NCBI GenBank assembly: GCA_052168235.1 | Contig: JBQLZK010000001.1 | Span: 160,001 to 224,000, forward strand | DNA from: Thainema sp. | GTDB lineage: Bacteria; Cyanobacteriota; Cyanobacteriia; Phormidesmidales; Phormidesmidaceae | Direction of reading: 5' to 3' | DNA length: 64,000 nt | Part shown: positions 1-64,000 of the stretch, piece after piece | How positions within the stretch are numbered: position 1 is the first letter of the stretch | Layout: every line of letters starts with the position of its first letter | The notes under the pieces: generated by a model | Told to the model about the DNA's origin: nothing | The model's input: the letters and a program-made list of their open reading frames with translations, nothing else | Databases searched by the model: none | Program-made: the position numbers and the translations under genes

Positions 1-187
1 TGAGCCACGCTTCGCCGTCCCGGATGTACGCATAGCCATCCTTTAGATTGACCCGCCCCGCCCGAATGGATTTTACTTCGGTGCCCAGCAGTTCAACCCC
101 AGCTTCATAAGTTTCCAGAATTTCGTACTGAAAGCGGGCCTGCCGATTATCGGCAATGGTTTTAGATCCGCGACTCTGATCGGCCAT
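1..187 (-). CDS. smpB: SsrA-binding protein SmpB (5' part; runs off window start)
   Basis: Manual translation from ATG at 187: [62 protein letters not shown], the typical SmpB N-terminus (NR.AR..Y.I.ETYEAG..L.GTEVKS). Confidence 0.95.
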
Positions 188-217
188 GTTTGAATCGTCC
201 TAAGGGATGCTCTACTA

Positions 218-484
218 CTACTCTACGACAATGCACCATTGATGCAGTTCGTACTCTACGCAGTGGTGCTTAATCAGCGGGTCTTGTTCTACGATCTGTT
301 TGGCTTCATCTAACGATGCCGCCTTAAATAACAGCATACCGCCACCATATTCGGCCCAATACCCCGTTTTAGCCTCATGTCCCTGCTCAATGAGCTGACG
401 AACATAGGCTTTGTGTTCTGGCACATACTGATCAAATTCTGATTTGTTGACAATGCCCCGCTCAATTTTGACAAACCACGGCAT
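218..484 (-). CDS. YciI family protein
   Basis: 88 aa with H.AY, GGGMLLF.AASL.EA...V.QDPL; YciI-like and directly upstream of smpB. Confidence 0.85.
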   Translation of the reverse strand: MPWFVKIERGIVNKSEFDQYVPEHKAYVRQLIEQGHEAKTGYWAEYGGGMLLFKAASLDEAKQIVEQDPLIKHHCVEYELHQWCIVVE

Positions 485-536
485 AGATTTAGTTCTTTCG
501 TATTCTTGAAAACTTTAGCCCTCCTATTTTAGGCAA

Positions 537-1109
537 TTGCCCGTGACTGATCCGAACAGCCCCCGTCGATTTTTTATTGCCCTGCTGCCACCGCCACCGA
601 TTCAGGACTATGCGACCCAAATTAAGCAGGAATTTTGCGATCGCTATTCCAGTAAAGCAGCGTTGCGATCGCCACCGCACATTACGCTGCAACCGCCGTT
701 TGAGTGGACATTCGCAGAAATTGATCAGGTTAAGCATCAGCTTCAGGTATTTGCTAGCCGTCACTCATCACTGCTCATTCAGCTTTCAGGCTTTGGCGCA
801 TTTCCACCCCGCGTCATCTACATCGACGTGGTGCGCAGTCCGGAACTTTTGGAACTCCAGCGCAACCTGATGGCGCATTTAGAAGAGACGCTGGACATTG
901 TCCATCCGGTTTCAAAAAAGCGACCCTTTGCGCCGCACATGACCGTGGCATTTCGCGATCTCAAACCTGCCAGCTTTCGCATCGCCTGGCCTAAGTTTGA
1001 AAATCGAGAACTGGAATTTGAGTTTATGGCCTCTGCACTGACGCTCTTGCTGCACGATGGCCAACGCTGGACGGTCTATGAGGATTTTCAGCTTCAGGCC
1101 GTTCAGTAA
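537..1109 (+). CDS. 2'-5' RNA ligase-family (2H phosphoesterase) protein
   Basis: Two HxT motifs (PPHITL, PHMTVA), plus RFFIAL and FGAFPPRVIY. Start may be GTG at 543. Confidence 0.88.
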   Translation: MPVTDPNSPRRFFIALLPPPPIQDYATQIKQEFCDRYSSKAALRSPPHITLQPPFEWTFAEIDQVKHQLQVFASRHSSLLIQLSGFGAFPPRVIYIDVVRSPELLELQRNLMAHLEETLDIVHPVSKKRPFAPHMTVAFRDLKPASFRIAWPKFENRELEFEFMASALTLLLHDGQRWTVYEDFQLQAVQ

Positions 1110-1287
1110 TTCAACCGACAGCCGTAGCCGCAAAACCTGCGGTAATAAAGCTGGGTTATCTATAAAAATCAACGTTTACTGATACTTTCCGTAGAGCGAA
1201 TGAGCTTTGTAGCCTAAGCAACAATCACAGGGTGCAAAAGACTATTTACTTATCTTTACATTTAGCTTGTATGTCTATTGGACAAGT

Positions 1288-2457
1288 ATGAAAGTTATAA
1301 GGCGTTCACATAAGCTTCGGAAATTCCGGTCTGTTCGGCGGTCTTGGCAGCTTGCAGGTGGAGCACTACTGCTCGCTCTATTCGCCACAGTCGGATTGGT
1401 TCAGTTTTCACCCGTGTGGGCAACAAACCACACCTACGAGGTTAAATCTACTCCCGAAAATGTGATCTGGGGAGAATTATTCAAGCCTGACAGTGCGCCT
1501 ATTTTGACCGTTCAGTCAGGCGACCAAATCACCATGGAAACGGTTTCCCATGAAGGTATCCTGCCCGACCAAGGTGACACTGTTGAGTTCTTGACCAAGG
1601 GTGGTATTAAAGAAGACGATATCCTGCCGGATCAAATCACCATCAAATCCACTGTCACCAAGTCTGGCCCTGGCCCCCACGTCATCACAGGCCCTATCTA
1701 TGTTGAAGGCGCAGAACCGGGTGACGTGTTGGAGATCAAAACCGTCAACATTGACTACCGAGTGCCCTACGGCGTCATCTCGAATCGTCACGGCAAGGGT
1801 TCATTGCCAGGAGAATATCCTGAAAATGGCGATCCCATCTATACCAAGGTTATTCCAATTGAGATGACCAAGGATGTCGGTATTTTCAAACCCAGCAATG
1901 GTTTGTCTGATCTGGAAATCCCGCTGAAGCCGTTTATAGGACTGATGGGCGTTGTCCCTGCCGACACCGAGCAAACGGCTAACTCCGTGCCACCGGGTCT
2001 ATATGGCGGCAACTTGGACATTAAGCATCTGGGTGAAGGCAGCAGCTTGTACCTGCCAGTACAGGTACCGGGCGCACTCTTTTATGCAGGCGATCCGCAC
2101 TGTGCCCAAGGAAATGGTGAAGTTGCTCTAACCGCAATTGAGTGTTCGCTGACGCCAACCTTTGAACTGACGTTGCACAAGGACATGGAGCTACCTGCCC
2201 CAATGGGTGAGACGGAAGATGCCTGGATTGCGGTCGGTCTAGATGAAGACCTCGACGAAGCCATGAAGAAGTCCGTGCGTGAATACTTGCGCATCATGAA
2301 TGAGAACTATGGTCTGACTAAGCCGGATGCATTACTCTACGCCAGCGCGGGCATCGATTTTGAGGTGTCACAGGTGGTGGATATCGTCAAGGGGATTCAC
2401 AGCGTGATTCCTAAAGAGCGATTCAAGGTGCTGGAAGAAACCGTTCCTGGTTCGTAA
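1288..2457 (+). CDS. Acetamidase/formamidase family protein with N-terminal export signal
   Basis: Motifs GPHVITGPIYVEGAEPGDVL, GGNLD, LYLPVQVPGALFYAGDPHCAQGNGEV. N-terminus is basic then hydrophobic, ending VWA. Confidence 0.9.
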   Translation: MKVIRRSHKLRKFRSVRRSWQLAGGALLLALFATVGLVQFSPVWATNHTYEVKSTPENVIWGELFKPDSAPILTVQSGDQITMETVSHEGILPDQGDTVEFLTKGGIKEDDILPDQITIKSTVTKSGPGPHVITGPIYVEGAEPGDVLEIKTVNIDYRVPYGVISNRHGKGSLPGEYPENGDPIYTKVIPIEMTKDVGIFKPSNGLSDLEIPLKPFIGLMGVVPADTEQTANSVPPGLYGGNLDIKHLGEGSSLYLPVQVPGALFYAGDPHCAQGNGEVALTAIECSLTPTFELTLHKDMELPAPMGETEDAWIAVGLDEDLDEAMKKSVREYLRIMNENYGLTKPDALLYASAGIDFEVSQVVDIVKGIHSVIPKERFKVLEETVPGS

Positions 2458-2484
2458 GTCAGCTTCTGAATCCATTGCTGTTAC

Positions 2485-2510
2485 GTAGGGGCGAGGCATT
2501 TGCCCCTACA
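2485..2510. repeat. REP-like GTAG hairpin
   Basis: GTAGGGGCGA-ggcat-TTGCCCCTAC. Related degenerate hairpins occur at about 6146-6170 and 11772-11840. Confidence 0.55.
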
Positions 2511-2518
2511 GGATGTTT

Positions 2519-2595
2519 GGAATTGCTGATTTTAAGTATGAATTGTGATGTGAGGACACCCCACATCACAATTCATACCCAGATTAAGCAACGCC
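2519..2595. mobile_element. MITE-like palindromic element
   Basis: Imperfect terminal IRs (GGAATTGCTGATTTTAAGTATG versus reverse complement GGCGTTGCTTAATCTGGGTATG) enclose a 20-bp-arm hairpin (2536-2578, 1 mismatch, loop ACA). Confidence 0.6.
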
Positions 2596-2630
2596 GGATT
2601 TTATTGATAACGGTTAACGATTAGGTTGGC

Positions 2631-3593
2631 TTGATGTTTGTCCATTCTGCAAATTGTGGCTGTACCCAGCACGCTTCGGTTGATCGGAATCAGAAGACTC
2701 GTCTACTGCTAACTGCGCTGGCGCTGATTGGTGGATTTTCAGTCATTGAGCTGGTGATGAGTGTATCAAGCGGTAGTTTAGCGCTGCTGGCCGAAGCTGG
2801 GCACATGCTGTCCGACTGCGCGGCCCTGGGTATTGCCCTGCTGGCAACCTGGCTGGGGCGACGAACCGCTTCTGCACCAGCTCCCTTTGGCCATCGCCGA
2901 GTTGAGATTCTGGCGGCACTGCTCAACGGCTTGGGACTAATAGCCGTTGCCCTCTGGGTGAGTTGGGAAGCAATTGAGCGGTTGCAGGCTCCCGCAGTTG
3001 AAGTTCTGGCACTACCAATGCTGGTGACTGCGGTTCTGGGACTGGTTATTAACCTGTTCAATATTGCGCTGCTACACGACCATAGCCACTCTGATCTCAA
3101 CCTCAAAGGAGCATTTTTGCACGTGGTGGCGGATGCTCTGGGATCGCTAGGGGTAATTGTAGCTGCGATCGCAGTTTATGTTTTGGGCTGGACATGGGCT
3201 GACAGTGCAGTTAGCCTCGTGGTGGCAGCTTTGATTGTCACAGGAGCCGTGCCTCTCGTGCGTCAGAGTCTTGATATTTTGCTAGAGAAACCCCCTGCCG
3301 ATCTGAACGTCCGCAAGATAGAAGCGCTATTGGCATCAGCACCGGGAGTCATCAGAGTCGAAAATTTGCATTTGTCGGTGATTGCACCGGATCACAATCG
3401 GCTCTCGGCTCATTTAGTGGTTGAACTGACAAATGCAGCAGCACGTGATCGGCTGTTGCAGGAGCTACAGGTCAGTTTGTTCCAGCGGTTTGGCTTACAA
3501 GATACGTGTCTGCAAATGCAGTCGCCTGCCCCCGCTACTCTTTCACTCTCACCGAATCTATTGCTATTGGCTGCAGGGAAAGGTTGCCGATAG
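2631..3593 (+). CDS. Cation diffusion facilitator (CzcD/ZitB-like) metal transporter
   Basis: SLALLAEAGHMLSD, FGHRRVEILAALLN, His-rich loop HDHSHSDLNLKGAFLHVVAD; about 6 transmembrane segments. Confidence 0.92.
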   Translation: MMFVHSANCGCTQHASVDRNQKTRLLLTALALIGGFSVIELVMSVSSGSLALLAEAGHMLSDCAALGIALLATWLGRRTASAPAPFGHRRVEILAALLNGLGLIAVALWVSWEAIERLQAPAVEVLALPMLVTAVLGLVINLFNIALLHDHSHSDLNLKGAFLHVVADALGSLGVIVAAIAVYVLGWTWADSAVSLVVAALIVTGAVPLVRQSLDILLEKPPADLNVRKIEALLASAPGVIRVENLHLSVIAPDHNRLSAHLVVELTNAAARDRLLQELQVSLFQRFGLQDTCLQMQSPAPATLSLSPNLLLLAAGKGCR

Positions 3594-3615
3594 ATGAAGT
3601 CTCAGGATCGGCTAT

Positions 3616-3819
3616 TATAGCCATCGCCATTTTGGTTGAGTGGTTGAGACATCTACAGAATCCAACGTTTGAATGTTTGAACGTTTTCGGGATTTTCCAA
3701 CGTTCTAACTAATACAGCCATCTTAAATTGATTATGAACAGGCCGCCCCGCTGGGGCGGCCTGTTCATAATCAATTTAGTTCATCAGCTATTTGAGAGCG
3801 CTGTATAACTATTGCTATA
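3616..3819. mobile_element. MITE-like dispersed repeat (outer element), interrupted by a second element
   Basis: 3616-3640 is identical over 25 nt to the reverse complement of 28382-28406, and similarity continues to 3712. The far end (TAACTATTGCTATA) resumes at 3806-3819. Confidence 0.75.
3715..3803. mobile_element. Nested MITE-like element with TA target-site duplication
   Basis: TA at 3713-3714 and 3804-3805; TIRs match 12/16 (CAGCCATCTTAAATTG versus CAGCGCTCTCAAATAG); internal perfect 26-bp inverted repeat 3724-3778 with loop GCT. Confidence 0.7.
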
Positions 3820-4097
3820 AATTGGGTGCATTTTCCGGGGCGATAATAGTTAGCTATTCCTACAGCAATAGACTTAGTAAGTCTGCGTTAATTGCTCATA
3901 TTTTGCTCACATCTTTTTCTCATATCTAAAGAGGCTGTTTCACCACCGAAGCACAGCAGCAAAACAGCCTCTTCATGCTTTTATATTTTCGGCTTTTCTT
4001 GGAACACTATCGAAATATTAATTGAAATCACTAAAGCGAAACATTTATCGCATTTTGCCAAAAATACGGATCACTAACCCTGAATCTAACACTCGTG

Positions 4098-4123
4098 CAT
4101 CCAAATCGTCATCGGTGACGTAA
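4098..4123 (+). promoter_or_regulatory. Candidate ECF (SigK-like) autoregulatory promoter
   Basis: CATCC-N16-CGTAA about 100 bp upstream of the ECF sigma gene, resembling SigK-type promoters. Confidence 0.5.
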
Positions 4124-4225
4124 TCCTAGTGCAGTCGATATTTTAGGACATCAACTTACCAGTATCGATGAAAAATCATCGATCGAAGTAAGATATGTCA
4201 TAGCGGTTCTGCATATTTAGGATCT

Positions 4226-4816
4226 ATGGATTCCGAACAATCTAGCCATGCTGAGCAGGCTGACCTGACAGATGTGCAACTATGGCAGGCAACTCAGCAG
4301 GGTCAGACAGAGGCATTAGGGGTGCTTTATGATCGCCATGCTGGTCTGGTCTATGGAATTGCGCTAAAGGTACTGGGAAATTCTCAAGAAGCAGAGGATT
4401 TAACGCAGGATATTTTTATCAAACTAATCGATGGTTCATCGTATGATCCTCAGCGCGGTTCATTAAGAACGTTTTTAGCCATTCTCACCCGATCGCGGGC
4501 GCTTGATCGGGTGAGGTCGCGCCAACGGGAAAGCCTACGGCGGAGAAAAAATCAGACTTTAGTGTTTCAAGACTCTATTCATTCATCATCTAGTTCAATT
4601 GATGAAATTTTTCAGCAAGAGCAGAAACAAGAAATACGCTCTGCCCTTTCGCAATTGTCAGAACAGCAGCAGCAGCTTTTAAGAATGAGTTATTACGATG
4701 GATTGACCCAGTCAGCTATTGCTGAGCGTTTAAATTTGCCGCTCGGAACCGTTAAGTCAAAGGTGCGCCGAGGACTACTCAAACTGCGCCAAGTTTTACA
4801 AGATCGGTTGGATTAA
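4226..4816 (+). CDS. ECF sigma-70 factor (SigK-like)
   Basis: Region 2 (LYDRHAGLVY, AEDLTQDIF, YDPQRGS, RSRALDR) and region 4 (YYDGLTQSAIAERLNLPLGTVKSKVRRGL). Confidence 0.93.
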   Translation: MDSEQSSHAEQADLTDVQLWQATQQGQTEALGVLYDRHAGLVYGIALKVLGNSQEAEDLTQDIFIKLIDGSSYDPQRGSLRTFLAILTRSRALDRVRSRQRESLRRRKNQTLVFQDSIHSSSSSIDEIFQQEQKQEIRSALSQLSEQQQQLLRMSYYDGLTQSAIAERLNLPLGTVKSKVRRGLLKLRQVLQDRLD

Positions 4817-4840
4817 TCATTTCATTGTGTCTATGACAGT

Positions 4841-5683
4841 ATGACCATGTCGATGTCTCCGGAAGAGTTACAGCAGTTAATCGCAGGCTACGTTCTTTAT
4901 ACGCTCAGCCCAGAAGAGGTGGCTACCTTAGAACAGTTGATGAGAACGAATCCAACGATTCTCAAAGAAGTTGAGCTGATGCAAAAAGCACTGGAACTCA
5001 CGTTTATGCCGTCTGAGGCGCAGCCACCGGAACAGTTGCGATCGCAGATTTTAAATCTCGCGCGTCAAACCGCTCTGCCGCAGTCCCAGCAGCCATCAGC
5101 CGCATCACCCGTTCCTGACGCAACAGTTTCCAACCCAACAATTCCCGGCCCAAGCCCTATTCCCGTATTTGAATCACCATCTCCATCTCGTCAGACTCAA
5201 CGGCGGAGCTGGGTCATCGGTCTGGGTGCGATCGCAGCTTCGCTCATTGTGGGGTTAAGCATCAGTAATTACGCGCTGTGGCGCTCGTTACAACTTGCCC
5301 GTTCTCAACTACAACCTTCTGAGGCCGTGGTCGTTGCGCTCGAACCAACGGCAGAGGATAGTCCAGTAGCGGCCACAGTTGCGCTTGATCCCGCTAATCT
5401 GCAGGCCACCTTAAACATTGAAAACCTGCCTCCACTACCAGCAGGCCAGGTCTATGTGCTGTGGACGGTTCTAGAAGCGGATGCACCATTTACCACGGAT
5501 GCCAAGAATGCGATTCTGACCGAAACCTTTACCGTTAGCGATCAGGAAACGCAATCACAGCAAATTGCTCTCCCGCCCGTCTATCGCGATCGCCAGTGGA
5601 TAAAAGCGATCGCAATTACCGTCGAAGCGGCAGAAGCTCCCCAACGGCACGAAGCTAGTCCAATTCTGATTCAGATGCTGTAG
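4841..5683 (+). CDS. Anti-sigma factor, RskA-like
   Basis: N-terminal LIAGYVL..LSPEE, one transmembrane segment, C-terminal LPPLPAGQVYVLW...AITVE; follows the ECF gene. Confidence 0.88.
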   Translation: MTMSMSPEELQQLIAGYVLYTLSPEEVATLEQLMRTNPTILKEVELMQKALELTFMPSEAQPPEQLRSQILNLARQTALPQSQQPSAASPVPDATVSNPTIPGPSPIPVFESPSPSRQTQRRSWVIGLGAIAASLIVGLSISNYALWRSLQLARSQLQPSEAVVVALEPTAEDSPVAATVALDPANLQATLNIENLPPLPAGQVYVLWTVLEADAPFTTDAKNAILTETFTVSDQETQSQQIALPPVYRDRQWIKAIAITVEAAEAPQRHEASPILIQML

Positions 5684-6095
5684 CGTCATCGCGCATCTGT
5701 TTCAGCCACTGCAGCAGCTCATTCGGCAGCGGACGCTTGGCTCGACTGCGAGGATCGATGCAAACATGACGAGTTTTTGCGATCGCGGCAGGCTTATCGG
5801 TTACAGAAAAGACTTGATAGCTAATTTCAAACACTGCCTCACTGAGTTTGACGGGCAAAAGCTGCACCGTTAACCGATCGCCACAGAATAGCGGTTGATG
5901 AAAATCGGCACTGGCATGAACAATAGGGACAGCCACAATTCCCTGACTGCTAAAAAACTCTCGCAGCACAATACCTGAATCGGCCAAAGATGCCTCGTAA
6001 GCCTCATGACACAGGCTTAAAAGGTTCGCGAAGTAAACCACGCCCGCCGCATCCGTATCCTGAAAGCGAACGGTACGTTGATATGAAAAAGCCAT
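5655..6095 (-). CDS. 1,4-dihydroxy-2-naphthoyl-CoA hydrolase (hotdog thioesterase)
   Basis: RTVRFQDTDAAGVVYFAN...CHEAYEASL...PIVHASADF, the cyanobacterial phylloquinone-pathway thioesterase signature. Confidence 0.85.
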   Translation of the reverse strand: MAFSYQRTVRFQDTDAAGVVYFANLLSLCHEAYEASLADSGIVLREFFSSQGIVAVPIVHASADFHQPLFCGDRLTVQLLPVKLSEAVFEISYQVFSVTDKPAAIAKTRHVCIDPRSRAKRPLPNELLQWLKQMRDDATASESELD

Positions 6096-6197
6096 AGTGC
6101 GATCGCACCCAGTCTAACGAAACGGCATATAAAATCGCGGCAACTGTAGGAGCGAAAGGGTTTCGCCCTAAGATGCTGAAAGATGCGGATCTAAGCA

Positions 6198-7169
6198 TCA
6201 GCTATGAACCGAACCATCTGGCATGATCACGCCCGTCAAAATTGCTCCCGTCAGTTTCACCATAATTTTGTCGGAGAAGCCAACCCGTGCCCCAGTCATA
6301 TCCGCACCGGATAAATCCGCACCGGATAAATCCGCACCGATTAAATCCGCTTCCCGCAAGTTTGCACCCCGTAAATTCGCCTGGAGCAAATTTGCGCGGA
6401 ACAAGCGAGCTTTTGAAAGGTTCGCGCCACTAAGGTCAATCTTATGCAAAAACGCATCGCTCAAATCCGCACCGCTCAAATTGCAGCCACTAAGATTTTG
6501 ACCCGATAAATCCCGCTCATGTAGATCAGCTCCCTCCAAGTTTTGATGGCTGAGTTCTGACGGCTTCGCGGATGATGGCTCTGGCGGACGATAAGATTGG
6601 GTATTGCGCCAATAGTGAGGCGGCGGCGTATAGCCTGAGGAAGGCCGAGGAGGATACTGCTGAGCGTAGTTGGAATCATATTCCCAGCCTGTATCGTACG
6701 GAGCCTGTGGTTGCGGTTGCGACTTATAAGAACGAGGATAGCCTTGGTCGTAGGCCGATCGGGCGGAGGTGGACTGAGACGTAGACTGATGAGTATCCTC
6801 CCGCCGATGGGCATTGCCGTTGGCATAGCGGTTAGAGTAGCCGTTTTGATAGCTACGGCTGGAGTCGCGATTTCCATCACTGCGGGAATTGGTACTCGCT
6901 GAGCGCGCTGAGCCATTGGCCGTATTGGTGGCATTATTAGACGCTCGACTAGAGCGCCGTTCGTCCCGCCGATAACGCCGCAGCTCGTCCCGTGCGTGGT
7001 TAATCGCCTTAATCTTTTCCTGGGCCTTTTGGTGCAATCGCGTATTATCCTTTGGGATGCGATCGGGATGCCAAATAAACACCAAGTCTTTGTAAGCCTG
7101 GTTGATGTCCTCTAGCGAGGCACCAGGCTCTAGCTCTAGAATGCGGTAGCAGTGTTCCAAATCTCTCAT
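6198..7169 (-). CDS. DnaJ-domain / pentapeptide-repeat protein
   Basis: J domain with HPD, a low-complexity linker, and C-terminal A(D/N)LxG pentapeptide repeats. Confidence 0.9.
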   Translation of the reverse strand: MRDLEHCYRILELEPGASLEDINQAYKDLVFIWHPDRIPKDNTRLHQKAQEKIKAINHARDELRRYRRDERRSSRASNNATNTANGSARSASTNSRSDGNRDSSRSYQNGYSNRYANGNAHRREDTHQSTSQSTSARSAYDQGYPRSYKSQPQPQAPYDTGWEYDSNYAQQYPPRPSSGYTPPPHYWRNTQSYRPPEPSSAKPSELSHQNLEGADLHERDLSGQNLSGCNLSGADLSDAFLHKIDLSGANLSKARLFRANLLQANLRGANLREADLIGADLSGADLSGADMTGARVGFSDKIMVKLTGAILTGVIMPDGSVHS

Positions 7170-7470
7170 ACTGAGATCAACATAACACCTAGCGCCCCAA
7201 GACGATCGCGCTCTTCACCAGTCTACTTAATCCCGAACAATAGGGACTGGTACTCAAGTAGTGATTTTTAGAGACTCTTGGAAAAAGACAATGGCACAGG
7301 CTGGCTCCCAGTATGGAGAAGAATCTAGCTAACGCGACAAAATTGCAACACTGTCTTTATATCTGTCTCTTTATATCTGTCAAGTAATACCGAATCTAAA
7401 GCCAGCCACACAGTCACCGTGCTAGCGCTGTAGAATTGCACAGGGGATTCAACGGGAGCAAACGAACGAC

Positions 7471-8118
7471 ATGCTGAGCTTCTATGATTTTTTTGCGGCC
7501 TGTTCCGGCAAGTGGACAACGGAGCGTACCTATCATTTTGTCCTCACCGACACGATTGAGCGCTCTCACACTACGTTTCATGTCCAACCGTTAGGCAACG
7601 AAGATAAGCAGCGAATTCTTTCAGTTGCAGATCCAGAATCGGCACCACTCAAGATTAATCTGGCCCAGGCGAACCAAGACGAGAAACTGTGGCCCGGATT
7701 CTCAATTTCCTTCGAGACTCGCTCTGAAACGGGTGAAGAAGTCTCAATGGATTTGAAGGCGCTGTTTGTGCCCGATGCGCTGGTGCTCTCGCCGGAAACA
7801 GCGGCTCAGTTTCCGCCCTCTCCCGTCGCCTCCCAGATTACCGATACAGAATCGGGCGATATCATTCGCGGCTTTTATCTGCGGGATCAGGGCTATTCCG
7901 AAGCAGGTGCGATCGCAGGTCGGTTTACCTATCAGTCGATTCGTCAAGCCCTGGAAATGACGACCTACTATCGGCGTTCGGTGGCAGTGGATCAAATGCG
8001 GATTATCAGTCCTAAGCTGCGGCTGCGGACGATTGTGAACTATCAGCGCCCGGAGACAGATGTGTCTCCCAGCGTGATTGATTTGATTGGATTTGGTGTT
8101 GAACAAAAGCATGGTTAA
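7471..8118 (+). CDS. CpcS/CpeS-family phycobiliprotein lyase homolog (CpcV-like)
   Basis: FF...SG.W.TERTYH; YLRDQGYSE; LEMTT.Y..SVAVDQMR....LRLRTI; GFGVEQK. Confidence 0.75.
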   Translation: MLSFYDFFAACSGKWTTERTYHFVLTDTIERSHTTFHVQPLGNEDKQRILSVADPESAPLKINLAQANQDEKLWPGFSISFETRSETGEEVSMDLKALFVPDALVLSPETAAQFPPSPVASQITDTESGDIIRGFYLRDQGYSEAGAIAGRFTYQSIRQALEMTTYYRRSVAVDQMRIISPKLRLRTIVNYQRPETDVSPSVIDLIGFGVEQKHG

Positions 8119-9298
8119 TCGGCGTTCGGTACTGATTGGCGGCAGCGCTCTGGCGGCAGCGCAGTTACTCAGCGCCTGTCGGCCCAGGCAAATTCCTAGA
8201 CTGCGAGTAGACTATCTGAAAGATTCTGTTCCCAGTTCGCTGCTAGAGATCTTTCAAGAATCACAGGCTGAACCGCTGGATTTGCGGTTGCAGACCAGCG
8301 ACCAAATCCGTGAACTGTATGAAATGCTAGTTGCGATCGCAGATCCGCAGAATGCGCCCAAACCTTGGCTCAGGCTGCCCTTCCGCAACTCTGGGCCGCC
8401 CCAATTAGATATCGTCACACTGGGCGACTACTGGCTGACAAAAGCCATTCGGGAAGAGCTGATTCAGCCGCTCAATGTCAGCCAGCTTTCGGGCTGGTCG
8501 CAGTTGCCGCCTCAGTTTCAGCAACTGGTTCAGCGGAATGAACAGGGATCTGTCGAGCCGAACGGTTCGATCTGGGGTGCGCCCTATCGCTGGGGCAGTA
8601 CCGTGATTATTTATCGGATTCAAGACTTTGACGATTTGGGTTGGACACCTCAAGACTGGTCAGACCTGTGGCGGCCAGAATTGAGAGGCAAAATCTCCCT
8701 GCTCGATAGCCCCCGCGAGGTGATTGGCTTGACGCTCAAGCGGCTCGGTTACTCATACAATGAACCGGATCTAGCTGCGATCGCAGAGTTGCCGAAAGCC
8801 TTGGCCGAACTCGATCAGCAGGTCAAAGTATATACGTCTACCTCCTACCTCGAACCGCTGCTGATTGGTGACATCTCACTGGCGGTTGGCTGGTCAACGG
8901 ATATCGTGCCTGTCCTGCGCAAATCACGAGATTTGGCCGCCGTTGTGCCTGTCTCAGGCACCGCTCTGTTTGCAGATTTATGGGTGCAGCCCGCATCTGC
9001 ATCATCGACCGATGACGCGGACTCATCTACTGACTTGCTGTCCCAGTGGTTTAACTTCTACTGGCAACCTGAGGTTGGCATCCAACTGGCACTGCAAGCG
9101 GCGGGTAGTTCGCCAGTTGTACCTGGCTTATCAGCAGATCAACTGCCGGAGACGCTACAGCAGGATGAACTGTCACTGCCCAATTCTGAGATCTTGAGTA
9201 AAAGCGAGTTTCTGCTGCCGTTGACCGATGATACGGCTAAGAAACAGTTTGATCTATGGGAAGAAATGCGCTGTCAGGAGAAGCAAACAACTTGCTGA
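8111..9298 (+). CDS. PotD-like ABC substrate-binding lipoprotein (Tat-type signal)
   Basis: MVNRRSVL...LLSAC lipobox; APYRWG; WSDLWRPELRGKISLLDSPREVIG; GTALFADLW. Confidence 0.82.
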   Translation: MVNRRSVLIGGSALAAAQLLSACRPRQIPRLRVDYLKDSVPSSLLEIFQESQAEPLDLRLQTSDQIRELYEMLVAIADPQNAPKPWLRLPFRNSGPPQLDIVTLGDYWLTKAIREELIQPLNVSQLSGWSQLPPQFQQLVQRNEQGSVEPNGSIWGAPYRWGSTVIIYRIQDFDDLGWTPQDWSDLWRPELRGKISLLDSPREVIGLTLKRLGYSYNEPDLAAIAELPKALAELDQQVKVYTSTSYLEPLLIGDISLAVGWSTDIVPVLRKSRDLAAVVPVSGTALFADLWVQPASASSTDDADSSTDLLSQWFNFYWQPEVGIQLALQAAGSSPVVPGLSADQLPETLQQDELSLPNSEILSKSEFLLPLTDDTAKKQFDLWEEMRCQEKQTTC

Positions 9299-9559
9299 CA
9301 ATTGATTTTGGGGTTGTACGCGATCGCATCATGAAACAACAGCACTGAGTTCAACCAGGATGAGATCTTACTTCTTGGAATCCGCCCGCCAGGGACGCAA
9401 CCACTTTCCCAGATACCTACTGTTTAAGTATTATCCTGTTCTTAGTTCGAATAGGAATATTTTATTACTGCTCTTTAAGACATTCTCGTATAGGGGTAAA
9501 TCATTCTTCTTAAACGAAGCAAGTTAGGGTGCAAACTCAACTTGAAAGACCCCACCGTT

Positions 9560-10252
9560 CTATGGTGAAGATGCGCCAAATCCAGAATTGTTTTGTCCCC
9601 GTATACCGCCTGCACCAAAGGCGTCTAGCCTTTCGACTGTACAAGTGGAAGCATCTGCGATCGCACCTCGATCACCCACCAACGTTGGGTTCGCAGCTAA
9701 CGTCGGCTCAAACTTGCAAAAGTACGCCCCCAAAAAGTCCCGCTCTGTATTGAAAATTCGCACGCTGTAAAGATAATCACGCGCTGCTGTGCCAAACTGA
9801 TTCAGCACCGTGTAGCGCTCCATATAGTCCAACAGACTCCACGGCTGGGCATTCACAACGATATCGACTCGTCGAACCGCAGTCGCCGCATCCGGATAGG
9901 CCAACCAATTTTCGACTAGCAGCGGATTAAACTGCTCGGCAATCTGATCCCGCGTGTACCACAGGCTGGGAATCGTCAACTGCGCCTGATTCACGTCATT
10001 GGCCGTGATCACCCCCGTCGTTTTGACGCCTCCATCCCCCGCCGCATTGTCCGGCGATTCTGTGTCCTCATCCAGCAGCTCCGGCTGAAACGGCGCATTC
10101 AGCAATGCCTCCAACTGGCTATCCTGCCGATACGACGCAATCTTCTTCGCAGCGGCTGAATCGGTCATTAGCATCAATCCAAGAGCAAGTGCGATCGCAC
10201 TCCATCTCCCCAACATTCGGTACTGCCCAGCTCGAACCTTCATTGCACCCAT
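9560..10252 (-). CDS. Hypothetical exported protein
   Basis: 230-aa ORF with a signal-peptide-like N-terminus; no family recognised. Confidence 0.65.
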   Translation of the reverse strand: MGAMKVRAGQYRMLGRWSAIALALGLMLMTDSAAAKKIASYRQDSQLEALLNAPFQPELLDEDTESPDNAAGDGGVKTTGVITANDVNQAQLTIPSLWYTRDQIAEQFNPLLVENWLAYPDAATAVRRVDIVVNAQPWSLLDYMERYTVLNQFGTAARDYLYSVRIFNTERDFLGAYFCKFEPTLAANPTLVGDRGAIADASTCTVERLDAFGAGGIRGQNNSGFGASSP

Positions 10253-10435
10253 TCCCCGCCTTTCCTAAATAGTTGCCCTTCACGTGTGAGTAGTCGCGGT
10301 CTTGCACAGCGAACTCGGTTCGTCCAAACCCATCCTCCAAGGCCACCCAAAATCGTAGAGCTAGTCAAACACAACCACCTAGATAGCTCACCATTGATCA
10401 TCAAGCGAAGCGTAATCCTTCTTCACTCCTCACCC

Positions 10436-11698
10436 TCACCCCACCATCATCACCCTCACCATACTCCCCGCTTCAATCACCGTCTCCCCCATTGGCACCA
10501 CCGCCAGTCCAGACGTATTGGCCAAATTAATCAAGTTACCTGAACTATGACTGCCACCTGACAAAGCAAACTCGTAGCCATCAGCAGTTAACGATAGCTG
10601 TCCCCACAAATAAGTTTCCCGTTTACCGCCCGCTTTCAGCGTCTGTTGCGATCGCGCTTGCACAAATTTGGGCGACCAGGGTGCAGGTAGTCCCGACCGT
10701 TTACGAATTGCAGGCTGCACAAATCGCCAGAAGCTTACCAGTGCCGAAACCGGATTGCCCGGTAGACCAAAGTAAAAGGCTTGAGACTGAGCTTCCGTGT
10801 CCGGATCGGTTTTCGGTAGGGTAGCGAACGTCAGCGGCTTACCGGGCTTGACTGCAACAGAGCGAATATGCAGCGTTGCATCCAGTTCCGCCAAGATGTC
10901 ATCCACATAGTCATAGTCACCCACGGAAACGCCACCAGAGGACAGAACGATATCGGCTTGTGATGCCGCTTTTGCGATCGCATCTTTCAGCACGTCCCGA
11001 TCATCAGGCACAATCCCCATTGTCAGCGGGATCGCACCCGCTTGAGCCACTAGAGCAGCCAAAGCGTATTGATTGGAGTCAACAATTTCACCTGGCCTCA
11101 GCTTTTGGTTAATTGGCATCAACTCGTCGCCCGTGGACAGAATCGCCACCCTGGGTCGTCGATAGACGGGAATTTCAATGCACTGGGCGGCAGCGAGAAC
11201 GGCAATTTCGGGCGCTTGTACGTAGGAGCCAGCCGGGAGAAGCGGTTCGCCTGCTTTGTAGAAGCTGCCTTGATGGCGCACAAATGCTTGCGATTCTGGT
11301 GCAGCTAGGATTTTGACCTGTGCCCCATCGCGCTCCGTTTCCTCTTGAATCACAATCGTATCGGCTCCCTCCGGCATCATCGAACCCGTAAAGATGCGAG
11401 AGGCTTGGCCAGCGCTGACTGGACGGACGGGCGTTTTTCCTGCCGGAATGTCTTCAATCACATCCAATACCGTTGGCTGATCGGCAGACGCATTAGCCAC
11501 ATCCTCATAGCGCACTGCATAGCCATCCATCGCGGAGTTGTCCCAGTGGGGAAAATCTAGTTCACTGGTCACAGGCGCGGCTAATATTCGCTGGAGGACT
11601 GCGCCAAGAGAGACTAATTCGCGATCGCACTCTGCATCCAGCGGCTGCACCTGCTCTAAAATCAACGCTTCTGCTTCTTCTACCCGCATCATCGACAT
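10436..11698 (-). CDS. moeA: Molybdopterin molybdotransferase MoeA
   Basis: DNSAMDGYA, RIFTG..MPEGAD, STGDEL, SSGGVSVGDYD, KPGKP, GLPGNPVS. Confidence 0.96.
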   Translation of the reverse strand: MSMMRVEEAEALILEQVQPLDAECDRELVSLGAVLQRILAAPVTSELDFPHWDNSAMDGYAVRYEDVANASADQPTVLDVIEDIPAGKTPVRPVSAGQASRIFTGSMMPEGADTIVIQEETERDGAQVKILAAPESQAFVRHQGSFYKAGEPLLPAGSYVQAPEIAVLAAAQCIEIPVYRRPRVAILSTGDELMPINQKLRPGEIVDSNQYALAALVAQAGAIPLTMGIVPDDRDVLKDAIAKAASQADIVLSSGGVSVGDYDYVDDILAELDATLHIRSVAVKPGKPLTFATLPKTDPDTEAQSQAFYFGLPGNPVSALVSFWRFVQPAIRKRSGLPAPWSPKFVQARSQQTLKAGGKRETYLWGQLSLTADGYEFALSGGSHSSGNLINLANTSGLAVVPMGETVIEAGSMVRVMMVG

Positions 11699-11954
11699 AA
11701 CTATCTAACCTAATCTCATCAATCCGTCGTCGGTTCGTCGTCTGTTACCTGTAATCTATCCTCAACCTACCTGTAGAGGGACAGATTTAGCCAACAAATT
11801 GGTGCATCCAATCCAAATTGCTCAACAAACCGTCCCTACACCAGGAAACGTGCAGGCAGAAAGGAATGAATTTAACTGAAAAGTAGCTCCATCCAATCAA
11901 CAATGAGTCAATGCATCCCGCCACTACAAAGATGCTTGGGAACACTAATCCCTG

Positions 11955-12743
11955 CTATTTCAAGACCTGAATTGGCCCTTCTACCGCACCGTCAAAGAAC
12001 TGACGCACAACGGGATGGGTGGTGCTGTCAATGTCATCGACACCGCCCTGCCACTGGATTTTGCCACCATAGAGGAAAATGATTCGATCCGATGTGCGGC
12101 GAATGGTGCTGTCCTGGTGCGTCACCATCACGTAGGTGCTACAGGCTCCTTCTTGCTTCTGCAAACCGCGAATCAAATCTTCCACCACCGTCGAAGCAAT
12201 CGGATCGAGTCCGGCAGTTGGTTCGTCGTAGAGCAGCACTTCCGGATTGTCAGCAGGATTGAGCGGATTGGTCATAATCGCACGAGCAAAGCTGACCCGC
12301 TTACGCATACCACCGGATAACTGCGCCGGATAGCGTCCGCCAATGCCCGGTAGGCCAACCAGTGAGAGCTTGTCTTCAACTAGCTTGCGGATTTCTGCCG
12401 CTGGCATCCGCGTATGCTGGTAGAGCAAAAAGCCGACGTTCTCTTCAACGGTCAGCGAATCAAACAAAGCCGCCTGCTGAAACACCATACCGATGCCAAT
12501 CGGATCGGGTTCGTCCTCAATTAGTCCTTTTCGCTGCTTACCCGCTATGTAAATTTCTCCAGCATCAGGTTCCAGCAGCCCCGCAATAATCCGCAAAATC
12601 GTAGATTTTCCAGTTCCCGACGGGCCAATGATCGACAGCGCTTCCCCACGATGAATCGTCAGGTCAACGTCATCCAAGATCACGCTTGACCCGAACCGCT
12701 TTGTGATGCCTTTCAGCTCAATTAGGGGGTCACCTCTATTCAA
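11955..12743 (-). CDS. MlaF/Mkl/TGD3-type lipid ABC transporter ATP-binding protein
   Basis: GPSGTGKST, VFQQAALFDSLTVEENV, LSGGMRKRVSFARA, LLYDEPTAGLDP. Confidence 0.88.
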   Translation of the reverse strand: MNRGDPLIELKGITKRFGSSVILDDVDLTIHRGEALSIIGPSGTGKSTILRIIAGLLEPDAGEIYIAGKQRKGLIEDEPDPIGIGMVFQQAALFDSLTVEENVGFLLYQHTRMPAAEIRKLVEDKLSLVGLPGIGGRYPAQLSGGMRKRVSFARAIMTNPLNPADNPEVLLYDEPTAGLDPIASTVVEDLIRGLQKQEGACSTYVMVTHQDSTIRRTSDRIIFLYGGKIQWQGGVDDIDSTTHPVVRQFFDGAVEGPIQVLK

Positions 12744-12746
12744 GGG

Positions 12747-15725
12747 TTACTTTGTCTCCATCCAGTTTTGCCCAGCATGAACTTCAACTCGCAGCGGTAC
12801 TTCTAGCTGCACCGCCGACTCCATTGCGGTCTGAATTTTAGGGCTGAGTTCGGCCCATTCATCGGGCGGAGCCTCAAACACCAGTTCATCATGCACCTGT
12901 AAGAGCAGACGAGTTTCATACGACTTTAGCAAATCTTGGATCTGCACCATCGCGATTTTGATGATGTCAGCGCTAGAACCTTGAATCGGCGCATTGGCCG
13001 CTGCTCGCAGCAGTCCGGCATCATAGCCACCGGGACGAATCGTTTGCAAGTCAATCTCATCTGGACTCTTACCCTGGAGCCGCTTTAGGCTACCGCTGGT
13101 GAAATTGAAATAGCGGCGACGACCTTTAATTGTTTCGACGTAGTTGTTTGCGATCGCATTTTTCTGCATTTGCTGCAAATAGCCGAATACCAACGGATAG
13201 CGTTCGTTAAAGCGGTCAATGAACATTTTGGCATCGGCCCGACTCACTCCGGCTTCACGGGCAAAGCGGGAAGCTCCCATGCCGTAAATGACGCCGAAGT
13301 TGATCGTTTTACCCAAGCGGCGCTCGTCCGGAGTAACGTCGTCTTTCTCGAACAGCAAGCGAGCCGTCAAGGCGTGAACATCGTCGTTGTTGCGGTACGT
13401 CTCAACCAAAACAGGCTCACCGCTCAGGTGGGCCAAAATCCGTAGCTCAATCTGAGAATAGTCGGCTGCAGCCAAAATCCAGCCCGGTTCCGGAATAAAC
13501 GCCGCCCGAATCTGGCGACTGAAGGCGGTGCGAATCGGAATGTTTTGCAGGTTGGGATTGGACGAAGACAGGCGGCCTGTGGTCGTAATCGCCTGATTGA
13601 AGTCGGTATGTACCCGTCCCGTTTTGGGATTGACTAGCTCCGGCAGCGCATCCACATAGGTCGATTTCAGTTTGGACAACGTGCGAAATTCCACCACCGC
13701 ATCCACGACTGGGTGATCGCCCTGCAGTTTCTCTAGCGTGGCGGCATCGGTAGAGTAGCCCGTCTTCATCTTGCGCGACTTGCGCTTATCCAGTCCCAGC
13801 TTGTCAAAGAACAATTCGCTCAACTGCTTGGGCGAACCGAGATTAAACGTCTCGCCAGCATCCTCATACGCCTGCTGCTCGATCTCTTGCAAGTTCTTTT
13901 CCAGTTGAACTGAAAGTTTACGCAAGTACTCTTGATCGATGCGAATGCCCGTATATTCCATGTCGGCCAGAACAGGCTCCAGCGGCAGCTCGATCTCATG
14001 CAGCAAGGCCGGAAACGCTTCGACCTGCTCCAGTTGCGCCTGCAAGAGGGGTACTAACCGATAAGTCAGATGGACATCCATGCCACAGTAGTTAGCCACC
14101 GCTGGGATACTGACATCGGCAATCGTTTGCTTTTTGGGGACGAGATCGGTGTAGCTCGTCACTTCTAACCCAAAATAGCGCAGCGCCATATCGGTGAGAT
14201 TATGGCTACTTTCGGGATTGATCACGTAGCTGGCCAGCATCGGGTCAAACACCACGCCCTTCAGGTCAACTCCCTGGCAGCGCAGCACCAGCCGATCAAA
14301 CTTAGCATTCTGAAACGCCTTGGGATAAGCAGGATCTTCTAAGAGCGATCGCAACCTCTCCAGCACCGTCTGCACGTCCAGAGATTTCCCGACAGTGTGA
14401 CCAACGGGAATATAGGCCATGTCCGCCGCTTCCTCACCCCAGCAGCAGCCGATGCCGACTAACTGAGCCTGCCAGGGGTCAAGCGCTGTCGTTTCCGTAT
14501 CCCAGGCCGTCGGGTGCTTCGGATCAGTGTGCTGCTTAAGGCGCTGAATCAGCTCGTCTAACTCGTCGGTTGTTCGAACAATCTGCGGCTTGATCGTGAC
14601 GTTTTCGTCAGGAGCAGCCTGAGCTTTGAGCGTATCTTCGAAGGTAAAGAACGAAATGTCGTCATCGTCAAAGAATGGAGATGGAGGTGCGATCGCGCTT
14701 TTTCCCTCAGCCCCACCACTGGTTTCTGTCGCCTCAACCTCACCACCAAAGGCGGTCTGAATTTTGCCAATCCGCTTAATAAAACTCTGAAACTCTAGGC
14801 GCTTAAACTCTTGGACAACCTTCGCTTCGTCAAAGCCCTCCAGCTTACACATCGTCAAGCTGACATCAATCGGTACGCCCAAGTGAATCTGCGCCATGTA
14901 CTGCGAGTGCATCGCATCGTCGTGCCCCTCTTCCAGCTTCTTGCGAGTCGCACCTTTAATTTGGTCAATCGACGCATAAATATTTTGCAGGGAGCCATAC
15001 TCGTCCAGCAGCTTGACCGCTGTTTTTTGCCCAATTCCTTTTACACCAGGAATATTATCTGAGGTGTCGCCACAGAGGGCCTTGTAATCCACCACCTGAT
15101 CGGGGCGAATGCCCAGCTTTTCCTGCACCTGCTGGGGGCCAAATTCCGTTACTCTGGCTCCAGCCCGATAGAGAGCGCTGCCCATATGCAGCACGGAAAT
15201 TCCCTGCTCTGGATCAATGAGCTGAAACATATCCTGGTCGCCGCTGAGGATTTTGACCCGATAGCCGTCCTGAGCGGCTTTACGCGCTGTTGTCCCCAGC
15301 ACGTCATCCGCTTCGTAGCCATCCAGCATCAGAATCGGCACCCGCATCAGCGTCAGCAGCGCTTGCAGGTTTTTGATATCTTCTCGAAAATCATCTGGCG
15401 CTTCTGGTCGATCTGCCTTGTATGTGACATCGACATCATGGCGAAATGTGGGGGCACTGGAGTCGAACGCTGCCGCCGCATAGTCTGGCCGCTCGGAATC
15501 CATCACGTCCATCAGCAGCGTTAAGAAGCCGTAGGTAGCACTAGTGGGAATGCCAGAAGAAGTTCGCAATCCACCATCCGGGCCACGAGAAAAGGCATAG
15601 TAGGCCCGGTAGGCCAGCGAATGGCCATCAACGAGGAGCAGCGTGGGTTTCTCAGTCGCTTTGGGTGTCGCGGTTTCAGGAGTTGAATCAGCCAAGATTA
15701 GATCGAACAGATGAGCAAACGACAT
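12747..15725 (-). CDS. polA: DNA polymerase I
   Basis: 5'-3' exonuclease (LLVDGHSLAYRAY, YEADD, GDTSDNIPGV), 3'-5' exonuclease-like domain, and polymerase motifs DYSQIELR, KTINFGVIYG, LLQVHDEL. Start uncertain (ATG 15725 or TTG 15695). Confidence 0.97.
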   Translation of the reverse strand: MSFAHLFDLILADSTPETATPKATEKPTLLLVDGHSLAYRAYYAFSRGPDGGLRTSSGIPTSATYGFLTLLMDVMDSERPDYAAAAFDSSAPTFRHDVDVTYKADRPEAPDDFREDIKNLQALLTLMRVPILMLDGYEADDVLGTTARKAAQDGYRVKILSGDQDMFQLIDPEQGISVLHMGSALYRAGARVTEFGPQQVQEKLGIRPDQVVDYKALCGDTSDNIPGVKGIGQKTAVKLLDEYGSLQNIYASIDQIKGATRKKLEEGHDDAMHSQYMAQIHLGVPIDVSLTMCKLEGFDEAKVVQEFKRLEFQSFIKRIGKIQTAFGGEVEATETSGGAEGKSAIAPPSPFFDDDDISFFTFEDTLKAQAAPDENVTIKPQIVRTTDELDELIQRLKQHTDPKHPTAWDTETTALDPWQAQLVGIGCCWGEEAADMAYIPVGHTVGKSLDVQTVLERLRSLLEDPAYPKAFQNAKFDRLVLRCQGVDLKGVVFDPMLASYVINPESSHNLTDMALRYFGLEVTSYTDLVPKKQTIADVSIPAVANYCGMDVHLTYRLVPLLQAQLEQVEAFPALLHEIELPLEPVLADMEYTGIRIDQEYLRKLSVQLEKNLQEIEQQAYEDAGETFNLGSPKQLSELFFDKLGLDKRKSRKMKTGYSTDAATLEKLQGDHPVVDAVVEFRTLSKLKSTYVDALPELVNPKTGRVHTDFNQAITTTGRLSSSNPNLQNIPIRTAFSRQIRAAFIPEPGWILAAADYSQIELRILAHLSGEPVLVETYRNNDDVHALTARLLFEKDDVTPDERRLGKTINFGVIYGMGASRFAREAGVSRADAKMFIDRFNERYPLVFGYLQQMQKNAIANNYVETIKGRRRYFNFTSGSLKRLQGKSPDEIDLQTIRPGGYDAGLLRAAANAPIQGSSADIIKIAMVQIQDLLKSYETRLLLQVHDELVFEAPPDEWAELSPKIQTAMESAVQLEVPLRVEVHAGQNWMETK

Positions 15726-15942
15726 CTCATTGTAACGAGCAATTGGCGATGCGGATGATGATGCAGTGGCGAGGCAATTTATTGCCTCGGTTAAATAGGA
15801 TATCAGCGCTGCACGAGGATGATCAGAATGAACACTGCGACGGCAATGGCAACATAGGGAAACCATTGGATTTGGCCTTATTGGCAGTTGCGGGCTTATG
15901 CTGTAAACGTGGTTGTTGAGATGAGGTTATATTTCATACCAC

Positions 15943-16212
15943 TCATGGAAAGTAGCGGTAGAATTCGCGGCGGTGTAGCACTCTCATGACTTCTAACGTG
16001 TCGCCGTTAAGTTCAACTCCAACCCGATAATCACCGACGCGAATGCGATATCGGTTGGGATAGCCTATTAATGCTTTTACATTAGGCAGACTTTGGAGGG
16101 ACTGAGCTGCTGGCAATGTTGTAAAGGCAAGCTCAAAGATTCGCTGATAAGCGGATGAGCCTTTGAGTTTTTTCAGATCTTTCAAAAAGAGCTTCCGATA
16201 CTCAATCTTCAA
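15943..16212 (-). CDS. RelE/ParE family toxin
   Basis: TTG start at 16212 overlaps the antitoxin stop (TTGA); 89 aa MKIEYRKLFLKDLKKL...YRIRVGDYRVG...RVLHRREFYRYFP. Confidence 0.9.
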   Translation of the reverse strand: MKIEYRKLFLKDLKKLKGSSAYQRIFELAFTTLPAAQSLQSLPNVKALIGYPNRYRIRVGDYRVGVELNGDTLEVMRVLHRREFYRYFP

Positions 16213-16442
16213 TCGGCTTCCTCCTCTGCCAAAAACTGAAGCGCATCTTCGCGGCTGAGCAGGGGCGATGTTTTGGCTTCGTCCATCGCTTTGTTTAAGC
16301 AGTAGTCTGCTAAATTTTCGGCGAGATTTTCGAGTGTTTCGTTGCCTTGGGGCATCAGTCGCTGCCAAAGCTCAATGGGAATGACAACGGCCTTGGGATT
16401 GCCGTCAGCGTCGGTGAGATAGTTGATGGCAGGGTTGGTCAT
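16209..16442 (-). CDS. Putative antitoxin of the RelE toxin
   Basis: 77-aa acidic protein (YLTDADGNPKAVVIPIELW...LSREDALQFL) coupled upstream of the toxin. Confidence 0.8.
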   Translation of the reverse strand: MTNPAINYLTDADGNPKAVVIPIELWQRLMPQGNETLENLAENLADYCLNKAMDEAKTSPLLSREDALQFLAEEEAD

Positions 16443-16467
16443 GGCCTAGCCTCCTTTATGTTTTACT

Positions 16468-19185
16468 CTAACGCTGCAAGATGATAATCAGAACACAGAC
16501 AATAATGGCGATGGCAATATAGGGGAGCCATTGGATCTGACCTTGGCGGGAATTGGACTTTGAGGAATAGGAAGAGTTGGGAAGGGATTTTTCCCACCAA
16601 TCAGGCCTTGAATCCTCTTTTTCCAGAAGAGTAGGCATTTTTCGAGGTTGCATCACAATAGTCTGATTGAGATTGTAAATCACTCGTTCACAATCCTTAA
16701 CTTCGTGGTCAAGTTGCAACTCTTCGTAAATTGCTTTTGCTGCTTCGAGATCTTGCTTCGCTGCCCATAGCTCGTCAATTCTGGCGTAAGCTAAAGCTCG
16801 GTTAAATAGATTGGCTGCTTGGCCCCTGGGTGTATCAATCCGTTTCGCAATTTTTAGAGATTGCCCATAGAATTCAATTGCTTTAACATGTTGACCTAAC
16901 GAACTATAAGCAAGGCCAAGATTACAAAGATTAGCAGCTTGCCCATGAAGATCACCAATCTTCCGATTAATTTCTAAGGCTTGTTTATGTAGGTTCACTG
17001 CTTTGTCATATTGGTGCAACGAATGATACGTACTGCCGAGACTACCAAGAGAAACAGCTTGACCATCAAGGTCACCAATCATCTGCGATATCTCTAAAGT
17101 CTGCTGATGCATTTCAATTGCTTTGTCATGCTGACCCAAGGAATTATAAGCAAAGCCAAGATCTCCAAGATTGGCTACTTTGCCTGTGAGATAACCAATT
17201 TCTTGATTAATTTCTAGGGCCTGCTTGTGCAGTGCAATTGCTTTGGTACATTTACCTAAGGAATAGTATGCAGAGCCAAGGTTGCCTAGATTTGTAGCTT
17301 GACCTTTGCGATGGCCGATCTTCTCCATTATTTCTAGGGCTTGCTCGTGCAGTTTAATTGCTTTATCGTATTGATCTAACAAGCGATAGCTTTGACCAAG
17401 ATTGCAAAGATTATGGGCTTGACCTTCAGCATGGCCAATTTCCTGCACGATTTCTAAAGCTTGCTCATGTAGCTCAACTGATCGAGCATATTCGCTTAAC
17501 TCCTTATAGACTATGCCGAGATTGCCTAGATTGGTAGCTTCCCCCCTACGATCTCCAACCTCTCGATGGATCTTTATAGCTTGCTCAAATAGCTCAATTG
17601 CTTTGTCATACTGGCTCAATGAGACATAAGCCACTCCAAGATTGTCGAAAGCAACAGCTTGGCTGTGAAGATCTCCAAGCTCCTGCTCAATTTCCAGAGC
17701 TTGCTTCTGTAGCTCAATTGATCTGGTGTACTGGCTTAATAAACGGTAGGCAAGGCCAAGGTTACCAAGAGCAGCGGCAAATTTCCGCCTTTTCTCCAGT
17801 GTTTTCGGTGGATAATTTTTCCAGGCTGTCGTCAGCCGTTCATAGGTATCTGCCCAAATGCGATAGTAACCTAGCAAGTCAAACCATTTAGTACATTCTG
17901 AGATCGCATCATAGGCAGCTTCATATTTGTCTAGCTCACAGTGATGGTGAAATACAGCTAAATAGTCATCTAAAAACTTCTCAATATCGTTTTGCTCTGG
18001 TTTTAGAGGTAAATAGTCAGTAAAGAACTCAACCGCCTTCTGATGTGCTCCAACCTCCAATTGTCGCTCTTGCAATGTCTTCTCGACAAACTGCCGCATC
18101 AGCGGATGCAATGTCCAGCGATCTTGTCGCTTCAGCAAAAAGCCCTGCATTTCTAATAGTTCCAGATCAGCCTCTGCCACCTGCGGCTGCATTGCCTGTG
18201 CCCGTTCCACATCAAACGGATTCTGATAAACCGACACCTCCAGCAGTGCCGTCTGCAACGTCTCCGATAACTGCTGCAACAAAAGCTGAAAAATCTCCTC
18301 AACCTTCGCTTCCGGATCACCCAAATTGTTCTCAAACAGCCTCTCAAAAAAGCTTAAATCCGTTTCTTTGAGTTGTCCCGCTGCCGTCTGATTCAGCCAA
18401 CTCGCCGCCAAATTCAACAACAACGGATGCCCATCTGCCAACGTCGAAAGCTGCTCTAAATTGACTTCTTCCGATGCAGAAATTTCCTGCTTCTGCAAAA
18501 ACGCCGCCCCTTCCTGCGGTGTAAACCCCGGCAAAACGTAACGAACCGAATCTTCAGCAACAAACCGATTCCGCGTCGTCACCAGAATCATGCTTTTCCG
18601 TCCCCGCTGTTGCCACTGCTCCAAAAATGCCTCAAACAATGGCCGATCTGCCGACTGCTCAATCTCCTCAAGCTGATCCATCACCAGCAGACAGCGGCGT
18701 TCACTCAGCCGATGAATTGTCTGAGTAATTAGCTCCTCGTCTGGAACTGACTCATCCGGAACTAAAAAGCCAATTTCTTGATGTACCCAGCGACCAAACG
18801 TACTGAAAGATGGCTGTTTTTGAAAATTGATCCACAGCGCATAGTCAAACCGCGCTTGAGTAACTTCATACGCCCAACACGCCAACAGCGACTTACCAAA
18901 ACCACCTGCTGCCACCACTTCAGTCAGCAGAACACGATCCGACTGTATCCGCTCCATCAAATTAGCTTGTGGCTGTGTCCGGTCAACCCATCTGTCCGGC
19001 TCACGCCTGGGTAGAATGGGATCAATTTCTGTAACCAGCACCGTGCGCTGAGACTCAATGCGATCGCCAAAATTTGCGGTTCCATGAAACTCACCAAATC
19101 CGTAGTTTCGGGAATTACCATGTCCTTCGATATCAATGTTGACCTTGTTAGGATCAAATTTCGGCGTTTTGTCTTGCCCAGTCAT
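16468..19185 (-). CDS. NLR-like STAND (NB-ARC) ATPase with TPR sensor, N-terminal amyloid-like motif and C-terminal hydrophobic tail
   Basis: Walker A AAGGFGKS, Walker B CLLVMDQLE, ILVTTR, DGHPLLL (GxP), WTLHPLMR (MHD-like); nine 40-aa TPRs; tail WLPYIAIAIIVCVLIIILQR. Confidence 0.9.
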   Translation of the reverse strand: MTGQDKTPKFDPNKVNIDIEGHGNSRNYGFGEFHGTANFGDRIESQRTVLVTEIDPILPRREPDRWVDRTQPQANLMERIQSDRVLLTEVVAAGGFGKSLLACWAYEVTQARFDYALWINFQKQPSFSTFGRWVHQEIGFLVPDESVPDEELITQTIHRLSERRCLLVMDQLEEIEQSADRPLFEAFLEQWQQRGRKSMILVTTRNRFVAEDSVRYVLPGFTPQEGAAFLQKQEISASEEVNLEQLSTLADGHPLLLNLAASWLNQTAAGQLKETDLSFFERLFENNLGDPEAKVEEIFQLLLQQLSETLQTALLEVSVYQNPFDVERAQAMQPQVAEADLELLEMQGFLLKRQDRWTLHPLMRQFVEKTLQERQLEVGAHQKAVEFFTDYLPLKPEQNDIEKFLDDYLAVFHHHCELDKYEAAYDAISECTKWFDLLGYYRIWADTYERLTTAWKNYPPKTLEKRRKFAAALGNLGLAYRLLSQYTRSIELQKQALEIEQELGDLHSQAVAFDNLGVAYVSLSQYDKAIELFEQAIKIHREVGDRRGEATNLGNLGIVYKELSEYARSVELHEQALEIVQEIGHAEGQAHNLCNLGQSYRLLDQYDKAIKLHEQALEIMEKIGHRKGQATNLGNLGSAYYSLGKCTKAIALHKQALEINQEIGYLTGKVANLGDLGFAYNSLGQHDKAIEMHQQTLEISQMIGDLDGQAVSLGSLGSTYHSLHQYDKAVNLHKQALEINRKIGDLHGQAANLCNLGLAYSSLGQHVKAIEFYGQSLKIAKRIDTPRGQAANLFNRALAYARIDELWAAKQDLEAAKAIYEELQLDHEVKDCERVIYNLNQTIVMQPRKMPTLLEKEDSRPDWWEKSLPNSSYSSKSNSRQGQIQWLPYIAIAIIVCVLIIILQR
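16705..17784 (-). repeat. 120-bp-period tandem repeat encoding 9 TPR units
   Basis: Recurring CAATTGCTTT / GCCAAG / ATTTCTA blocks at exact 120-nt spacing. Confidence 0.85.
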
Positions 19186-19274
19186 GACTTTGAATCACCA
19201 AAGTTTGCTGTCCCGTGAAATTCACCAAATCCATAATTTCGGGAATTATCGTGTCCCTCAATGTCAACGTTGAT
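19063..19274 (-). repeat. 81-bp direct repeat (19063-19143 and 19194-19274) encoding the shared signalling motif
   Basis: VNIDIEGHGNSRNYGFGEFHGTANFGD (receptor aa 15-41) versus INVDIEGHDNSRNYGFGEFHGTANFGD (effector C-terminus). Confidence 0.95.
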
Positions 19275-19631
19275 TTCCTTATGGACTTGGTTCTGCTGAC
19301 CAATGTTAATAATCTGTTGCGCCATCTGCTGCACATCCTCAGCAAACTGCTGATTCTCTGGATCTCTTAATTCATAAGCTAGACAAATCTCCAGTTCTTC
19401 TAGTGCAGCCTCAGACTTTTCTTGCTCTACTCGGGTGATGGCCTTTTCCATCCGCTTATTTCCAGTAAAGTGCTGCTTGATCCGTTTCCACAACGCCTCA
19501 ATCTGGCTACCCGCCGTCTTCAACATGGCTGGGGTCGTTATTTCTGCCGCTTTGCCTGCTGCTGCCTCAACAAACTTACTTGCCGCTATGGCAGCGATCC
19601 CCGCTGCCGTTAACGTGACTGGATCAGTCAT
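19182..19631 (-). CDS. Putative Bell/HeLL-like helical cell-death effector with C-terminal amyloid-like motif
   Basis: 149 aa: N-terminal Ala-rich hydrophobic helix MTDPVTLTAAGIAAIAASKFVE, helical core, Q/N-rich linker, and C-terminal motif shared with the downstream NLR. ATGA stop/start overlap at 19182-19185. Confidence 0.75.
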   Translation of the reverse strand: MTDPVTLTAAGIAAIAASKFVEAAAGKAAEITTPAMLKTAGSQIEALWKRIKQHFTGNKRMEKAITRVEQEKSEAALEELEICLAYELRDPENQQFAEDVQQMAQQIINIGQQNQVHKEINVDIEGHDNSRNYGFGEFHGTANFGDSKS

Positions 19632-19813
19632 AGTTTTATATCTAGGTAATGGCTACATTTGACTCATCCCAATTCTGCACAGAATTTCTCTCAGTGTCGA
19701 GAATCGAGGATTAAGCTAGTTGTTATATGTATAGACAAAGCCATTGATACGTTACGGCTAGCGCCTGACACATCCTACGAAGCTACAAAACTTAAAATCT
19801 GGGGAAACAGCAG

Positions 19814-20053
19814 ATGGCTGAAAACATCGTGAAAGTAGACATCTCATTTCAAGCCTTACTCACAGCCGTTCTATCTCTGGAACGCGCTGAGAAGCAGAAG
19901 CTTTGGGAATTCCTGGAAACAGATTTATTTCCAGACGAGGAGGATTCACCCGAAGATCTGGCTGAAATTGAAGCTGCTCGCGCCGACTATACAGCAGGTG
20001 ACTACATCACGTTTGATCAATACGCAGCAGAGCGAGCTAGCCGTTACGAATGA
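19814..20053 (+). CDS. Putative antitoxin
   Basis: 79-aa acidic protein ending AEIEAARADYTAGDYITFDQY; ATGA overlap with the downstream RelE-like gene. Confidence 0.75.
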   Translation: MAENIVKVDISFQALLTAVLSLERAEKQKLWEFLETDLFPDEEDSPEDLAEIEAARADYTAGDYITFDQYAAERASRYE

Positions 20054-20289
20054 CGTACACAATCATTACGCCTAAAGTTGTTCGAAAACAGCTAGATGAC
20101 TTGCCCGATGACGTTTATGAACGTATTGCTCCTAAGATCCAGCAGCTTGCAGAACATCCTCGCCCAGACGGGGTTACAAAGCTGAAAGGAACCGATCGCG
20201 AATATTGGGTTCGTTGTGAAATTGATGACAAGGAAAAAGTGATCTTGCTCTTATAGTGCAAGCACTAAAGAGATATCTACCGGAAGTAG
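20050..20289 (+). pseudogene. Degraded RelE/ParE family toxin
   Basis: The RelE start (MTYTIITPKVVRKQLDDLP...HPRPDGVTKLKG) is present, but the usual YRIRxGDYRV core appears collapsed to EYWVRCEIDD. In-frame stops TAG (20254) and TAA (20266) precede the residual tail CKH*RDIYRK*. Confidence 0.75.
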
Positions 20290-20298
20290 ACAAATTTC

Positions 20299-20325
20299 AA
20301 AAAGGACAGCCAAGATAGCTGTCCT
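20299..20325 (-). terminator. Rho-independent terminator after the ferredoxin gene
   Basis: AGGACAGC-7nt-GCTGTCCT with a T-run on the minus strand. Confidence 0.55.
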
Positions 20326-20345
20326 ATAGCATTCAATCTTTAGCC

Positions 20346-20834
20346 CTAAATATCTTTACTTTGCACAAAATAGGAGCCAATACTGAAGCTGGTATCGCTT
20401 TCCTCAAGCTGCTTTAAGACTGAACGGGTAATTAGCTTCTCTTTTTCGACCAGCACTTGACCTGTGATTGGGTGCAGCAAATCTTGCTCTGCCCGCCGTC
20501 CAATCAGCGCCTCAATATCCTTCAGCGAATTAATATACATACCGGGCGGTAGCTCCACCACCACGCCTTCGCCCTGCACCCGTGCCTGACAGGCCAAGCG
20601 CGAATTGGGCTTGCAGGTGGTAATCACTTCTAACGTACGCTGTTCCCGGCGGTTAATTGGGCTGAGCGAGCCCATGCCCTCTTTCACATAGATATGGCAG
20701 GTGGCGCACATACCCCGCCCACCACACTCTTTCAAAACGTCCAGTTCTTCATCCAGCAGCACAGAGAGCAGGTTGCCGTCAGTTGCGATCGCGGTTTCCT
20801 GAGCAATTGGTTCTAGTCGAACAATTTTAACCAT
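20346..20834 (-). CDS. 2Fe-2S ferredoxin-domain protein
   Basis: ECGGRGMCATCH...RLACQ cluster motif with a C-terminal extension. Confidence 0.9.
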   Translation of the reverse strand: MVKIVRLEPIAQETAIATDGNLLSVLLDEELDVLKECGGRGMCATCHIYVKEGMGSLSPINRREQRTLEVITTCKPNSRLACQARVQGEGVVVELPPGMYINSLKDIEALIGRRAEQDLLHPITGQVLVEKEKLITRSVLKQLEESDTSFSIGSYFVQSKDI

Positions 20835-21082
20835 TAAATTCGCCTACTCAATATCAAAACAAATTGAAACCCAAAAACCGAAACGAGAAGAGCCAATTAG
20901 CTAGAAAGGAACCAGCTTAAAACTGTATCAATTAGACAATTTAGACAGTTTTGTTGCCAACTCAATAAAAATCAACATTCAACTCACCATTTAACCAACC
21001 ATTTCGCAAAACCAAACCTTTATCTAAAAATGCTGATGTTGATTCACAACAAGTGATTTACAACCAGATGACAAGGTAAATC

Positions 21083-21961
21083 TTATCGCTCCGGGAAAAC
21101 CGTCAAATCAGACAGCAAAATGTACCGTTGACGTTCATCCAACGCCTCTTGCTCCATCAAAACGGGGAAATCGCGGATTACTCTTGCGCAACGGGTTACG
21201 AACGCCGTTACCCACATTTTGATCCACTTCTGATGCTCATTTTCAATCTCTTCTTGCAGCGAGGTTTGAGAACTCGGTGCAAGACTAATATTCCCCGTCC
21301 GTTCAATCTGAAAAACGTCCAGCCAATCTAAATCAGGCCGACTGGTTTTCCAGTAGTTTGATACCACAGCTTTGCCCAGATATTGGCTAGCATATTGGCT
21401 CAAGCTATTCAACGCAGATAGCACCTCACCTAAATTCGGTGGCTTCATCACCGAAGCCTGATTCGATTTCGGTGTCGGCGGAGTTCTCTGGGCAGGGGCG
21501 ACCGTCGCATTGGACTGGGTTGTAGAGCCCGATGTGCTTAAGGCAGCTTGGGATTGAGACTCTCCCCAGTAGCTTTGTCCCGATAACGATATACTTCCCG
21601 CTAACAACCGAAATGTTGCAACCGCTTTGGTAATATCGCCCAGAAGTTCATCCTTCAGCAGACTAATTCCCTGCATATAGGACGTGATATCCAGATTTTC
21701 GTTCGTCAGAACCAGTAAAATTGCACCCTGTTCCAGTTTATAAATGTACACACTGTAATTGGAAAACAGGAACTCAAACGACTCAAATCCGGATGGCGTT
21801 GTGTCGATAACCTGTTGAATTCCTTGGGCTAGCGCCTCCCGCTGCTGGAAGTTGAGTGTCTGATCCAATCCAAAAAAATAGGGACGCGATCGCCCATCCA
21901 TTAGGGCAATGCCCGCAATTCCTGGTAAATTCAGAAAATCCTGAACGACCTCCCGTTTCAT
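21083..21961 (-). CDS. Hypothetical protein with a possible Roadblock-like N-terminus
   Basis: 292 aa; DFLNLPGIAGIALMDGRSRPYF, an S/T/P-rich linker, and a helical C-domain. Confidence 0.7.
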   Translation of the reverse strand: MKREVVQDFLNLPGIAGIALMDGRSRPYFFGLDQTLNFQQREALAQGIQQVIDTTPSGFESFEFLFSNYSVYIYKLEQGAILLVLTNENLDITSYMQGISLLKDELLGDITKAVATFRLLAGSISLSGQSYWGESQSQAALSTSGSTTQSNATVAPAQRTPPTPKSNQASVMKPPNLGEVLSALNSLSQYASQYLGKAVVSNYWKTSRPDLDWLDVFQIERTGNISLAPSSQTSLQEEIENEHQKWIKMWVTAFVTRCARVIRDFPVLMEQEALDERQRYILLSDLTVFPER

Positions 21962-22484
21962 AGGATGCCTAAAATCGTTGTCCGTCTAAATCAGCAATAG
22001 TCAATCTGGAATCATCAATCTGGAGAGTCAATCGAGCTGAGTTGAGCCAACTCTTCATACTGGATTGAACATACAGATTGAAAACAGTCAAGCAAGCGAT
22101 CATCAAGTTTTGCGCCTTAACTTGGGCTTTGGCTTTAACAGGGTCACACAAGTTTATCCTGGTCTAGAGCGCAACTTCCACTTAGCGAAAATTAAAGTCA
22201 GCACATCAGGTGCGATCGCATGCTAGTTCTTAAATTAATGCACAGTTGAATCGGGTAAGAAATATTTCAAATCATGTCAAAGGGTAATCTAAGAATTAAA
22301 GTGCATTTCATTACAGTACGTTGGATAGTGCATTAGACGTTGAGTATGTAAATCTGCATGCAACAACACTACACAATGACCGGAATATCTATATCTCTCA
22401 CACTACAGAGATATGATATGTGGCGTATTTCGCCTCAGATGTTTCAAACTTGTTCGTTTGTTCCTCCGTATAAGGCTAGCAGCT

Positions 22485-23522
22485 ATGTCTGATCTTCCGT
22501 TTACCTTAGACCAACTTCGAATCCTCAAAGCGATCGCCGTTGAAGGGAGTTTCAAGCGAGCTGCTGACAGTCTGTACGTCTCCCAACCTGCCGTCAGCCT
22601 ACAGGTACAAAACCTAGAGCGTCAATTGGATGTCCCCCTGTTTGATCGGGGTGGACGACGCGCCCAGTTGACAGAGGCCGGCCATTTGCTGCTCAGCTAC
22701 GGAGATCGAATCCTCACTCTATGCCAGGAAACTTGTCGGGCCATTGAAGATTTACAAAACTTACAGGGTGGAACCCTGATTGTAGGGGCAAGTCAGACGA
22801 CAGGCACCTATTTACTGCCCCGCATGATTGGTCTATTTCGGCAGCAGTATCCCGATGTGGCCGTCCAGCTTCATGTGCATTCCACTCGTCGCACCTCCTG
22901 GAGCGTGGCCAACGGGCAGATTGATTTAGCAATTATTGGCGGTGAGGTTCCTCCTGAGTTACAGGACTCTCTTAATATTGTTCCCTACGCTGAGGATGAA
23001 CTCGCGCTGATTATGCCCGTTTTTCATCCCTTAGCCAATGTTGACCTAATTCAGAAAGACGATCTGTACAAGCTCAACTTTATTGCTCTGGATTCCCAAT
23101 CAACCATTCGCAAGGTCATCGACCAGGTGCTAACCCGGAGCGGTATTGAGACGCGGCGGCTCAAGATTGAAATGGAGCTGAACTCAATCGAGGCGATTAA
23201 GAATGCTGTCCAGTCCGGTCTCGGCGTTGCCTTCGTTTCAATTTCAGCCATTGAAAAAGAACTGCAAATGGGTCTACTTCAGCGCACCAAGGTTGATGAA
23301 GTGGTGATTAACCGCACTTTATCGGTCATTGTCAATCCGGCCCGCTATCGCTCAAAAGCCGCTGAAGCATTCACGAAGGAAATTTTGCCCCAGTTCACAT
23401 CGAAACCGATTAACCTGGATCGAAAAGCCGATCGGAGTGGAGTAACCGAACCACCAGCCAGCGTTCCTTTAAAATCTTCGGCCTCGGCTTCCCCCCGCTC
23501 CGGCAGTGAATCCTTGAAGTAA
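22485..23522 (+). CDS. rbcR: LysR regulator RbcR/Ycf30
   Basis: [40 protein letters not shown]...[13 protein letters not shown], the conserved ycf30 sequence. Confidence 0.88.
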
Positions 23523-23612
23523 GCCTCCCGAAAGTAAGACTCACACCAGCGCCCGTATTGCGCCCGTACCGCGTTTGCCATCGCAGTTTGTCATCGCATT
23601 TCAACCAGGTGA

Positions 23613-25175
23613 ATGGAAGTTTACTGTACCCGCCCTAACTGCCCAAAGCCGACGAACTACTACGCGGATTTAGACCAGAATGCGACGCTGCAAACAGTGC
23701 AGCAAAAGTTCTGTACAAGTTGCGGAATGCCGTTGATTTTGGCGGGTCGATATTTGCCGCAGAAGCTCTTGGGCCGAGGCGGATTTGGGGCAGCGTTTTT
23801 AGCCATTGACCGCTATACACCAACACTGCGGCAGTGTGTTGTCAAGCAGTTCCAGCCCACCGGGGACTTGAGTCCAGCTCAAATGCAGATTGCCCAGGAT
23901 TTGTTTAATCGCGAGGCGGAAATCCTAGAGCAAATCGGCAATAAGCATCCGCTGATTCCCGATCTGTTTGCCTTTTTTCCGCTGATCGTCGATTTGCCCT
24001 CTCGAACTGGGCAAACGGAACTGTTCTACATCGTTCAAGAGTTTATTGACGGTCAGGATCTAGAGCAGGAGCTGGCTCAAAAAGGTTCGTTTCCCGAGAC
24101 AGAAGTTCGCGAAATTTTAGACTCTGTACTCAAGACGCTCCAGTTTGTCCACGATAGCGGCGTGATTCACCGGGACATTAAACCGTCGAACATCATGCGC
24201 GATCGCAGCGGCAAACTGTACCTGCTCGATTTCGGCGCAGTTAAACGGGTAACGGCTAAGGCGTCCCAGGCAAGCGGCAGCAATCAATCCACTGGTATTT
24301 ATTCAATGGGGTTTGCGCCGCCCGAACAGATGGCAGGCAGTACAGTTTATCCCGCCACCGACCTCTATGCATTGGCCGTCACCTGCATTACCCTGCTGAC
24401 TGGGAAACAGCCCAAAGACCTCTACGACTCCTATAGCAACGGCTGGAACTGGCATCCCCATGCTCAGGTTGGGGGCCAACTAGCGGCAATTCTCGACAAA
24501 ATGCTGATGCCGACCCCTAGCCAGCGCTTTCAGTCTGCACAAGACGTACTGGATGCTCTAGCAGGTACAGCGTCACCGACCACATCGTCAAATCCGAGAT
24601 CGCAATCTTCACCACCCAACCCGTTTTCCGCTTCGACGACCACTCCGACGGGGATACCACCGACCGCCGCAGGTACAGCCCTGCAATCCTCCTCGCCCGC
24701 CATGCCGCCAATTCAGCCCGCGACTCCGGCTCCAATCACCCCTGGCGCTTCTCAGTCTGTCGCAGCTCAGCAGCCTACTCCAGCATCGGCTCAGACCTCC
24801 TCTGGTTTCAGCCTGCTGGAATTTTTGGGCGGAGCTGCGTTTACCGGATTTGAAGGGGCACTACTTGCGATCGCGCTATTTAGCCTCAGCTTTTTGGGTA
24901 CCCTAGTGAGCGGCATCTTCTGGATTTTGCTGATCGCAGCGCTCATCTTTTTCCAGTCGCGCCGCACGATTGAACGGGTGGACTTGCTGATCATTGCGGG
25001 GCTAACGCTGCTAATCGTGCTATTTGTGCCGCCGCTTCAGTCTTTACCGCTGCTGCAGGCCAGTGGCAGTTCTCGACTGTTAACGGTTATCTTAGCGGTG
25101 ATGGCAAGTCTAGTCGTGGTGGCAGCGGCAACCCTATTTCGGTTGATCTACAGTATTTTGGCTCGTTTTCTGTAA
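23613..25175 (+). CDS. Membrane Ser/Thr protein kinase with N-terminal 4-Cys ribbon
   Basis: CTRPNC...CTSCG; LGRGGFG, VVKQ, IHRDIKPSN, LDFG, APPEQ; about 4 C-terminal transmembrane segments. Confidence 0.93.
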   Translation: MEVYCTRPNCPKPTNYYADLDQNATLQTVQQKFCTSCGMPLILAGRYLPQKLLGRGGFGAAFLAIDRYTPTLRQCVVKQFQPTGDLSPAQMQIAQDLFNREAEILEQIGNKHPLIPDLFAFFPLIVDLPSRTGQTELFYIVQEFIDGQDLEQELAQKGSFPETEVREILDSVLKTLQFVHDSGVIHRDIKPSNIMRDRSGKLYLLDFGAVKRVTAKASQASGSNQSTGIYSMGFAPPEQMAGSTVYPATDLYALAVTCITLLTGKQPKDLYDSYSNGWNWHPHAQVGGQLAAILDKMLMPTPSQRFQSAQDVLDALAGTASPTTSSNPRSQSSPPNPFSASTTTPTGIPPTAAGTALQSSSPAMPPIQPATPAPITPGASQSVAAQQPTPASAQTSSGFSLLEFLGGAAFTGFEGALLAIALFSLSFLGTLVSGIFWILLIAALIFFQSRRTIERVDLLIIAGLTLLIVLFVPPLQSLPLLQASGSSRLLTVILAVMASLVVVAAATLFRLIYSILARFL

Positions 25176-25321
25176 CTTTATATCTTGCACCTTGCCAATC
25201 AAAAACCCGAAGTGGCTATTTTGCTACCGCGATGCAGCAGCAAAATAACTCCTGTGGATTTGATGCAAGATGTGAATAACTCATTTCTCAAACCTTGGCA
25301 AATACCTCGGCAAAGTAGGTT

Positions 25322-26410
25322 ATGGCTTCTAAAAACGAGACTCCGGTTCTGATTGCGGCCTTACTGATTACTGTGGGCGTAATCGGTGGTGCGGGCTGGT
25401 GGCTGTATCGCAGCACTGACATATTTAGCGGACTGGGAGGTTCATCGTCACCATCGCCATCTAGCCCAGCAACTGCAACATCCTCAGACCCGACAGCGAC
25501 CATACCGCCCGATATTGCCCAGTCCAATGCCGAGACTCTGGCGCAAGTGGAGGGAGTTCCCCAAGGATTGTTCAACTATGGCGGCAGCACCACATGGGCA
25601 CCGATGCGCGGCACAGTTGATCCGCTAATTGAAACTGTGTGGCCCCGGTATGACCTGCGCTATGTCGATCCAACCACAGGTGCCGCCGGATCGAGTACGG
25701 GAATCGAAATGCTGCTGGATGGGCAGCTTTCCTTCGCCCAGTCCTCTCGTCCCCTGGAAGATGAGGAGTACCAACGAGCCGAACAGCGGGGCTTCAACCT
25801 GAGCCAAATTCCAGTCGCCCTGGAAGGCATTGCCTTTGCCGTTAATCCATCGCTGCCCGTGGACGCCCTAACGCTGGATCAAATCCAGCAAATATATACC
25901 GGGGAAATTACCAACTGGAGTCAGGTTGGTGGGCCGTCATTGCCGATTACGCCATTATCGCGATCGCAACAGTCCGGCGGTACCGTCGAGTTCTTTCAAG
26001 AAAACGTTCTCGGTGGCGCAGAACTGAGCAACGCCGTCCGCATCGTGTCCAATACTACCCAAGCCCTACGCCAGCTTGCTGAAACCCCCGGCGGCATTTA
26101 CTATGCCTCTGCTCCAGAAGTCGTGGGTCAATGCACGATTAAGCCCTTATCCATTGGCCGCAGTGCCAACCAGTTAGTCGCCCCCTATCAGGCTCCCTAC
26201 GTCCCAGAATCCGACTGTCCAGCCCGTCGTAATCAGCTTAACCAGGATGCTTTCCGCAGCGGCGACTATCCGCTGACTCGCCAACTGTTTGTCATCGTGA
26301 AGCAAGATGGCCAAACCGATCAGCAAGCCGGAGAAGCTTACGCCAAGCTACTGCTGTCAGAACAGGGGCAAGAGCTGGTGCAGGAAGCGGGATTTGTGAG
26401 GTTAAAGTAG
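25322..26410 (+). CDS. PstS-like periplasmic binding-domain protein
   Basis: YGGSTT, GSSTGI, SSRPL, ITNWSQVGG, SGGTVEFF, YPLTRQLF; N-terminal membrane anchor. Confidence 0.85.
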   Translation: MASKNETPVLIAALLITVGVIGGAGWWLYRSTDIFSGLGGSSSPSPSSPATATSSDPTATIPPDIAQSNAETLAQVEGVPQGLFNYGGSTTWAPMRGTVDPLIETVWPRYDLRYVDPTTGAAGSSTGIEMLLDGQLSFAQSSRPLEDEEYQRAEQRGFNLSQIPVALEGIAFAVNPSLPVDALTLDQIQQIYTGEITNWSQVGGPSLPITPLSRSQQSGGTVEFFQENVLGGAELSNAVRIVSNTTQALRQLAETPGGIYYASAPEVVGQCTIKPLSIGRSANQLVAPYQAPYVPESDCPARRNQLNQDAFRSGDYPLTRQLFVIVKQDGQTDQQAGEAYAKLLLSEQGQELVQEAGFVRLK

Positions 26411-26496
26411 ACTCCTTACTTTCATTACAGACCCCATCCCACGCCCCACAGATTTGCCATCATAGAGAGCGTTCGTGGTGATGAACTGGGTATGCT

Positions 26497-27132
26497 ATGT
26501 CAGCCCACTTGAGGAGAAATGTGATGAAACGATATTGCTGGTCGATGATTGGGGCGTTGGCATTAGGTGGGACGGTTGGGGTCATGCAAAGTGCGATCGC
26601 ACCTCTGGTTGCACAGGCGTACACGGCGCGGGTCGATTTGACCCTAGCTAGCGGTAAAGAAGAAACCTACGAGGTATTACTTAATCGGGCAGAAAACGTA
26701 GCCAGAGCGGCAGTACAGCGCAGTTTCGATGCGGATTTATTAGCAACAGACGTGATCGTGATCGTGGTGGGCGATCGTGGTGGCATTGTTGCGCCAATCA
26801 TGGACGTGCGGGTGAGTCGAGCGGAATGGCGTAGCCGCCCAGATGTAGCCTACTGGGGAGACTATTATCTAGATGCGCGAGCGCTCTTGGGTTTTGAGAG
26901 TTTCAGTGGTTCTGCCTCTGAAACAACTACATCACCCGTAGAACGTCCCTCACGCCCAGCTACTAATCCGGCTGGAACAGAATCAGATACAACTTCACCG
27001 TCAAATTCAGACGCTGATGCAACACCGGGTGAAACATCAGATGAAATTCCTGATTTAGATCGAGGCCCTGGCGAAATCGAGACGCCACGACCGTTTGTGA
27101 TTCCGGTTGATCCCTTTAACCCGCTGTTTTAG
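26497..27132 (+). CDS. Hypothetical exported protein
   Basis: Signal-like N-terminus, AYTARVDL...RAE.VARAAVQRSFD, acidic S/T/P tail. Confidence 0.7.
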   Translation: MSAHLRRNVMKRYCWSMIGALALGGTVGVMQSAIAPLVAQAYTARVDLTLASGKEETYEVLLNRAENVARAAVQRSFDADLLATDVIVIVVGDRGGIVAPIMDVRVSRAEWRSRPDVAYWGDYYLDARALLGFESFSGSASETTTSPVERPSRPATNPAGTESDTTSPSNSDADATPGETSDEIPDLDRGPGEIETPRPFVIPVDPFNPLF

Positions 27133-27136
27133 GTTT

Positions 27137-28282
27137 CTATAGCGCCTGTAGCGACTGATAATGCAGCAAATGCTGTTCTGCGGAGCGTTGCCAGGTGTAT
27201 TGCTCCAGGATGGCTTGGCTGTTCCGGACGCGGATTTGCGCCAGGTCTGGATCGTGGTAGACGTCCAGCATCGCAGTTGCGATCGCACTTACTTGCTGCG
27301 GATCAACCAGCCATGCCTGATCGGGCGATAGGAATTCAGTAAATGGAGTTTGGTTAGACGTAATCACGGGTAGACCCGATGCGATCGCTTCTAGCACGAC
27401 CAATCCCCAACCTTCTTTTACGGACGGAAAGACAAAGGCAGCGGCACAGCGGTAGAGCGCAGGCAAATCAGCATCGGCAATCACACCGGGCAAAATTAAC
27501 GACTGACCAATTGAAATACGCAAGCGCTCGGCTAGTTGAAAAAATTCGTCGCGATAGGCCTGATAGTCAAATAGCGTCGCGCCTCCAGCAATCACCAGCT
27601 GCGCATGAGGAAGCACCCGAAGCACTTGAGCAAATGCTTCCAAAATGCACAGTGAATTCTTGCGCGGCTCAATGCCACCTACAGTTAGATATATCGGTTG
27701 CCCCTTGAGAGAATAGCGCTGTTTAAGCGATGCTTCTTTGCCATTTGGTACAGCAGAAAATCGTTTTGTATTAATGCCGTTGATCACCCGTGGCGCGGTG
27801 ATGCCATAGTCCTGGTGGAGTGTTTTTTGCCAGCGATCGCTAACGCAGAGACACCGATCCGGTTCGCGAATCGAGCGGTCTTGGCACTGTTGCAGATAGG
27901 GGCTGGCAAAGTCCTCAACGTGATGTACTGTACGCACGAAGTGTTGGATTTCGCCCCGCTGCTTCAACTGGGCGAGGGCGTTTGCGCCAATGCAGTCCTG
28001 AGCGTGATAGATATCGTAGTCAGTCTGACTCTGCTGAAAATGCTGGACAAACTCCTGAATCCGCTGATGAATCAAGGCATCAATAGCATTGGGTGCAGGT
28101 TGAGCTGAAATGAGAATGAGATCGCACTTTATCGGCCAGTCGAATCCCTGCCCATCTTTATCTAGCGCATAAACGCAGACGCTGTGACCCAGATCGTGTA
28201 GTGCATCGGCTAATTCCAGCGTATGAACTACGCTGCCGCGCGGCTTAGTGGAATAGGTCAGTAACGCAATTCGCTGGGGCAT
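27137..28282 (-). CDS. GT4 glycosyltransferase, MSMEG_0565 family
   Basis: RIALLTYSTKPRGSVVH, YHAQDCI, RTVHH, GGIEPRKN, FPSVKEGWGLVVLEA. Confidence 0.85.
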   Translation of the reverse strand: MPQRIALLTYSTKPRGSVVHTLELADALHDLGHSVCVYALDKDGQGFDWPIKCDLILISAQPAPNAIDALIHQRIQEFVQHFQQSQTDYDIYHAQDCIGANALAQLKQRGEIQHFVRTVHHVEDFASPYLQQCQDRSIREPDRCLCVSDRWQKTLHQDYGITAPRVINGINTKRFSAVPNGKEASLKQRYSLKGQPIYLTVGGIEPRKNSLCILEAFAQVLRVLPHAQLVIAGGATLFDYQAYRDEFFQLAERLRISIGQSLILPGVIADADLPALYRCAAAFVFPSVKEGWGLVVLEAIASGLPVITSNQTPFTEFLSPDQAWLVDPQQVSAIATAMLDVYHDPDLAQIRVRNSQAILEQYTWQRSAEQHLLHYQSLQAL

Positions 28283-28302
28283 TGTCGGAGCATTTTCAGT
28301 TT

Positions 28303-28406
28303 TATGGCAGTAGTCACATCGGTTAGGACGTTAGAAAACTCTGAAACGTTCAAGCGTTTAAACGCTGGATTTCGTAACTATCTCAACCAAAATGGCGATG
28401 GCTATA
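28303..28406. mobile_element. MITE-like dispersed repeat (uninterrupted copy)
   Basis: Imperfect TIRs TATGGCAGTAGTCA...TGGCGATGGCTATA; homologous (inverted) to 3616-3819. Confidence 0.7.
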
Positions 28407-28622
28407 TCAATTCAAATCTAATCAAGTTCAGCTTGCAATCAGTTGAAACCATCGTTGCCCCAAGTTACCCCTAAATAGCGTTTACGCAAGACTAGCAGTG
28501 CCAGTCTTACGCAAATACATACCGCGTTCTTTAGCCAAAAATTATTTTGTTCATTGTGTAAGACCAGCCCTATAAGCCCTGCTCGCTCATGCTCGCAATC
28601 GCAACTGAGTCGAGTACAAGTT

Positions 28623-39825: not shown

Positions 39826-40377
39826 CTACGAGCCGTTTGCGGCTGATTGAGTTTCTCGTTCAGGCTGATACGCCTTTTCAAGCGTGTCTAGTTGCTGATC
39901 CACTTGGCCCGATAGGGCTGAGTCAATTTGCCCAGCAATCAGCGCATCAGCAGAGAACAGTCCCGCACCGTTTACCAGGAAGAACAGGAAGCACGCTGCG
40001 TACAAAGCAGAGAGTTCGAGATAGGGAATGCTAAATCCCGCCACCAGAATGTGGTGATACATCGCCACCAGCATGGTGCTGAATAAACCCGCTGCGGCTA
40101 GCCGTGTGCCCAATCCGAGGATTAGCAGCGGTGCACCGATTAGTTCAGTCAATCCAGCGACATAGCTAAAAAAGATGGGGAACGGCAAACCAATGACTTC
40201 AACATAAGCCTGCGCAAAGCTCTCAATATTAGAAAGCTTGTCTAATCCGTTATGAATCATTACAATACCAGCGACAACTCGCAGCACTGTCCACACGGTT
40301 TGCGATTGGTAATTTGCGGATACATTAGGCCGCAATGTCTTTGAAACAAAAGATGCTAAGCGTTGAGCAGTATTCAT
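39826..40377 (-). CDS. DoxX family membrane protein
   Basis: LRVVAGIVMIHNGLDKL, ELIG...LGLGTRLAA, LEL...GAGLFSAD. Confidence 0.88.
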   Translation of the reverse strand: MNTAQRLASFVSKTLRPNVSANYQSQTVWTVLRVVAGIVMIHNGLDKLSNIESFAQAYVEVIGLPFPIFFSYVAGLTELIGAPLLILGLGTRLAAAGLFSTMLVAMYHHILVAGFSIPYLELSALYAACFLFFLVNGAGLFSADALIAGQIDSALSGQVDQQLDTLEKAYQPERETQSAANGS

Positions 40378-40796
40378 GTCCCTTCCAAGTAGTCTCAATA
40401 AATATTAAGAATCACATTAAGAAGTATAACGAAATTTAATATTGTTGAGAGTGGTTCGAATGGCATAAACGTCAACGAATCTTCACTTTTCATGACAAAT
40501 GCCAAAATGGCAACGCAGCTAAGCCACGTATTTGGCGGCTGTCGAGGAGGTCAACTGTGTGATCAAATTGAAATTCCGGCGATCCCCCTAGCGATATGCT
40601 TTAGAATTGGCTTCAGTGCTCGGTTGAGTCTACGCTCACGGGCCAATCTTAGTGAGTAAAGATCTGGATGCTCGCGGTTTGCGCCCAATTTGAGCAGATC
40701 TGAAAGGGTCGTCTCAAAGCGCAAGATGTGAAGCGGATTGATTTTTACCGAAATCTTCTAAGCAATGTTGAGTAAGTGACTGACGGATTTTTATAT

Positions 40797-40919
40797 ATGG
40801 ATGTCAAATTGATTTTGTTGGCGTTGACGCCAGTGTTTATTGTGGCTTGCCTATTCTTTGGCACGCGCAATGGTTTCTACGACACCGATAATTACCACGG
40901 CAACGGCTCAGCCCACTAA
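40797..40919 (+). CDS. ndhP: NDH-1 complex subunit NdhP
   Basis: Manual translation: MDVKLILLALTPVFIVACLFFGTRNGFYDTDNYHGNGSAH*. Confidence 0.92.
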   Translation: MDVKLILLALTPVFIVACLFFGTRNGFYDTDNYHGNGSAH

Positions 40920-41188
40920 AGGCTCAGCTTATTCATTTGCCAATGGGGGCTTAGTGTTCAGCGAGTATTCAGTACTAGCGGCTTGTGATAGCTGCAACAA
41001 CCAGCTACTGAATTTGAATGATCTCGCGAAGCTGTTGCAATTAACCCCCAAAACTGCATACCGACCAATCATGAGCAGAGTGATCCAGTCTTTTGAGTCT
41101 CTAACAAATTGCGATCGCACGTGATCCCGCAATTTAATCTGTTTGACGTTTGTGCTTGGATAAGGCTGCTCAAGGATAGCTACAAGTC

Positions 41189-42871
41189 GTGACCGATTTA
41201 GAGTGCATCCCTTACGCAGCCGCACATGCGGCAGAAGGTCTCTGTCTACTGTTAAAGATGGGGGCCTATCGCATTTTGCTGGATTGCGGTCTGTCCGACG
41301 TGTCATCGCTGATTGAGCAGTCGGGTCAGCAGCCACCTGCGGATTTCGTCCTGTGTAGCCACGCCCATCCCGATCATGCTCAGGGACTACTAACCCTGCA
41401 TGAAACTTATCCTCAGCTACCCATTTACGCCAGCGAAATTACAACTCAACTGCTGCCCTTGAACTGGCCTACGGTGCAGTCTGTGCCCCATTTCTGTCGG
41501 GCACTGCCCTGGCAAACCCCGATCGAGGTGCAGGATGGACTGAGCGTCGAGCTGTATCCAGCCGGACATTTGCCGGGAGCCGCTGCTTTTTTGCTCACCT
41601 ATCGAGCGGTGAATCGAACCTACACCGTGTTTTTTACGGGAGACTTCTTTTTGTCGAACTCCCGTTTGGTGCAGGGGCTGTCACTGGAACCTCTGCGGGG
41701 AATGAGGCCGGATGTGCTGATTATTGAAGGCAGTCACGGCACCGCGCGCTTTCCCCATCGTCGGCAGCAGGAAAACCAGCTTGCTGAGCGCTTGGATCAA
41801 GCCATTGCGGCTAATCAGTCCATTTTGTTGCCGACGCCGACGCTAGGGCTAGGGCAAGAACTGCTGATGCTGCTGCGGAGCCATCATCTATTTACGGGGC
41901 GAGATATTGATATTTGGGTCGAGGAGCGAGTGGCTCAGGGTTGCGATGCGTACCTGGACTTGCTGCCCCATTTTCCCAGCAGTATCCAGAATTTTGCGCG
42001 GCATCAGCCCCTGTTTTGGGACGACCGGATTCGGCCCTGTGTGCGCCGCTTACCAGATGGGCAGGCGGAGTTATCGCCCAGTAAGCCCTGTGTTGTAATT
42101 GCGCATCAAACGGCTGATTTAGCGAGTATTTTGCAGCGACAAAGCGGGCCGTGGGCTATCCTGGCGGCTCAGCGATCACAACAAGTCAGTGCCGACCACA
42201 TGAGCGATACTAAAGAACTGCTGATGCTCAGTCAGTCGCGCAGTTCGGCTAAACGGTTGCGATCGCGCTTGGCCAAAGGACGAGCGAAGTTTGACACCTA
42301 TTTGCTGAGCGATCACTGCGATGGGCCAGGGACGACCCAGCTGATTCACAATTTGCGGCCTCAGCACGTTGTCTTTGTGCATGGCTCGCCGATTTATCTG
42401 GCTGACTTAGCGGGGCTGGAAGAACTGCACAACCGCTATCACCTGCACATGCCCGCTGCTGGCACGCTGGTGGAGTTGCCGATTGGTGATACGTTTATTC
42501 AACCCGCTGCGCCAGAAACGGTCTATGAAGGGGAGTTAACGGAGCATATTGATCACATTGCGATCGCACTTTCGTCTGCGGTCACCCGTGATCCCCGCTG
42601 GGCTAACCTGTCAGATACTGGCGTTTTAGAAGCCCGCTGGCAGGGTGATGAGCTAGTGATCCGGGGATTACCGCAGCAGGAATTGCTACAGGCGGAAGAG
42701 AGTTTTGCGATCGCAACTGACCTAGAATGCTGCGAAAACTGTGTACACTATCGCAGTCAAACCTGCTGGAATCCAGCTTCACCACTGTTCCGGTTTCAAG
42801 TCAGCCCAGATGGCTATTGTCCTGCTTTCCAACCGCTGACCGACGTTAGCCCCGACGATGCTGTCTCATAG
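41189..42871 (+). CDS. MBL-fold / beta-CASP-like metallo-hydrolase
   Basis: LLDCG, SHAHPDH, AGHLPGA, FTGDF, HCDG, FVHG; Cys-rich C-terminus. Confidence 0.87.
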   Translation: MTDLECIPYAAAHAAEGLCLLLKMGAYRILLDCGLSDVSSLIEQSGQQPPADFVLCSHAHPDHAQGLLTLHETYPQLPIYASEITTQLLPLNWPTVQSVPHFCRALPWQTPIEVQDGLSVELYPAGHLPGAAAFLLTYRAVNRTYTVFFTGDFFLSNSRLVQGLSLEPLRGMRPDVLIIEGSHGTARFPHRRQQENQLAERLDQAIAANQSILLPTPTLGLGQELLMLLRSHHLFTGRDIDIWVEERVAQGCDAYLDLLPHFPSSIQNFARHQPLFWDDRIRPCVRRLPDGQAELSPSKPCVVIAHQTADLASILQRQSGPWAILAAQRSQQVSADHMSDTKELLMLSQSRSSAKRLRSRLAKGRAKFDTYLLSDHCDGPGTTQLIHNLRPQHVVFVHGSPIYLADLAGLEELHNRYHLHMPAAGTLVELPIGDTFIQPAAPETVYEGELTEHIDHIAIALSSAVTRDPRWANLSDTGVLEARWQGDELVIRGLPQQELLQAEESFAIATDLECCENCVHYRSQTCWNPASPLFRFQVSPDGYCPAFQPLTDVSPDDAVS

Positions 42872-43067
42872 GTTGTACTACCTCTACAAAATTGATGTTG
42901 AATCCGCTCGTCAACCTCGATTTGAGTTTCTGCAAAAGATACGCGTTGTACGCCTTTTGCAGAAACGATAACTATTGCCGCTTAGGTTAAGGCATGAATG
43001 TCTTGTATCTGGTAGAGCGGCTAGGTCGCTCTACAAAAATGTCAAACCCCGTGTAAACCAGGTTCAA

Positions 43068-43442
43068 TTAGGCCGTAATCTCAACCTGATTAGTATCAAC
43101 GTCGGTTGCACCCTTTACCTTTCTAGCAGTGGTCACCATCTTATCGAGCACTTGCCGATTCGGAACCTTGCCTTTTAAGACTACGGTGCTGCCTGTTTGA
43201 GCAACCCACAGCGTTTCGATGTCGTCCAGATCTGGAGCATCATCAAAAGCTTTGGCAACTCGCTTCGCCAATCCGCTCTGATCATACTCACCATTCAAGC
43301 CCATCCGCTCAGCCGGAATTGATTCTTCTTGCTTGGATTGGGGTCTCGCTTCTCGTGTAGCCGTGGCTGCTGGACGACGAGAACTGCTTTGTTTTGCCTT
43401 CTCTTCTTCTTCTTTACCAAAAATACGACTTAGCCAACTCAT
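43068..43442 (-). CDS. BON-domain protein
   Basis: PAERMGLNGEYDQSGLAKRV...VAQTGSTVVLKGKV...VKGATDVDT. Confidence 0.85.
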   Translation of the reverse strand: MSWLSRIFGKEEEEKAKQSSSRRPAATATREARPQSKQEESIPAERMGLNGEYDQSGLAKRVAKAFDDAPDLDDIETLWVAQTGSTVVLKGKVPNRQVLDKMVTTARKVKGATDVDTNQVEITA

Positions 43443-43714
43443 ATTAAACGTTCCTCTTGTCTAGATTGTTACGAAAAGTGTGAACAATCTTGATTAAAGC
43501 GAACTGGCTAATGGCTAGTTATCTGCCGTCTGGTCTATTAGGGTTCTATCTGAAAGCGAGTTTCATTCCGTTGTGTCCTCTATCCCAAGAGAATCCTAAA
43601 TCAGGATATTGCCGCCGAATTGCTTGCAATATCCTGGTTTGGAATCTTGAACGGCTAAGCATCATGACTATTATGCTTGGCAGTGGTATTCAGATAATGA
43701 TTTTGGGGGCTACC

Positions 43715-45325
43715 TTATGCTTCATGCCCCGCCATAAAACGGTCAACTGGATAGTCTTGCCACTGACCCCGATATTTTTCAACCACAAATGGGCAAACCT
43801 CAAATCGTGGCGGATCACCAGGCTGGACGTTAATTTTCAAAAATGAATAGGGACGGTGTTTGTGGGAGCCTTTGCCGTTTCGACCCAAGAAAAGATGCGA
43901 TCGCGCAATAATTTCATCCGGCACCTTAGGTTGCTCTAACCGATCTGAATCAAATAGGTTACCGCCTTCTGCCCGCTGCCGTCGCAAGCTATAGCCACTA
44001 CCACCACAAACCAACCAGTCAATATGGGAATCAGCATGGCCCGTATCGTCGGTGCGAATATGCTCCATACAGTGGGCGTGACCGTTAATCACCAGATCTA
44101 CGACTGAACGCTGGCCGGGATCAATACCAACCTGCTCAGCGACTCGATTTAATACCTGCCTGATCTCATAGCGGACAGCCAGGGTTTGGCCCTGATGCCA
44201 CTTGGTCGCCTCTGTGACGTAAGGCGGATGATGGAAAAACAGAATTCTGCCTCGGCTAGTAGGATTTTGCCACGATTCAATTAAGCGTTGCTGAAGCCAA
44301 GCTAACTGCTCTAAGTCGTTTTCATTTTGTTTAAACGACCATTGCCCCGCCTGATTTTGCGTCGCGAGCTGCTTCCGAATATCTCGAATTTGTTCATCAA
44401 TTTGCTCCGCCTCAGCGTAGGCATCATCGATTTGCTCACACTCGTCCGGTAGCTCCGGATCAAGCCCAGCCACGGATGCCAAAATTTCTCCTCGCTCATG
44501 CTCTAGCTCTTGCAGCCGCTGGGGAAGCTGCTGACGAATGGCTCGCCCCTCTGCCGTATCGGGGAGCGGTTGAGGATGATTAAACGTATTGGAATCCAGG
44601 GCAAAAAAGTCAATGCCGCCGTAGCTAAAGCTGTAATAGCGGTTTGGTAGCCGAGTGAATTCTCCTGGCCGATACATTAAACAGCGACCAAAGCGATCGG
44701 TGGGTTGATAGTGCTTCTCTAAATGATTGGCTAGCTGATATTCACCAATGCCTTGTAGATAGTCTAGAAACGCACGGGCAAAGGCATCTCCTTTGAACGA
44801 ACCATGCCAGCCCACGTCTAGGTCGATATAGGCGCGAAATAGGTAGCGCAGTGGCCAAGAGATTTGATTGGCTAAGCCGATGAACCAGGGCAGATCGTAA
44901 TAATCGTGATTGCCCAGCACGGGTAAGATAGGCGACTGAAACACCATGCGATCGTAGGGGATCGTCTTAGGTGCTTCTCCGCCCACTAGAAACTCCCGGT
45001 AGGGACTGATGAAATTTTGGTAATACTGTTCCCGCGACCCAACCAGATAGACTACATCGCCTGTGTGCAGCGTAAAGCGACGATCGGGGCAGTTTTCTAG
45101 AAGGCTTTTGGCAATGCGGCGTTGGGGGCTATCGCCTTTGTGATGTCCGGTACCGCTATCCCCCAATACGCAAAAGGAAAAGGCTTCGTCCTGGTTTCGC
45201 CCATCATCAAGGACAACATGAGTTTGATCGATACCTTGTTTGGCAATTTGCGGATGCTGCCAGCGCACCCGCGCTTTCATTTTGCTGATCTTGGTTTTGA
45301 TTCGAGGTTCCGTAACAAATTTCAT
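43715..45325 (-). CDS. Calcineurin-like metallophosphoesterase
   Basis: LGDSG, HTGDVVY, GNHDYYD, FFHHPPY, NGHAH. Confidence 0.9.
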   Translation of the reverse strand: MKFVTEPRIKTKISKMKARVRWQHPQIAKQGIDQTHVVLDDGRNQDEAFSFCVLGDSGTGHHKGDSPQRRIAKSLLENCPDRRFTLHTGDVVYLVGSREQYYQNFISPYREFLVGGEAPKTIPYDRMVFQSPILPVLGNHDYYDLPWFIGLANQISWPLRYLFRAYIDLDVGWHGSFKGDAFARAFLDYLQGIGEYQLANHLEKHYQPTDRFGRCLMYRPGEFTRLPNRYYSFSYGGIDFFALDSNTFNHPQPLPDTAEGRAIRQQLPQRLQELEHERGEILASVAGLDPELPDECEQIDDAYAEAEQIDEQIRDIRKQLATQNQAGQWSFKQNENDLEQLAWLQQRLIESWQNPTSRGRILFFHHPPYVTEATKWHQGQTLAVRYEIRQVLNRVAEQVGIDPGQRSVVDLVINGHAHCMEHIRTDDTGHADSHIDWLVCGGSGYSLRRQRAEGGNLFDSDRLEQPKVPDEIIARSHLFLGRNGKGSHKHRPYSFLKINVQPGDPPRFEVCPFVVEKYRGQWQDYPVDRFMAGHEA

Positions 45326-45514
45326 GCAGTGGCAAACAAAATGACAGCACCTAGTCCTAGGTAAGACCCACTGAGCGTTCGCGGGTCAGTTACCCGTATC
45401 TAACTAAGGTACTGTGTCTATGTAGGTAGGACAGCTACCAATAGTATGAGTCCCTCACGCGAACTGGAAAAAAGCGTGTCTACTCTATTGCTCAATATAG
45501 TGAGATCGCAAATG

Positions 45515-46006
45515 TTAGCGATAATTGGTGAACTGAAGTGCGATCGGCCAATCTTCGCGCTTAATCAGCTGAATGGCATCCTGCAAGTCATCTTTTGACT
45601 TGGCTGAGATACGTACAGAATCGCCCTGAATCGATGCCTGCACTTTCTTAAATTCATCCCGGATCAGCTTCGTAAGTTTTTTGGCAAGTTCCTGACTAAT
45701 CCCTTTTTGTAGGGTTACTTCTTGGCGAATTCGATTACCGCTCGCCGATTCAATCTTGCCAAAGTCGAAAATTTTCAGCGACAAATTCCGCTTCGCCGCC
45801 TTAGTCTGAATTACATCATGAACGGACTGAAGCGTAAACTCGCTGTCCGTGCTAATCGTGATCGTTTCGTCACCGAGATCAATCGTCGTGTTCGTATTCT
45901 TCAGATCGTATCGGCTGTTAATTTCACGCCGAGCTTGATCAAGCGCATTAACTAGCTCTTGACGATCAAAATCGCTGACAACGTCGAAGGAGTACGTTGA
46001 AGCCAT
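45515..46006 (-). CDS. yajQ: YajQ family cyclic di-GMP/nucleotide-binding protein
   Basis: SFDVVS.FD.QE..NA.DQ, RYDLK, QASIQGD.VR...K.KDDLQ, LQFTNYR. Confidence 0.95.
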
Positions 46007-46121
46007 AAATGCCTATTGCTCAATAACAGCTTTACAATACTAGCGCCGCAGCAGTAATCGTTCTACTGACAGAGCGATAGAAGCTTGATTAGCGCTAGTG
46101 CAACACCGTGATCCACCAGAA

Positions 46122-46625
46122 TTAGTCAAAATAGAACAGCGTAACGACCTTACGCAGATCTTCCGCCTCTTGGCAGGTTTTCAGCAGCGTATGGCTGTCA
46201 TGAAAAGCAAAACAAATCAGCTGCTGGCAGCGCGAAACAATTTCTTGGTTACACACAGAGCTAGCCTCTGCCAAGGACATTGCATCATTCTCAGGATTTT
46301 CAACCAGGTGAATAACCTGCTCTAGCTGATCCCGCGATTCACGGGGTTGACGATCCAGACTTTGCGGCAAAATCACCGTTAGCAAATTCGGATCGGCTCG
46401 CATCGCCCCTCGAATGGCAGCAGAGTTTGTACCCGTTGCACCGGAAGTCAGCAGATGATTACCTGAGAGGACAAGAGCATAGCTCATCAGTTCGATTAGC
46501 CGCTGATGCGTAATAGGAACATGGCGCGAACCCAGTACAGCAATTCGCTTAGAACCCGTTTCCTGAATGGTTGCTAGCTCTTGCAGGAACTCGTCAATTT
46601 TGGGAATATCGATGGATTGACTCAA
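46122..46625 (-). CDS. DprA/Smf-like (SLOG) protein
   Basis: RIAVLGSRH, TSGATGTNSAAIRGA, TVILPQSL. Confidence 0.75.
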   Translation of the reverse strand: MSQSIDIPKIDEFLQELATIQETGSKRIAVLGSRHVPITHQRLIELMSYALVLSGNHLLTSGATGTNSAAIRGAMRADPNLLTVILPQSLDRQPRESRDQLEQVIHLVENPENDAMSLAEASSVCNQEIVSRCQQLICFAFHDSHTLLKTCQEAEDLRKVVTLFYFD

Positions 46626-46742
46626 AGAACAGACGCTTCAAAATGTTAAACAATCGGGCTCATTCTACCAGAAGACCTGAGCGACAAACGCAATAATCTG
46701 CAAATCAGTTTATTCGTCTGGTGTACCGCATAGTACGTTACT

Positions 46743-47828
46743 TTATGCGGAAATAGCTGGTTGAATACCGAGTAAGGCCATCAACCGCTCAACATCGAAG
46801 TGGGCATCCATCAGCTCTTTCATGCACTGTACTTTAATCGGTTCATGCAGACGCACCTGCCCGAACGTTTGGTCAATGATTTCTACTGTCGTCAAGGTGT
46901 CGAGATCAACTGACAAGATAGGAACTTCTAAATCTTCGGCCCGCCCCAGAATTTCAGGTGAAGGGGGTAAATGTCCTGTCAAAATCAAACACTGGGTTGA
47001 GGTTTCCAGGGCGGCAAGTTGAATGTCGGTGCGATCGCCGCCGGTCACAACTGCCATATTCTGGCCTTTCCGAAAATATTTGAGAGCTGAGTTAACGTTC
47101 ATAGCCCCAATGCTGAGACTTTCAACCAGTAAATCCATCCGCTCTCGGCTACAGAGAACTTCGGCATTGAGCCGTTCAACAAGCTCACCAACGCTAACAC
47201 TCCGTAGCAGTTGATTACGAGGTAAGAGTCCAAATACAGTAATGTCTTGCTTTTCTAAGTAGGGCTTGACCGTAGTTTGCACCTTTTCAAGTTGGTCGGA
47301 TGGTACGTCGTTGATCACAACACCAGCTAAATGCTTGCCGAGACGCTGCTTGGCAGCTAAGAGTGAGTCCACAACTAGCACGGAATGGAACCGAGCTACG
47401 ATGAGAACTTGAGCATTCATGCATTCAGCTACTTGCGGTAGCGATAGATCAAACAGCTTGCCTTCTTCTAGGGTGCCAGGGCCTTCCAGCAGAATTAGAT
47501 CACCGTTTTGCTCATTGCCGTATTCAGCTAGAGCCTGTTGATAATTAGTTTGGTCATGTCCCGATAGACGTGCTTCTATGGTTGGCTCGTCTAGGGTCAA
47601 AACAGTGGGACAAATGCGGCTGGTTGACAGATCGAGTGACTTAGCAATAAAGCGTACATCTTCATCGACTCCGTCATTCTGCTCGCTTGGGAGAGTGCCC
47701 AGAGGCTTACCGTAGGCTATTTCCAGCCCTCGATTTTGTAGCTGATAGCCAACGCCTAGAACAGTCGCGGATTTACCGCTATAGGCTTCGGTTGAGCTTA
47801 TAAGAAGATACGTCGATGGTTTCGGCAC
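46743..47828 (-). CDS. Phosphotransacetylase-family (BioD-like + DRTGG) protein
   Basis: STEAYSGKS, YGKPLG, LLEG, IGAM, VVTGGDRTDIQLAALE, LILTG. Confidence 0.88.
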   Translation of the reverse strand: MPKPSTYLLISSTEAYSGKSATVLGVGYQLQNRGLEIAYGKPLGTLPSEQNDGVDEDVRFIAKSLDLSTSRICPTVLTLDEPTIEARLSGHDQTNYQQALAEYGNEQNGDLILLEGPGTLEEGKLFDLSLPQVAECMNAQVLIVARFHSVLVVDSLLAAKQRLGKHLAGVVINDVPSDQLEKVQTTVKPYLEKQDITVFGLLPRNQLLRSVSVGELVERLNAEVLCSRERMDLLVESLSIGAMNVNSALKYFRKGQNMAVVTGGDRTDIQLAALETSTQCLILTGHLPPSPEILGRAEDLEVPILSVDLDTLTTVEIIDQTFGQVRLHEPIKVQCMKELMDAHFDVERLMALLGIQPAISA

Positions 47829-48187
47829 GCCTTTGATCCTCACAACTTGCAGTCGATTTTACAATTGCCGCGTTACGGTTCGGCCTTTTTCCTAAAGTTT
47901 TAGCAATTCAATCTTTGCGTCTCAGGCGTTCTAGCATTCTGCTGATACTGAATGCGCTGCTAAAACGAGTCTTGGCTGCTAATCCGACTTTGTGAAAGTT
48001 ACGCACTGCATGTCTTTCACAAAAAACATTCTGGGATTTTATAGCCAGATCACGGATTAAACAAACTGCTATTCGAATTTTGCCTCTGGAATTTTTTGAA
48101 TTTTGCCTCTGAAATATCTTAACGAATAAGCCGAGTTATATCGTTGACGACCTTTGATGGCAGATACAAGTATCTCCTCCACACAAC

Positions 48188-48223
48188 AAAGGAGGGCGGT
48201 TGCGATCGCAACCGCCCTCCTTT
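48188..48223 (-). terminator. Perfect 36-bp palindrome centred on HIP1, likely the ebsA terminator
   Basis: AAAGGAGGGCGGTTGCGA|TCGCAACCGCCCTCCTTT. Confidence 0.6.
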
Positions 48224-48268
48224 ATTTCTGGCTTTATAGCCTATGAGGATGTGACAAGCAGTACGTTT

Positions 48269-48661
48269 TTACTCATCGTACCGCATTAATTTGCGATAAA
48301 AGGACTGGGTAAAATCGATGGGCGCTTTGCGGCGGAGCAGCAGCACAATGTCAATTAGATAATTGATGAATTCGAAATTAGCCATCGTGACTTCGTAGCT
48401 GAGTTCTGCATTGCCGTCGAATTGCATACGGCATCGGGTTAAGTCTGCTGGCAGGGAGGATACGTACCATGTTGCCAGAAAAGGAATACTGTCTCCGCCC
48501 TCAATGGCGCGTTCTCCTTCGAGGTTGCCGCGTTTGTATAGCGTGATGGCATAGGGCAACAGGTTCCGTCGATTTCCCTGATAATAGGGAAAGTAAACGC
48601 CAACTTCCCGCTTGTCGGCGGGTTGGAGTTGCTCAATCGATAAATGGCTCGTCTGTTCCAT
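48269..48661 (-). CDS. ebsA: Type IV pilus/secretion-associated protein EbsA
   Basis: SIEQLQPA...VYFPYYQG.RR..LPYAI.LY..G.LEGER.IEGG...F.ATW...LPADLTRCR.QFD.NAELSYE. Confidence 0.85.
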   Translation of the reverse strand: MEQTSHLSIEQLQPADKREVGVYFPYYQGNRRNLLPYAITLYKRGNLEGERAIEGGDSIPFLATWYVSSLPADLTRCRMQFDGNAELSYEVTMANFEFINYLIDIVLLLRRKAPIDFTQSFYRKLMRYDE

Positions 48662-48982
48662 AGGTCTGGGTGTAGTGCTACGACTGCGATCGCACAATTG
48701 GGAGGCAATTGGCAATCAGATAGATTGGTAAATAGGCAGCAGATTGAATTGGGCTATTCCCGATGGTTTAACATCGAGTCCAATGCGACATCAAATCCTG
48801 GCTCAGGCATAAGTATGCCCTGTTCTCACCCGAAAGTATGCGTCTACAGCAAAAAACTTATGTGCAATCCTAACGAGAAGCCATTAACACAAGCTCAGAG
48901 TCCTGATATTGTTTAGTTAAAGTTCGGATGTGTTTGCAATCCTTTACATCAATAATTGAATCTACGTTCTGAATCAGACGTT

Positions 48983-49086
48983 TATAGCGCTTCTTGCGCT
49001 AGTAAAGGGAGATTATTTTTTGAAAGCCGCGCGAAGCGCGGCTTTCAAAAAATAACTTGTACCTCAGTAGCTTAGGAAAGGCTATA
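48983..49086. mobile_element. MITE-like element with TA ends
   Basis: Imperfect TIRs TATAGCGCTTCTTGCGCTAGT versus reverse complement TATAGCCTTTCCTAAGCTACT; internal perfect 20-bp IR 49013-49055 with loop GAA. Confidence 0.65.
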
Positions 49087-49566
49087 TCTATAGGGCTTAG
49101 CCAATATCGCTTTCACTGAGTTTTTGGCTGATTAATTTTCTTTTGAAAATCCAATCACGAGATATTTATTTCCGCTTGATAACACTTATCCAATCTATCT
49201 ACTGAGATAGTTGCCAAACGCAATCTCGTCGTGCAGATCGTACTTATGATGAAACATCATTGTCTAACAATGGATACCTATATCTGTCACCTATGCCTGT
49301 AGTGACATGCATATCAATCGCTTTATAACTAAATTTTTATCGTTGCAATAGAGGAATCTATTCGATATCAAGTCCAATTGATTCATTTCACTTCTCGCAA
49401 CGCTTTATTCTCTCTTCTTTTTTGCCTCAAAGGGCATGCAGAGATAGTTTACGGCTTGAGTTGAAGTCGCTCAATGCTTTTCCTATAACCAGCCCGACGA
49501 CTCAATATACTAAATACTGGATTTCAATTTTCACTTTCGTTTAGTTTTTCATTCTTGAGATGCGCT

Positions 49567-50550
49567 ATGCCTCCTTTGGTTGCCAATTACTACCTAACCT
49601 ATCGCTGCAATGCACGCTGCCATTTTTGCGATATTTGGACACTTGAACCAGGCAAAGAAGCCGATACTGAAGCCATTAAGCATAACCTCCGTGATCTAAA
49701 ACGGCTCGGAGTGAAATATATAGATTTCACTGGTGGAGAGCCGTTACTGCGGTCAGATGTGGCTGAGGTCTATACCGAAGCTAAGCAGCTAGGATTTATG
49801 ACCAGCATGACCAGCAACGCCATTCTTTATCCGCGTAAAGCTAGAGAAATTCAAGGCTTAATTGACTTCTTAAATTTCTCCTTGGATGGGGCAGATGCGG
49901 AAACCCATGATCAATCAAGGGGCGTCCAAATTTTTGACAACTTGGTTGAGTCTGTCAAATTAGCGAAATCATTGGGAGAATACCCCGTTCTTAACCACAC
50001 TGTCACCGCACAGAACTATGATCGAATTGGGGAAGTTGCACAGTTAGGCGCTGATTTGGGCGTCAGAGTTTGGCTCAATCCGGCTTTCACCGCTCATGAT
50101 CGCTATAACGACGGTAAAAATCCAACTCCCGAAATCGTGAAGGCGATTCGAGATACAGCCAAGCAGTATCCTAATATGGGCTTTAATAAAGCTGCGCTGG
50201 CGTTCATTGAAGCAGGTGGAAACGATACCCGCAATCCACGCTGTAAAGCTGTTGATGCGGTAATTGCGATCTCGCCAAACGATGAGTTGCTCTTACCGTG
50301 CTATCACTTTGCTCAGAAGGGTTTGCCAATTCAGGGTAGGCTATATGAGTTATATAAACAATCTACCGAAGTCGAGCGGTATCGCCGCGATCAGGGACGA
50401 TTGTCCGTTTGTGAGGGATGCACGGTTTGGTGTTATCTCATCCCCAGCTTCTTCCTCGGTATTGATAAATATTGGTGGTTAAATCAGGTTACCTATGCCG
50501 GAGAATTCCTGGCCCGAAAACGAATCTCACAAGGTGTTCGCACCGCTTGA
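49567..50550 (+). CDS. Radical SAM protein with C-terminal auxiliary-cluster Cys motif
   Basis: YRCNARCHFC (CxxxCxxC), FTGGEPLL, FSLDG; C-terminal RC...PCY...VCEGCTVWC. Confidence 0.9.
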   Translation: MPPLVANYYLTYRCNARCHFCDIWTLEPGKEADTEAIKHNLRDLKRLGVKYIDFTGGEPLLRSDVAEVYTEAKQLGFMTSMTSNAILYPRKAREIQGLIDFLNFSLDGADAETHDQSRGVQIFDNLVESVKLAKSLGEYPVLNHTVTAQNYDRIGEVAQLGADLGVRVWLNPAFTAHDRYNDGKNPTPEIVKAIRDTAKQYPNMGFNKAALAFIEAGGNDTRNPRCKAVDAVIAISPNDELLLPCYHFAQKGLPIQGRLYELYKQSTEVERYRRDQGRLSVCEGCTVWCYLIPSFFLGIDKYWWLNQVTYAGEFLARKRISQGVRTA

Positions 50551-51916
50551 TCCGGACTTCGATTTAACGGATGCCGATCTCTCTAGTTCCAGTTTTCTGG
50601 ATAGAGGGTTAGTTGGGCGACGGCGAAAAGCAGCAGTTGCCCTATCGATTGTCTGGGGAAGCGTGATTGCGCTGCATTTGTTGTCCTGGGGAGTTTGGCT
50701 TGTCCTAGCATTAACGCTGGTGATGGCTGTCCATGCGATTCGGGTTGTCGTTGTGCGCCCGCCTCAACCACCTGAACCCCTCTCGGCAGAACGCTCTTCC
50801 CCAGATGACTGGCCTTATGTTTCGCTGTTGGTTGCAGCCAAAAACGAGGAGTCGGTGATCGGTGGTCTCGTGCGGCATCTGTGCAGTTTGGATTATCCAG
50901 CTCATCGCTATGACCTGTGGGTGATCGATGATAATAGCAGCGATCGCACTCCCAAAATTTTGGATCGGCTGGCCCAGCAGTATCCCCAGTTGAACGTGAT
51001 TCATCGGGATGCCACGGCTACGGGCGGCAAATCCGGGGCGCTAAATTTGGTCTGGCCCCAAACCCAGGCGGACATTATCGCCGTGTTTGATGCCGATGCC
51101 CAAGTGCCACCCGATCTGCTGCGTCGGGTTTTATCGTATTTTGACCAGCCCAATATAGGTGCGGTTCAAGTGCGAAAAGCGATCGCAAATGCAAGCACGA
51201 ACTTCTGGACAAAGGGACAAGTGGCCGAAATGGCGCTGGATACTTTCTTTCAGCAGCAGCGGATTGCGCTGGGCGGGATTGGCGAGCTGCGCGGCAACGG
51301 CCAGTTTGTGCGGCGGCAAGCGCTAGAAACCTGTGGCGGTTGGAATGAGCAAACGATTACAGATGACCTCGATTTAACCCTGCGGCTGCATCTCTATCAC
51401 TGGGATATTGACTGTTTATGCTATCCACCTGTGCATGAAGAAGGCGTAACGCGGGCCATGGGACTCTGGCATCAACGGAATCGCTGGGCAGAGGGTGGCT
51501 ATCAGCGCTATTTGGACTACTGGCGCTGGATCGCCCAAAACCGGATGGGTTTCAGCAAAACCTTCGATCTGGTGATGTTCCTAATTACCCAGTACGTCTT
51601 GCCAATGGCGGCCATTCCTGATTTAGCGATGGCGCTGTGGCGTGGTCGTGCGCCTGTCTTGGCTCCCGTGACGACGCTAACAACGTCGCTGCTTGTGTTC
51701 GCCATGTTTGCCGGACTGCGACGCACGAGTAAGCCCTCGGTGTTGATCGCCATGTTGCAGACCCTGCGCGGTACGCTATACATGCTGCACTGGATTCCGG
51801 TGATGACCAGCACTACCATGCGGATGGCCGTACGTCCGAAGCGGCTCAAGTGGGTAAAGACCGTCCACCAAGGCTCAGATGACGAATGGCTGGACGTTGA
51901 AGTTTCAAATTCCTAA
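50495..51916 (+). CDS. mgdA: Monoglucosyldiacylglycerol synthase (GT2)
   Basis: MPENSWP start, GRRRKAA, AAKNEE, DDNSSD, GGKSGALN, FDADA, GELRGNGQ, TITDDLD, QRNRWAEGG. Confidence 0.8.
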   Translation: MPENSWPENESHKVFAPLDPDFDLTDADLSSSSFLDRGLVGRRRKAAVALSIVWGSVIALHLLSWGVWLVLALTLVMAVHAIRVVVVRPPQPPEPLSAERSSPDDWPYVSLLVAAKNEESVIGGLVRHLCSLDYPAHRYDLWVIDDNSSDRTPKILDRLAQQYPQLNVIHRDATATGGKSGALNLVWPQTQADIIAVFDADAQVPPDLLRRVLSYFDQPNIGAVQVRKAIANASTNFWTKGQVAEMALDTFFQQQRIALGGIGELRGNGQFVRRQALETCGGWNEQTITDDLDLTLRLHLYHWDIDCLCYPPVHEEGVTRAMGLWHQRNRWAEGGYQRYLDYWRWIAQNRMGFSKTFDLVMFLITQYVLPMAAIPDLAMALWRGRAPVLAPVTTLTTSLLVFAMFAGLRRTSKPSVLIAMLQTLRGTLYMLHWIPVMTSTTMRMAVRPKRLKWVKTVHQGSDDEWLDVEVSNS

Positions 51917-51928
51917 ACTTGATTTTCG

Positions 51929-51969
51929 AAACCCGCAAGGGGCGGACTGAGTGAGCCCCTTGCGGGTTT
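51929..51969. terminator. Bidirectional terminator between convergent mgdA and dnaX
   Basis: AAACCCGCAAGGGGC...GCCCCTTGCGGGTTT. Confidence 0.6.
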
Positions 51970-51981
51970 TAAACCACTCCG

Positions 51982-54369
51982 CTAGAACGGGAGATCGTCA
52001 TCATCGTCGTCATCGTCAGTACTGAGGTCAGCAGATGGGGTGGGAAGGGAAGTAGCGGTTGACGTGAATGTGCGATCGCGATCGCGGATCTCCTCACTAG
52101 AAACAACCGCATGATCGATGGAATGACTCCGCAGATCAGCTGAACCAGTTGAATTGGTCGGTGCCACCGAAGTTGACTGAGCTAAATCGGCTGTGGCTGA
52201 CCAGAACATCGCATCGGCTTCATTCATTTCCACCACCTGACCGTTGAAAAACTGGGCAAAGCTGCGGCTAGCTCGCGCAACGGCATCTTCAGTGTAAACC
52301 GACGGCATCGGCCCCACCGATTCAAAAGCCGATCCAGGTGCAGAGACTGCCTCGTTCGATTGCGGTAGATCCGCATCTGAAGCCGTTCTAGCTGCGGGTG
52401 GCAATGAGGTAGAAGCAGGCTGTGTGATCGTTTCGCTGCTCGTTTCACCAACAGTCGCAGAACTCCAAGCACCATTCTGCGTATCGATTTCAGTTACCTG
52501 GTTGGAGTAGCCATTGGTAGAGGTCGCGATTGAGCTACCGTTCTGACTGCTGCCGCTGTCGGAAGTGGTGGCAGGCTGCCCTATGGGGGCGACCGCTGAA
52601 CTGGGGCTCGCGTCTAAATCCGCCGATGCCGGAGGAGACGAAGCTGAGACATCAGCCGCCACAGTGAGGCTAATCCGGATGGGATGATTGACGACGAGCG
52701 CAAAAGCCTTTTCGATGTCAGGGACTTTGCTTTGGGCAATTTTGAGCAGATTACGGGAGCTAATCGCTACAGTCGCTTGATTGCCTGTGTATTCGAGCAG
52801 CTCACCATGCTCTTTGAGCAGCGCCTTGCTCAACGGATGCAGCCGTCCGATCACCTGCTGCCAAATTTCGCGAATATTGACCTGCGGCACCGGGGGCGAC
52901 GATTCAGGGACGGCTGGCTGCGCTGGAGTAGGAACAGGTGCAGGCGGCGCTTTAGGTGGCTGGGTATGAGGGGAATCCACACCAGCAGAATCGTTCGGTG
53001 CCGTTTGAACAGGTTGAGCGGGTACCGTCTGTGCCGAAGGAGCAGCAGCAGACTGAACGGTTGCGGATGCGGCTGGAGCCGTGGGCTGAGCTGCGCCAGC
53101 ACCGTTTTGCTCAAGACTCGCAACGGGAGCCGGATGTACGGCTGAGACAGGCACTTGGGGAGAAGGCGATTTTGCGGGAGCCGTTGGGGCCGTCGGGGCT
53201 GTAGGCTGCAATTCCCTGCGCGATGGCAAGGCTGAACGTGTGTCTAGGCTGGCTGCCACAGTTTGAGCCGCCAGAGTAGACGGTAGGAGTCCAAGCAGTG
53301 TAACTTCTAGCCACAGTCGCGGCTGTGTGGTGTTTTTCACCTGAACTTCGGCCTCGCGGAGCCGCTGCTGACCGGCCAGGATTAATCCCAAATCGAGGGA
53401 TTGAGTAAAGTCCACCAGCTCAGCCCAAGTGGATGGCGTGATAGCTACTAGGTCATTGCGATCGCAAGCTGTTTTCGCCACTAATAAATCACGGTAGAAG
53501 CTAGCCAAATTTTGCAGTACCACCAGCGGCTCACGGCCTCGATCCATCAGGTGCCGCGCTTGTTCTAGCACCTGCACCCCGTCATCCGCCGCGATCGCCC
53601 GCACCAGGGCTAGCAGATTACGTTCGGGCACGGCACCAACCAAGTCCCAGACACGTTCAACTGTCACGCCTTCAGTCAACAAACTGAGCTGATCTAGCAA
53701 ACTTTGGGCATCGCGTAGACCACCTTGGGACACCTGAGCAACGAGACGCAGCGCATCCGGTTCGATCTGAATCCCTTCTTGATTGGCAATAGTTTGCAAG
53801 TGCGCCACCATTTCTTCCAGGGGTATGCGGCGAAAGTCAAACCGCTGACAGCGCGAAATAATCGTCGGCAACACCCGCTGCGGATCGGTAGTGGCCAGGA
53901 CAAATACAACCCGCTCCGGTGGTTCCTCCAGCGTCTTCAGCAGCGCATTAAACGCCGCTGTGCTGAGCATGTGGCACTCGTCAATCACATAAACTTTGTA
54001 GCGACACTGGACGGGGGCAAACTGCGCCCTTTCAATCAGTTCGCGAATGTTGTCTACCCCAGTATTGCTGGCCGCGTCGATTTCAATCACGTCCAGCGCA
54101 GAACCTTTGGTGATGCTGCGGCAGGTTTCGCACTGCCCGCAGGGGGTCGGTGTTGGGTTGTCAGTCTGAACACAGTTCAGCGATTTGGCTAGAATCCGAG
54201 CGCTCGACGTTTTGCCCGTACCGCGTGGGCCGCAAAATAGATAGGCTGGCGGAATCCGCTGCTGCTGGAGAGCACTGCATAGAGTAGTTGCGATCGCACT
54301 TTGCCCCACCAGTTGAGCAAAGGATTGGGGTCGATATTTGTGATGAAGGGGTTCGTAGACCATAGCCAA
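51982..54369 (-). CDS. dnaX: DNA polymerase III subunit gamma/tau
   Basis: HHKYRPQSF, GPRGTGKTS, EIDAASN, IDECHMLS, LKTLEEPP, SRCQRF; C-terminal DDDLPF. Confidence 0.96.
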   Translation of the reverse strand: MAMVYEPLHHKYRPQSFAQLVGQSAIATTLCSALQQQRIPPAYLFCGPRGTGKTSSARILAKSLNCVQTDNPTPTPCGQCETCRSITKGSALDVIEIDAASNTGVDNIRELIERAQFAPVQCRYKVYVIDECHMLSTAAFNALLKTLEEPPERVVFVLATTDPQRVLPTIISRCQRFDFRRIPLEEMVAHLQTIANQEGIQIEPDALRLVAQVSQGGLRDAQSLLDQLSLLTEGVTVERVWDLVGAVPERNLLALVRAIAADDGVQVLEQARHLMDRGREPLVVLQNLASFYRDLLVAKTACDRNDLVAITPSTWAELVDFTQSLDLGLILAGQQRLREAEVQVKNTTQPRLWLEVTLLGLLPSTLAAQTVAASLDTRSALPSRRELQPTAPTAPTAPAKSPSPQVPVSAVHPAPVASLEQNGAGAAQPTAPAASATVQSAAAPSAQTVPAQPVQTAPNDSAGVDSPHTQPPKAPPAPVPTPAQPAVPESSPPVPQVNIREIWQQVIGRLHPLSKALLKEHGELLEYTGNQATVAISSRNLLKIAQSKVPDIEKAFALVVNHPIRISLTVAADVSASSPPASADLDASPSSAVAPIGQPATTSDSGSSQNGSSIATSTNGYSNQVTEIDTQNGAWSSATVGETSSETITQPASTSLPPAARTASDADLPQSNEAVSAPGSAFESVGPMPSVYTEDAVARASRSFAQFFNGQVVEMNEADAMFWSATADLAQSTSVAPTNSTGSADLRSHSIDHAVVSSEEIRDRDRTFTSTATSLPTPSADLSTDDDDDDDDLPF

Positions 54370-54484
54370 CCTAAGTGCCCCTCCTATTGTAAAAACTGCT
54401 GGTCAAAACTGTGGGCTGCTGCACAGCCCTTTGATTAAATCGTCAGTCCGGCAAGTTTGCAAGGGGGGAAGTAAAAGTTTGCTT

Positions 54485-55828
54485 TTAAGCAACTGGAGCC
54501 GGATTGGCTGGAGTTGCTCGGCTAGCCAGCACCCAAAACCAGAGGGCACCGAGACCCAGCAGAATGACGAGCAGCTGAATCAGACCACCCAAGATTGGAA
54601 TCGCTGTTAACAATACAAAAATTATTAGGCCAACAGCGAGGGCGGCAATTCGTCGAGTGGCCCAGTTTTGCTGAGTTGCTTGTAACAGTCGCTGTCCGCC
54701 CCAATAGCTGAGAGCAATGGCTGGAATGTAGACTATAAACAGCAAAAAGCCAATTATCAGCGTCAGATTACCTAGGAAGCCTACACCCAAAATTAACGGT
54801 GCGAGATTCCACAAGAATGAACCCAGGATGACGGCTAGAACAATCGTCACGATGGGAATTGCGATCGCACATAGGCCCACAAGCAACAAGGTCAAAATCC
54901 CCCAGCCCAAACTTGGCAGCGGCTTGGCTTGCACGGTGCTAGACAGCCGCTGAATCCAACTGGGCACCAGCCAGAGCAGTAATGAGCCAATCAGCAACAG
55001 CGTAATCCAGCGCTGCACAATATCCCACACCACCGACGCGGCCCCCACGGGTTCTACTTCGGTGGCTTCAATCGGTTCTCGTTCAGTCTCTCCCGCAATT
55101 TGGGCGGCTGGATCAATCATGGCTTCGCTATTGGATTGGTAGATTAAATTGCCACCAATCTGCGCCGAGTTTGTCACCGTAAACGCAAGCGGCACCTCCG
55201 GCACAGGCACAGGAGAGGGGGGTACAAAGGGCGGTTCAATTACCACAATCGGACGTTCTCCTGAATCGGCTTCATCCTCTGCTCCGGCCACAGCGACATC
55301 AACGTTTTCACCCACCGCGCCGCGCAGTTCGAGAGCAGCCATTGCCCCCTGAAACTCTTCTTGTACCACGCCCGCAATCAGCGCCTGTGCACCCGCGAAC
55401 GATAGATCGCCAGCGATTTCACTGCCGGACTGCGTTTCTAAACTAGCGCCCGCTGCCACTACGTCATCACCAATGCGAGCCACGCTGCCAATTTGCAGCA
55501 CTTGTCCCGCCATCCGCACATCATCCGTCACCGTGCCGTTGATGACGATAGCCTGACCAGCAGCAATCAAGTCTCCTTCAACTAAGCCATTGATAATAAT
55601 TTCGCGACCTGCACCGATCACGTCGCCGCGCACCGTGCCGTCAATCCGCACTGTGGATCCAGCAACATAAAGATCGTCTTCAACGACTTCATCCTGAGCA
55701 ATGGCAATGTACTCTCCGGCTCGGCTCTCCATCGCCCAAACGGATTTGCCCACACCCACACCGAACAGCAGCAGCACGGTCGCCATAATCAGTAGCGTTC
55801 GTCTGAAAACACGCTGTAGTGGTTTCAT
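54485..55828 (-). CDS. Bactofilin-like beta-helix membrane protein (polymer-forming cytoskeletal family)
   Basis: Signal peptide, repeated V.GD..AAG..V.I.G units, several C-terminal transmembrane segments. Confidence 0.72.
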   Translation of the reverse strand: MKPLQRVFRRTLLIMATVLLLFGVGVGKSVWAMESRAGEYIAIAQDEVVEDDLYVAGSTVRIDGTVRGDVIGAGREIIINGLVEGDLIAAGQAIVINGTVTDDVRMAGQVLQIGSVARIGDDVVAAGASLETQSGSEIAGDLSFAGAQALIAGVVQEEFQGAMAALELRGAVGENVDVAVAGAEDEADSGERPIVVIEPPFVPPSPVPVPEVPLAFTVTNSAQIGGNLIYQSNSEAMIDPAAQIAGETEREPIEATEVEPVGAASVVWDIVQRWITLLLIGSLLLWLVPSWIQRLSSTVQAKPLPSLGWGILTLLLVGLCAIAIPIVTIVLAVILGSFLWNLAPLILGVGFLGNLTLIIGFLLFIVYIPAIALSYWGGQRLLQATQQNWATRRIAALAVGLIIFVLLTAIPILGGLIQLLVILLGLGALWFWVLASRATPANPAPVA

Positions 55829-56018
55829 AGCTCATCTCCTTAGCGAGATTTCGGATTGAGTTCAGATTGAATTTTGTATTCTGCCTTTTCTGCTTTGCGC
55901 TCTCTGCTCCACTTTAATAAATAGCGCAATAAATCACACTGGATGCTTGTCTCAAAGTCATCTACATGTGTGAATATGTCAGAAGTTAATCCAAGCTAAT
56001 TTGCAAATCGGAGGTGTG

Positions 56019-56462
56019 GTGGTGAAGAAACAGTTGATTGGCAGCACAGGACTTGCGATCGCACTTGCGCTCAGTTCAACTCTACCTGTGCGATCGCAAA
56101 CCAGCGTCAGCACCGAATGCGGCACCCTCTTGCAAACCGTTAATGAAACGACGACCAACCTAGCATCGGTGTTTAGCAGCGGCGCACCGGATGTTGAGCT
56201 ATTTAGCACAGCCTCTGAAATGACAGCAGGTGCCGCCGAGAACTTTGCGGCCCTGGAACTCAGCGACGAGCAGCTCACGGCGTATCAAGGTGATTTTGCT
56301 GAACTGTACACAACACTGAGCGATGTAACGGGTCGCTTTGCCGGAGCACTGCAAGCCGAAGACGGCGAGGCTATTCAAACCATCTACGAAGAGTTCCGCA
56401 TAGCCGTGCGTCCAGAGTGGGAACTGATTCAGGATACTCAAACCTATTGCCAGGGACAGTAA
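56019..56462 (+). CDS. Hypothetical exported helical protein
   Basis: GGAGG RBS and GTG start, signal peptide, a Cys near each end. Confidence 0.65.
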   Translation: MVKKQLIGSTGLAIALALSSTLPVRSQTSVSTECGTLLQTVNETTTNLASVFSSGAPDVELFSTASEMTAGAAENFAALELSDEQLTAYQGDFAELYTTLSDVTGRFAGALQAEDGEAIQTIYEEFRIAVRPEWELIQDTQTYCQGQ

Positions 56463-56589
56463 TTTACACAAATAAAAAAGGCACAGCTTAGCGCCATGCC
56501 TCCACAGAATCAGAATTGGACTTGCTTTCTATATTAACGGATGCGATCGCATGTGTCTTACATACAGTCGCTCACGTTTGCTGATCAAG

Positions 56590-57249
56590 CTACTTAACCG
56601 CTGCGGCTGCCGCTACTTCGTCAGCAAAGTTGCTTTCTTCTTTTTCGATGCCTTCACCCAGAACAAAGCGAACAAAGCGACGAATCTGGATGTTCTCACC
56701 CAGTTGCGCAATACTTTGCTTAACCAGCTCATCAACAGTGATATTAGTATCCCGAATATATGCCTGATCGAGCAGAGACAGTTCCTTCCGCCGCTTCTCA
56801 ATCCGACCATCTACGATCTTGGCGCGAATATTCTCTGGCTTACTCGCCAAGTCTTCACGACCCATTTCGATTTCGCGCTCTTTCTCGATCATATCGGAGG
56901 GTACGTCATCAGTGCTAACGTACTCAACATTGGGGCAAGCCGCAATTTGCATTGCAATATTACGCACCAATTCCTGAAATTCTTCGCGACGAGCCACGAA
57001 ATCGGTTTCGCAGTTGACTTCAACCAATACGCCGACTCTTCCACCCGTGTGGATATACTGACCGACTAGTCCCTCAGCGGCAACCCGACCTGCTTTCTTG
57101 TCAGCGGATGCCATGCCTTTCTTACGCAACCACTCTGCGGCCTTTTCCATATCGCCGTCAGATTCTTTGAGGGCCTTTTTACAGTCCATCATGCCTGCGC
57201 CTGTTTTCTCGCGCAGTTCTTTTACGAGCTTTGCTGAAATTTCCGCCAT
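56590..57249 (-). CDS. tsf: Elongation factor Ts
   Basis: [40 protein letters not shown]. Confidence 0.98.
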
Positions 57250-57290
57250 TGTGATTGGATTCCTGTAATGAATCTACAGATCGACTAAAT

Positions 57291-57392
57291 TAAGTGGCTG
57301 CATAAGTTAAATGCATATCTAAAAACCGGGGGAGCGCCCCTCCGGGGCGCTCCCCCGGTTTTTAGATGCGTTTATTTATGCCAACCTACTGA
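57291..57392. mobile_element. MITE-like palindromic element
   Basis: Imperfect outer IR (TAAGTGGCTGCATAA versus reverse complement TCAGTAGGTTGGCATAA); perfect 24-bp IR 57317-57367 with loop TCC. Confidence 0.6.
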
Positions 57393-57408
57393 AATGAACA
57401 AAAAGAAC

Positions 57409-57449
57409 GATTTCGGGTGGTGTAGGCGGTGCCTACACCACCCGAAATC
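57409..57449. repeat. Perfect 19-bp inverted repeat
   Basis: GATTTCGGGTGGTGTAGGC-ggt-GCCTACACCACCCGAAATC. Confidence 0.8.
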
Positions 57450-57716
57450 ATTACCCACATACCACTACCAATGAATATAGAGAGGCCAAATAAGGCGCTG
57501 CTTTATCTTCACTCTATCGAAATCGGGAACCATCCGTGAATAATCTCGGATACCTTTTGATTCGGATTAGTAATTATTAGGTAGCGATTTCAACTGTGTG
57601 AGCTTGGCCAACACAATCGAAATCACTACTTTTCGAGGACTACCCGATACCGAATGGGTACCGATTCACGCATGAATCTGTTCGAGTAATTTGACGTTGA
57701 TGTCAGCTAGACGAAG

Positions 57717-58502
57717 CTATTCTTCGCTGTCGTCTTCATCAGCCGCATCCGCATCGTAGTCCTCTTCATCGTATTCGTCTTCAGCGCCTTCGTAATCGTA
57801 CTCATCGTCGGTATCAAGTTCGCCGTGACGACCTTCATAGATAGCATCGGCCAATCGCCCAACAATTAGCTTGATAGAACGAATTGCATCATCATTCGCC
57901 GGAATGGGAATGTCAACAACGTCCGGATCGCAGTTGGTATCCAATAGCGAAATGATTGGAATCCCCAACTTTTGACACTCTTGAACGGCGTTGTATTCCC
58001 GCTTCTGGTCAACGATGAGAACTGCATCGGGTAGGCGACGCATTTGCTTGATGCCACCCAGGTACTTGCGCAGCTTTTCCAGTTCGCGACGGAGCACGGC
58101 TGCTTCTTTCTTCGGCAGCAGGTCAAGCGCACCTGTCTCTTCACGGCGTTCGAGATCTTTCAGGCGCTCAACCCGAGTTTTGATTGTGGCCCAGTTGGTT
58201 AACATGCCACCCAACCAGCGCTGGTTGATGTAGTAGGCTCCACAGCGGCTCGCTTCTTGCGCCACAATTCCGGCAGCCTGACGCTTTGTACCCACAAACA
58301 GAAAACGTTGACCATTTTCGGATGCGCCACGGATGTAGCTATAAGCTTCTTCCATGAGCTGAGCGGTTTGAACCAGGTCAATGATGTGAACCCCATTGCG
58401 CGATGTGAAGATGTAGGGATCCATCTTAGGATTCCATCGGCGGGTTTGGTGACCAAAATGCACCCCAGACTCTAGCAGCTGGGGCAAGGAAACTACAGGC
58501 AT
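57717..58502 (-). CDS. rpsB: 30S ribosomal protein S2
   Basis: [47 protein letters not shown]. Confidence 0.98.
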
Positions 58503-58640
58503 ATTTTTCTCCTTTCGGGTTTAGCCTCCATCCAGACGGATTTTGTAAGGGATTAACTACAAACGAAAGCACGATAGTTAACGTGCGATCGCAGTTAAAC
58601 AGCCCCTTCAAAACACCCGAATTTCTGGATGTGTGAATTT
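58503..58640 (-). promoter_or_regulatory. rpsB (S2) autoregulatory leader RNA
   Basis: Minus strand reads CACACATCC...TTCGGGTG...GGATGGAGGCTAAACCCGAA, matching the conserved elements of the S2 leader. Confidence 0.6.
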
Positions 58641-58665
58641 AGACAACTTTTCCAAGATAGCACAA

Positions 58666-59400
58666 TTACGCCCGATATAACTGCTCCAGCTCGCTCTCCG
58701 TAACCGTCGCTGTGGGCTGATCGAGAACAACTTCTCCCTGACGGATACCTAGAATGCGATCGCTATATTGTTTGGCAAATTCAACCTGGTGCAGATTGCA
58801 GATGACGGTCAGTCCTTCGTTGTGGCAGAGGGACTTGAGCAAACCGAGGACGGTGTGGGCCGATTCCGGGTCGAGGCTGGCAATCGGCTCGTCGGCCAAG
58901 AGTAGTTCAACTCGCTGAGTGAGGGCACGTGCGATCGCAACTCGCTGCTGCTGGCCGCCAGATAGCTGATCGGCACGGCGAAAAGCCATATCTGCCATTC
59001 CAACGCGGGCCAGAGCGGTCATCCCCTCTAGCAGTAAGGCGCGAGGATATTGATTTAGCAAGCAGCGCCAAAAGGGCAGTTCCTGCAATCGACCCGCTAA
59101 GCAGTTTTCCAAGGCTGATCGTCGGCCTACCAAGTTGTAGTCCTGAGCGATGAAGCCAATCTGCGATCGCGCCCAGCGAAGTTCACTTTTAGAGCAGTGA
59201 GTTAAATTGTGCTGATTAAATAAAACGGTGCCCTGATCGGGCGACTGCAGCTGCAAAATACAGCGCAGCAGGGTGGTTTTTCCCGCACCACTTGGCCCGA
59301 GGATAGCCGTGAATGACTGCGGTTCTATCCTGAAATCAACATTTTTCAGGGCAAATTCGCGGTTCGAAAACGACTTCGATAGATGATTAACAACAAACAT
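58666..59400 (-). CDS. phnC: Phosphonate/phosphite ABC ATP-binding protein, PhnC-like
   Basis: GPSGAGKTT, QDYNLV.R.SALEN.LAGRL, RADQLSGGQQQRVAIARAL, LADEPIASLDP, CNLHQV..A..YSDRI.G. Confidence 0.75.
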   Translation of the reverse strand: MFVVNHLSKSFSNREFALKNVDFRIEPQSFTAILGPSGAGKTTLLRCILQLQSPDQGTVLFNQHNLTHCSKSELRWARSQIGFIAQDYNLVGRRSALENCLAGRLQELPFWRCLLNQYPRALLLEGMTALARVGMADMAFRRADQLSGGQQQRVAIARALTQRVELLLADEPIASLDPESAHTVLGLLKSLCHNEGLTVICNLHQVEFAKQYSDRILGIRQGEVVLDQPTATVTESELEQLYRA

Positions 59401-59719
59401 GTTGCAGGCTAGAGATGATGTTGAAAGTCGCTAAAACAGGAAAAGATGTATAAATTCCTTAAGTACTAACTATCGCTCTGAATAGTTATCCTAACGTTAT
59501 TTCAGTTTTGGCAAGTTGCTATTCTTTCAGCCGTTAGTTAGCCAATTTGAGAGTTGAAAATAAGTTTGTTTGTACTACTTCAAACCGCTGGCAAAACACA
59601 TTACTTTAAGTGACTTCGTAACGACTGAAAACGCGTTTAAACTCAGTTCACACTGTGGATACAGTTTGCCTTCCTATAAGCTTTTGTTCCCGATTCTGTA
59701 AGGTTTAGAGCACAATAAA

Positions 59720-60733
59720 ATGGCGGATGCAGATCAACATAAACCTTATATTCAAGAAGGTGAAGCCATTTGGGCTCAAATCAAAAATATTGAGCATCAA
59801 ATTCAACAAGCCGAATCAGAATTGGCTCGGACGAGGGCAGAAATTGAGATAAAACAGCAGCACCTCCAGCAAAAGAATCACGAGTTGGAAGTGGGCCAGC
59901 AAAAGTTAGACAATCTTAAACAGCAGTTTAGAGATTTGCTGCAGTGCCAAACGCCGCAACCACTGGCTGACGGATCTAGCTCATCTCCTGGTACAGCAGA
60001 TGATAGGACAAATCACACATCTGAACCATCTGCACCGAGGTTGTCCAACGGTCACTCAAACTATTCTTCAACTGATAATCAGTCGCCTGATAATCATCTA
60101 ACCGATGATCATTCAACCGATCAGCAAGCTGATTCTGCCAACGATTCTGCTCAGACTAGAGAGCCAAATTCGCTGTCTAACTCCACGTCATTCCATGCAA
60201 ATGGTCACGGCATCTCTCCAGATGACTCCGATAATGCCGATGTCGTAGACCGGCCTACCCCAACTGAAGAAAGTAGAGCCGATTCTACCTACCACTTTAG
60301 AGGCGACGAGATTTCGGTTCCGTCAGAACAGCTCAATCCTGAGACACTACAGTCAGACCCAAAGACGTGGAAGCGAGCCTACCGGGAACCGCATGACGAA
60401 ACTGATTCGCTGTCCAATCAAAATTTAGAACTCGATCAGGCTGCCATTTGGGCCGTGCTGGAGCGGATGATTGGCAGCATTCTTGCGATCGCAGCTCTCC
60501 TGCTCGGCGTGTTAGGCATTGTGATGGTGCTAGGCGGTTCAACAGAAGCTCTATTACTGGTCGCCTCTGGAGTTTTGATTGGCATCGCCTCTGGCCTACT
60601 GCTCAGTCCCAGTTTGCCCCTGCCGTGGCGCTTCCTCTGGACTCAACTTCAAGCTATCCGCGATCGCACCCGCCCGAATCAGCCCCAAAAAACCAGATCT
60701 ACAAAACGCGATCGCCGCAACCAATCACGCTAA
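59720..60733 (+). CDS. Hypothetical coiled-coil membrane protein
   Basis: Q/E-rich coiled coil, disordered S/D/N linker, two C-terminal transmembrane segments. Confidence 0.65.
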   Translation: MADADQHKPYIQEGEAIWAQIKNIEHQIQQAESELARTRAEIEIKQQHLQQKNHELEVGQQKLDNLKQQFRDLLQCQTPQPLADGSSSSPGTADDRTNHTSEPSAPRLSNGHSNYSSTDNQSPDNHLTDDHSTDQQADSANDSAQTREPNSLSNSTSFHANGHGISPDDSDNADVVDRPTPTEESRADSTYHFRGDEISVPSEQLNPETLQSDPKTWKRAYREPHDETDSLSNQNLELDQAAIWAVLERMIGSILAIAALLLGVLGIVMVLGGSTEALLLVASGVLIGIASGLLLSPSLPLPWRFLWTQLQAIRDRTRPNQPQKTRSTKRDRRNQSR

Positions 60734-60770
60734 CGCTAAAACGTTCCAACGTTTGTTGTTTCATCCTCCC

Positions 60771-62090
60771 TCACTGCAAAACCCACGTCACAATCTCTGG
60801 CTTCCAAATCAGCAGAATTAACGCCACAAGCTGAATGATGATAAACGGCACTACTCCTCGGTAAATACTGGTGGTCGATATTTCCGGTGGCGCAACTCCG
60901 CGCAGATAAAACAGCGAAAAGCCAAACGGCGGCGTCAAGAATGAGGTTTGCAGATTGACCCCCAGCATCACGCCAAACCAGACAAGGGAGTATCCGAACT
61001 GCTGAGCAATTGGGGCCATCAGCGGCACAATGATGAAGGCGATTTCGAAATAATCCAGGAAGAAACCCAGGATAAAGACGAGGCCATTGACAAACAGTAG
61101 GAAGCTGGTGCTGCCGCCGGGGATATTGAGCAGCATACTCTCCACCAGCGCATCGCCCCGTAATCCCCGAAACACCAGGCTGAACAACGTTGCACCCACC
61201 AGCAAAATAACCACCATTGTGGTGAGTTCCACCGTTGAACCTAATGCGCCCCATAGCGCTTTAAAGGTTAATCGGCGGTTCACTGCCGCCAAACCCATTG
61301 CGCCTAAAACGCCCATTGCGCCTGCTTCGGTAGGCGTTGCCAATCCAGCGAAAATACTGCCCAGTACAATCAAAATCAAAACCAGCGGCGGCAGCATGAC
61401 TTTGAAGACGCGCCCTACCAGCTCTCGCTTGGAAATATCCAGCATTTCTACGGGTAGTGCTGGAGCCATTTCGGGCTTAAAAATGGCGACACCGATTGTA
61501 TAAAGCAGATACAGTCCGGCCAGAGCCAGCCCTGGCAACAGTGAACCCAGGAATAAATCACCAACCGAGACTCCAAGCTGATCGCCCAGGACGATGAGGA
61601 CTACGCTCGGTGGAATCACCTGTCCCAACGTGCCGGATGCCGCAATTACGCCAGTTGACAGCGCCGGACTGTAGCCATAGCGCAGCATAACGGGCAGCGA
61701 AATCATGCCCATCGCCACGACGGTTGCGCCCACAACGCCCGTTGCCGCCGCTAGGAGCGTACCGACGAGAATGACGCCTACGGCAACGCCGCCCCGCAAG
61801 CGACCAAAGAGGAGGCCAAAGGTTTCCAGTAAATCTTCCGCCAGACCTGACCGCTCCAGCAGCGTTCCCATCAGGATGAAATAGGGAACTGCTAGCAGCA
61901 CGTAGTTGCCCATGATGCCAAAGATGCGGTTGGGCAATGCCGATAGCAGGAACCAGTCAAAACTGCCCGTCAATCCACCTAGCAGAGCAAAAATCAGGCC
62001 CGCTCCACCCAGCGCAAAGGCAACGGGGTACCCGGTGAAAATCAGCAGTAGAGCACCGAGAAACATCAACAAACCGAGATAATCCATCAT
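60771..62090 (-). CDS. TRAP transporter large permease (DctM-like)
   Basis: GYPVAFAL, LLAVPYFILMG..LERSG, ASGTLGQVIPPS, ATPTEAGA, SFLTPPFG. Confidence 0.93.
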   Translation of the reverse strand: MMDYLGLLMFLGALLLIFTGYPVAFALGGAGLIFALLGGLTGSFDWFLLSALPNRIFGIMGNYVLLAVPYFILMGTLLERSGLAEDLLETFGLLFGRLRGGVAVGVILVGTLLAAATGVVGATVVAMGMISLPVMLRYGYSPALSTGVIAASGTLGQVIPPSVVLIVLGDQLGVSVGDLFLGSLLPGLALAGLYLLYTIGVAIFKPEMAPALPVEMLDISKRELVGRVFKVMLPPLVLILIVLGSIFAGLATPTEAGAMGVLGAMGLAAVNRRLTFKALWGALGSTVELTTMVVILLVGATLFSLVFRGLRGDALVESMLLNIPGGSTSFLLFVNGLVFILGFFLDYFEIAFIIVPLMAPIAQQFGYSLVWFGVMLGVNLQTSFLTPPFGFSLFYLRGVAPPEISTTSIYRGVVPFIIIQLVALILLIWKPEIVTWVLQ

Positions 62091-62644
62091 GGCTGCACCT
62101 CCTCACTGGGAGATGCGGGCGGAGTGACGTTGAGGATGAGGGCAATCTGCTTAATCACTTCAGATATTCCTTGCAGTCCTAAAAGTGCGATCGCAACAAT
62201 CACAGCCGTTTTCAGTGGATATCGCGCTAACCCATCTGGATCGGAAGACTGCTCTAGCACCTGCCAAGAGCTGATCACCGATGGGACGGAATAGTAGATA
62301 ATCGCAATGCACATGGGCAACAGCAGCAGCAGTGCACCGAGTAAATCAATCCAGGCTTTTGCTTTACGCGACAGGCGGCTGTAGAGGATATCAACTCGAA
62401 CGTGACTGTTGTGTTTCAGCACATAAGCGGCCCCGAATAAGAAAATGAGGCTGAACAAATACCACTGCACCTCGATGTAGCGGTTAGAACTAAGGTTTGT
62501 ACCGATATATCGCCCCAAGTAGCGTGTAATTGCGTTGTATGCGCCGACGACGACCATAACCAGCGTTAAACCAAAGGTGATTTTGCCCACCCACTCGCTG
62601 ATTTGGTCGATCCATCGTGCAGCTTTAAGCAGAAACTGCATCAC
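62087..62644 (-). CDS. TRAP transporter small permease (DctQ-like)
   Basis: EVQWYLFS..FLFGAAY.L..N.HVRVDILY; 4 transmembrane segments; ATGA overlap with the large subunit. Confidence 0.92.
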   Translation of the reverse strand: MMQFLLKAARWIDQISEWVGKITFGLTLVMVVVGAYNAITRYLGRYIGTNLSSNRYIEVQWYLFSLIFLFGAAYVLKHNSHVRVDILYSRLSRKAKAWIDLLGALLLLLPMCIAIIYYSVPSVISSWQVLEQSSDPDGLARYPLKTAVIVAIALLGLQGISEVIKQIALILNVTPPASPSEEVQP

Positions 62645-63716
62645 TCCTCTCCATATGTATTACTACCGAGAAATATAGACTGCGTGTGGCTGATCACCTC
62701 AGCTATTTACGTAAAGTACTAGACTCATCAGCGATTAACGCAACCCTGTATATCAACAAATAAGGTGAGTTAAACGGTGACTGCTATGAAATCATGTGTT
62801 ATCTGGGTTCCACAACAGCCTATGCCTTGACTAGCGCTTTGTTACAAGATGGCAAAATCACGACGACAACATATCCCGTTGATGGGCGTCAATTGCAACA
62901 TTGACTACAGCCGACCAAATTCACGCTAACTCGATTTTGTCAAGCCACTATCAACATAAGTTTTGTCAATATCAGCCTATAGAGATACTTTGATTTTCTC
63001 TCAAACAGATTTTGTATCTAATCGCACATCGTATCGACAAATGCGAAGTAAGAATGAAGATGAACGCCATTGAATATGCGAATAAACCTTATTCTGACAA
63101 GGGTTGAAGCCACTTTAGAGATATGCAGCGAGATCAACGATCGCTTTAACACAACTTTAAATAATTGGCAGCTTCAATACTTGATGGAGATTAAAAAATC
63201 GAATATCTTAGATGTAGAGGTATAAGTAAAAGTCCTACGCCAAGTAGCGGTCTCACCTACAAATAGACACGGTCTTTGGATCGAGCCCATATTGTGATGA
63301 GAGGTAGAGGAAACCATAGATTGGGAGTCATTCTGACGCTGGAGGATCTAGGTTTCGCGTTGACGGTTTTCGGCTAGTCCCAGATTGGGATGATGCGGAG
63401 TCAAACTGGCTAGGCATCAGCTTTTAACTTCACATAAGCGGTACAGAAACTATCTGTCCTGCACTTTGCGTTGAATTCGGTTTTTGGGAACCGAAACTTT
63501 GTAGCATCTCCAAATCGAGTTTGCGGCACTTTTTGCTGTCTGCAGAACAACTTTGGGCTGGTGCTAGACGCGTCATAGGTTTTGCATCCCCATAAACTCA
63601 GGTCGTGATTGGCCGGCGGTTTTATGCGGGATATAGAGGTGTGCGCCAAAAATTAGAGCCTTAAAGGTTGGCAGCATTTTAAATCTATAACTCTTTTTAT
63701 TACTGATAAACGATAA

Positions 63717-64000
63717 ATGAATACATGGGGTCGCCGGATGTTTTTACGGAGCGTTGTTTTAGCTATTGTTGTTGTCTTCCTCTCACTACCATTACCACTG
63801 TTCGGGTCATCTGCGATCGCATCGCCACGCTGGCCCGCTGCACCGTCTGCTTCAACAGTCGTGATGCAGAACTTCCCTACGGTTAATTCAGTCAGTCAGG
63901 CTGGACAAGTGTGGCGGCAAGTCAAACGATGGATGCCCGATTCTTCCAAATCTGCGATCGCATCCACATCCCGCCCCATCGCGTCGATGTCCTATCCGGT
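63717..64000 (+). CDS. Probable Tat-exported protein (partial, runs off window end)
   Basis: Manual translation MNTWGRRMFLRSVVLAIVVVFLSLPLPLFGSSAIA..., open to the end of the window. Confidence 0.55.
   Translation, partial: MNTWGRRMFLRSVVLAIVVVFLSLPLPLFGSSAIASPRWPAAPSASTVVMQNFPTVNSVSQAGQVWRQVKRWMPDSSKSAIASTSRPIASMSYP

Follow-up and report, generated by a model that had tools for sequence, protein, structure and literature searches.

Organization of the gene pair

Within a 64,000-nucleotide stretch of Thainema sp. DNA (contig JBQLZK010000001.1, positions 160,001 to 224,000; hereafter the window), two genes on the minus strand encode a small effector-like protein, P0001, and a large receptor-like protein, P0002. 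Their facing ends, the C-terminus of the effector and the N-terminus of the receptor, each carry one copy of a G/N/F-rich tag. The features that define the locus are listed below in the direction of transcription.

19182..19631, minus strand: effector gene (P0001), 149-residue Bell-like helical protein (ORF and translation)
19194..19274, minus strand: effector-side tag copy, residues 120–146, ending 3 residues ahead of the stop codon (codon alignment and repeat search)
19182..19185, minus strand: ATGA overlap of the effector stop codon and receptor start codon (sequence and ORF coordinates)
16468..19185, minus strand: receptor gene (P0002), 905-residue NLR-like STAND protein (ORF and Pfam)
19063..19143, minus strand: receptor-side tag copy, residues 15–41 (codon alignment and repeat search)
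18388..18942, minus strand: NB-ARC nucleotide-binding domain, residues 82–266, with the P-loop GGFGKS (Pfam and sequence)
16636..17805, minus strand: TPR repeat region, about residues 461–850, the presumed sensor (several Pfam TPR families)
16477..16530, minus strand: C-terminal hydrophobic stretch of 18 residues (886–903), 2 residues short of the end (hydropathy)

The receptor consists of an N-terminal motif followed by an NB-ARC domain (Pfam E = 8.4e-10, 38.8 bits against a cut-off of 23.5), TPR repeats (TPR_12, E = 6e-64, 212.6 bits) and a hydrophobic tail. An NB-ARC-type P-loop NTPase with a repeat sensor domain C-terminal to it is the arrangement of a STAND/NLR-like NTPase. The hydrophobic tail averages 2.98 on the Kyte-Doolittle scale over its 18 residues, whereas the rest of the protein peaks at 1.44, and it looks like a putative tail anchor; comparable tails close the paralog described below and three of the six orthologous receptors read to their ends.

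The effector and receptor ORFs lie on the same strand and overlap by 4 bp. Because the stop and start codons share the sequence ATGA, the overlap suggests a single operon with coupled translation. A scan for promoters and terminators gave counts not above those in shuffled sequences. The genomic neighbors of the pair are polA, a ParE-like ORF and housekeeping-type genes.

The effector begins with M-T-D-P-V, which places an aspartate at position 3, and its N-terminal helix is hydrophobic; M1 and P4 are invariant across 26 homologues. An AF2 model (mean pLDDT 74) contains helices only, up to about residue 125, and pLDDT falls below 50 over residues 118–149. The effector matched no Pfam family above cut-off and nothing in PADLOC, neither of which has a Bell model. 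It likewise has no structural match among solved chains: Foldseek against the PDB returned nothing at E ≤ 0.001, with MLKL executioner domains only at E 4–7, the best VIA-align hit has a Z of 5.0, too low to carry meaning for a helical bundle, and no PDB sequence reached an E below 0.2 in a profile search. Because Pfam, PADLOC and the PDB provide no match, the predicted Bell membership is drawn from protein size, the helical model, the N-terminal signature, the gene context and an indirect link through P0041, a homologue of P0001 (E 2.1e-11) whose tail is, by eye, one residue off a published Bell-side training sample.

The pair has the Bell/BASS-NLR architecture reported by Dyrka et al. 2020 (bioRxiv 10.1101/2020.01.06.895854). 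The pairs described there come from filamentous bacteria and archaea. Their Bell effectors are all-helical proteins of ~120–140 residues that have an acidic second or third residue and a hydrophobic N-terminal helix, and their partners are collinear NB-ARC or NACHT proteins bearing TPR or WD repeats, encoded no more than 5 kb away. The BASS motif spans at least 15 residues at the effector C-terminus and receptor N-terminus; it has β propensity, favors Q, N, G, V and I, and is poor in K, P and L. The genes overlap in 42% of pairs. The window pair shares the cyanobacterial host, the small helical effector with its hydrophobic N-terminal helix and acidic residue at position 3, the overlapping collinear NB-ARC/TPR gene, and a tag of ~25 residues (thus at least 15) at the same two termini; the composition of the tag agrees in part, being G/N-rich and free of K, P and L. 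It differs in the within-pair identity of its tag, 89% versus 43–56% in the tested BASS pairs, which still cross-seed, and in the hydrophobic tail of its receptor, whereas the available text of Dyrka et al. mentions neither a transmembrane segment nor a tail or membrane anchor. Nor does that text mention co-evolution, paralogs, crosstalk or synonymous changes.

Protein-level conservation of the shared tag

Both tag copies lie on the minus strand where a sequence-only reading of the locus had placed them, as confirmed by the ORF coordinates, and 24 of their 27 residues are identical (89%). A repeat search recovered them as a single 80-nt direct repeat with 83% identity and a spacing of 131 nt, and a local alignment of the effector tail with the receptor N-terminus scored 145 (z ~22.6), a value reached by none of 500 shuffles; the likeness is far beyond chance. 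The tag contains five glycines, four asparagines and three phenylalanines and is devoid of K, P and L; its five acidic residues and its lack of Q make it less typical of the published composition.

A codon-by-codon recount agrees exactly with the earlier tally of 15 base differences over 27 codons, divided into 12 synonymous third-position changes and three replacements (I/V, V/I and D/G). The similarity ends abruptly at the edges of the motif, as had also been claimed, since not one of the 10 upstream or three downstream codons encodes the same residue. Because an Rfam scan of 15800–20400 found no RNA family, an RNA-level reading of the repeat is without support. Complex prediction from two effector tails (residues 105–149) and two receptor N-termini (residues 1–50) gave no answer (score 0.03). 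Read placement on 18900–19700 returned three short contig pieces only, none over either tag copy; one of these pieces, ~85% alike, continues into sequence reading like the paralog on contig C17.

Nei-Gojobori counting on the two copies (S = 17, N = 64) yields a pS of 0.706, a saturated value with 12 of 17 synonymous sites differing, and a dS of ~2.1, versus a pN of 0.047 and a dN of 0.048. The resulting dN/dS, the quantity that the sequence-only reading had named as its check, is ~0.02. At the 24 identical residues the same codon is used 12 times, compared with 10.25 ± 2.3 expected for independent codon choice, and the probability that at least 12 of 15 changes are synonymous by chance is 1.4e-6, given that 20.6% of sites are synonymous. 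Because synonymous sites are saturated and codon identity is about that of independent choice, DNA-level homology between the copies is gone and only the peptide is conserved, which bears out the proposal that the tag is maintained as a protein and is not a recent DNA duplication. On sequence grounds, the low ratio also shows that the receptor-side copy is translated. Synonymous saturation between copies recurs in most other loci.

Matched tags in paralogous and related loci

A second contig of the same genome, C17, contains a paralogous gene pair with a different tag that is equally well matched within the pair. Tag identity is 24/27 within each of the two pairs and 10–12/27 (37–44%) across them. 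In a 29-column alignment of the four tags, 10 columns are invariant, 12 are concerted, including one shared 1-residue indel, and seven are of other kinds; judging from this alignment, the tags of both genes have shifted together with respect to the C17 pair. The first half of the window tag is still C17-like (D-x-S-R ... F-G-E-F).

Divergence between the two pairs is concentrated in the tags and the sensor region. The Bell globular domain is 76% identical between window and C17 (dN 0.13), versus 39% for the Bell tag (dN 0.56), and receptor residues 42–460 are 79% identical (dN 0.109), versus 52% for the receptor tag (dN 0.39) and 52% for the TPR region. The C17-type tail is, by sequence comparison, slow-evolving, with 29 of 32 residues identical in P0004, an ortholog from elsewhere whose globular domain is identical at 103 of 118 positions; the window tail matches that of C17 at only 11 of 31 positions, with 90 of 118 in the globular domain. 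That the tags differ between the pairs, matching well inside each and poorly across them, supports the earlier contention that selection keeps the two peptides alike. In a third pair of the same genome (C19), the receptor has no tag and its NB-ARC domain starts at about residue 30.

We compared the tags across the 11 closest loci, picked by effector-domain similarity alone and including the window pair. All 11 have a significant common tag; the cognate partner scores highest in seven, and in four it does not. The sum over cognate pairs, 949, exceeds the 577 ± 63 obtained by permutation and was reached by none of 100000 permutations, so the anticipated closer match within loci than between them is seen at this range. 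Among 44 pairs of a Bell gene and its downstream ORF in the order, 30 have a tag common to both partners, and the cognate tag takes first place in no more than 15 rows and 14 columns of the comparison over all 44. In the other 14, more distant Bell/NLR neighbors that include C19, the receptor has no N-terminal copy and NB-ARC begins at about residue 30; the tag is thus not obligatory for Bell/NLR neighbors. A Pfam scan of 24 of the 44 downstream ORFs, comprising the 10 closest relatives besides the window and the 14 without a common tag, found NB-ARC at E ≤ 1e-5 in 20.

The exact window variant of the tag occurs in no other protein searched (74 Bell candidates, a search with receptor residues 1–60, 76 representatives and 103 relatives), and a search of genome contigs for related loci found one only, in a Leptolyngbya MAG identical to L015. 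Compared by eye with the seven Cnlr26 samples in the supplement of PMC8086366, the C17-type tag is ~10/20 identical to one sample and the window tag ~4/20. The equation of Cnlr26 with BASS10 is drawn from the set sizes 17/14/38/7, and the family assignment of the tag is uncertain.

Origin of the tag and proposed signalling

Three other explanations bear on the matched tags. If the DNA had been duplicated recently, or if gene conversion were still acting between the adjacent 81-bp direct repeats, the likeness would need no selection on the peptide. The 131-nt spacing and 83% identity of the repeats fit such an origin, as does the codon identity of the C17 pair, which at 15 of 24 identical residues is somewhat above the expected 9.8. 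This account is largely refuted, and we regard it as very improbable: in the window pair 12 of 17 synonymous sites differ (pS 0.71, dS ~2.1), codon identity is that of independent choice, the excess of synonymous changes has a neutral probability of 1.4e-6, and most other loci are equally saturated. Alternatively, the two tags may never touch, each being kept for binding the same third factor, such as a chaperone, a protease or a membrane site. A low dN between copies cannot by itself separate a common optimum from mutual fit, and 14 of the 44 Bell/NLR pairs retain the effector tail without a receptor tag. Nonetheless, since the two paralogous pairs of this genome have distinct tags, each matching its own partner, and 12 columns (an indel among them) that changed together, two co-diverged third factors would be needed. 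Direct co-aggregation and mutual seeding are, moreover, published for BASS pairs; a common third factor is therefore improbable.

The remaining alternative concerns the evolutionary route and not the function, namely that a single recombination swapped both tags at once instead of stepwise compensatory change. Both tags fall within one 212-bp stretch spanning the gene junction, and paralog divergence climbs abruptly at the borders of this cassette. Tag swapping on a conserved backbone does happen, because closely related Bell backbones bear quite different tails of the form NYGRDQINIE (L068, L072–L077 and P0025). Moreover, among 103 relatives the window tail aligns best locally with P0007 of another subclade (score 64); its paralog P0003 scores 49. 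Against this stands the lack of a donor: a Bell search gave 28 hits among 74 candidates, a search with receptor residues 1–60 returned the query alone, and the window tail occurs in none of 76 representatives. The first half of the tag also still resembles the C17 type. Codon identity at paralog-conserved residues, 15/29 in the cassette versus 97/165 in the flanks (Fisher p 0.54), lent no support to a foreign cassette, at low power. A class-wide search with P0007 for nearer kin of the window-type tail matched 17 of 401 genomes, none better than its own genome. On balance, a single swap is unlikely, although not strongly so.

Selection for matching between the two tags remains our preferred reading, and the gene pair is probably a Bell/BASS-NLR-type module of two genes for cell death or immunity. 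By analogy with published BASS systems, we infer homotypic amyloid templating between the tags. A ligand at the TPR region would trigger NB-ARC oligomerization, and the clustered N-terminal receptor tags would nucleate a cross-β fold that templates the effector tag. The N-terminal helix of the effector would then be released to attack the membrane, causing cell death, for example upon phage infection. We propose that the two peptides are kept matched because the receptor tag must template the effector tag.

Related arrangements are known from fungi and from E. coli. According to Daskalov et al. 2015 (PMC4518210), HET-S/NWD2 and the HRAM families combine an NLR with an adjacent membrane-targeting effector that shares its amyloid motif, the same side-by-side layout as here, where the tag would by analogy be amyloid. 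The fungal effector, unlike that of the window, has a HeLo domain and carries the motif twice, in a β-solenoid without sequence similarity to the present tag. In the E. coli system Bab/Agp (BASS11; Ibarlosa et al. 2024, bioRxiv 10.1101/2024.11.07.622273), Bab, a small helical Bell-related effector, is activated in abortive infection through a ~20-residue amyloid motif common to it and its adjacent sensor, and cell death after phage infection depends on the motif. Its conserved N-terminal signature is of the M-E-P-I-S kind, comparable to M-T-D-P-V here; it resides in a prophage defence island, whereas the window pair is flanked by polA, the ParE-like ORF and housekeeping-type genes.

The pair type itself being already published, what the window adds is that two paralogous pairs of one genome have diverged from each other with their tags still matched. 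The diverged tags and diverged TPR regions lead us to propose that each cell would have two separate signalling channels. Insulation of paralogous channels by tag divergence has been put forward as a hypothesis for the fungal HRAM families (PMC4518210); here, the two channels would be recent paralogs in one bacterial genome. Cross-pair tag identity (37–44%) adjoins the 43–56% of published cross-seeding pairs, so that insulation of the two channels is no more than hypothetical. The full scenario is possible but doubtful: after module duplication, or amid ongoing homogenization of the paralog backbones, the window tag would have been re-coded in lock-step in both genes, with 12 concerted columns including the indel and 24 of 27 residues kept, and the TPR sensors would have diverged too, giving two mutually insulated amyloid death-signalling channels per cell whose tail-anchored receptors would place seeding at the effector's site of action.

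Fungi and, since 2024, a single antiphage system of E. coli provide established cases of amyloid signalling from an NLR-type receptor to a death effector. The ratio dN/dS between the two tag copies offers a simple and robust annotation signature of such pairs. What sets the specificity of receptor-effector templating is a general question on which these sister modules bear, with backbones 76–79% identical and tags 89% matched within pairs versus 37–44% across them. If the two-channel proposal is true, they would form a minimal natural pair, with the specificity barrier of amyloid templating set by about a dozen positions.

The overlapping genes and their common tag

The effector P0001, a 149-aa Bell-like helical protein, and the receptor P0002, a 905-aa NB-ARC/TPR NLR-like STAND protein, are encoded by genes that overlap in ATGA in the window sequence. 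A 27-residue motif, the tag, is common to the effector C-terminus (residues 120–146) and the receptor N-terminus (residues 15–41). The positions are:

12747–15866: polA, neighbour of the gene pair
15943–16368, minus strand: ParE-like ORF (Pfam 2.9e-9), between receptor and polA
16468–19185, minus strand: receptor ORF, P0002, 905 aa, downstream gene of the pair
19063–19143, minus strand: receptor-side tag, 27 codons
19182–19631, minus strand: effector ORF, P0001, 149 aa, upstream gene of the pair
19194–19274, minus strand: effector-side tag, 27 codons

In Pfam, P0002 matches NB-ARC (8.4e-10, 38.8 bits; cut-off 23.5) and many TPR families, with TPR_12 at 6e-64. The small P0001 has nothing above the Pfam cut-off, no model in PADLOC and no match in structure searches.

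Codon-by-codon comparison reproduced exactly the 15 base differences counted between the tags in the sequence-only reading, comprising 12 synonymous third-position changes and three replacements (I/V, V/I and D/G). The likeness is confined to the motif, as 0 of 10 codons before it and 0 of 3 after it match. A repeat search also picked up the two copies, as a direct repeat of 80 nt with 83% identity and a 131-nt spacing, and their alignment score of 145 (z 22.6) was reached by 0 of 500 shuffles of the effector tail. By the Nei-Gojobori method (S=17, N=64), the 12 synonymous and 3 non-synonymous differences give pS 0.706, pN 0.047, dS about 2.1, dN 0.048 and omega about 0.02. As 20.6% of sites are synonymous, a share of at least 12 synonymous changes among 15 has a chance of 1.4e-6. 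Identical codons occur at 12 of the 24 identical residues, against 10.25 ± 2.3 expected if both genes draw codons independently from the genome's usage, for which 611,182 codons in long ORFs gave the estimate (chance of at least 12, 0.29). The omega, the synonymous saturation and this codon identity bear out the earlier claim of protein-level conservation rather than recent DNA duplication. Recent duplication or ongoing gene conversion between the copies is excluded, because no DNA-level homology remains between them. Synonymous saturation is likewise found in most other loci. The tag observation is confirmed, and its interpretation as protein-level matching is supported. The low dN between the tags also shows that the N-terminal 41 residues of the receptor are translated.

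The setting is chromosomal and not an obvious defence island, since the neighbours are polA, the ParE-like ORF, a ferredoxin-like ORF, a LysR regulator and a Ser/Thr kinase. A 77-aa ORF (16209–16442, minus strand) overlaps the ParE-toxin-like ORF and could be its partner. The opposite strand carries two small ORFs of 79 and 68 aa (19814–20256, plus strand) immediately upstream of the effector gene; they overlap by 4 bp, and no Pfam family matches either at E ≤ 0.001.

A sister module and the route of concerted change

The same genome (7.5 Mb, 205 contigs) carries a sister module on contig C17. Its effector has 150 aa and its NB-ARC/TPR receptor 868 aa, and the two genes overlap here as well.

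Table. Divergence between the window and C17 modules.
Effector globular part (1–118): 76% identity, dN 0.13, dS 1.34
Effector tag: 39% identity, dN 0.56
Receptor 42–460: 79% identity, dN 0.109, dS 0.64
Receptor tag: 52% identity, dN 0.39
TPR region: 52% identity, dN 0.37

The tags agree at 24/27 residues inside the C17 pair, as inside the window pair, and at 10–12/27 across pairs. Alignment of the four tags over 29 columns gave 10 invariant, 12 concerted and 7 mixed columns, a concerted column being one where the window copies agree, the C17 copies agree and the pairs differ (a shared 1-residue indel is counted among the 12). The C17-type tail evolves slowly elsewhere: P0004, an ortholog from another source, is identical to the C17 effector at 29/32 tail and 103/118 globular residues. 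For the window effector these values are 11/31 and 90/118, and it forms the long branch (0.24 vs 0.05 and 0.086) of a three-member clade (support 92/87). Rapid change of the window tag would explain this, as would a process that kept the backbones alike; on both readings the genes of each pair moved together.

In the NB-ARC core (18166–18735; receptor residues 151–340), 131/164 codons at conserved residues are identical between the window and C17 receptors and third-position identity reaches 0.93; the fraction of identical codons is 0.55–0.63 in the flanks of the core and 0.52 in the tag cassette, the 212-bp stretch across the gene junction that holds both tags. The mosaic is suggestive of paralog-to-paralog gene conversion that spares the tag and the TPR region.

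Since both tags lie inside 212 bp, a single recombination could have replaced them at once. In favour of this route, wholly different tails, of the N-Y-G-R-D-Q-I-N-I-E type (probably BASS8), are carried by related backbones (loci L068 and L072–L077; protein P0025), and a downstream ORF bears the same tail type in 5/5 of the L068 and L072–L077 loci that have one (5 of 7), so tag families are exchanged between related backbones. The Bell globular domains of this group are up to 56% identical to P0007, a close homologue of the window's effector. Among 103 proteins, the window tail scores highest against P0007, a member of another subclade (64 vs 49 for the paralog), and paralog divergence jumps at the cassette borders. 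However, no donor emerged from a Bell search (28 matches of 74 candidates) or from a search with receptor residues 1–60, which returned only itself, and the window tail was found in none of 76 representatives at E ≤ 0.001. Where the paralogs have the same residue, codons are identical about as often in the cassette (15/29) as in the flanks (97/165; p 0.54), and C17-type residues are kept in the first half of the window tag. We consider such a cassette exchange rather unlikely. Conversion soon after duplication is weakly disfavoured, as the chance of at least 12/17 synonymous sites differing is 0.02 at the receptor's pS of 0.43 and 0.33 at the effector's pS of 0.62.

Tags among relatives

Of 173 genomes of the order, 54 contain a match to the effector globular part, counting the effector's own genome. 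We extracted 53 Bell-like ORFs. An ORF of at least 200 aa follows downstream in 44; of the 9 where none does, three are no more than about 400 bases from the end of their contig. A common tag that 0 of 500 shuffles reach is present in 30/44 pairs and absent from the other 14. Pfam placed NB-ARC in 20 of 24 downstream ORFs checked (those of the 14 tagless pairs and, the window left aside, of the 10 closest relatives); in most NB-ARC-positive receptors of the tagless pairs, NB-ARC begins at about residue 30, too near the N-terminus for a tag to fit. Because these receptors lack it, the effector tail in the 14 tagless Bell/NLR neighbours must have another partner or none. One of them is a third pair of the same genome (L035 on contig C19, 842–3781, minus strand), with a 151-aa Bell-like effector bearing a G/N/I-rich tail and an 808-aa NB-ARC/TPR receptor whose NB-ARC begins at the N-terminus.

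Among the 11 closest loci with a downstream ORF, picked by effector-domain score only, all 11 have a significant common tag. The proposal that tags co-vary within pairs held for the window locus and most close relatives, the cognate being the best partner for 7/11 effectors (rows; exceptions L006, L009, L010 and L013) and in 7/11 columns. The diagonal sum of 949, against 577 ± 63 for permuted partners, was reached by 0 of 100000 permutations, a figure that overstates the evidence because kin are non-independent. As a general rule the proposal failed, since the cognate ranks first in only 15 rows and 14 columns of the 44 pairs and effector-side tags of the G-G-T-A-Y-I-G family vary too little to allow pair-specific matching.

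In some relatives, the reading frame of the receptor ends early or breaks once past the tag: L015 (the same Leptolyngbya MAG record as L004) has a 201-aa downstream ORF, and the frames of L060 and L061 break in the TPR repeats. Such frames may reflect gene decay or misassembled repeats. Two residues before its stop, the window receptor has an 18-residue hydrophobic stretch (16477–16530, minus strand; mean hydropathy 2.98) that resembles a tail anchor in sequence. A similar tail, preceded by a P-D-W-W-like patch, occurs in the C17 receptor and in three (L056, L058, L059) of the six orthologous receptors that were followed to the C-terminus; L057 ends without one, and L060 and L061 are the broken frames. 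'Transmembrane', 'tail-anchor' and 'membrane anchor' are absent from the accessible text of Dyrka et al. 2020 (bioRxiv 10.1101/2020.01.06.895854), and the putative anchor is a lead.

Relation to Bell/BASS-NLR pairs

According to the accessible text of Dyrka et al. 2020, Bell-domain proteins are 120–140 aa long, with a hydrophobic helix at the N-terminus and an acidic residue 2 or 3, and their genes adjoin NB-ARC or NACHT genes with TPR or WD repeats (91% collinear, 42% overlapping). There, a tag of about 25 residues common to both proteins behaves as a prion-forming domain, and conversion runs from the NLR side to the Bell side. The window pair has the layout defined in that text and belongs to this already known kind. 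P0001 fits the part of the Bell description available on size, D3 and the invariant M1 and P4, and its AF2 model is predicted all-helical (mean pLDDT 74; tail 118–149 below 50). An indirect link to Bell comes from its homologue P0041 (E 2.1e-11), whose tail is, by eye, one residue off a Bell-side sample in the supplement of PMC8086366. From their set sizes (17, 14, 38 and 7), we infer that supplement clusters C12, C20, Ccya03 and Cnlr26 are BASS7, 8, 9 and 10. Compared by eye with one Cnlr26 sample, about 10/20 residues are identical in the C17-type tag and about 4/20 in the window tag. The tag family is at best BASS10-like, with the window tag a divergent offshoot.

Receptor-effector motif co-evolution, with the idea of non-cross-seeding classes, is described for fungal HRAMs in the accessible part of PMC4518210. 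In that of Dyrka et al. 2020, 'co-evol', 'coevol', 'paralog', 'crosstalk', 'cross-talk' and 'synonymous' do not occur, and a limited literature search, which does not prove absence, found no dN/dS or paralog-insulation analysis of BASS pairs. Insulation of the two channels is a testable hypothesis rather than a result, because the cross-pair tag identity of 37–44% lies at the edge of the 43–56% at which published pairs still seed each other (Dyrka et al. 2020, accessible text).

The architecture, the translated and matched tags, the purifying selection and the concerted divergence stand as findings. By analogy with fungal and Streptomyces/Nostoc experiments and with Bab/Agp of E. coli, the TPR region would sense, NB-ARC would oligomerise, and clustered receptor tags would nucleate a cross-beta fold that templates the effector tag, whose protein may then attack the membrane with its N-terminal helix. 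In Bab/Agp, as far as the accessible text reports, cell death upon phage infection is caused by a Bell-related effector and depends on the motif (Ibarlosa et al. 2024, bioRxiv 10.1101/2024.11.07.622273). What this locus adds to the known kind is a clean within-genome pair of sister modules, and the contrast between these paralogs is a lead.

What the first reader, a model, noticed from the sequence alone, without database searches (positions are those of the whole stretch)
16468..19631. Candidate NLR-amyloid cell-death signalling pair sharing a 27-aa motif
Seen: a 149-aa gene ends ...INVDIEGHDNSRNYGFGEFHGTANFGDSKS*. Its stop overlaps (ATGA) the start of a 905-aa NB-ARC-TPR gene that has no N-terminal enzymatic domain and instead begins with VNIDIEGHGNSRNYGFGEFHGTANFGD. 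The small protein has an Ala-rich hydrophobic N-terminal helix (MTDPVTLTAAGIAAIAASKF), a helical core and a Q/N-rich linker. Established: in fungal NWD2/HET-S, and in bacterial NLR/Bell pairs carrying BASS motifs, a short N-terminal motif on the receptor is known or proposed to template amyloid folding of the same motif at the effector C-terminus, releasing a membrane-damaging helical domain. Inference: this is a cyanobacterial immune module of that type, in which the TPRs sense a trigger, STAND oligomerises, the motif nucleates a beta-solenoid and the effector kills the cell. The motif (alternating V-N-I-D-I-E strand, G/N turns, GFGEFHG..NFG) may be an uncatalogued amyloid family; I cannot tell without a search.
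Basis: partly seen in the sequence, partly recalled or inferred. Interest (0 to 1): 0.93.

Follow-up and report, generated by a model that had tools for sequence, protein, structure and literature searches.

The report
Cyanobacterial Bell–NLR amyloid-motif gene pair
Two overlapping cyanobacterial genes, an immune-type sensor and a small membrane-attack-type protein, share a short matching peptide that probably lets the sensor switch on its partner by amyloid seeding; the design is already described in bacteria, but relatives suggest the peptide pair is swapped as a unit and that some sister loci make both proteins from one gene by reading through a stop codon.

Summary
Observation confirmed: a 149-aa helical protein and a 905-aa NB-ARC-TPR protein overlap (ATGA) and share a 27-aa motif, 24/27 identical, with 12 synonymous versus 3 amino-acid changes, the best of 1,094 adjacent ORF pairs in the genome. 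This is the published Bell/NLR/BASS design (Dyrka 2020; antiphage function shown only for E. coli Bab/Agp), so the system type is not new. Amyloid formation and killing are inferred, not shown. The motif is a divergent member of a wider family; whether that equals a catalogued BASS could not be checked. Added here: the pair lies in a 4.6-kb island absent from a congener; the NLR ends in a predicted membrane anchor; a paralogous pair in the same genome carries a differently matched motif; DNA divergence in relatives is confined to the two-motif cassette. In passing: 29 related loci, one in this genome, have the effector stop in frame with the NLR plus a covarying hairpin, suggesting programmed readthrough. 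The scan noted other BASS-like pairs on other DNA, none with this protein.

The parts
19182..19631 (-). Bell-type effector gene, 149 aa: MTDPVT start, Ala-rich helix 7-25, helical core to about residue 116, disordered tail with the motif
   Evidence: AF2, block pLDDT 84-93 over residues 11-110, tail under 50; family of 686 representatives at 50% identity
19194..19274 (-). Effector-side motif copy, residues 120-146
   Evidence: 26.8 bits against a family profile built without the window copies
19063..19143 (-). NLR-side motif copy, residues 15-41
   Evidence: 18.3 bits against the same profile, best of 500 shuffles 4.8 bits
19063..19274 (-). Contiguous 212-bp cassette holding both motif copies and the ATGA overlap; candidate unit of exchange
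   Evidence: DNA identity to the C17 paralogue falls to 0.43-0.62 over about 19280-19101, against 0.63-0.85 upstream and 0.77-0.95 downstream
16468..19185 (-). NLR-like gene, 905 aa: motif, NB-ARC/STAND, nine 40-residue TPR units, C-terminal hydrophobic helix
   Evidence: closest solved relative by sequence is STAND protein PH0952, 6mfv, E 2e-7
18388..18942 (-). NB-ARC domain (residues 82-266) with Walker A (92-99), Walker B (166-173), sensor-1 (200-205) and GxP (252-257) like motifs; MHD-like motif at 359-364 lies beyond
   Evidence: Pfam PF00931; positions, motif names assigned from my own knowledge of STAND proteins
16480..16536 (-). Predicted C-terminal membrane anchor of the NLR (residues 884-902)
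   Evidence: hydropathy 2.67; similar tails in L001, L005, L007, L010, L040
16209..16442 (-). RelB-like antitoxin, also downstream of the C17 paralogous NLR
   Evidence: PF18506 E 2e-16
15943..16221 (-). ParE/RelE-family toxin of a type II toxin-antitoxin pair
   Evidence: PF05016 E 9e-10
15805..15880 (-). Remnant 3' end of another NLR gene (membrane-tail coding), 88% identical over 73 bp to the end of the C17 NLR
19814..20256 (+). Second antitoxin-like ORF plus a short, probably truncated ParE-like ORF
   Evidence: PF05016 only E 0.03, below cut-off; no Pfam match for the first ORF
15748..20352 (.). 4,605-bp accessory island (GC 0.458, genome 0.500) between a DNA polymerase I-like gene and a 2Fe-2S ferredoxin-like gene (both named by eye, not scanned)
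   Evidence: the two flanks are nearly adjacent in congener G171

Best explanation
A two-gene NLR/Bell cell-death module coupled by an amyloid signalling motif. SHOWN here: gene layout, matched motif under purifying selection, NB-ARC and TPR domains, helical effector core with a disordered tail, accessory-island location, and pair-specific motif matching across relatives. INFERRED from related systems: (1) both proteins come from one mRNA through the ATGA overlap; (2) the TPR array binds a foreign or damage signal, most likely a phage protein; (3) the STAND domain oligomerises and crowds the N-terminal motifs into a beta-arch amyloid seed; (4) the seed templates the effector tail; (5) the effector releases its N-terminal MTDPVT helix, attacks the membrane and kills the infected cell, sparing the rest of the filament. 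The C-terminal anchor would place the seed at a membrane (inference). The differently matched motif of the C17 paralogue would keep the two modules insulated (inference).
For: Motif 24/27 identical with 12 synonymous and 3 amino-acid differences; top of 1,094 genome pairs. 51 of 67 related loci meet the published pair criterion (score 40 or more over 15 or more residues); cognate median 65, non-cognate 22. Window versus C17: cognate scores 145 and 132, crossed scores 51 and 40, although effector cores are 77% and NLR bodies 82% identical. An MxD/EP-type start occurs in 92 of 150 family representatives and resembles the MEPIS/MDPIT motif tied to cell death in Bab, Avast2 and bNACHT11 (passages). 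Family members are fused to TIR, CHAT, EAD7, TRADD-N and TPR domains. BASS1 and BASS3 form fibrils and the NLR side seeds the Bell side; Bab/Agp needs its motif for antiphage defence. TPR sensors of other STAND proteins bind phage proteins (passages). The island is absent from a congener and holds toxin-antitoxin genes.
Against: No experiment exists for this pair or motif family. No direct sequence link to a named Bell protein could be made; the effector has no Pfam, NCBIfam or PADLOC match of weight. Helix 7-25 is only moderately hydrophobic (1.41). The motif is richer in aromatic and charged residues (3 F, 1 Y, 3 D, 2 E, 2 H) and has no Q, whereas BASS motifs are described as enriched in Q, N, G, V, I. 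16 of 67 loci miss the pair criterion, and 13% of non-cognate combinations also score 40 or more because motif families are shared. Relatives are not independent. The reviews read still treat NLR/Bell function in filamentous bacteria as a hypothesis.
Confidence: 0.75

Rival explanations
1. Same wiring, different output: the pair signals through the motif but controls a developmental or stress step in the filament (programmed fragmentation, dormancy) rather than antiphage abortive infection.
For: Bell/NLR pairs are concentrated in multicellular bacteria and their outcome there is untested. No trigger is known. No plasmid or phage record matched the effector.
Against: Patchy presence (42 of 173 genomes of the order), insertion in an island absent from a congener, toxin-antitoxin neighbours and faster divergence of the TPRs than of the NB-ARC between paralogues (154 of about 320 versus 64 of about 350 aligned residues differ) fit conflict systems.
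Confidence: 0.12
2. The shared segment is a homotypic docking element that pairs as a small folded or beta-strand interface without forming a self-propagating amyloid.
For: Amyloid state was not shown; AF2 leaves the tail unstructured; near-identity of the two copies suits any homotypic contact.
Against: Length, alternating hydrophobic pattern, G/N content and terminal positions match BASS-type motifs, all tested examples of which formed fibrils.
Confidence: 0.1
3. A relic: an all-in-one Bell-NLR gene split after tandem duplication of its linker, the two copies having no joint function.
For: All-in-one forms with a single linker motif exist (P0161, P0175).
Against: Half of the identical codons differ synonymously while only 3 residues differ; the matched state recurs with several unrelated-looking motifs in 51 of 67 loci.
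Confidence: 0.03

Closest known systems
Bell-domain / NLR gene pairs with BASS1-10 motifs (Dyrka et al., bioRxiv 10.1101/2020.01.06.895854)
   Same: Short helical protein with hydrophobic N-terminal helix and an acidic residue at position 2-3, C-terminal motif of about 25 residues, collinear overlapping NB-ARC-TPR gene with the motif in a short N-terminus; filamentous cyanobacteria; their type example also overlaps by 4 bp.
   Different: Copies are 89% identical, against 43-56% for the cross-seeding pairs tested there; the NLR ends in a predicted membrane anchor; motif not assignable to a numbered BASS family because the figure and tables were not available.
E. coli Bab/Agp BASS11 abortive-infection system (Ibarlosa et al., bioRxiv 10.1101/2024.11.07.622273)
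   Same: Adjacent genes sharing a terminal motif; small helical effector with a MEPIS-like start; location in a defence island.
   Different: Agp is a TPR-GreA/B-PIN protein, not a STAND ATPase; the Babybell domain is about 80 residues against about 115 here; function there is shown, here inferred.
Fungal NWD2/HET-S, sigma and PP (HELLP) pairs; mammalian RHIM
   Same: Receptor N-terminal motif matching an effector C-terminal motif; motifs more alike within a cluster than between orthologues (PMC3321046 passages).
   Different: No Pfam match of either motif copy at E up to 10; no G-hydrophobic-Q-hydrophobic-G core; single motif copy rather than the HET-s pseudo-repeat.
bNACHT11 / Avast2 antiphage NLRs with MDPIT/MEPIS N-terminus
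   Same: The effector starts MTDPVT, close to MDPIT.
   Different: There the motif sits on the NLR itself; here it is on a separate protein coupled by the shared motif.

Membership tests
Bell/NLR BASS pair | Effector gene adjacent (within 5 kb, mostly collinear and close or overlapping) to an NB-ARC or NACHT gene | tested here: met
   4-bp overlap, collinear; PF00931 above cut-off; criterion
Bell/NLR BASS pair | NLR N-terminus of 10-150 residues before the NOD domain | tested here: met
   NB-ARC match begins at residue 82
Bell/NLR BASS pair | Effector C-terminus and NLR N-terminus align over 15 or more residues with score 40 or more (BLOSUM62, gaps 14/4) | tested here: met
   28 residues, score 145
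Bell domain | Short protein, about 100-residue all-helical domain, hydrophobic N-terminal helix, acidic residue at position 2-3 | tested here: met
   149 aa, D at position 3, helical model with block pLDDT 84-93 over residues 11-110
Bell domain | Detectable homology to the reference Bell set (ONI86675.1 profile and listed accessions) | not testable with these tools
   No Bell model matched in Pfam or NCBIfam; accession look-up unavailable. Indirect only: Atlas neighbours are small cyanobacterial and actinomycete proteins and a cluster with PF20701 HetE-N on 26% of members
Bell domain | Fold with helices cupping helix 1, as in Bab | tested here: inconclusive
   Two models searched; best Z 5.0, no Foldseek match at E 0.001; the Bab paper notes wide topological variation among Bell folds
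BASS1-11 numbered families | Match to a family profile or listed instance | not testable with these tools
   Figure 2 and Table S2 of the preprint are not held; the data archive of PMC8086366 could not be read; supplements of PMC9815663 gave no BASS instance lists, 2 of 11 files unsearched
BASS3 / RHIM / PP | Central G-hydrophobic-Q-hydrophobic-G core | tested here: not met
   Neither copy contains Q; signature; no Pfam match at E up to 10
Fungal HRAM / sigma | Match to the Pfam HET-s or NACHT_sigma models | tested here: inconclusive
   No Pfam match for either copy, but HMMER filters are weak on 44-52 residue queries
Amyloid signalling motif | Forms cross-beta fibrils; receptor copy seeds effector copy | not testable with these tools
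   needs experiment
Abortive-infection system (Bab/Agp type) | Motif-dependent cell death and phage restriction | not testable with these tools
   needs experiment

The most novel reading that the evidence does not exclude
This effector family uses two interchangeable ways to put one amyloid motif on both effector and receptor. (a) Two genes with a swappable two-motif DNA cassette, as in the window, which rewires specificity in one recombination step and gives orthogonal channels within a genome. (b) One reading frame broken by a stop codon that a conserved hairpin 9 nt downstream makes leaky, so that one mRNA yields free effector and a minor effector-motif-NLR fusion carrying an identical seed. 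Form (b), seen at 29 loci in about 28 genomes of at least six cyanobacterial families including this genome (C19), would be a programmed stop-codon readthrough element in bacterial immune genes. I found no description of it.
Probability: 0.6. Interest if true: 0.85.

Novelty: new member of a known kind. Interest (0 to 1): 0.6.

Why it matters
NLR/Bell pairs of filamentous bacteria have been predicted since 2020, but in the papers read their biological outcome is untested; only the non-NLR Bab/Agp system has a shown function. This genome offers a clean natural experiment: two paralogous modules (effector cores 77%, NLR bodies 82% identical) whose motifs match within but not between pairs, which makes the specificity code of amyloid signalling directly testable by cross-seeding and swap experiments. 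The cassette pattern gives a simple answer to how two copies of a motif change together. The candidate readthrough class, if real, would be a new recoding signal in bacteria and would explain why many Bell genes seem to lack a receptor-side motif and why their NLRs look start-less in annotation.

Tried and rejected
Complex prediction of three effector-motif plus three NLR-motif chains: no verdict, score 0.03, no evidence either way. Fold searches with two effector models found no clear match; MLKL, HeLo and Bab were not listed, which excludes nothing. Profile searches of PDB sequences with the effector family gave nothing under E 0.06. No RNA holder was listed for the locus. No plasmid or phage record matched the effector. 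Promoter and terminator scan was at chance level (6 versus 6.5; 6 versus 3.8). Search with NLR residues 8-60 among proteins of 497-1584 residues returned only the protein itself, so this exact variant has no close copy at that sensitivity. Recent DNA duplication was rejected by the synonymous changes. For the in-frame-stop loci: selenocysteine insertion is unlikely (no SelA match in this 99.99% complete genome; 11 of 29 stops are TAG or TAA); restart at the codon after the stop fits only part (CTG 14, GTG 1, non-start codons 14 of 29); independent nonsense mutations do not explain a fixed position plus a covarying stem. The FastTree tree of effector cores is midpoint-rooted, motif classes were set by my own patterns (L077 was mislabelled) and no clade test was run, so it is only supporting colour. 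Supplements that could not be seen (preprint Table S2, the PMC8086366 archive) bear directly on whether the motif is catalogued.
Full report
OBSERVATION. Effector residues 120-146 and NLR residues 15-41 are 24/27 identical; 12 of the 24 identical codons differ synonymously and 3 codons differ in amino acid. Among 1,094 adjacent co-oriented ORF pairs of the genome (last 45 residues against next 70) the median score is 19, 4 reach 40, and the top three are this pair (145), a paralogue on contig C17 (132) and a third small-gene/NLR pair on C104 (55). The motif starts at residue 15 of the NLR, not at its start.

THE NLR. Pfam gives NB-ARC at 82-266 (E 8e-10) and TPRs. Walker A, Walker B, sensor-1, GxP and MHD-like motifs are present (positions; names from my own knowledge), there are nine 40-residue TPR units, and the closest solved relative by sequence is the STAND protein PH0952. 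The last 22 residues hold a strongly hydrophobic helix (2.67), also seen in L001, L005, L007, L010 and L040 but not in the other full-length partners listed. A membrane anchor is my inference.

THE EFFECTOR. No Pfam, NCBIfam or PADLOC family of weight. It belongs to a large family: 28 close homologues, 686 representatives at 50% identity, 42 of 173 genomes of the order; the named loci are almost all cyanobacterial. An MxD/EP-type start occurs in 92 of 150 representatives. With 122 sequences AF2 gives a confident helical core and a disordered tail; fold searches were uninformative. Of 121 representatives scanned, a few are fused to TIR (2), CHAT with TRADD-N (1), EAD7 (1), GUN4 (3), HEAT (1) or TPR repeats (6, two of them 957-967 aa all-in-one proteins). 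Length, N-terminal features, distribution and fusions fit the Bell description, but homology to the reference Bell set could not be tested.

MATCHING ACROSS RELATIVES. From 89 loci plus the window, 71 distinct effectors were recovered; 4 were dropped (one truncated, two fused, one without downstream DNA). 51 of 67 meet the published pair criterion; cognate median 65, non-cognate median 22, with 13% of non-cognate combinations at 40 or more. Of the 16 misses, 7 belong to the in-frame-stop class below, 6 are near misses and 3 lack an intact partner. In 15 loci with related motifs the cognate sum is 1,247 against 714 plus or minus 71 in permutations (0 of 100,000; relatedness not controlled). A profile of 35 effector tails built without the window copies scores them 26.8 and 18.3 bits (best of 500 shuffles 4.8), finds 15 of 17 NLR heads of the same class at 18.5 bits or more, and none of 49 other heads above 4.4. 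So the motif is a divergent member of a family of the form N-I-x-A-x-D-x-A-x-V-N-A-V-G-E-x-N-A-x-T-V-N-F-G-D (consensus); the exact variant was found nowhere else.

PARALOGUE AND CASSETTE. The C17 pair has a 77% identical effector core and 82% identical NLR body but 40-45% identical tail and head; crossed scores are 51 and 40 against cognate 145 and 132. Synonymous divergence between the two copies within a pair (12/24, 9/24) is as large as between paralogues (36/84 in the effector core, 75/285 in the NB region), so neither matched state is a fresh copy. Because tail and head lie in one 212-bp stretch, one recombination can replace both. The clearest case is L047 versus L048: core 99%, NLR body 90%, tail 42%, head 38%, with DNA identity 0.93-1.00 before, 0.53-0.62 across and 0.80-1.00 after the cassette. 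Window versus C17 shows the same dip. L013 versus L014 shows a longer replaced tract that runs into the NLR. Concerted fast co-evolution is the alternative; within-cluster co-evolution is already noted for fungal motifs (PMC3321046 passages). I saw no cassette-exchange account in the passages read.

CONTEXT. Window 15748-20352 is absent from congener G171, where the flanks nearly abut. The island (GC 0.458) also holds a RelB/ParE pair, a second partly broken pair and a remnant NLR 3' end. The C17 copy has the same antitoxin and an internally deleted toxin.

MECHANISM. Best reading (0.75): TPR sensing, STAND oligomerisation, amyloid seeding through the motif, release of the effector's first helix, membrane damage and death of the infected cell. 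Layout, selection and covariation are shown; every biochemical step is carried over from BASS1/3 experiments, Bab/Agp, bNACHT11 and Avs sensors. Rivals: developmental output (0.12), non-amyloid docking (0.10), relic (0.03).

COMPARISON. It works like, and by all testable genomic criteria is, a Bell/NLR BASS-type pair. It is not BASS3/RHIM/PP (core signature absent). Its place among the other numbered families is unknown; the authors expect more than ten.

SIDE FINDING. Among 121 distinct effector loci (set enriched by two searches with an alignment seeded on the C19 protein), 33 have the effector stop in frame with a P-loop NTPase; 4 of these have an own ATG within six codons and were set aside. 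In the other 29 (18 TGA, 10 TAG, 1 TAA) the P-loop lies 50-61 codons after the stop, 26 have no ATG well before it, 14 have no ATG, GTG or TTG in the first 30 codons, and 28 have no second motif copy (score under 40; one at 40). The continuation is a long open frame in most (827 codons at C19; one stops at 101). A 5-bp stem pairs positions 9-13 with 22-26 after the stop in 143 of 145 cells, with two-sided changes at three pairs; slid registers give 21-63, and 0 of 5,000 column shuffles reach it (mean 126; relatedness not controlled); 22 non-redundant sequences give 108 of 110. The base after the stop is C in 25 of 29 against 22 of 83 other loci. Of 87 other loci, 4 carry the full stem; all 4 continue in frame, three into NLR-like sequence that soon breaks and one to a contig end. 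A genome-wide pattern scan gave 19 matches, of which only C19 lies between two long in-frame segments. Readthrough is inferred, not shown.

PAPERS SEEN. 10.1101/2020.01.06.895854: abstract, whole Results, first parts of Methods and Discussion, supplement legends, no figures or tables. 10.1101/2024.11.07.622273: abstract, sections 4, 8, 10, first part of 21, passages. Passages only: PMC8086366, PMC9815663 (plus supplement search), PMC12261475, PMC7889193, 10.1101/2022.07.19.500537, 10.1101/2024.12.17.629029, PMC13506858, PMC13581612, PMC3321046.

VERDICT. Real, well supported, and a new member of a known kind. Interest 0.6: the type is published, but the paralogous pair makes motif specificity directly testable, and the cassette and candidate readthrough patterns in the family may be new.

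Noticed in passing
L002:6826-6828 (G000:C19) and 28 other loci such as L023, L075, L076, L081, L088, L097, L114-L116, L119-L122, L124, L125, L136-L138, L158, L159, L165, L169: Effector stop codon in frame with a start-less NLR and followed by a covarying 5-bp hairpin at +9 to +26: candidate programmed stop-codon readthrough yielding free effector and an effector-NLR fusion.
   Followed up: partly
L001:4819-7874 (G000:C17): Paralogous intact pair with a differently matched motif, same downstream antitoxin, toxin gene internally deleted.
   Followed up: yes
L003:21-853 (G000:C104): Third, distant small-gene/NLR pair with a different shared 19-residue motif (score 55); its NLR frame stops after about 125 codons near the contig end.
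   Followed up: partly
L047, L048, L051: Near-identical loci that differ only across the two-motif cassette; best example of cassette exchange.
   Followed up: yes
L019, L021, L022, L025, L044: Effector paired through a matching motif with a short (up to 175 aa) TPR-like protein that is too short for an NTPase domain; fused versions exist (P0046, P0067).
   Followed up: no
L053, L054: Effector domain and motif fused to a further 340 residues that look like an alpha/beta-hydrolase by eye, not scanned.
   Followed up: no
window:15805-15880: Remnant 3' end of an earlier NLR gene beyond the toxin-antitoxin pair, suggesting replacement or duplication at this site.
   Followed up: partly
G000:C38:26305-26377: tRNA-like gene with a CTA (amber) anticodon and a mismatched acceptor stem in a tRNA cluster; may be a pseudo-tRNA or a suppressor.
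   Followed up: no
G000, whole genome: 15 NB-ARC matches, 14 over the Pfam cut-off, but only three effector-family genes by the broad profile plus the distant C104 gene.
   Followed up: partly

What the first reader, a model, noticed from the sequence alone, without database searches (positions are those of the whole stretch)
16468..19631. Candidate NLR-amyloid cell-death signalling pair sharing a 27-aa motif
Seen: a 149-aa gene ends ...INVDIEGHDNSRNYGFGEFHGTANFGDSKS*. Its stop overlaps (ATGA) the start of a 905-aa NB-ARC-TPR gene that has no N-terminal enzymatic domain and instead begins with VNIDIEGHGNSRNYGFGEFHGTANFGD. The small protein has an Ala-rich hydrophobic N-terminal helix (MTDPVTLTAAGIAAIAASKF), a helical core and a Q/N-rich linker. 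Established: in fungal NWD2/HET-S, and in bacterial NLR/Bell pairs carrying BASS motifs, a short N-terminal motif on the receptor is known or proposed to template amyloid folding of the same motif at the effector C-terminus, releasing a membrane-damaging helical domain. Inference: this is a cyanobacterial immune module of that type, in which the TPRs sense a trigger, STAND oligomerises, the motif nucleates a beta-solenoid and the effector kills the cell. The motif (alternating V-N-I-D-I-E strand, G/N turns, GFGEFHG..NFG) may be an uncatalogued amyloid family; I cannot tell without a search.
Basis: partly seen in the sequence, partly recalled or inferred. Interest (0 to 1): 0.93.

Follow-up and report, generated by a model that had tools for sequence, protein, structure and literature searches.

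The report
Cyanobacterial NLR and amyloid-motif death-effector pair
Two overlapping cyanobacterial genes encode a small helical membrane-attack-type protein and a large NLR-like sensor that carry nearly the same 27-residue tag, a clean new example of the bacterial amyloid-signalling immune modules first described in 2020.

Summary
On the minus strand, a 149-aa gene (19182-19631) overlaps by ATGA a 905-aa NB-ARC/TPR gene (16468-19185). They share a 27-aa motif, 24/27 identical, far above chance.

The identity is kept at the protein level. 12 of the 24 identical residues use different codons, about what independent codon choice predicts.

In 22 related loci plus the window, 22 of 23 effector/partner pairs keep a matching C-terminal/N-terminal motif, although the motif type differs between loci. 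The partners are NB-ARC, NACHT or nSTAND1 proteins.

The effector's all-helical domain (AF2 pLDDT 90) has the acidic "M-x-D/E-P" start and hydrophobic first helix described for Bell domains. It belongs to a family of at least 490 sequence clusters and also occurs fused in cis to NB-ARC/TPR, CHAT and TIR proteins.

This is a Bell-like/BASS-NLR amyloid-signalling pair, a kind known since Dyrka et al. 2020: a new member, not a new kind. Fibril formation, toxicity and the trigger remain inferred.

I could not test whether this "NFGD" motif class is one of BASS1-11, because the logos are images and the supplements are closed.

The parts
19182..19631 (-). Effector gene, 149 aa: helical Bell-like domain, conserved Q/N/I-rich junction and C-terminal motif
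   Evidence: ORF. No Pfam, NCBIfam or PADLOC family. 27 homologues of 92-162 aa. Profile search: 490 cluster representatives at E<=1e-3.
19569..19631 (-). Effector residues 1-21: M-T-D-P start followed by an Ala-rich hydrophobic helix (putative membrane-inserting helix 1)
   Evidence: Sequence. Mean KD 1.48 over residues 4-21. 139 of 173 M-starting family proteins have an acidic residue at position 2 or 3, and 127 of 173 fit M(M)x0-2[DE][PS]. This matches the 'MEPIS' region described in the Ibarlosa 2024 preprint.
19284..19631 (-). Globular all-alpha domain, residues 1-116 (seven helices in the model)
   Evidence: AF2 with a 120-sequence alignment gives pLDDT 90.0 and pTM 0.84, with helices 9-17, 22-28, 34-39, 41-54, 59-70, 74-89 and 91-116.
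19302..19322 (-). Residues 104-110 (A-Q-Q-I-I-N-I), the best conserved stretch of the family, at the end of the last helix just before the motif
   Evidence: Q102, Q105, I107 and N109 are invariant in the 30-sequence alignment A2. A104 is at 0.84 and I107 at 0.89 in the 120-sequence alignment. A coupling role is inference.
19194..19274 (-). Effector-side copy of the 27-aa motif (residues 120-146)
   Evidence: for coordinates and identity. Composition over both copies: G 11/54, N 8/54, no P, L or K. The region is disordered in the AF2 model (pLDDT <50 for residues 115-149).
19182..19185 (-). ATGA stop/start overlap coupling the two genes
   Evidence: The same -4 overlap occurs in 7 of 22 related loci (L002, L003, L005, L006, L008, L010, L011).
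16468..19185 (-). NLR-like gene, 905 aa: leader, motif, linker, NB-ARC, TPR array and C-terminal tail anchor
   Evidence: 141 homologues at E<=1e-20, with the closest at 63% and 61% identity; the latter is named as from Thainema sp..
19063..19143 (-). NLR-side copy of the 27-aa motif (residues 15-41)
   Evidence: 32 of the 120 listed NLR homologues carry the same motif class in their first 80 residues.
18388..18942 (-). NB-ARC NTPase domain (residues 82-266) with Walker A at residue 92 and Walker B at residue 166
   Evidence: Pfam PF00931, E 8.4e-10. Walker motif matches.
16696..17805 (-). TPR array (about residues 461-830), the presumed sensor
   Evidence: Pfam TPR_12 E 6e-64 plus related TPR families. 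The repeats are not near-identical at DNA level: TRF finds no array.
16471..16605 (-). C-terminal tail: P-D-W-W-x-K-S-L-P box, a Ser/basic linker, then a hydrophobic stretch of about 18 residues (residues 886-903) ending the protein
   Evidence: KD19 maximum 2.67 at residue 884. The same tail is present in the partners of L002, L004, L007, L011 (second ORF) and L017 and in the L014 remnant. 26 of the 120 listed NLR homologues have a hydrophobic tail.
15943..16442 (-). Flanking RelB-like antitoxin / ParE toxin pair (context, not part of the module)
   Evidence: Pfam RelB-like E 1.8e-16 and ParE_toxin E 2.9e-9.

Best explanation
This is a two-gene, co-transcribed regulated-cell-death module of the Bell/BASS-NLR type. 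The NB-ARC/TPR protein is the sensor and the 149-aa protein is the executioner.

Proposed sequence of events:
1. The TPR array binds an unknown trigger.
2. The NB-ARC domain exchanges nucleotide and oligomerises.
3. This brings several copies of the N-terminal 27-aa motif together, and they fold into a cross-beta nucleus.
4. The nucleus templates the near-identical motif at the effector's C-terminus.
5. Folding of that tail perturbs the adjoining last helix, including the nearly invariant A-Q-Q-I-I-N-I junction, and frees the N-terminal hydrophobic helix.
6. The helix inserts into a membrane and kills or arrests the cell.

The NLR's own C-terminal hydrophobic tail would place nucleation at a membrane.

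Shown here:
- the gene arrangement;
- motif identity maintained at the protein level;
- co-variation of the motif between partners across loci;
- modular exchange of motif types on one effector domain;
- the effector domain's occurrence in cis at the N-terminus of NB-ARC/TPR, CHAT/TIR and TIR proteins;
- matches to Walker A and B patterns in the NTPase domain;
- a conserved tail anchor.

Inferred by analogy with HET-S/NWD2, the BASS1/BASS3 prion assays and Bab/Agp: every biochemical step, the trigger, and the defence role.
For: - Arrangement and domains.
- Motif: 24/27 identical, score 145 against a shuffle maximum of 60.
- Codons: 12 of 24 identical residues use different codons, against 13.7 +/- 2.3 expected for independent codon draws. 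There are 3 non-synonymous differences. The identity is therefore selected at the protein level and is not a recent duplication or gene conversion.
- Related loci: of 28 loci, 22 have a downstream partner. With the window, 22 of 23 pairs show an effector-C-terminus to partner-N-terminus match at z>=4.5.
- Motif types differ between loci, yet partners match. Within the NFGD class (15 pairs), cognate identity is 0.545 against 0.366 for non-cognate, with 0 of 20000 permutations as high.
- Partners are STAND NTPases in 14 of 22 loci at E<=1e-7: NB-ARC 9, NACHT 4, nSTAND1 1.
- Effector family: 490 representatives at E<=1e-3, mostly 120-165 aa. In cis fusions: NB-ARC+TPR (P0134, P0149), CHAT+TRADD-N+TIR (P0093) and TIR (P0071).
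- N-terminal signature: 139 of 173, matching the description.
- All-alpha model, pLDDT 90.
- Motif composition is G/N-rich with no P, L or K, as the 2020 preprint reports for BASS motifs.
[quoted passage not shown] Bab/Agp gives abortive infection through amyloid signalling.
Against: - No experiment bears on this pair.
- The high-confidence model finds no solved structure at E<=0.001 (best E 2.1, TMq<=0.33). Bab (9H9V), HeLo and MLKL were not retrieved. MLKL appeared only at E 3.7-7.0 and TMq 0.13-0.14 with the weaker model, so membership of the Bell/HeLo fold class is not shown structurally.
- No Pfam family, including RHIM, PP, HET-s and sigma models, matches the motif at E<=10.
- Cognate partners are the single best match in only 8 of 23 pairs and 6 of 15, because related loci share motif types.
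- L020 shows no match (z -1.1).
- Five of the 15 pairs were paired by equal contig length, not by seen adjacency. The loci are related, so the permutation count is not a true probability.
- The flanking genes are toxin-antitoxin pairs and housekeeping genes, not recognised defence systems.
- No homologue was found in the phage or plasmid collections.
Confidence: 0.75

Rival explanations
1. The shared motif is a stoichiometric docking tag, not a self-propagating amyloid. The effector tail would pair with the NLR N-terminus by simple beta-strand addition and be activated or released one-to-one within the NLR oligomer.
For: Matching motifs show only that the two ends must recognise each other. 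Nothing here measures templating. The motif region is simply disordered in the monomer model.
Against: The same architecture with other motif families was shown to form fibrils and propagate as prions, with NLR-side to Bell-side conversion. In Bab/Agp, amyloid conversion was tied to defence. The G/N-rich, P/L/K-free composition fits the published amyloid-motif bias.
Confidence: 0.12
2. Same machinery, different biology. The pair does not act in phage defence but in kin or non-self recognition, or in developmental or stress-induced cell death in a filamentous cyanobacterium.
For: The relatives sit in records named as Leptolyngbya-, Phormidesmis- and Nostoc-type cyanobacteria. The 2020 preprint links these pairs to multicellularity. 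The 2024 preprint states that the biological role of Bell/NLR pairs is still unknown. No phage-borne homologue or recognised defence gene is nearby.
Against: The only functionally tested Bell-type system (Bab/Agp) is antiphage. The pair lies in a low-GC island of about 7 kb bracketed by toxin-antitoxin genes, a context typical of variable defence loci (my own knowledge).
Confidence: 0.2
3. The small protein is a regulator or adaptor of the NLR (for example an inhibitor held by the shared tag), and the membrane effect, if any, comes from the NLR's own hydrophobic tail.
For: The NLR has a conserved C-terminal hydrophobic segment. The effector fold has no match to known pore-formers.
Against: The small protein's domain occupies the N-terminal effector position of all-in-one NB-ARC/TPR proteins and is interchangeable with CHAT/TIR contexts. 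Its acidic-start hydrophobic helix is the family's signature. NACHT and nSTAND1 partners with other C-termini keep the same effector.
Confidence: 0.05
4. The repeat is a by-product of a recent local duplication or gene conversion, without function.
For: The two copies lie only 50 nt apart (19143 to 19194).
Against: Synonymous sites are as different as random codon draws (12 observed against 13.7 +/- 2.3 expected), with only 3 amino-acid changes. The arrangement recurs with different motif types in 22 of 23 pairs.
Confidence: 0.01

Closest known systems
Bell-domain / BASS-motif / NLR gene pairs of filamentous bacteria (Dyrka et al. 2020; preprint 10.1101/2020.01.06.895854; Results and one Discussion section read)
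   Same: - A small helical protein of about 120-150 aa sits upstream of, and collinear with, an NB-ARC/TPR gene, with a 4-bp overlap. The paper's founding example also overlaps by 4 bp, and 42% of its pairs overlap.
- A motif of about 25 aa is shared between the effector C-terminus and the NLR N-terminus.
- The motif is G/N-rich and P/L/K-poor.
- The host is cyanobacterial.
- The same domain is also found as the N-terminal domain of NLRs.
   Different: - I could not place the motif in BASS1-10. The logos are images and Table S2 is a closed supplement. The paper itself left 44 conserved pairs outside BASS1-10.
- Motif identity here (89%) is well above the 43-56% of the tested cross-seeding pairs.
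- The word 'transmembrane' does not occur in that preprint, so the NLR tail anchor seen here is not described there.
Bab/Agp of E. coli ECOR25 (BASS11; Ibarlosa et al. 2024 preprint 10.1101/2024.11.07.622273; abstract, part of the Introduction, the structure section and passages read)
   Same: [quoted passage not shown] One motif copy per protein, with glycines as strand breakers.
   Different: [quoted passage not shown] The Babybell domain is about 80 aa against about 116 aa here. No sequence or fold match to the deposited structure was found. The host is an enterobacterium and the locus is in a prophage.
HET-S / NWD2 of Podospora anserina
   Same: The logic is the same: the NLR's N-terminal motif templates the C-terminal motif of an adjacent-gene pore-forming helical protein, whose N-terminal helix then targets the membrane (as summarised).
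   Different: It is fungal. The NLR is NACHT/WD. The effector carries two pseudo-repeats forming a beta-solenoid, whereas here there is a single copy. No Pfam HET-s or HeLo match.
RHIM / PP / BASS3 motifs
   Same: A short amyloid signalling tag in cell-death pathways.
   Different: [quoted passage not shown] There is no Pfam hit at E<=10.

Membership tests
BASS-type amyloid-signalling effector/NLR gene pair | Adjacent collinear genes, effector upstream, with a very short distance or overlap | tested here: met
   ATGA overlap at 19182-19185, both genes on the minus strand.
BASS-type amyloid-signalling effector/NLR gene pair | A motif of about 20-40 aa shared by the effector C-terminus and the NLR N-terminus | tested here: met
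   27 aa, 24/27 identical, score 145 against a shuffle maximum of 60.
BASS-type amyloid-signalling effector/NLR gene pair | The partner has NLR architecture (NB-ARC or NACHT plus TPR/WD repeats) | tested here: met
   NB-ARC E 8.4e-10 and TPR_12 E 6e-64. Matches to Walker A and B patterns.
BASS-type amyloid-signalling effector/NLR gene pair | The pairing of motifs recurs in homologous loci | tested here: met
   22 of 23 pairs at z>=4.5. Within-class cognate identity 0.545 against 0.366 non-cognate, with 0 of 20000 permutations as high. Exception: L020.
BASS-type amyloid-signalling effector/NLR gene pair | Composition bias: enriched in Q/N/G/V/I, depleted in K/P/L | tested here: met
   G 11, N 8 and no P, L or K in 54 residues. 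There is no Q and only 2 V and 4 I.
BASS-type amyloid-signalling effector/NLR gene pair | The motif forms amyloid fibrils, propagates as a prion, and the NLR side seeds the effector side | not testable with these tools
   Needs a bench assay. The one in-silico complex job never ran because the queue was full.
BASS-type amyloid-signalling effector/NLR gene pair | Found in multicellular or filamentous prokaryotes | tested here: inconclusive
The nearest relatives are in records named Thainema, Leptolyngbya and Phormidesmis.
Bell domain | An all-alpha domain of about 100 aa | tested here: met
   Residues 9-116 are helical, pLDDT 90.
Bell domain | N-terminal hydrophobic helix with an acidic residue at position 2 or 3 ('MEPIS' region) | tested here: met
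   M-T-D-P start and KD 1.48 over residues 4-21. 139 of 173 family members have the acidic residue. Definition taken.
Bell domain | Occurs in proteins of about 120-140 aa and, more rarely, as the N-terminal domain of NLRs | tested here: met
   for lengths. P0134 and P0149 are the domain plus NB-ARC plus TPR.
Bell domain | Detectable sequence homology to the founding Bell proteins (e.g. ONI86675.1, RCJ33357.1) | not tested
No Pfam or NCBIfam model exists for the domain.
Bell domain | Fold related to Babybell / HeLo / MLKL four-helix sheath around helix 1 | tested here: inconclusive
   No PDB match at E<=0.001. [quoted passage not shown] I could not check whether 9H9V is in the library.
Pfam HetE-N (PF20701) | hmmscan match to the family model | tested here: not met
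   Only a language-model lead: clusters where 12% and 26% of members carry it, scores 0.94 and 0.93. 0 of 120 family members match at E<=0.001.
Catalogued motif families BASS1-BASS11 | Match to the published motif profile | not testable with these tools
   The logos are images, the profiles and Table S2 are in closed supplements, and no motif text was found.
RHIM / PP / BASS3 | Central G-phi-Q-phi-G core; Pfam RHIM or Ses_B match | tested here: not met
   No Q in the motif. 0 Pfam families at E<=10.
HET-s/HRAM beta-solenoid motif | Two pseudo-repeats in the effector separated by a flexible loop | tested here: not met
   One copy in each protein. No Pfam HET-s match.

The most novel reading that the evidence does not exclude
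The 'NFGD' motif class (pattern: alternating strand, A/G-x-D/G, S/A-R, four mixed residues, G, three to five residues, T-x-N-F-G-D) is an amyloid-signalling family not among BASS1-11. It marks a clade of NB-ARC/TPR receptors that are tail-anchored in a membrane. The amyloid nucleus would then form on the membrane surface where the Bell-like executioner must insert. That would be a spatially pre-positioned variant of NLR amyloid signalling, with the invariant A-Q-Q-I-I-N-I junction acting as the helix-to-strand switch that couples tail folding to release of helix 1.
Probability: 0.3. Interest if true: 0.55.

Novelty: new member of a known kind. Interest (0 to 1): 0.4.

Why it matters
Bell/BASS-NLR pairs were predicted in 2020. 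Within the held library, the papers I read report a function for only one distant system, E. coli Bab/Agp, whose sensor is not an NLR. The 2024 preprint states that the role of the Bell/NLR pairs is still unknown.

This pair would make a compact test case:
- the two motif copies are 89% identical;
- the family offers natural motif swaps on one effector scaffold, a ready-made specificity panel;
- the receptor carries a conserved membrane anchor that could explain where signalling happens.

It does not open a new category. Its value is as a well-characterised example and as a source of testable details (the tail anchor and the conserved junction).

Tried and rejected
1. Complex prediction of three NLR N-termini (residues 1-60) with one effector tail (residues 100-149). 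It was never accepted because the queue was full, so there is no result.

2. Fold searches against the PDB with both models. No match at E<=0.001. The MLKL rows at E 3.7-7.0 and TMq 0.13-0.14 are not evidence.

3. Profile search of PDB sequences. Best E 0.048, unrelated helical proteins.

4. Pfam, NCBIfam and PADLOC on the effector. Nothing. The HetE-N lead from the protein atlas was not confirmed by hmmscan. Kaur et al. 2021 (passages) mention an uncharacterised effector domain shared with fungal HetE proteins in the TPR-GreA/B-C-PIN systems, so this stays a lead only.

5. Looking for printed BASS consensus sequences. None in text.

6. Accession look-up of family members, to tie them to the named Bell proteins.

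7. Search with the NLR tail alone. Only the query itself came back, because the word index is too coarse for a 70-aa low-complexity piece. The tail's spread was instead read from full-length homologues.

8. Tandem repeats in the TPR array. None, so there is no sign of the near-identical repeat units discussed for some NLRs.

9. Promoter and terminator scan. Counts equal those of the shuffles, so it is uninformative.

10. Phage and plasmid collections. No homologue.

11. A third motif-like stretch at 30544-30723. Judged to be chance.

12. Literature on membrane-anchored bacterial NLRs. Nothing on this tail; the searches cover only the held library.

Not checked: the metagenome contigs and viral contigs collections (closed) and all paper supplements (closed).

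Full report
OBSERVATION

The two genes are on the minus strand: a 149-aa ORF at 19182..19631 and a 905-aa ORF at 16468..19185. The stop of the first and the start of the second share ATGA.

Pfam places NB-ARC at residues 82-266 of the large protein (E 8.4e-10) and a long TPR array after it (TPR_12, E 6e-64). Nothing lies N-terminal of NB-ARC. Walker A (residue 92) and Walker B (residue 166) patterns are present.

The shared motif is effector residues 120-146 (19194..19274) and NLR residues 15-41 (19063..19143).

The copies are 24/27 identical. The local alignment score is 145, against mean 24.8, sd 5.3 and maximum 60 in 2000 shuffles. Within the window each copy finds only the other at E about 1e-15.

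IS THE IDENTITY SELECTED?

At DNA level the copies are 66/81 identical. 12 of the 24 identical residues use different codons and only 3 codons change the residue. Drawing codons independently from the window's own usage predicts 13.7 +/- 2.3 differing codons.

Synonymous sites are thus effectively randomised. The two copies are old and held together at the protein level, not by a recent duplication or gene conversion.

RELATIVES AND THE PAIRING TEST

The small protein has 27 homologues of 92-162 aa, none with a Pfam domain and all named 'hypothetical' where named. A genome scan gave 28 loci. All are in records named as cyanobacteria except one MAG labelled Rhizobium.

Six loci had no usable partner:
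- L001 and L026: the contig ends.
- L012: the effector is truncated.
- L014: only a 90-aa receptor remnant is left.
- L019 and L027: no partner ORF.

In the other 22 loci plus the window, the effector's last 45 aa match the first 75 aa of the downstream protein at z>=4.5 in 22 of 23 cases. L020 fails.

The motif type differs between loci. There is an NFGD type like the window's, an N-Y-G-R-D-Q type and an R-I-G-D-D-Y type, and in each locus the partner carries the same type.

Because related loci share types, the cognate partner is the single best scorer in only 8 of 23 cases. Within the NFGD class alone (15 pairs), cognate identity is 0.545 against 0.366 for non-cognate pairs, and 0 of 20000 permutations reach it. 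Two cautions apply. Five of those pairs were matched by equal contig length rather than by seen adjacency. The loci are related, so this is not a true probability.

Pair-specific co-substitutions are visible. The window pair shares its unusual N-Y-G-F-G-E-F-H-G core. The two closest pairs, one in a record named Thainema sp., share an intermediate N-N-F-G-E-F-N-A version.

Partners are NB-ARC in 9 loci, NACHT in 4 and nSTAND1 in 1, of 22 at E<=1e-7. Three show only TPRs at that threshold and five show nothing, among them three short 116-175-aa proteins.

THE EFFECTOR DOMAIN

A profile of 30 diverse members found 490 cluster representatives at E<=1e-3 and 212 at E<=1e-10, mostly 120-165 aa. Their C-termini carry a wide variety of G/N/Q-rich tails on the same N-terminal domain.

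Longer members place the domain at the N-terminus of other proteins:
- NB-ARC+TPR proteins (P0134, P0149);
- a CHAT+TRADD-N+TIR protein (P0093);
- a TIR protein (P0071);
- GUN4-domain proteins.

That is the effector position of all-in-one receptors.

139 of 173 members have an acidic residue at position 2 or 3, and 127 of 173 fit M(M)x0-2[DE][PS]. This is the feature Dyrka et al. give for Bell and that Ibarlosa et al. call the 'MEPIS' region, shared by Bell, Hell, Bab and several antiphage NLRs.

With a 120-sequence alignment, AlphaFold2 gives seven helices over residues 9-116 at pLDDT 90.0 and pTM 0.84. The tail is disordered.

No solved structure matches at E<=0.001, and no Pfam, NCBIfam or PADLOC model matches. 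[quoted passage not shown] The negative fold search therefore weakens a structural membership claim without contradicting the functional reading.

THE MOTIF

Over both copies the composition is G 11/54 and N 8/54, with no P, L or K. This is in line with the bias reported for BASS motifs.

The motif has no Q and lacks the G-phi-Q-phi-G core of RHIM/PP/BASS3. No Pfam family matches at E<=10. Each protein has a single copy, unlike the two pseudo-repeats of HET-s.

A small HMM of the class finds it in 29 of the 178 effector-family proteins held at that point (P0001-P0178) and in the first 80 residues of 32 of 120 listed NLR homologues. The class is therefore common in this group of cyanobacteria, and the window's version is a divergent allele.

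Whether the class equals one of BASS1-11 could not be tested. The logos are images and the profiles sit in closed supplements. The 2020 preprint lists Leptolyngbya among genera with hits and leaves 44 conserved pairs outside BASS1-10.

The NLR ends in a conserved tail: a P-D-W-W-x-K-S-L-P box, a Ser/basic linker, then about 18 hydrophobic residues to the C-terminus (KD19 2.67 at residue 884).

The same tail is present in 7 of the 19 proteins examined: the window, L002, L004, L007, the second ORF of L011, L017 and the L014 remnant. It is absent from the short, apparently truncated NB-ARC partners L005, L006, L008 and L020. The NACHT partners instead have internal hydrophobic segments.

Among 120 listed NLR homologues, 26 have such a tail and 18 have both the tail and the NFGD motif. 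Several others, including some from records named Nostoc, Aulosira and Dendronalium, end in a W/R-rich segment.

'Transmembrane' does not occur in the 2020 preprint, and my two literature searches found nothing on it. Those searches cover only the held library.

Second, the best conserved stretch of the effector family is A-Q-Q-I-I-N-I at the end of the last helix, directly before the variable motif. I propose, as inference, that it couples tail folding to opening of the helical bundle. I recall, without having read it here, that in HET-S the prion-domain fold overlaps the end of the HeLo domain.

CONTEXT

The pair lies in a stretch of about 7 kb (about 15.5-22.5 kb) at GC 0.42-0.50, between flanks at 0.51-0.56.

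On one side is a RelB-like/ParE pair. On the other is a small overlapping gene pair with only a weak ParE hit (E 0.03; none at E<=0.01). Beyond these lie polA, an ABC ATPase, a ferredoxin-like gene and a LysR regulator.

No recognised defence system is adjacent. No homologue occurs in the phage or plasmid collections.

MECHANISM

The best reading is the published amyloid-signalling scheme:
1. The TPR array senses a trigger.
2. NB-ARC oligomerises.
3. The N-terminal motifs form a cross-beta nucleus.
4. The effector's tail is templated.
5. Helix 1 is released and attacks the membrane.

This has been tested for other motif families, as prion conversion in Podospora and fibrils in vitro for BASS1 and BASS3, and as phage-triggered abortive infection for Bab/Agp. 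For this pair every biochemical step is inferred.

Rivals: a non-propagating docking tag; a role in kin recognition or developmental death rather than phage defence; the small protein as a regulator. A duplication artefact is excluded.

VERDICT

The system belongs to a kind described in 2020, so it is a new member rather than a new kind.

Its points of interest are the very high motif identity, the natural panel of swapped motifs on one scaffold, the conserved junction and the tail-anchored receptor. Interest 0.4.

PAPERS SEEN
- Dyrka et al. 2020 preprint: outline, all three parts of Results, Discussion section 16, passages.
- Ibarlosa et al. 2024 preprint: outline, Introduction part 1, section 8, passages.
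- PMC8086366, PMC12261475, PMC13506858, PMC13581612, PMC10907252, PMC8195603: passages only.
- PMC3531502: search listing only.
- No supplements were seen.

Noticed in passing
window 16471-16605 (-): The NLR ends in a conserved P-D-W-W-x-K-S-L-P box, a linker and a hydrophobic tail anchor of about 18 residues. The tail is shared by 7 of the 19 partner proteins examined and by 26 of the 120 listed NLR homologues. Several homologues, some from records named Nostoc, Aulosira and Dendronalium, end instead in a W/R-rich segment.
   Followed up: partly
window 19302-19322 (-): A-Q-Q-I-I-N-I, at the end of the effector's last helix, is the most conserved stretch of the whole family whatever the motif type. 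It may be the switch between the amyloid tail and the helical bundle.
   Followed up: partly
window about 15500-22500: Low-GC island (0.42-0.50 against 0.51-0.56 in the flanks). It holds the pair, a RelB-like/ParE toxin-antitoxin pair (15943-16442, -) and a second small overlapping pair (19814-20256, +) with only a weak ParE hit.
   Followed up: partly
window 30544-30723 (-): A 59-aa ORF in an intergenic stretch shows weak similarity to the motif (tblastn E 0.001 with the NLR copy and 0.072 with the effector copy; 35-38% identity over about 31 aa). Probably chance.
   Followed up: partly
L016 4965-5492, L022 4969-5496, L018 5114-5464: In three loci from records named Scytonema, Microcoleus and Brasilonema, the motif-matching partner is not a STAND protein. 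It is a short protein of 116-175 aa with no Pfam hit at E<=1e-7. In L016 and L022 it is followed by a protein of about 285 aa whose translation shows a hydrophobic stretch that I did not analyse.
   Followed up: no
L008 1126-3293; L011 4974-7284; L014 4955-5227; L012 4474-4749: Signs of decay in related loci. The receptor is split into two ORFs in L008 and L011 and reduced to a 90-aa TPR-plus-tail remnant in L014. In L012 the effector is truncated after about 80 residues, next to unannotated ORFs on the other strand.
   Followed up: no
P0134, P0149, P0093, P0071, P0079, P0106, P0122: The effector domain also occurs fused in cis. With NB-ARC+TPR it keeps an amyloid-like motif between the two (visible). 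It also occurs with CHAT+TRADD-N+TIR, with TIR, and unexpectedly with GUN4-like domains.
   Followed up: partly
L013 (contig CALRKB020000034.1): One related locus sits in a MAG labelled Rhizobium sp., although its effector and NACHT partner closely resemble those from cyanobacterial records such as Pseudanabaena and Phormidium. This may be a binning error or a transfer.
   Followed up: no
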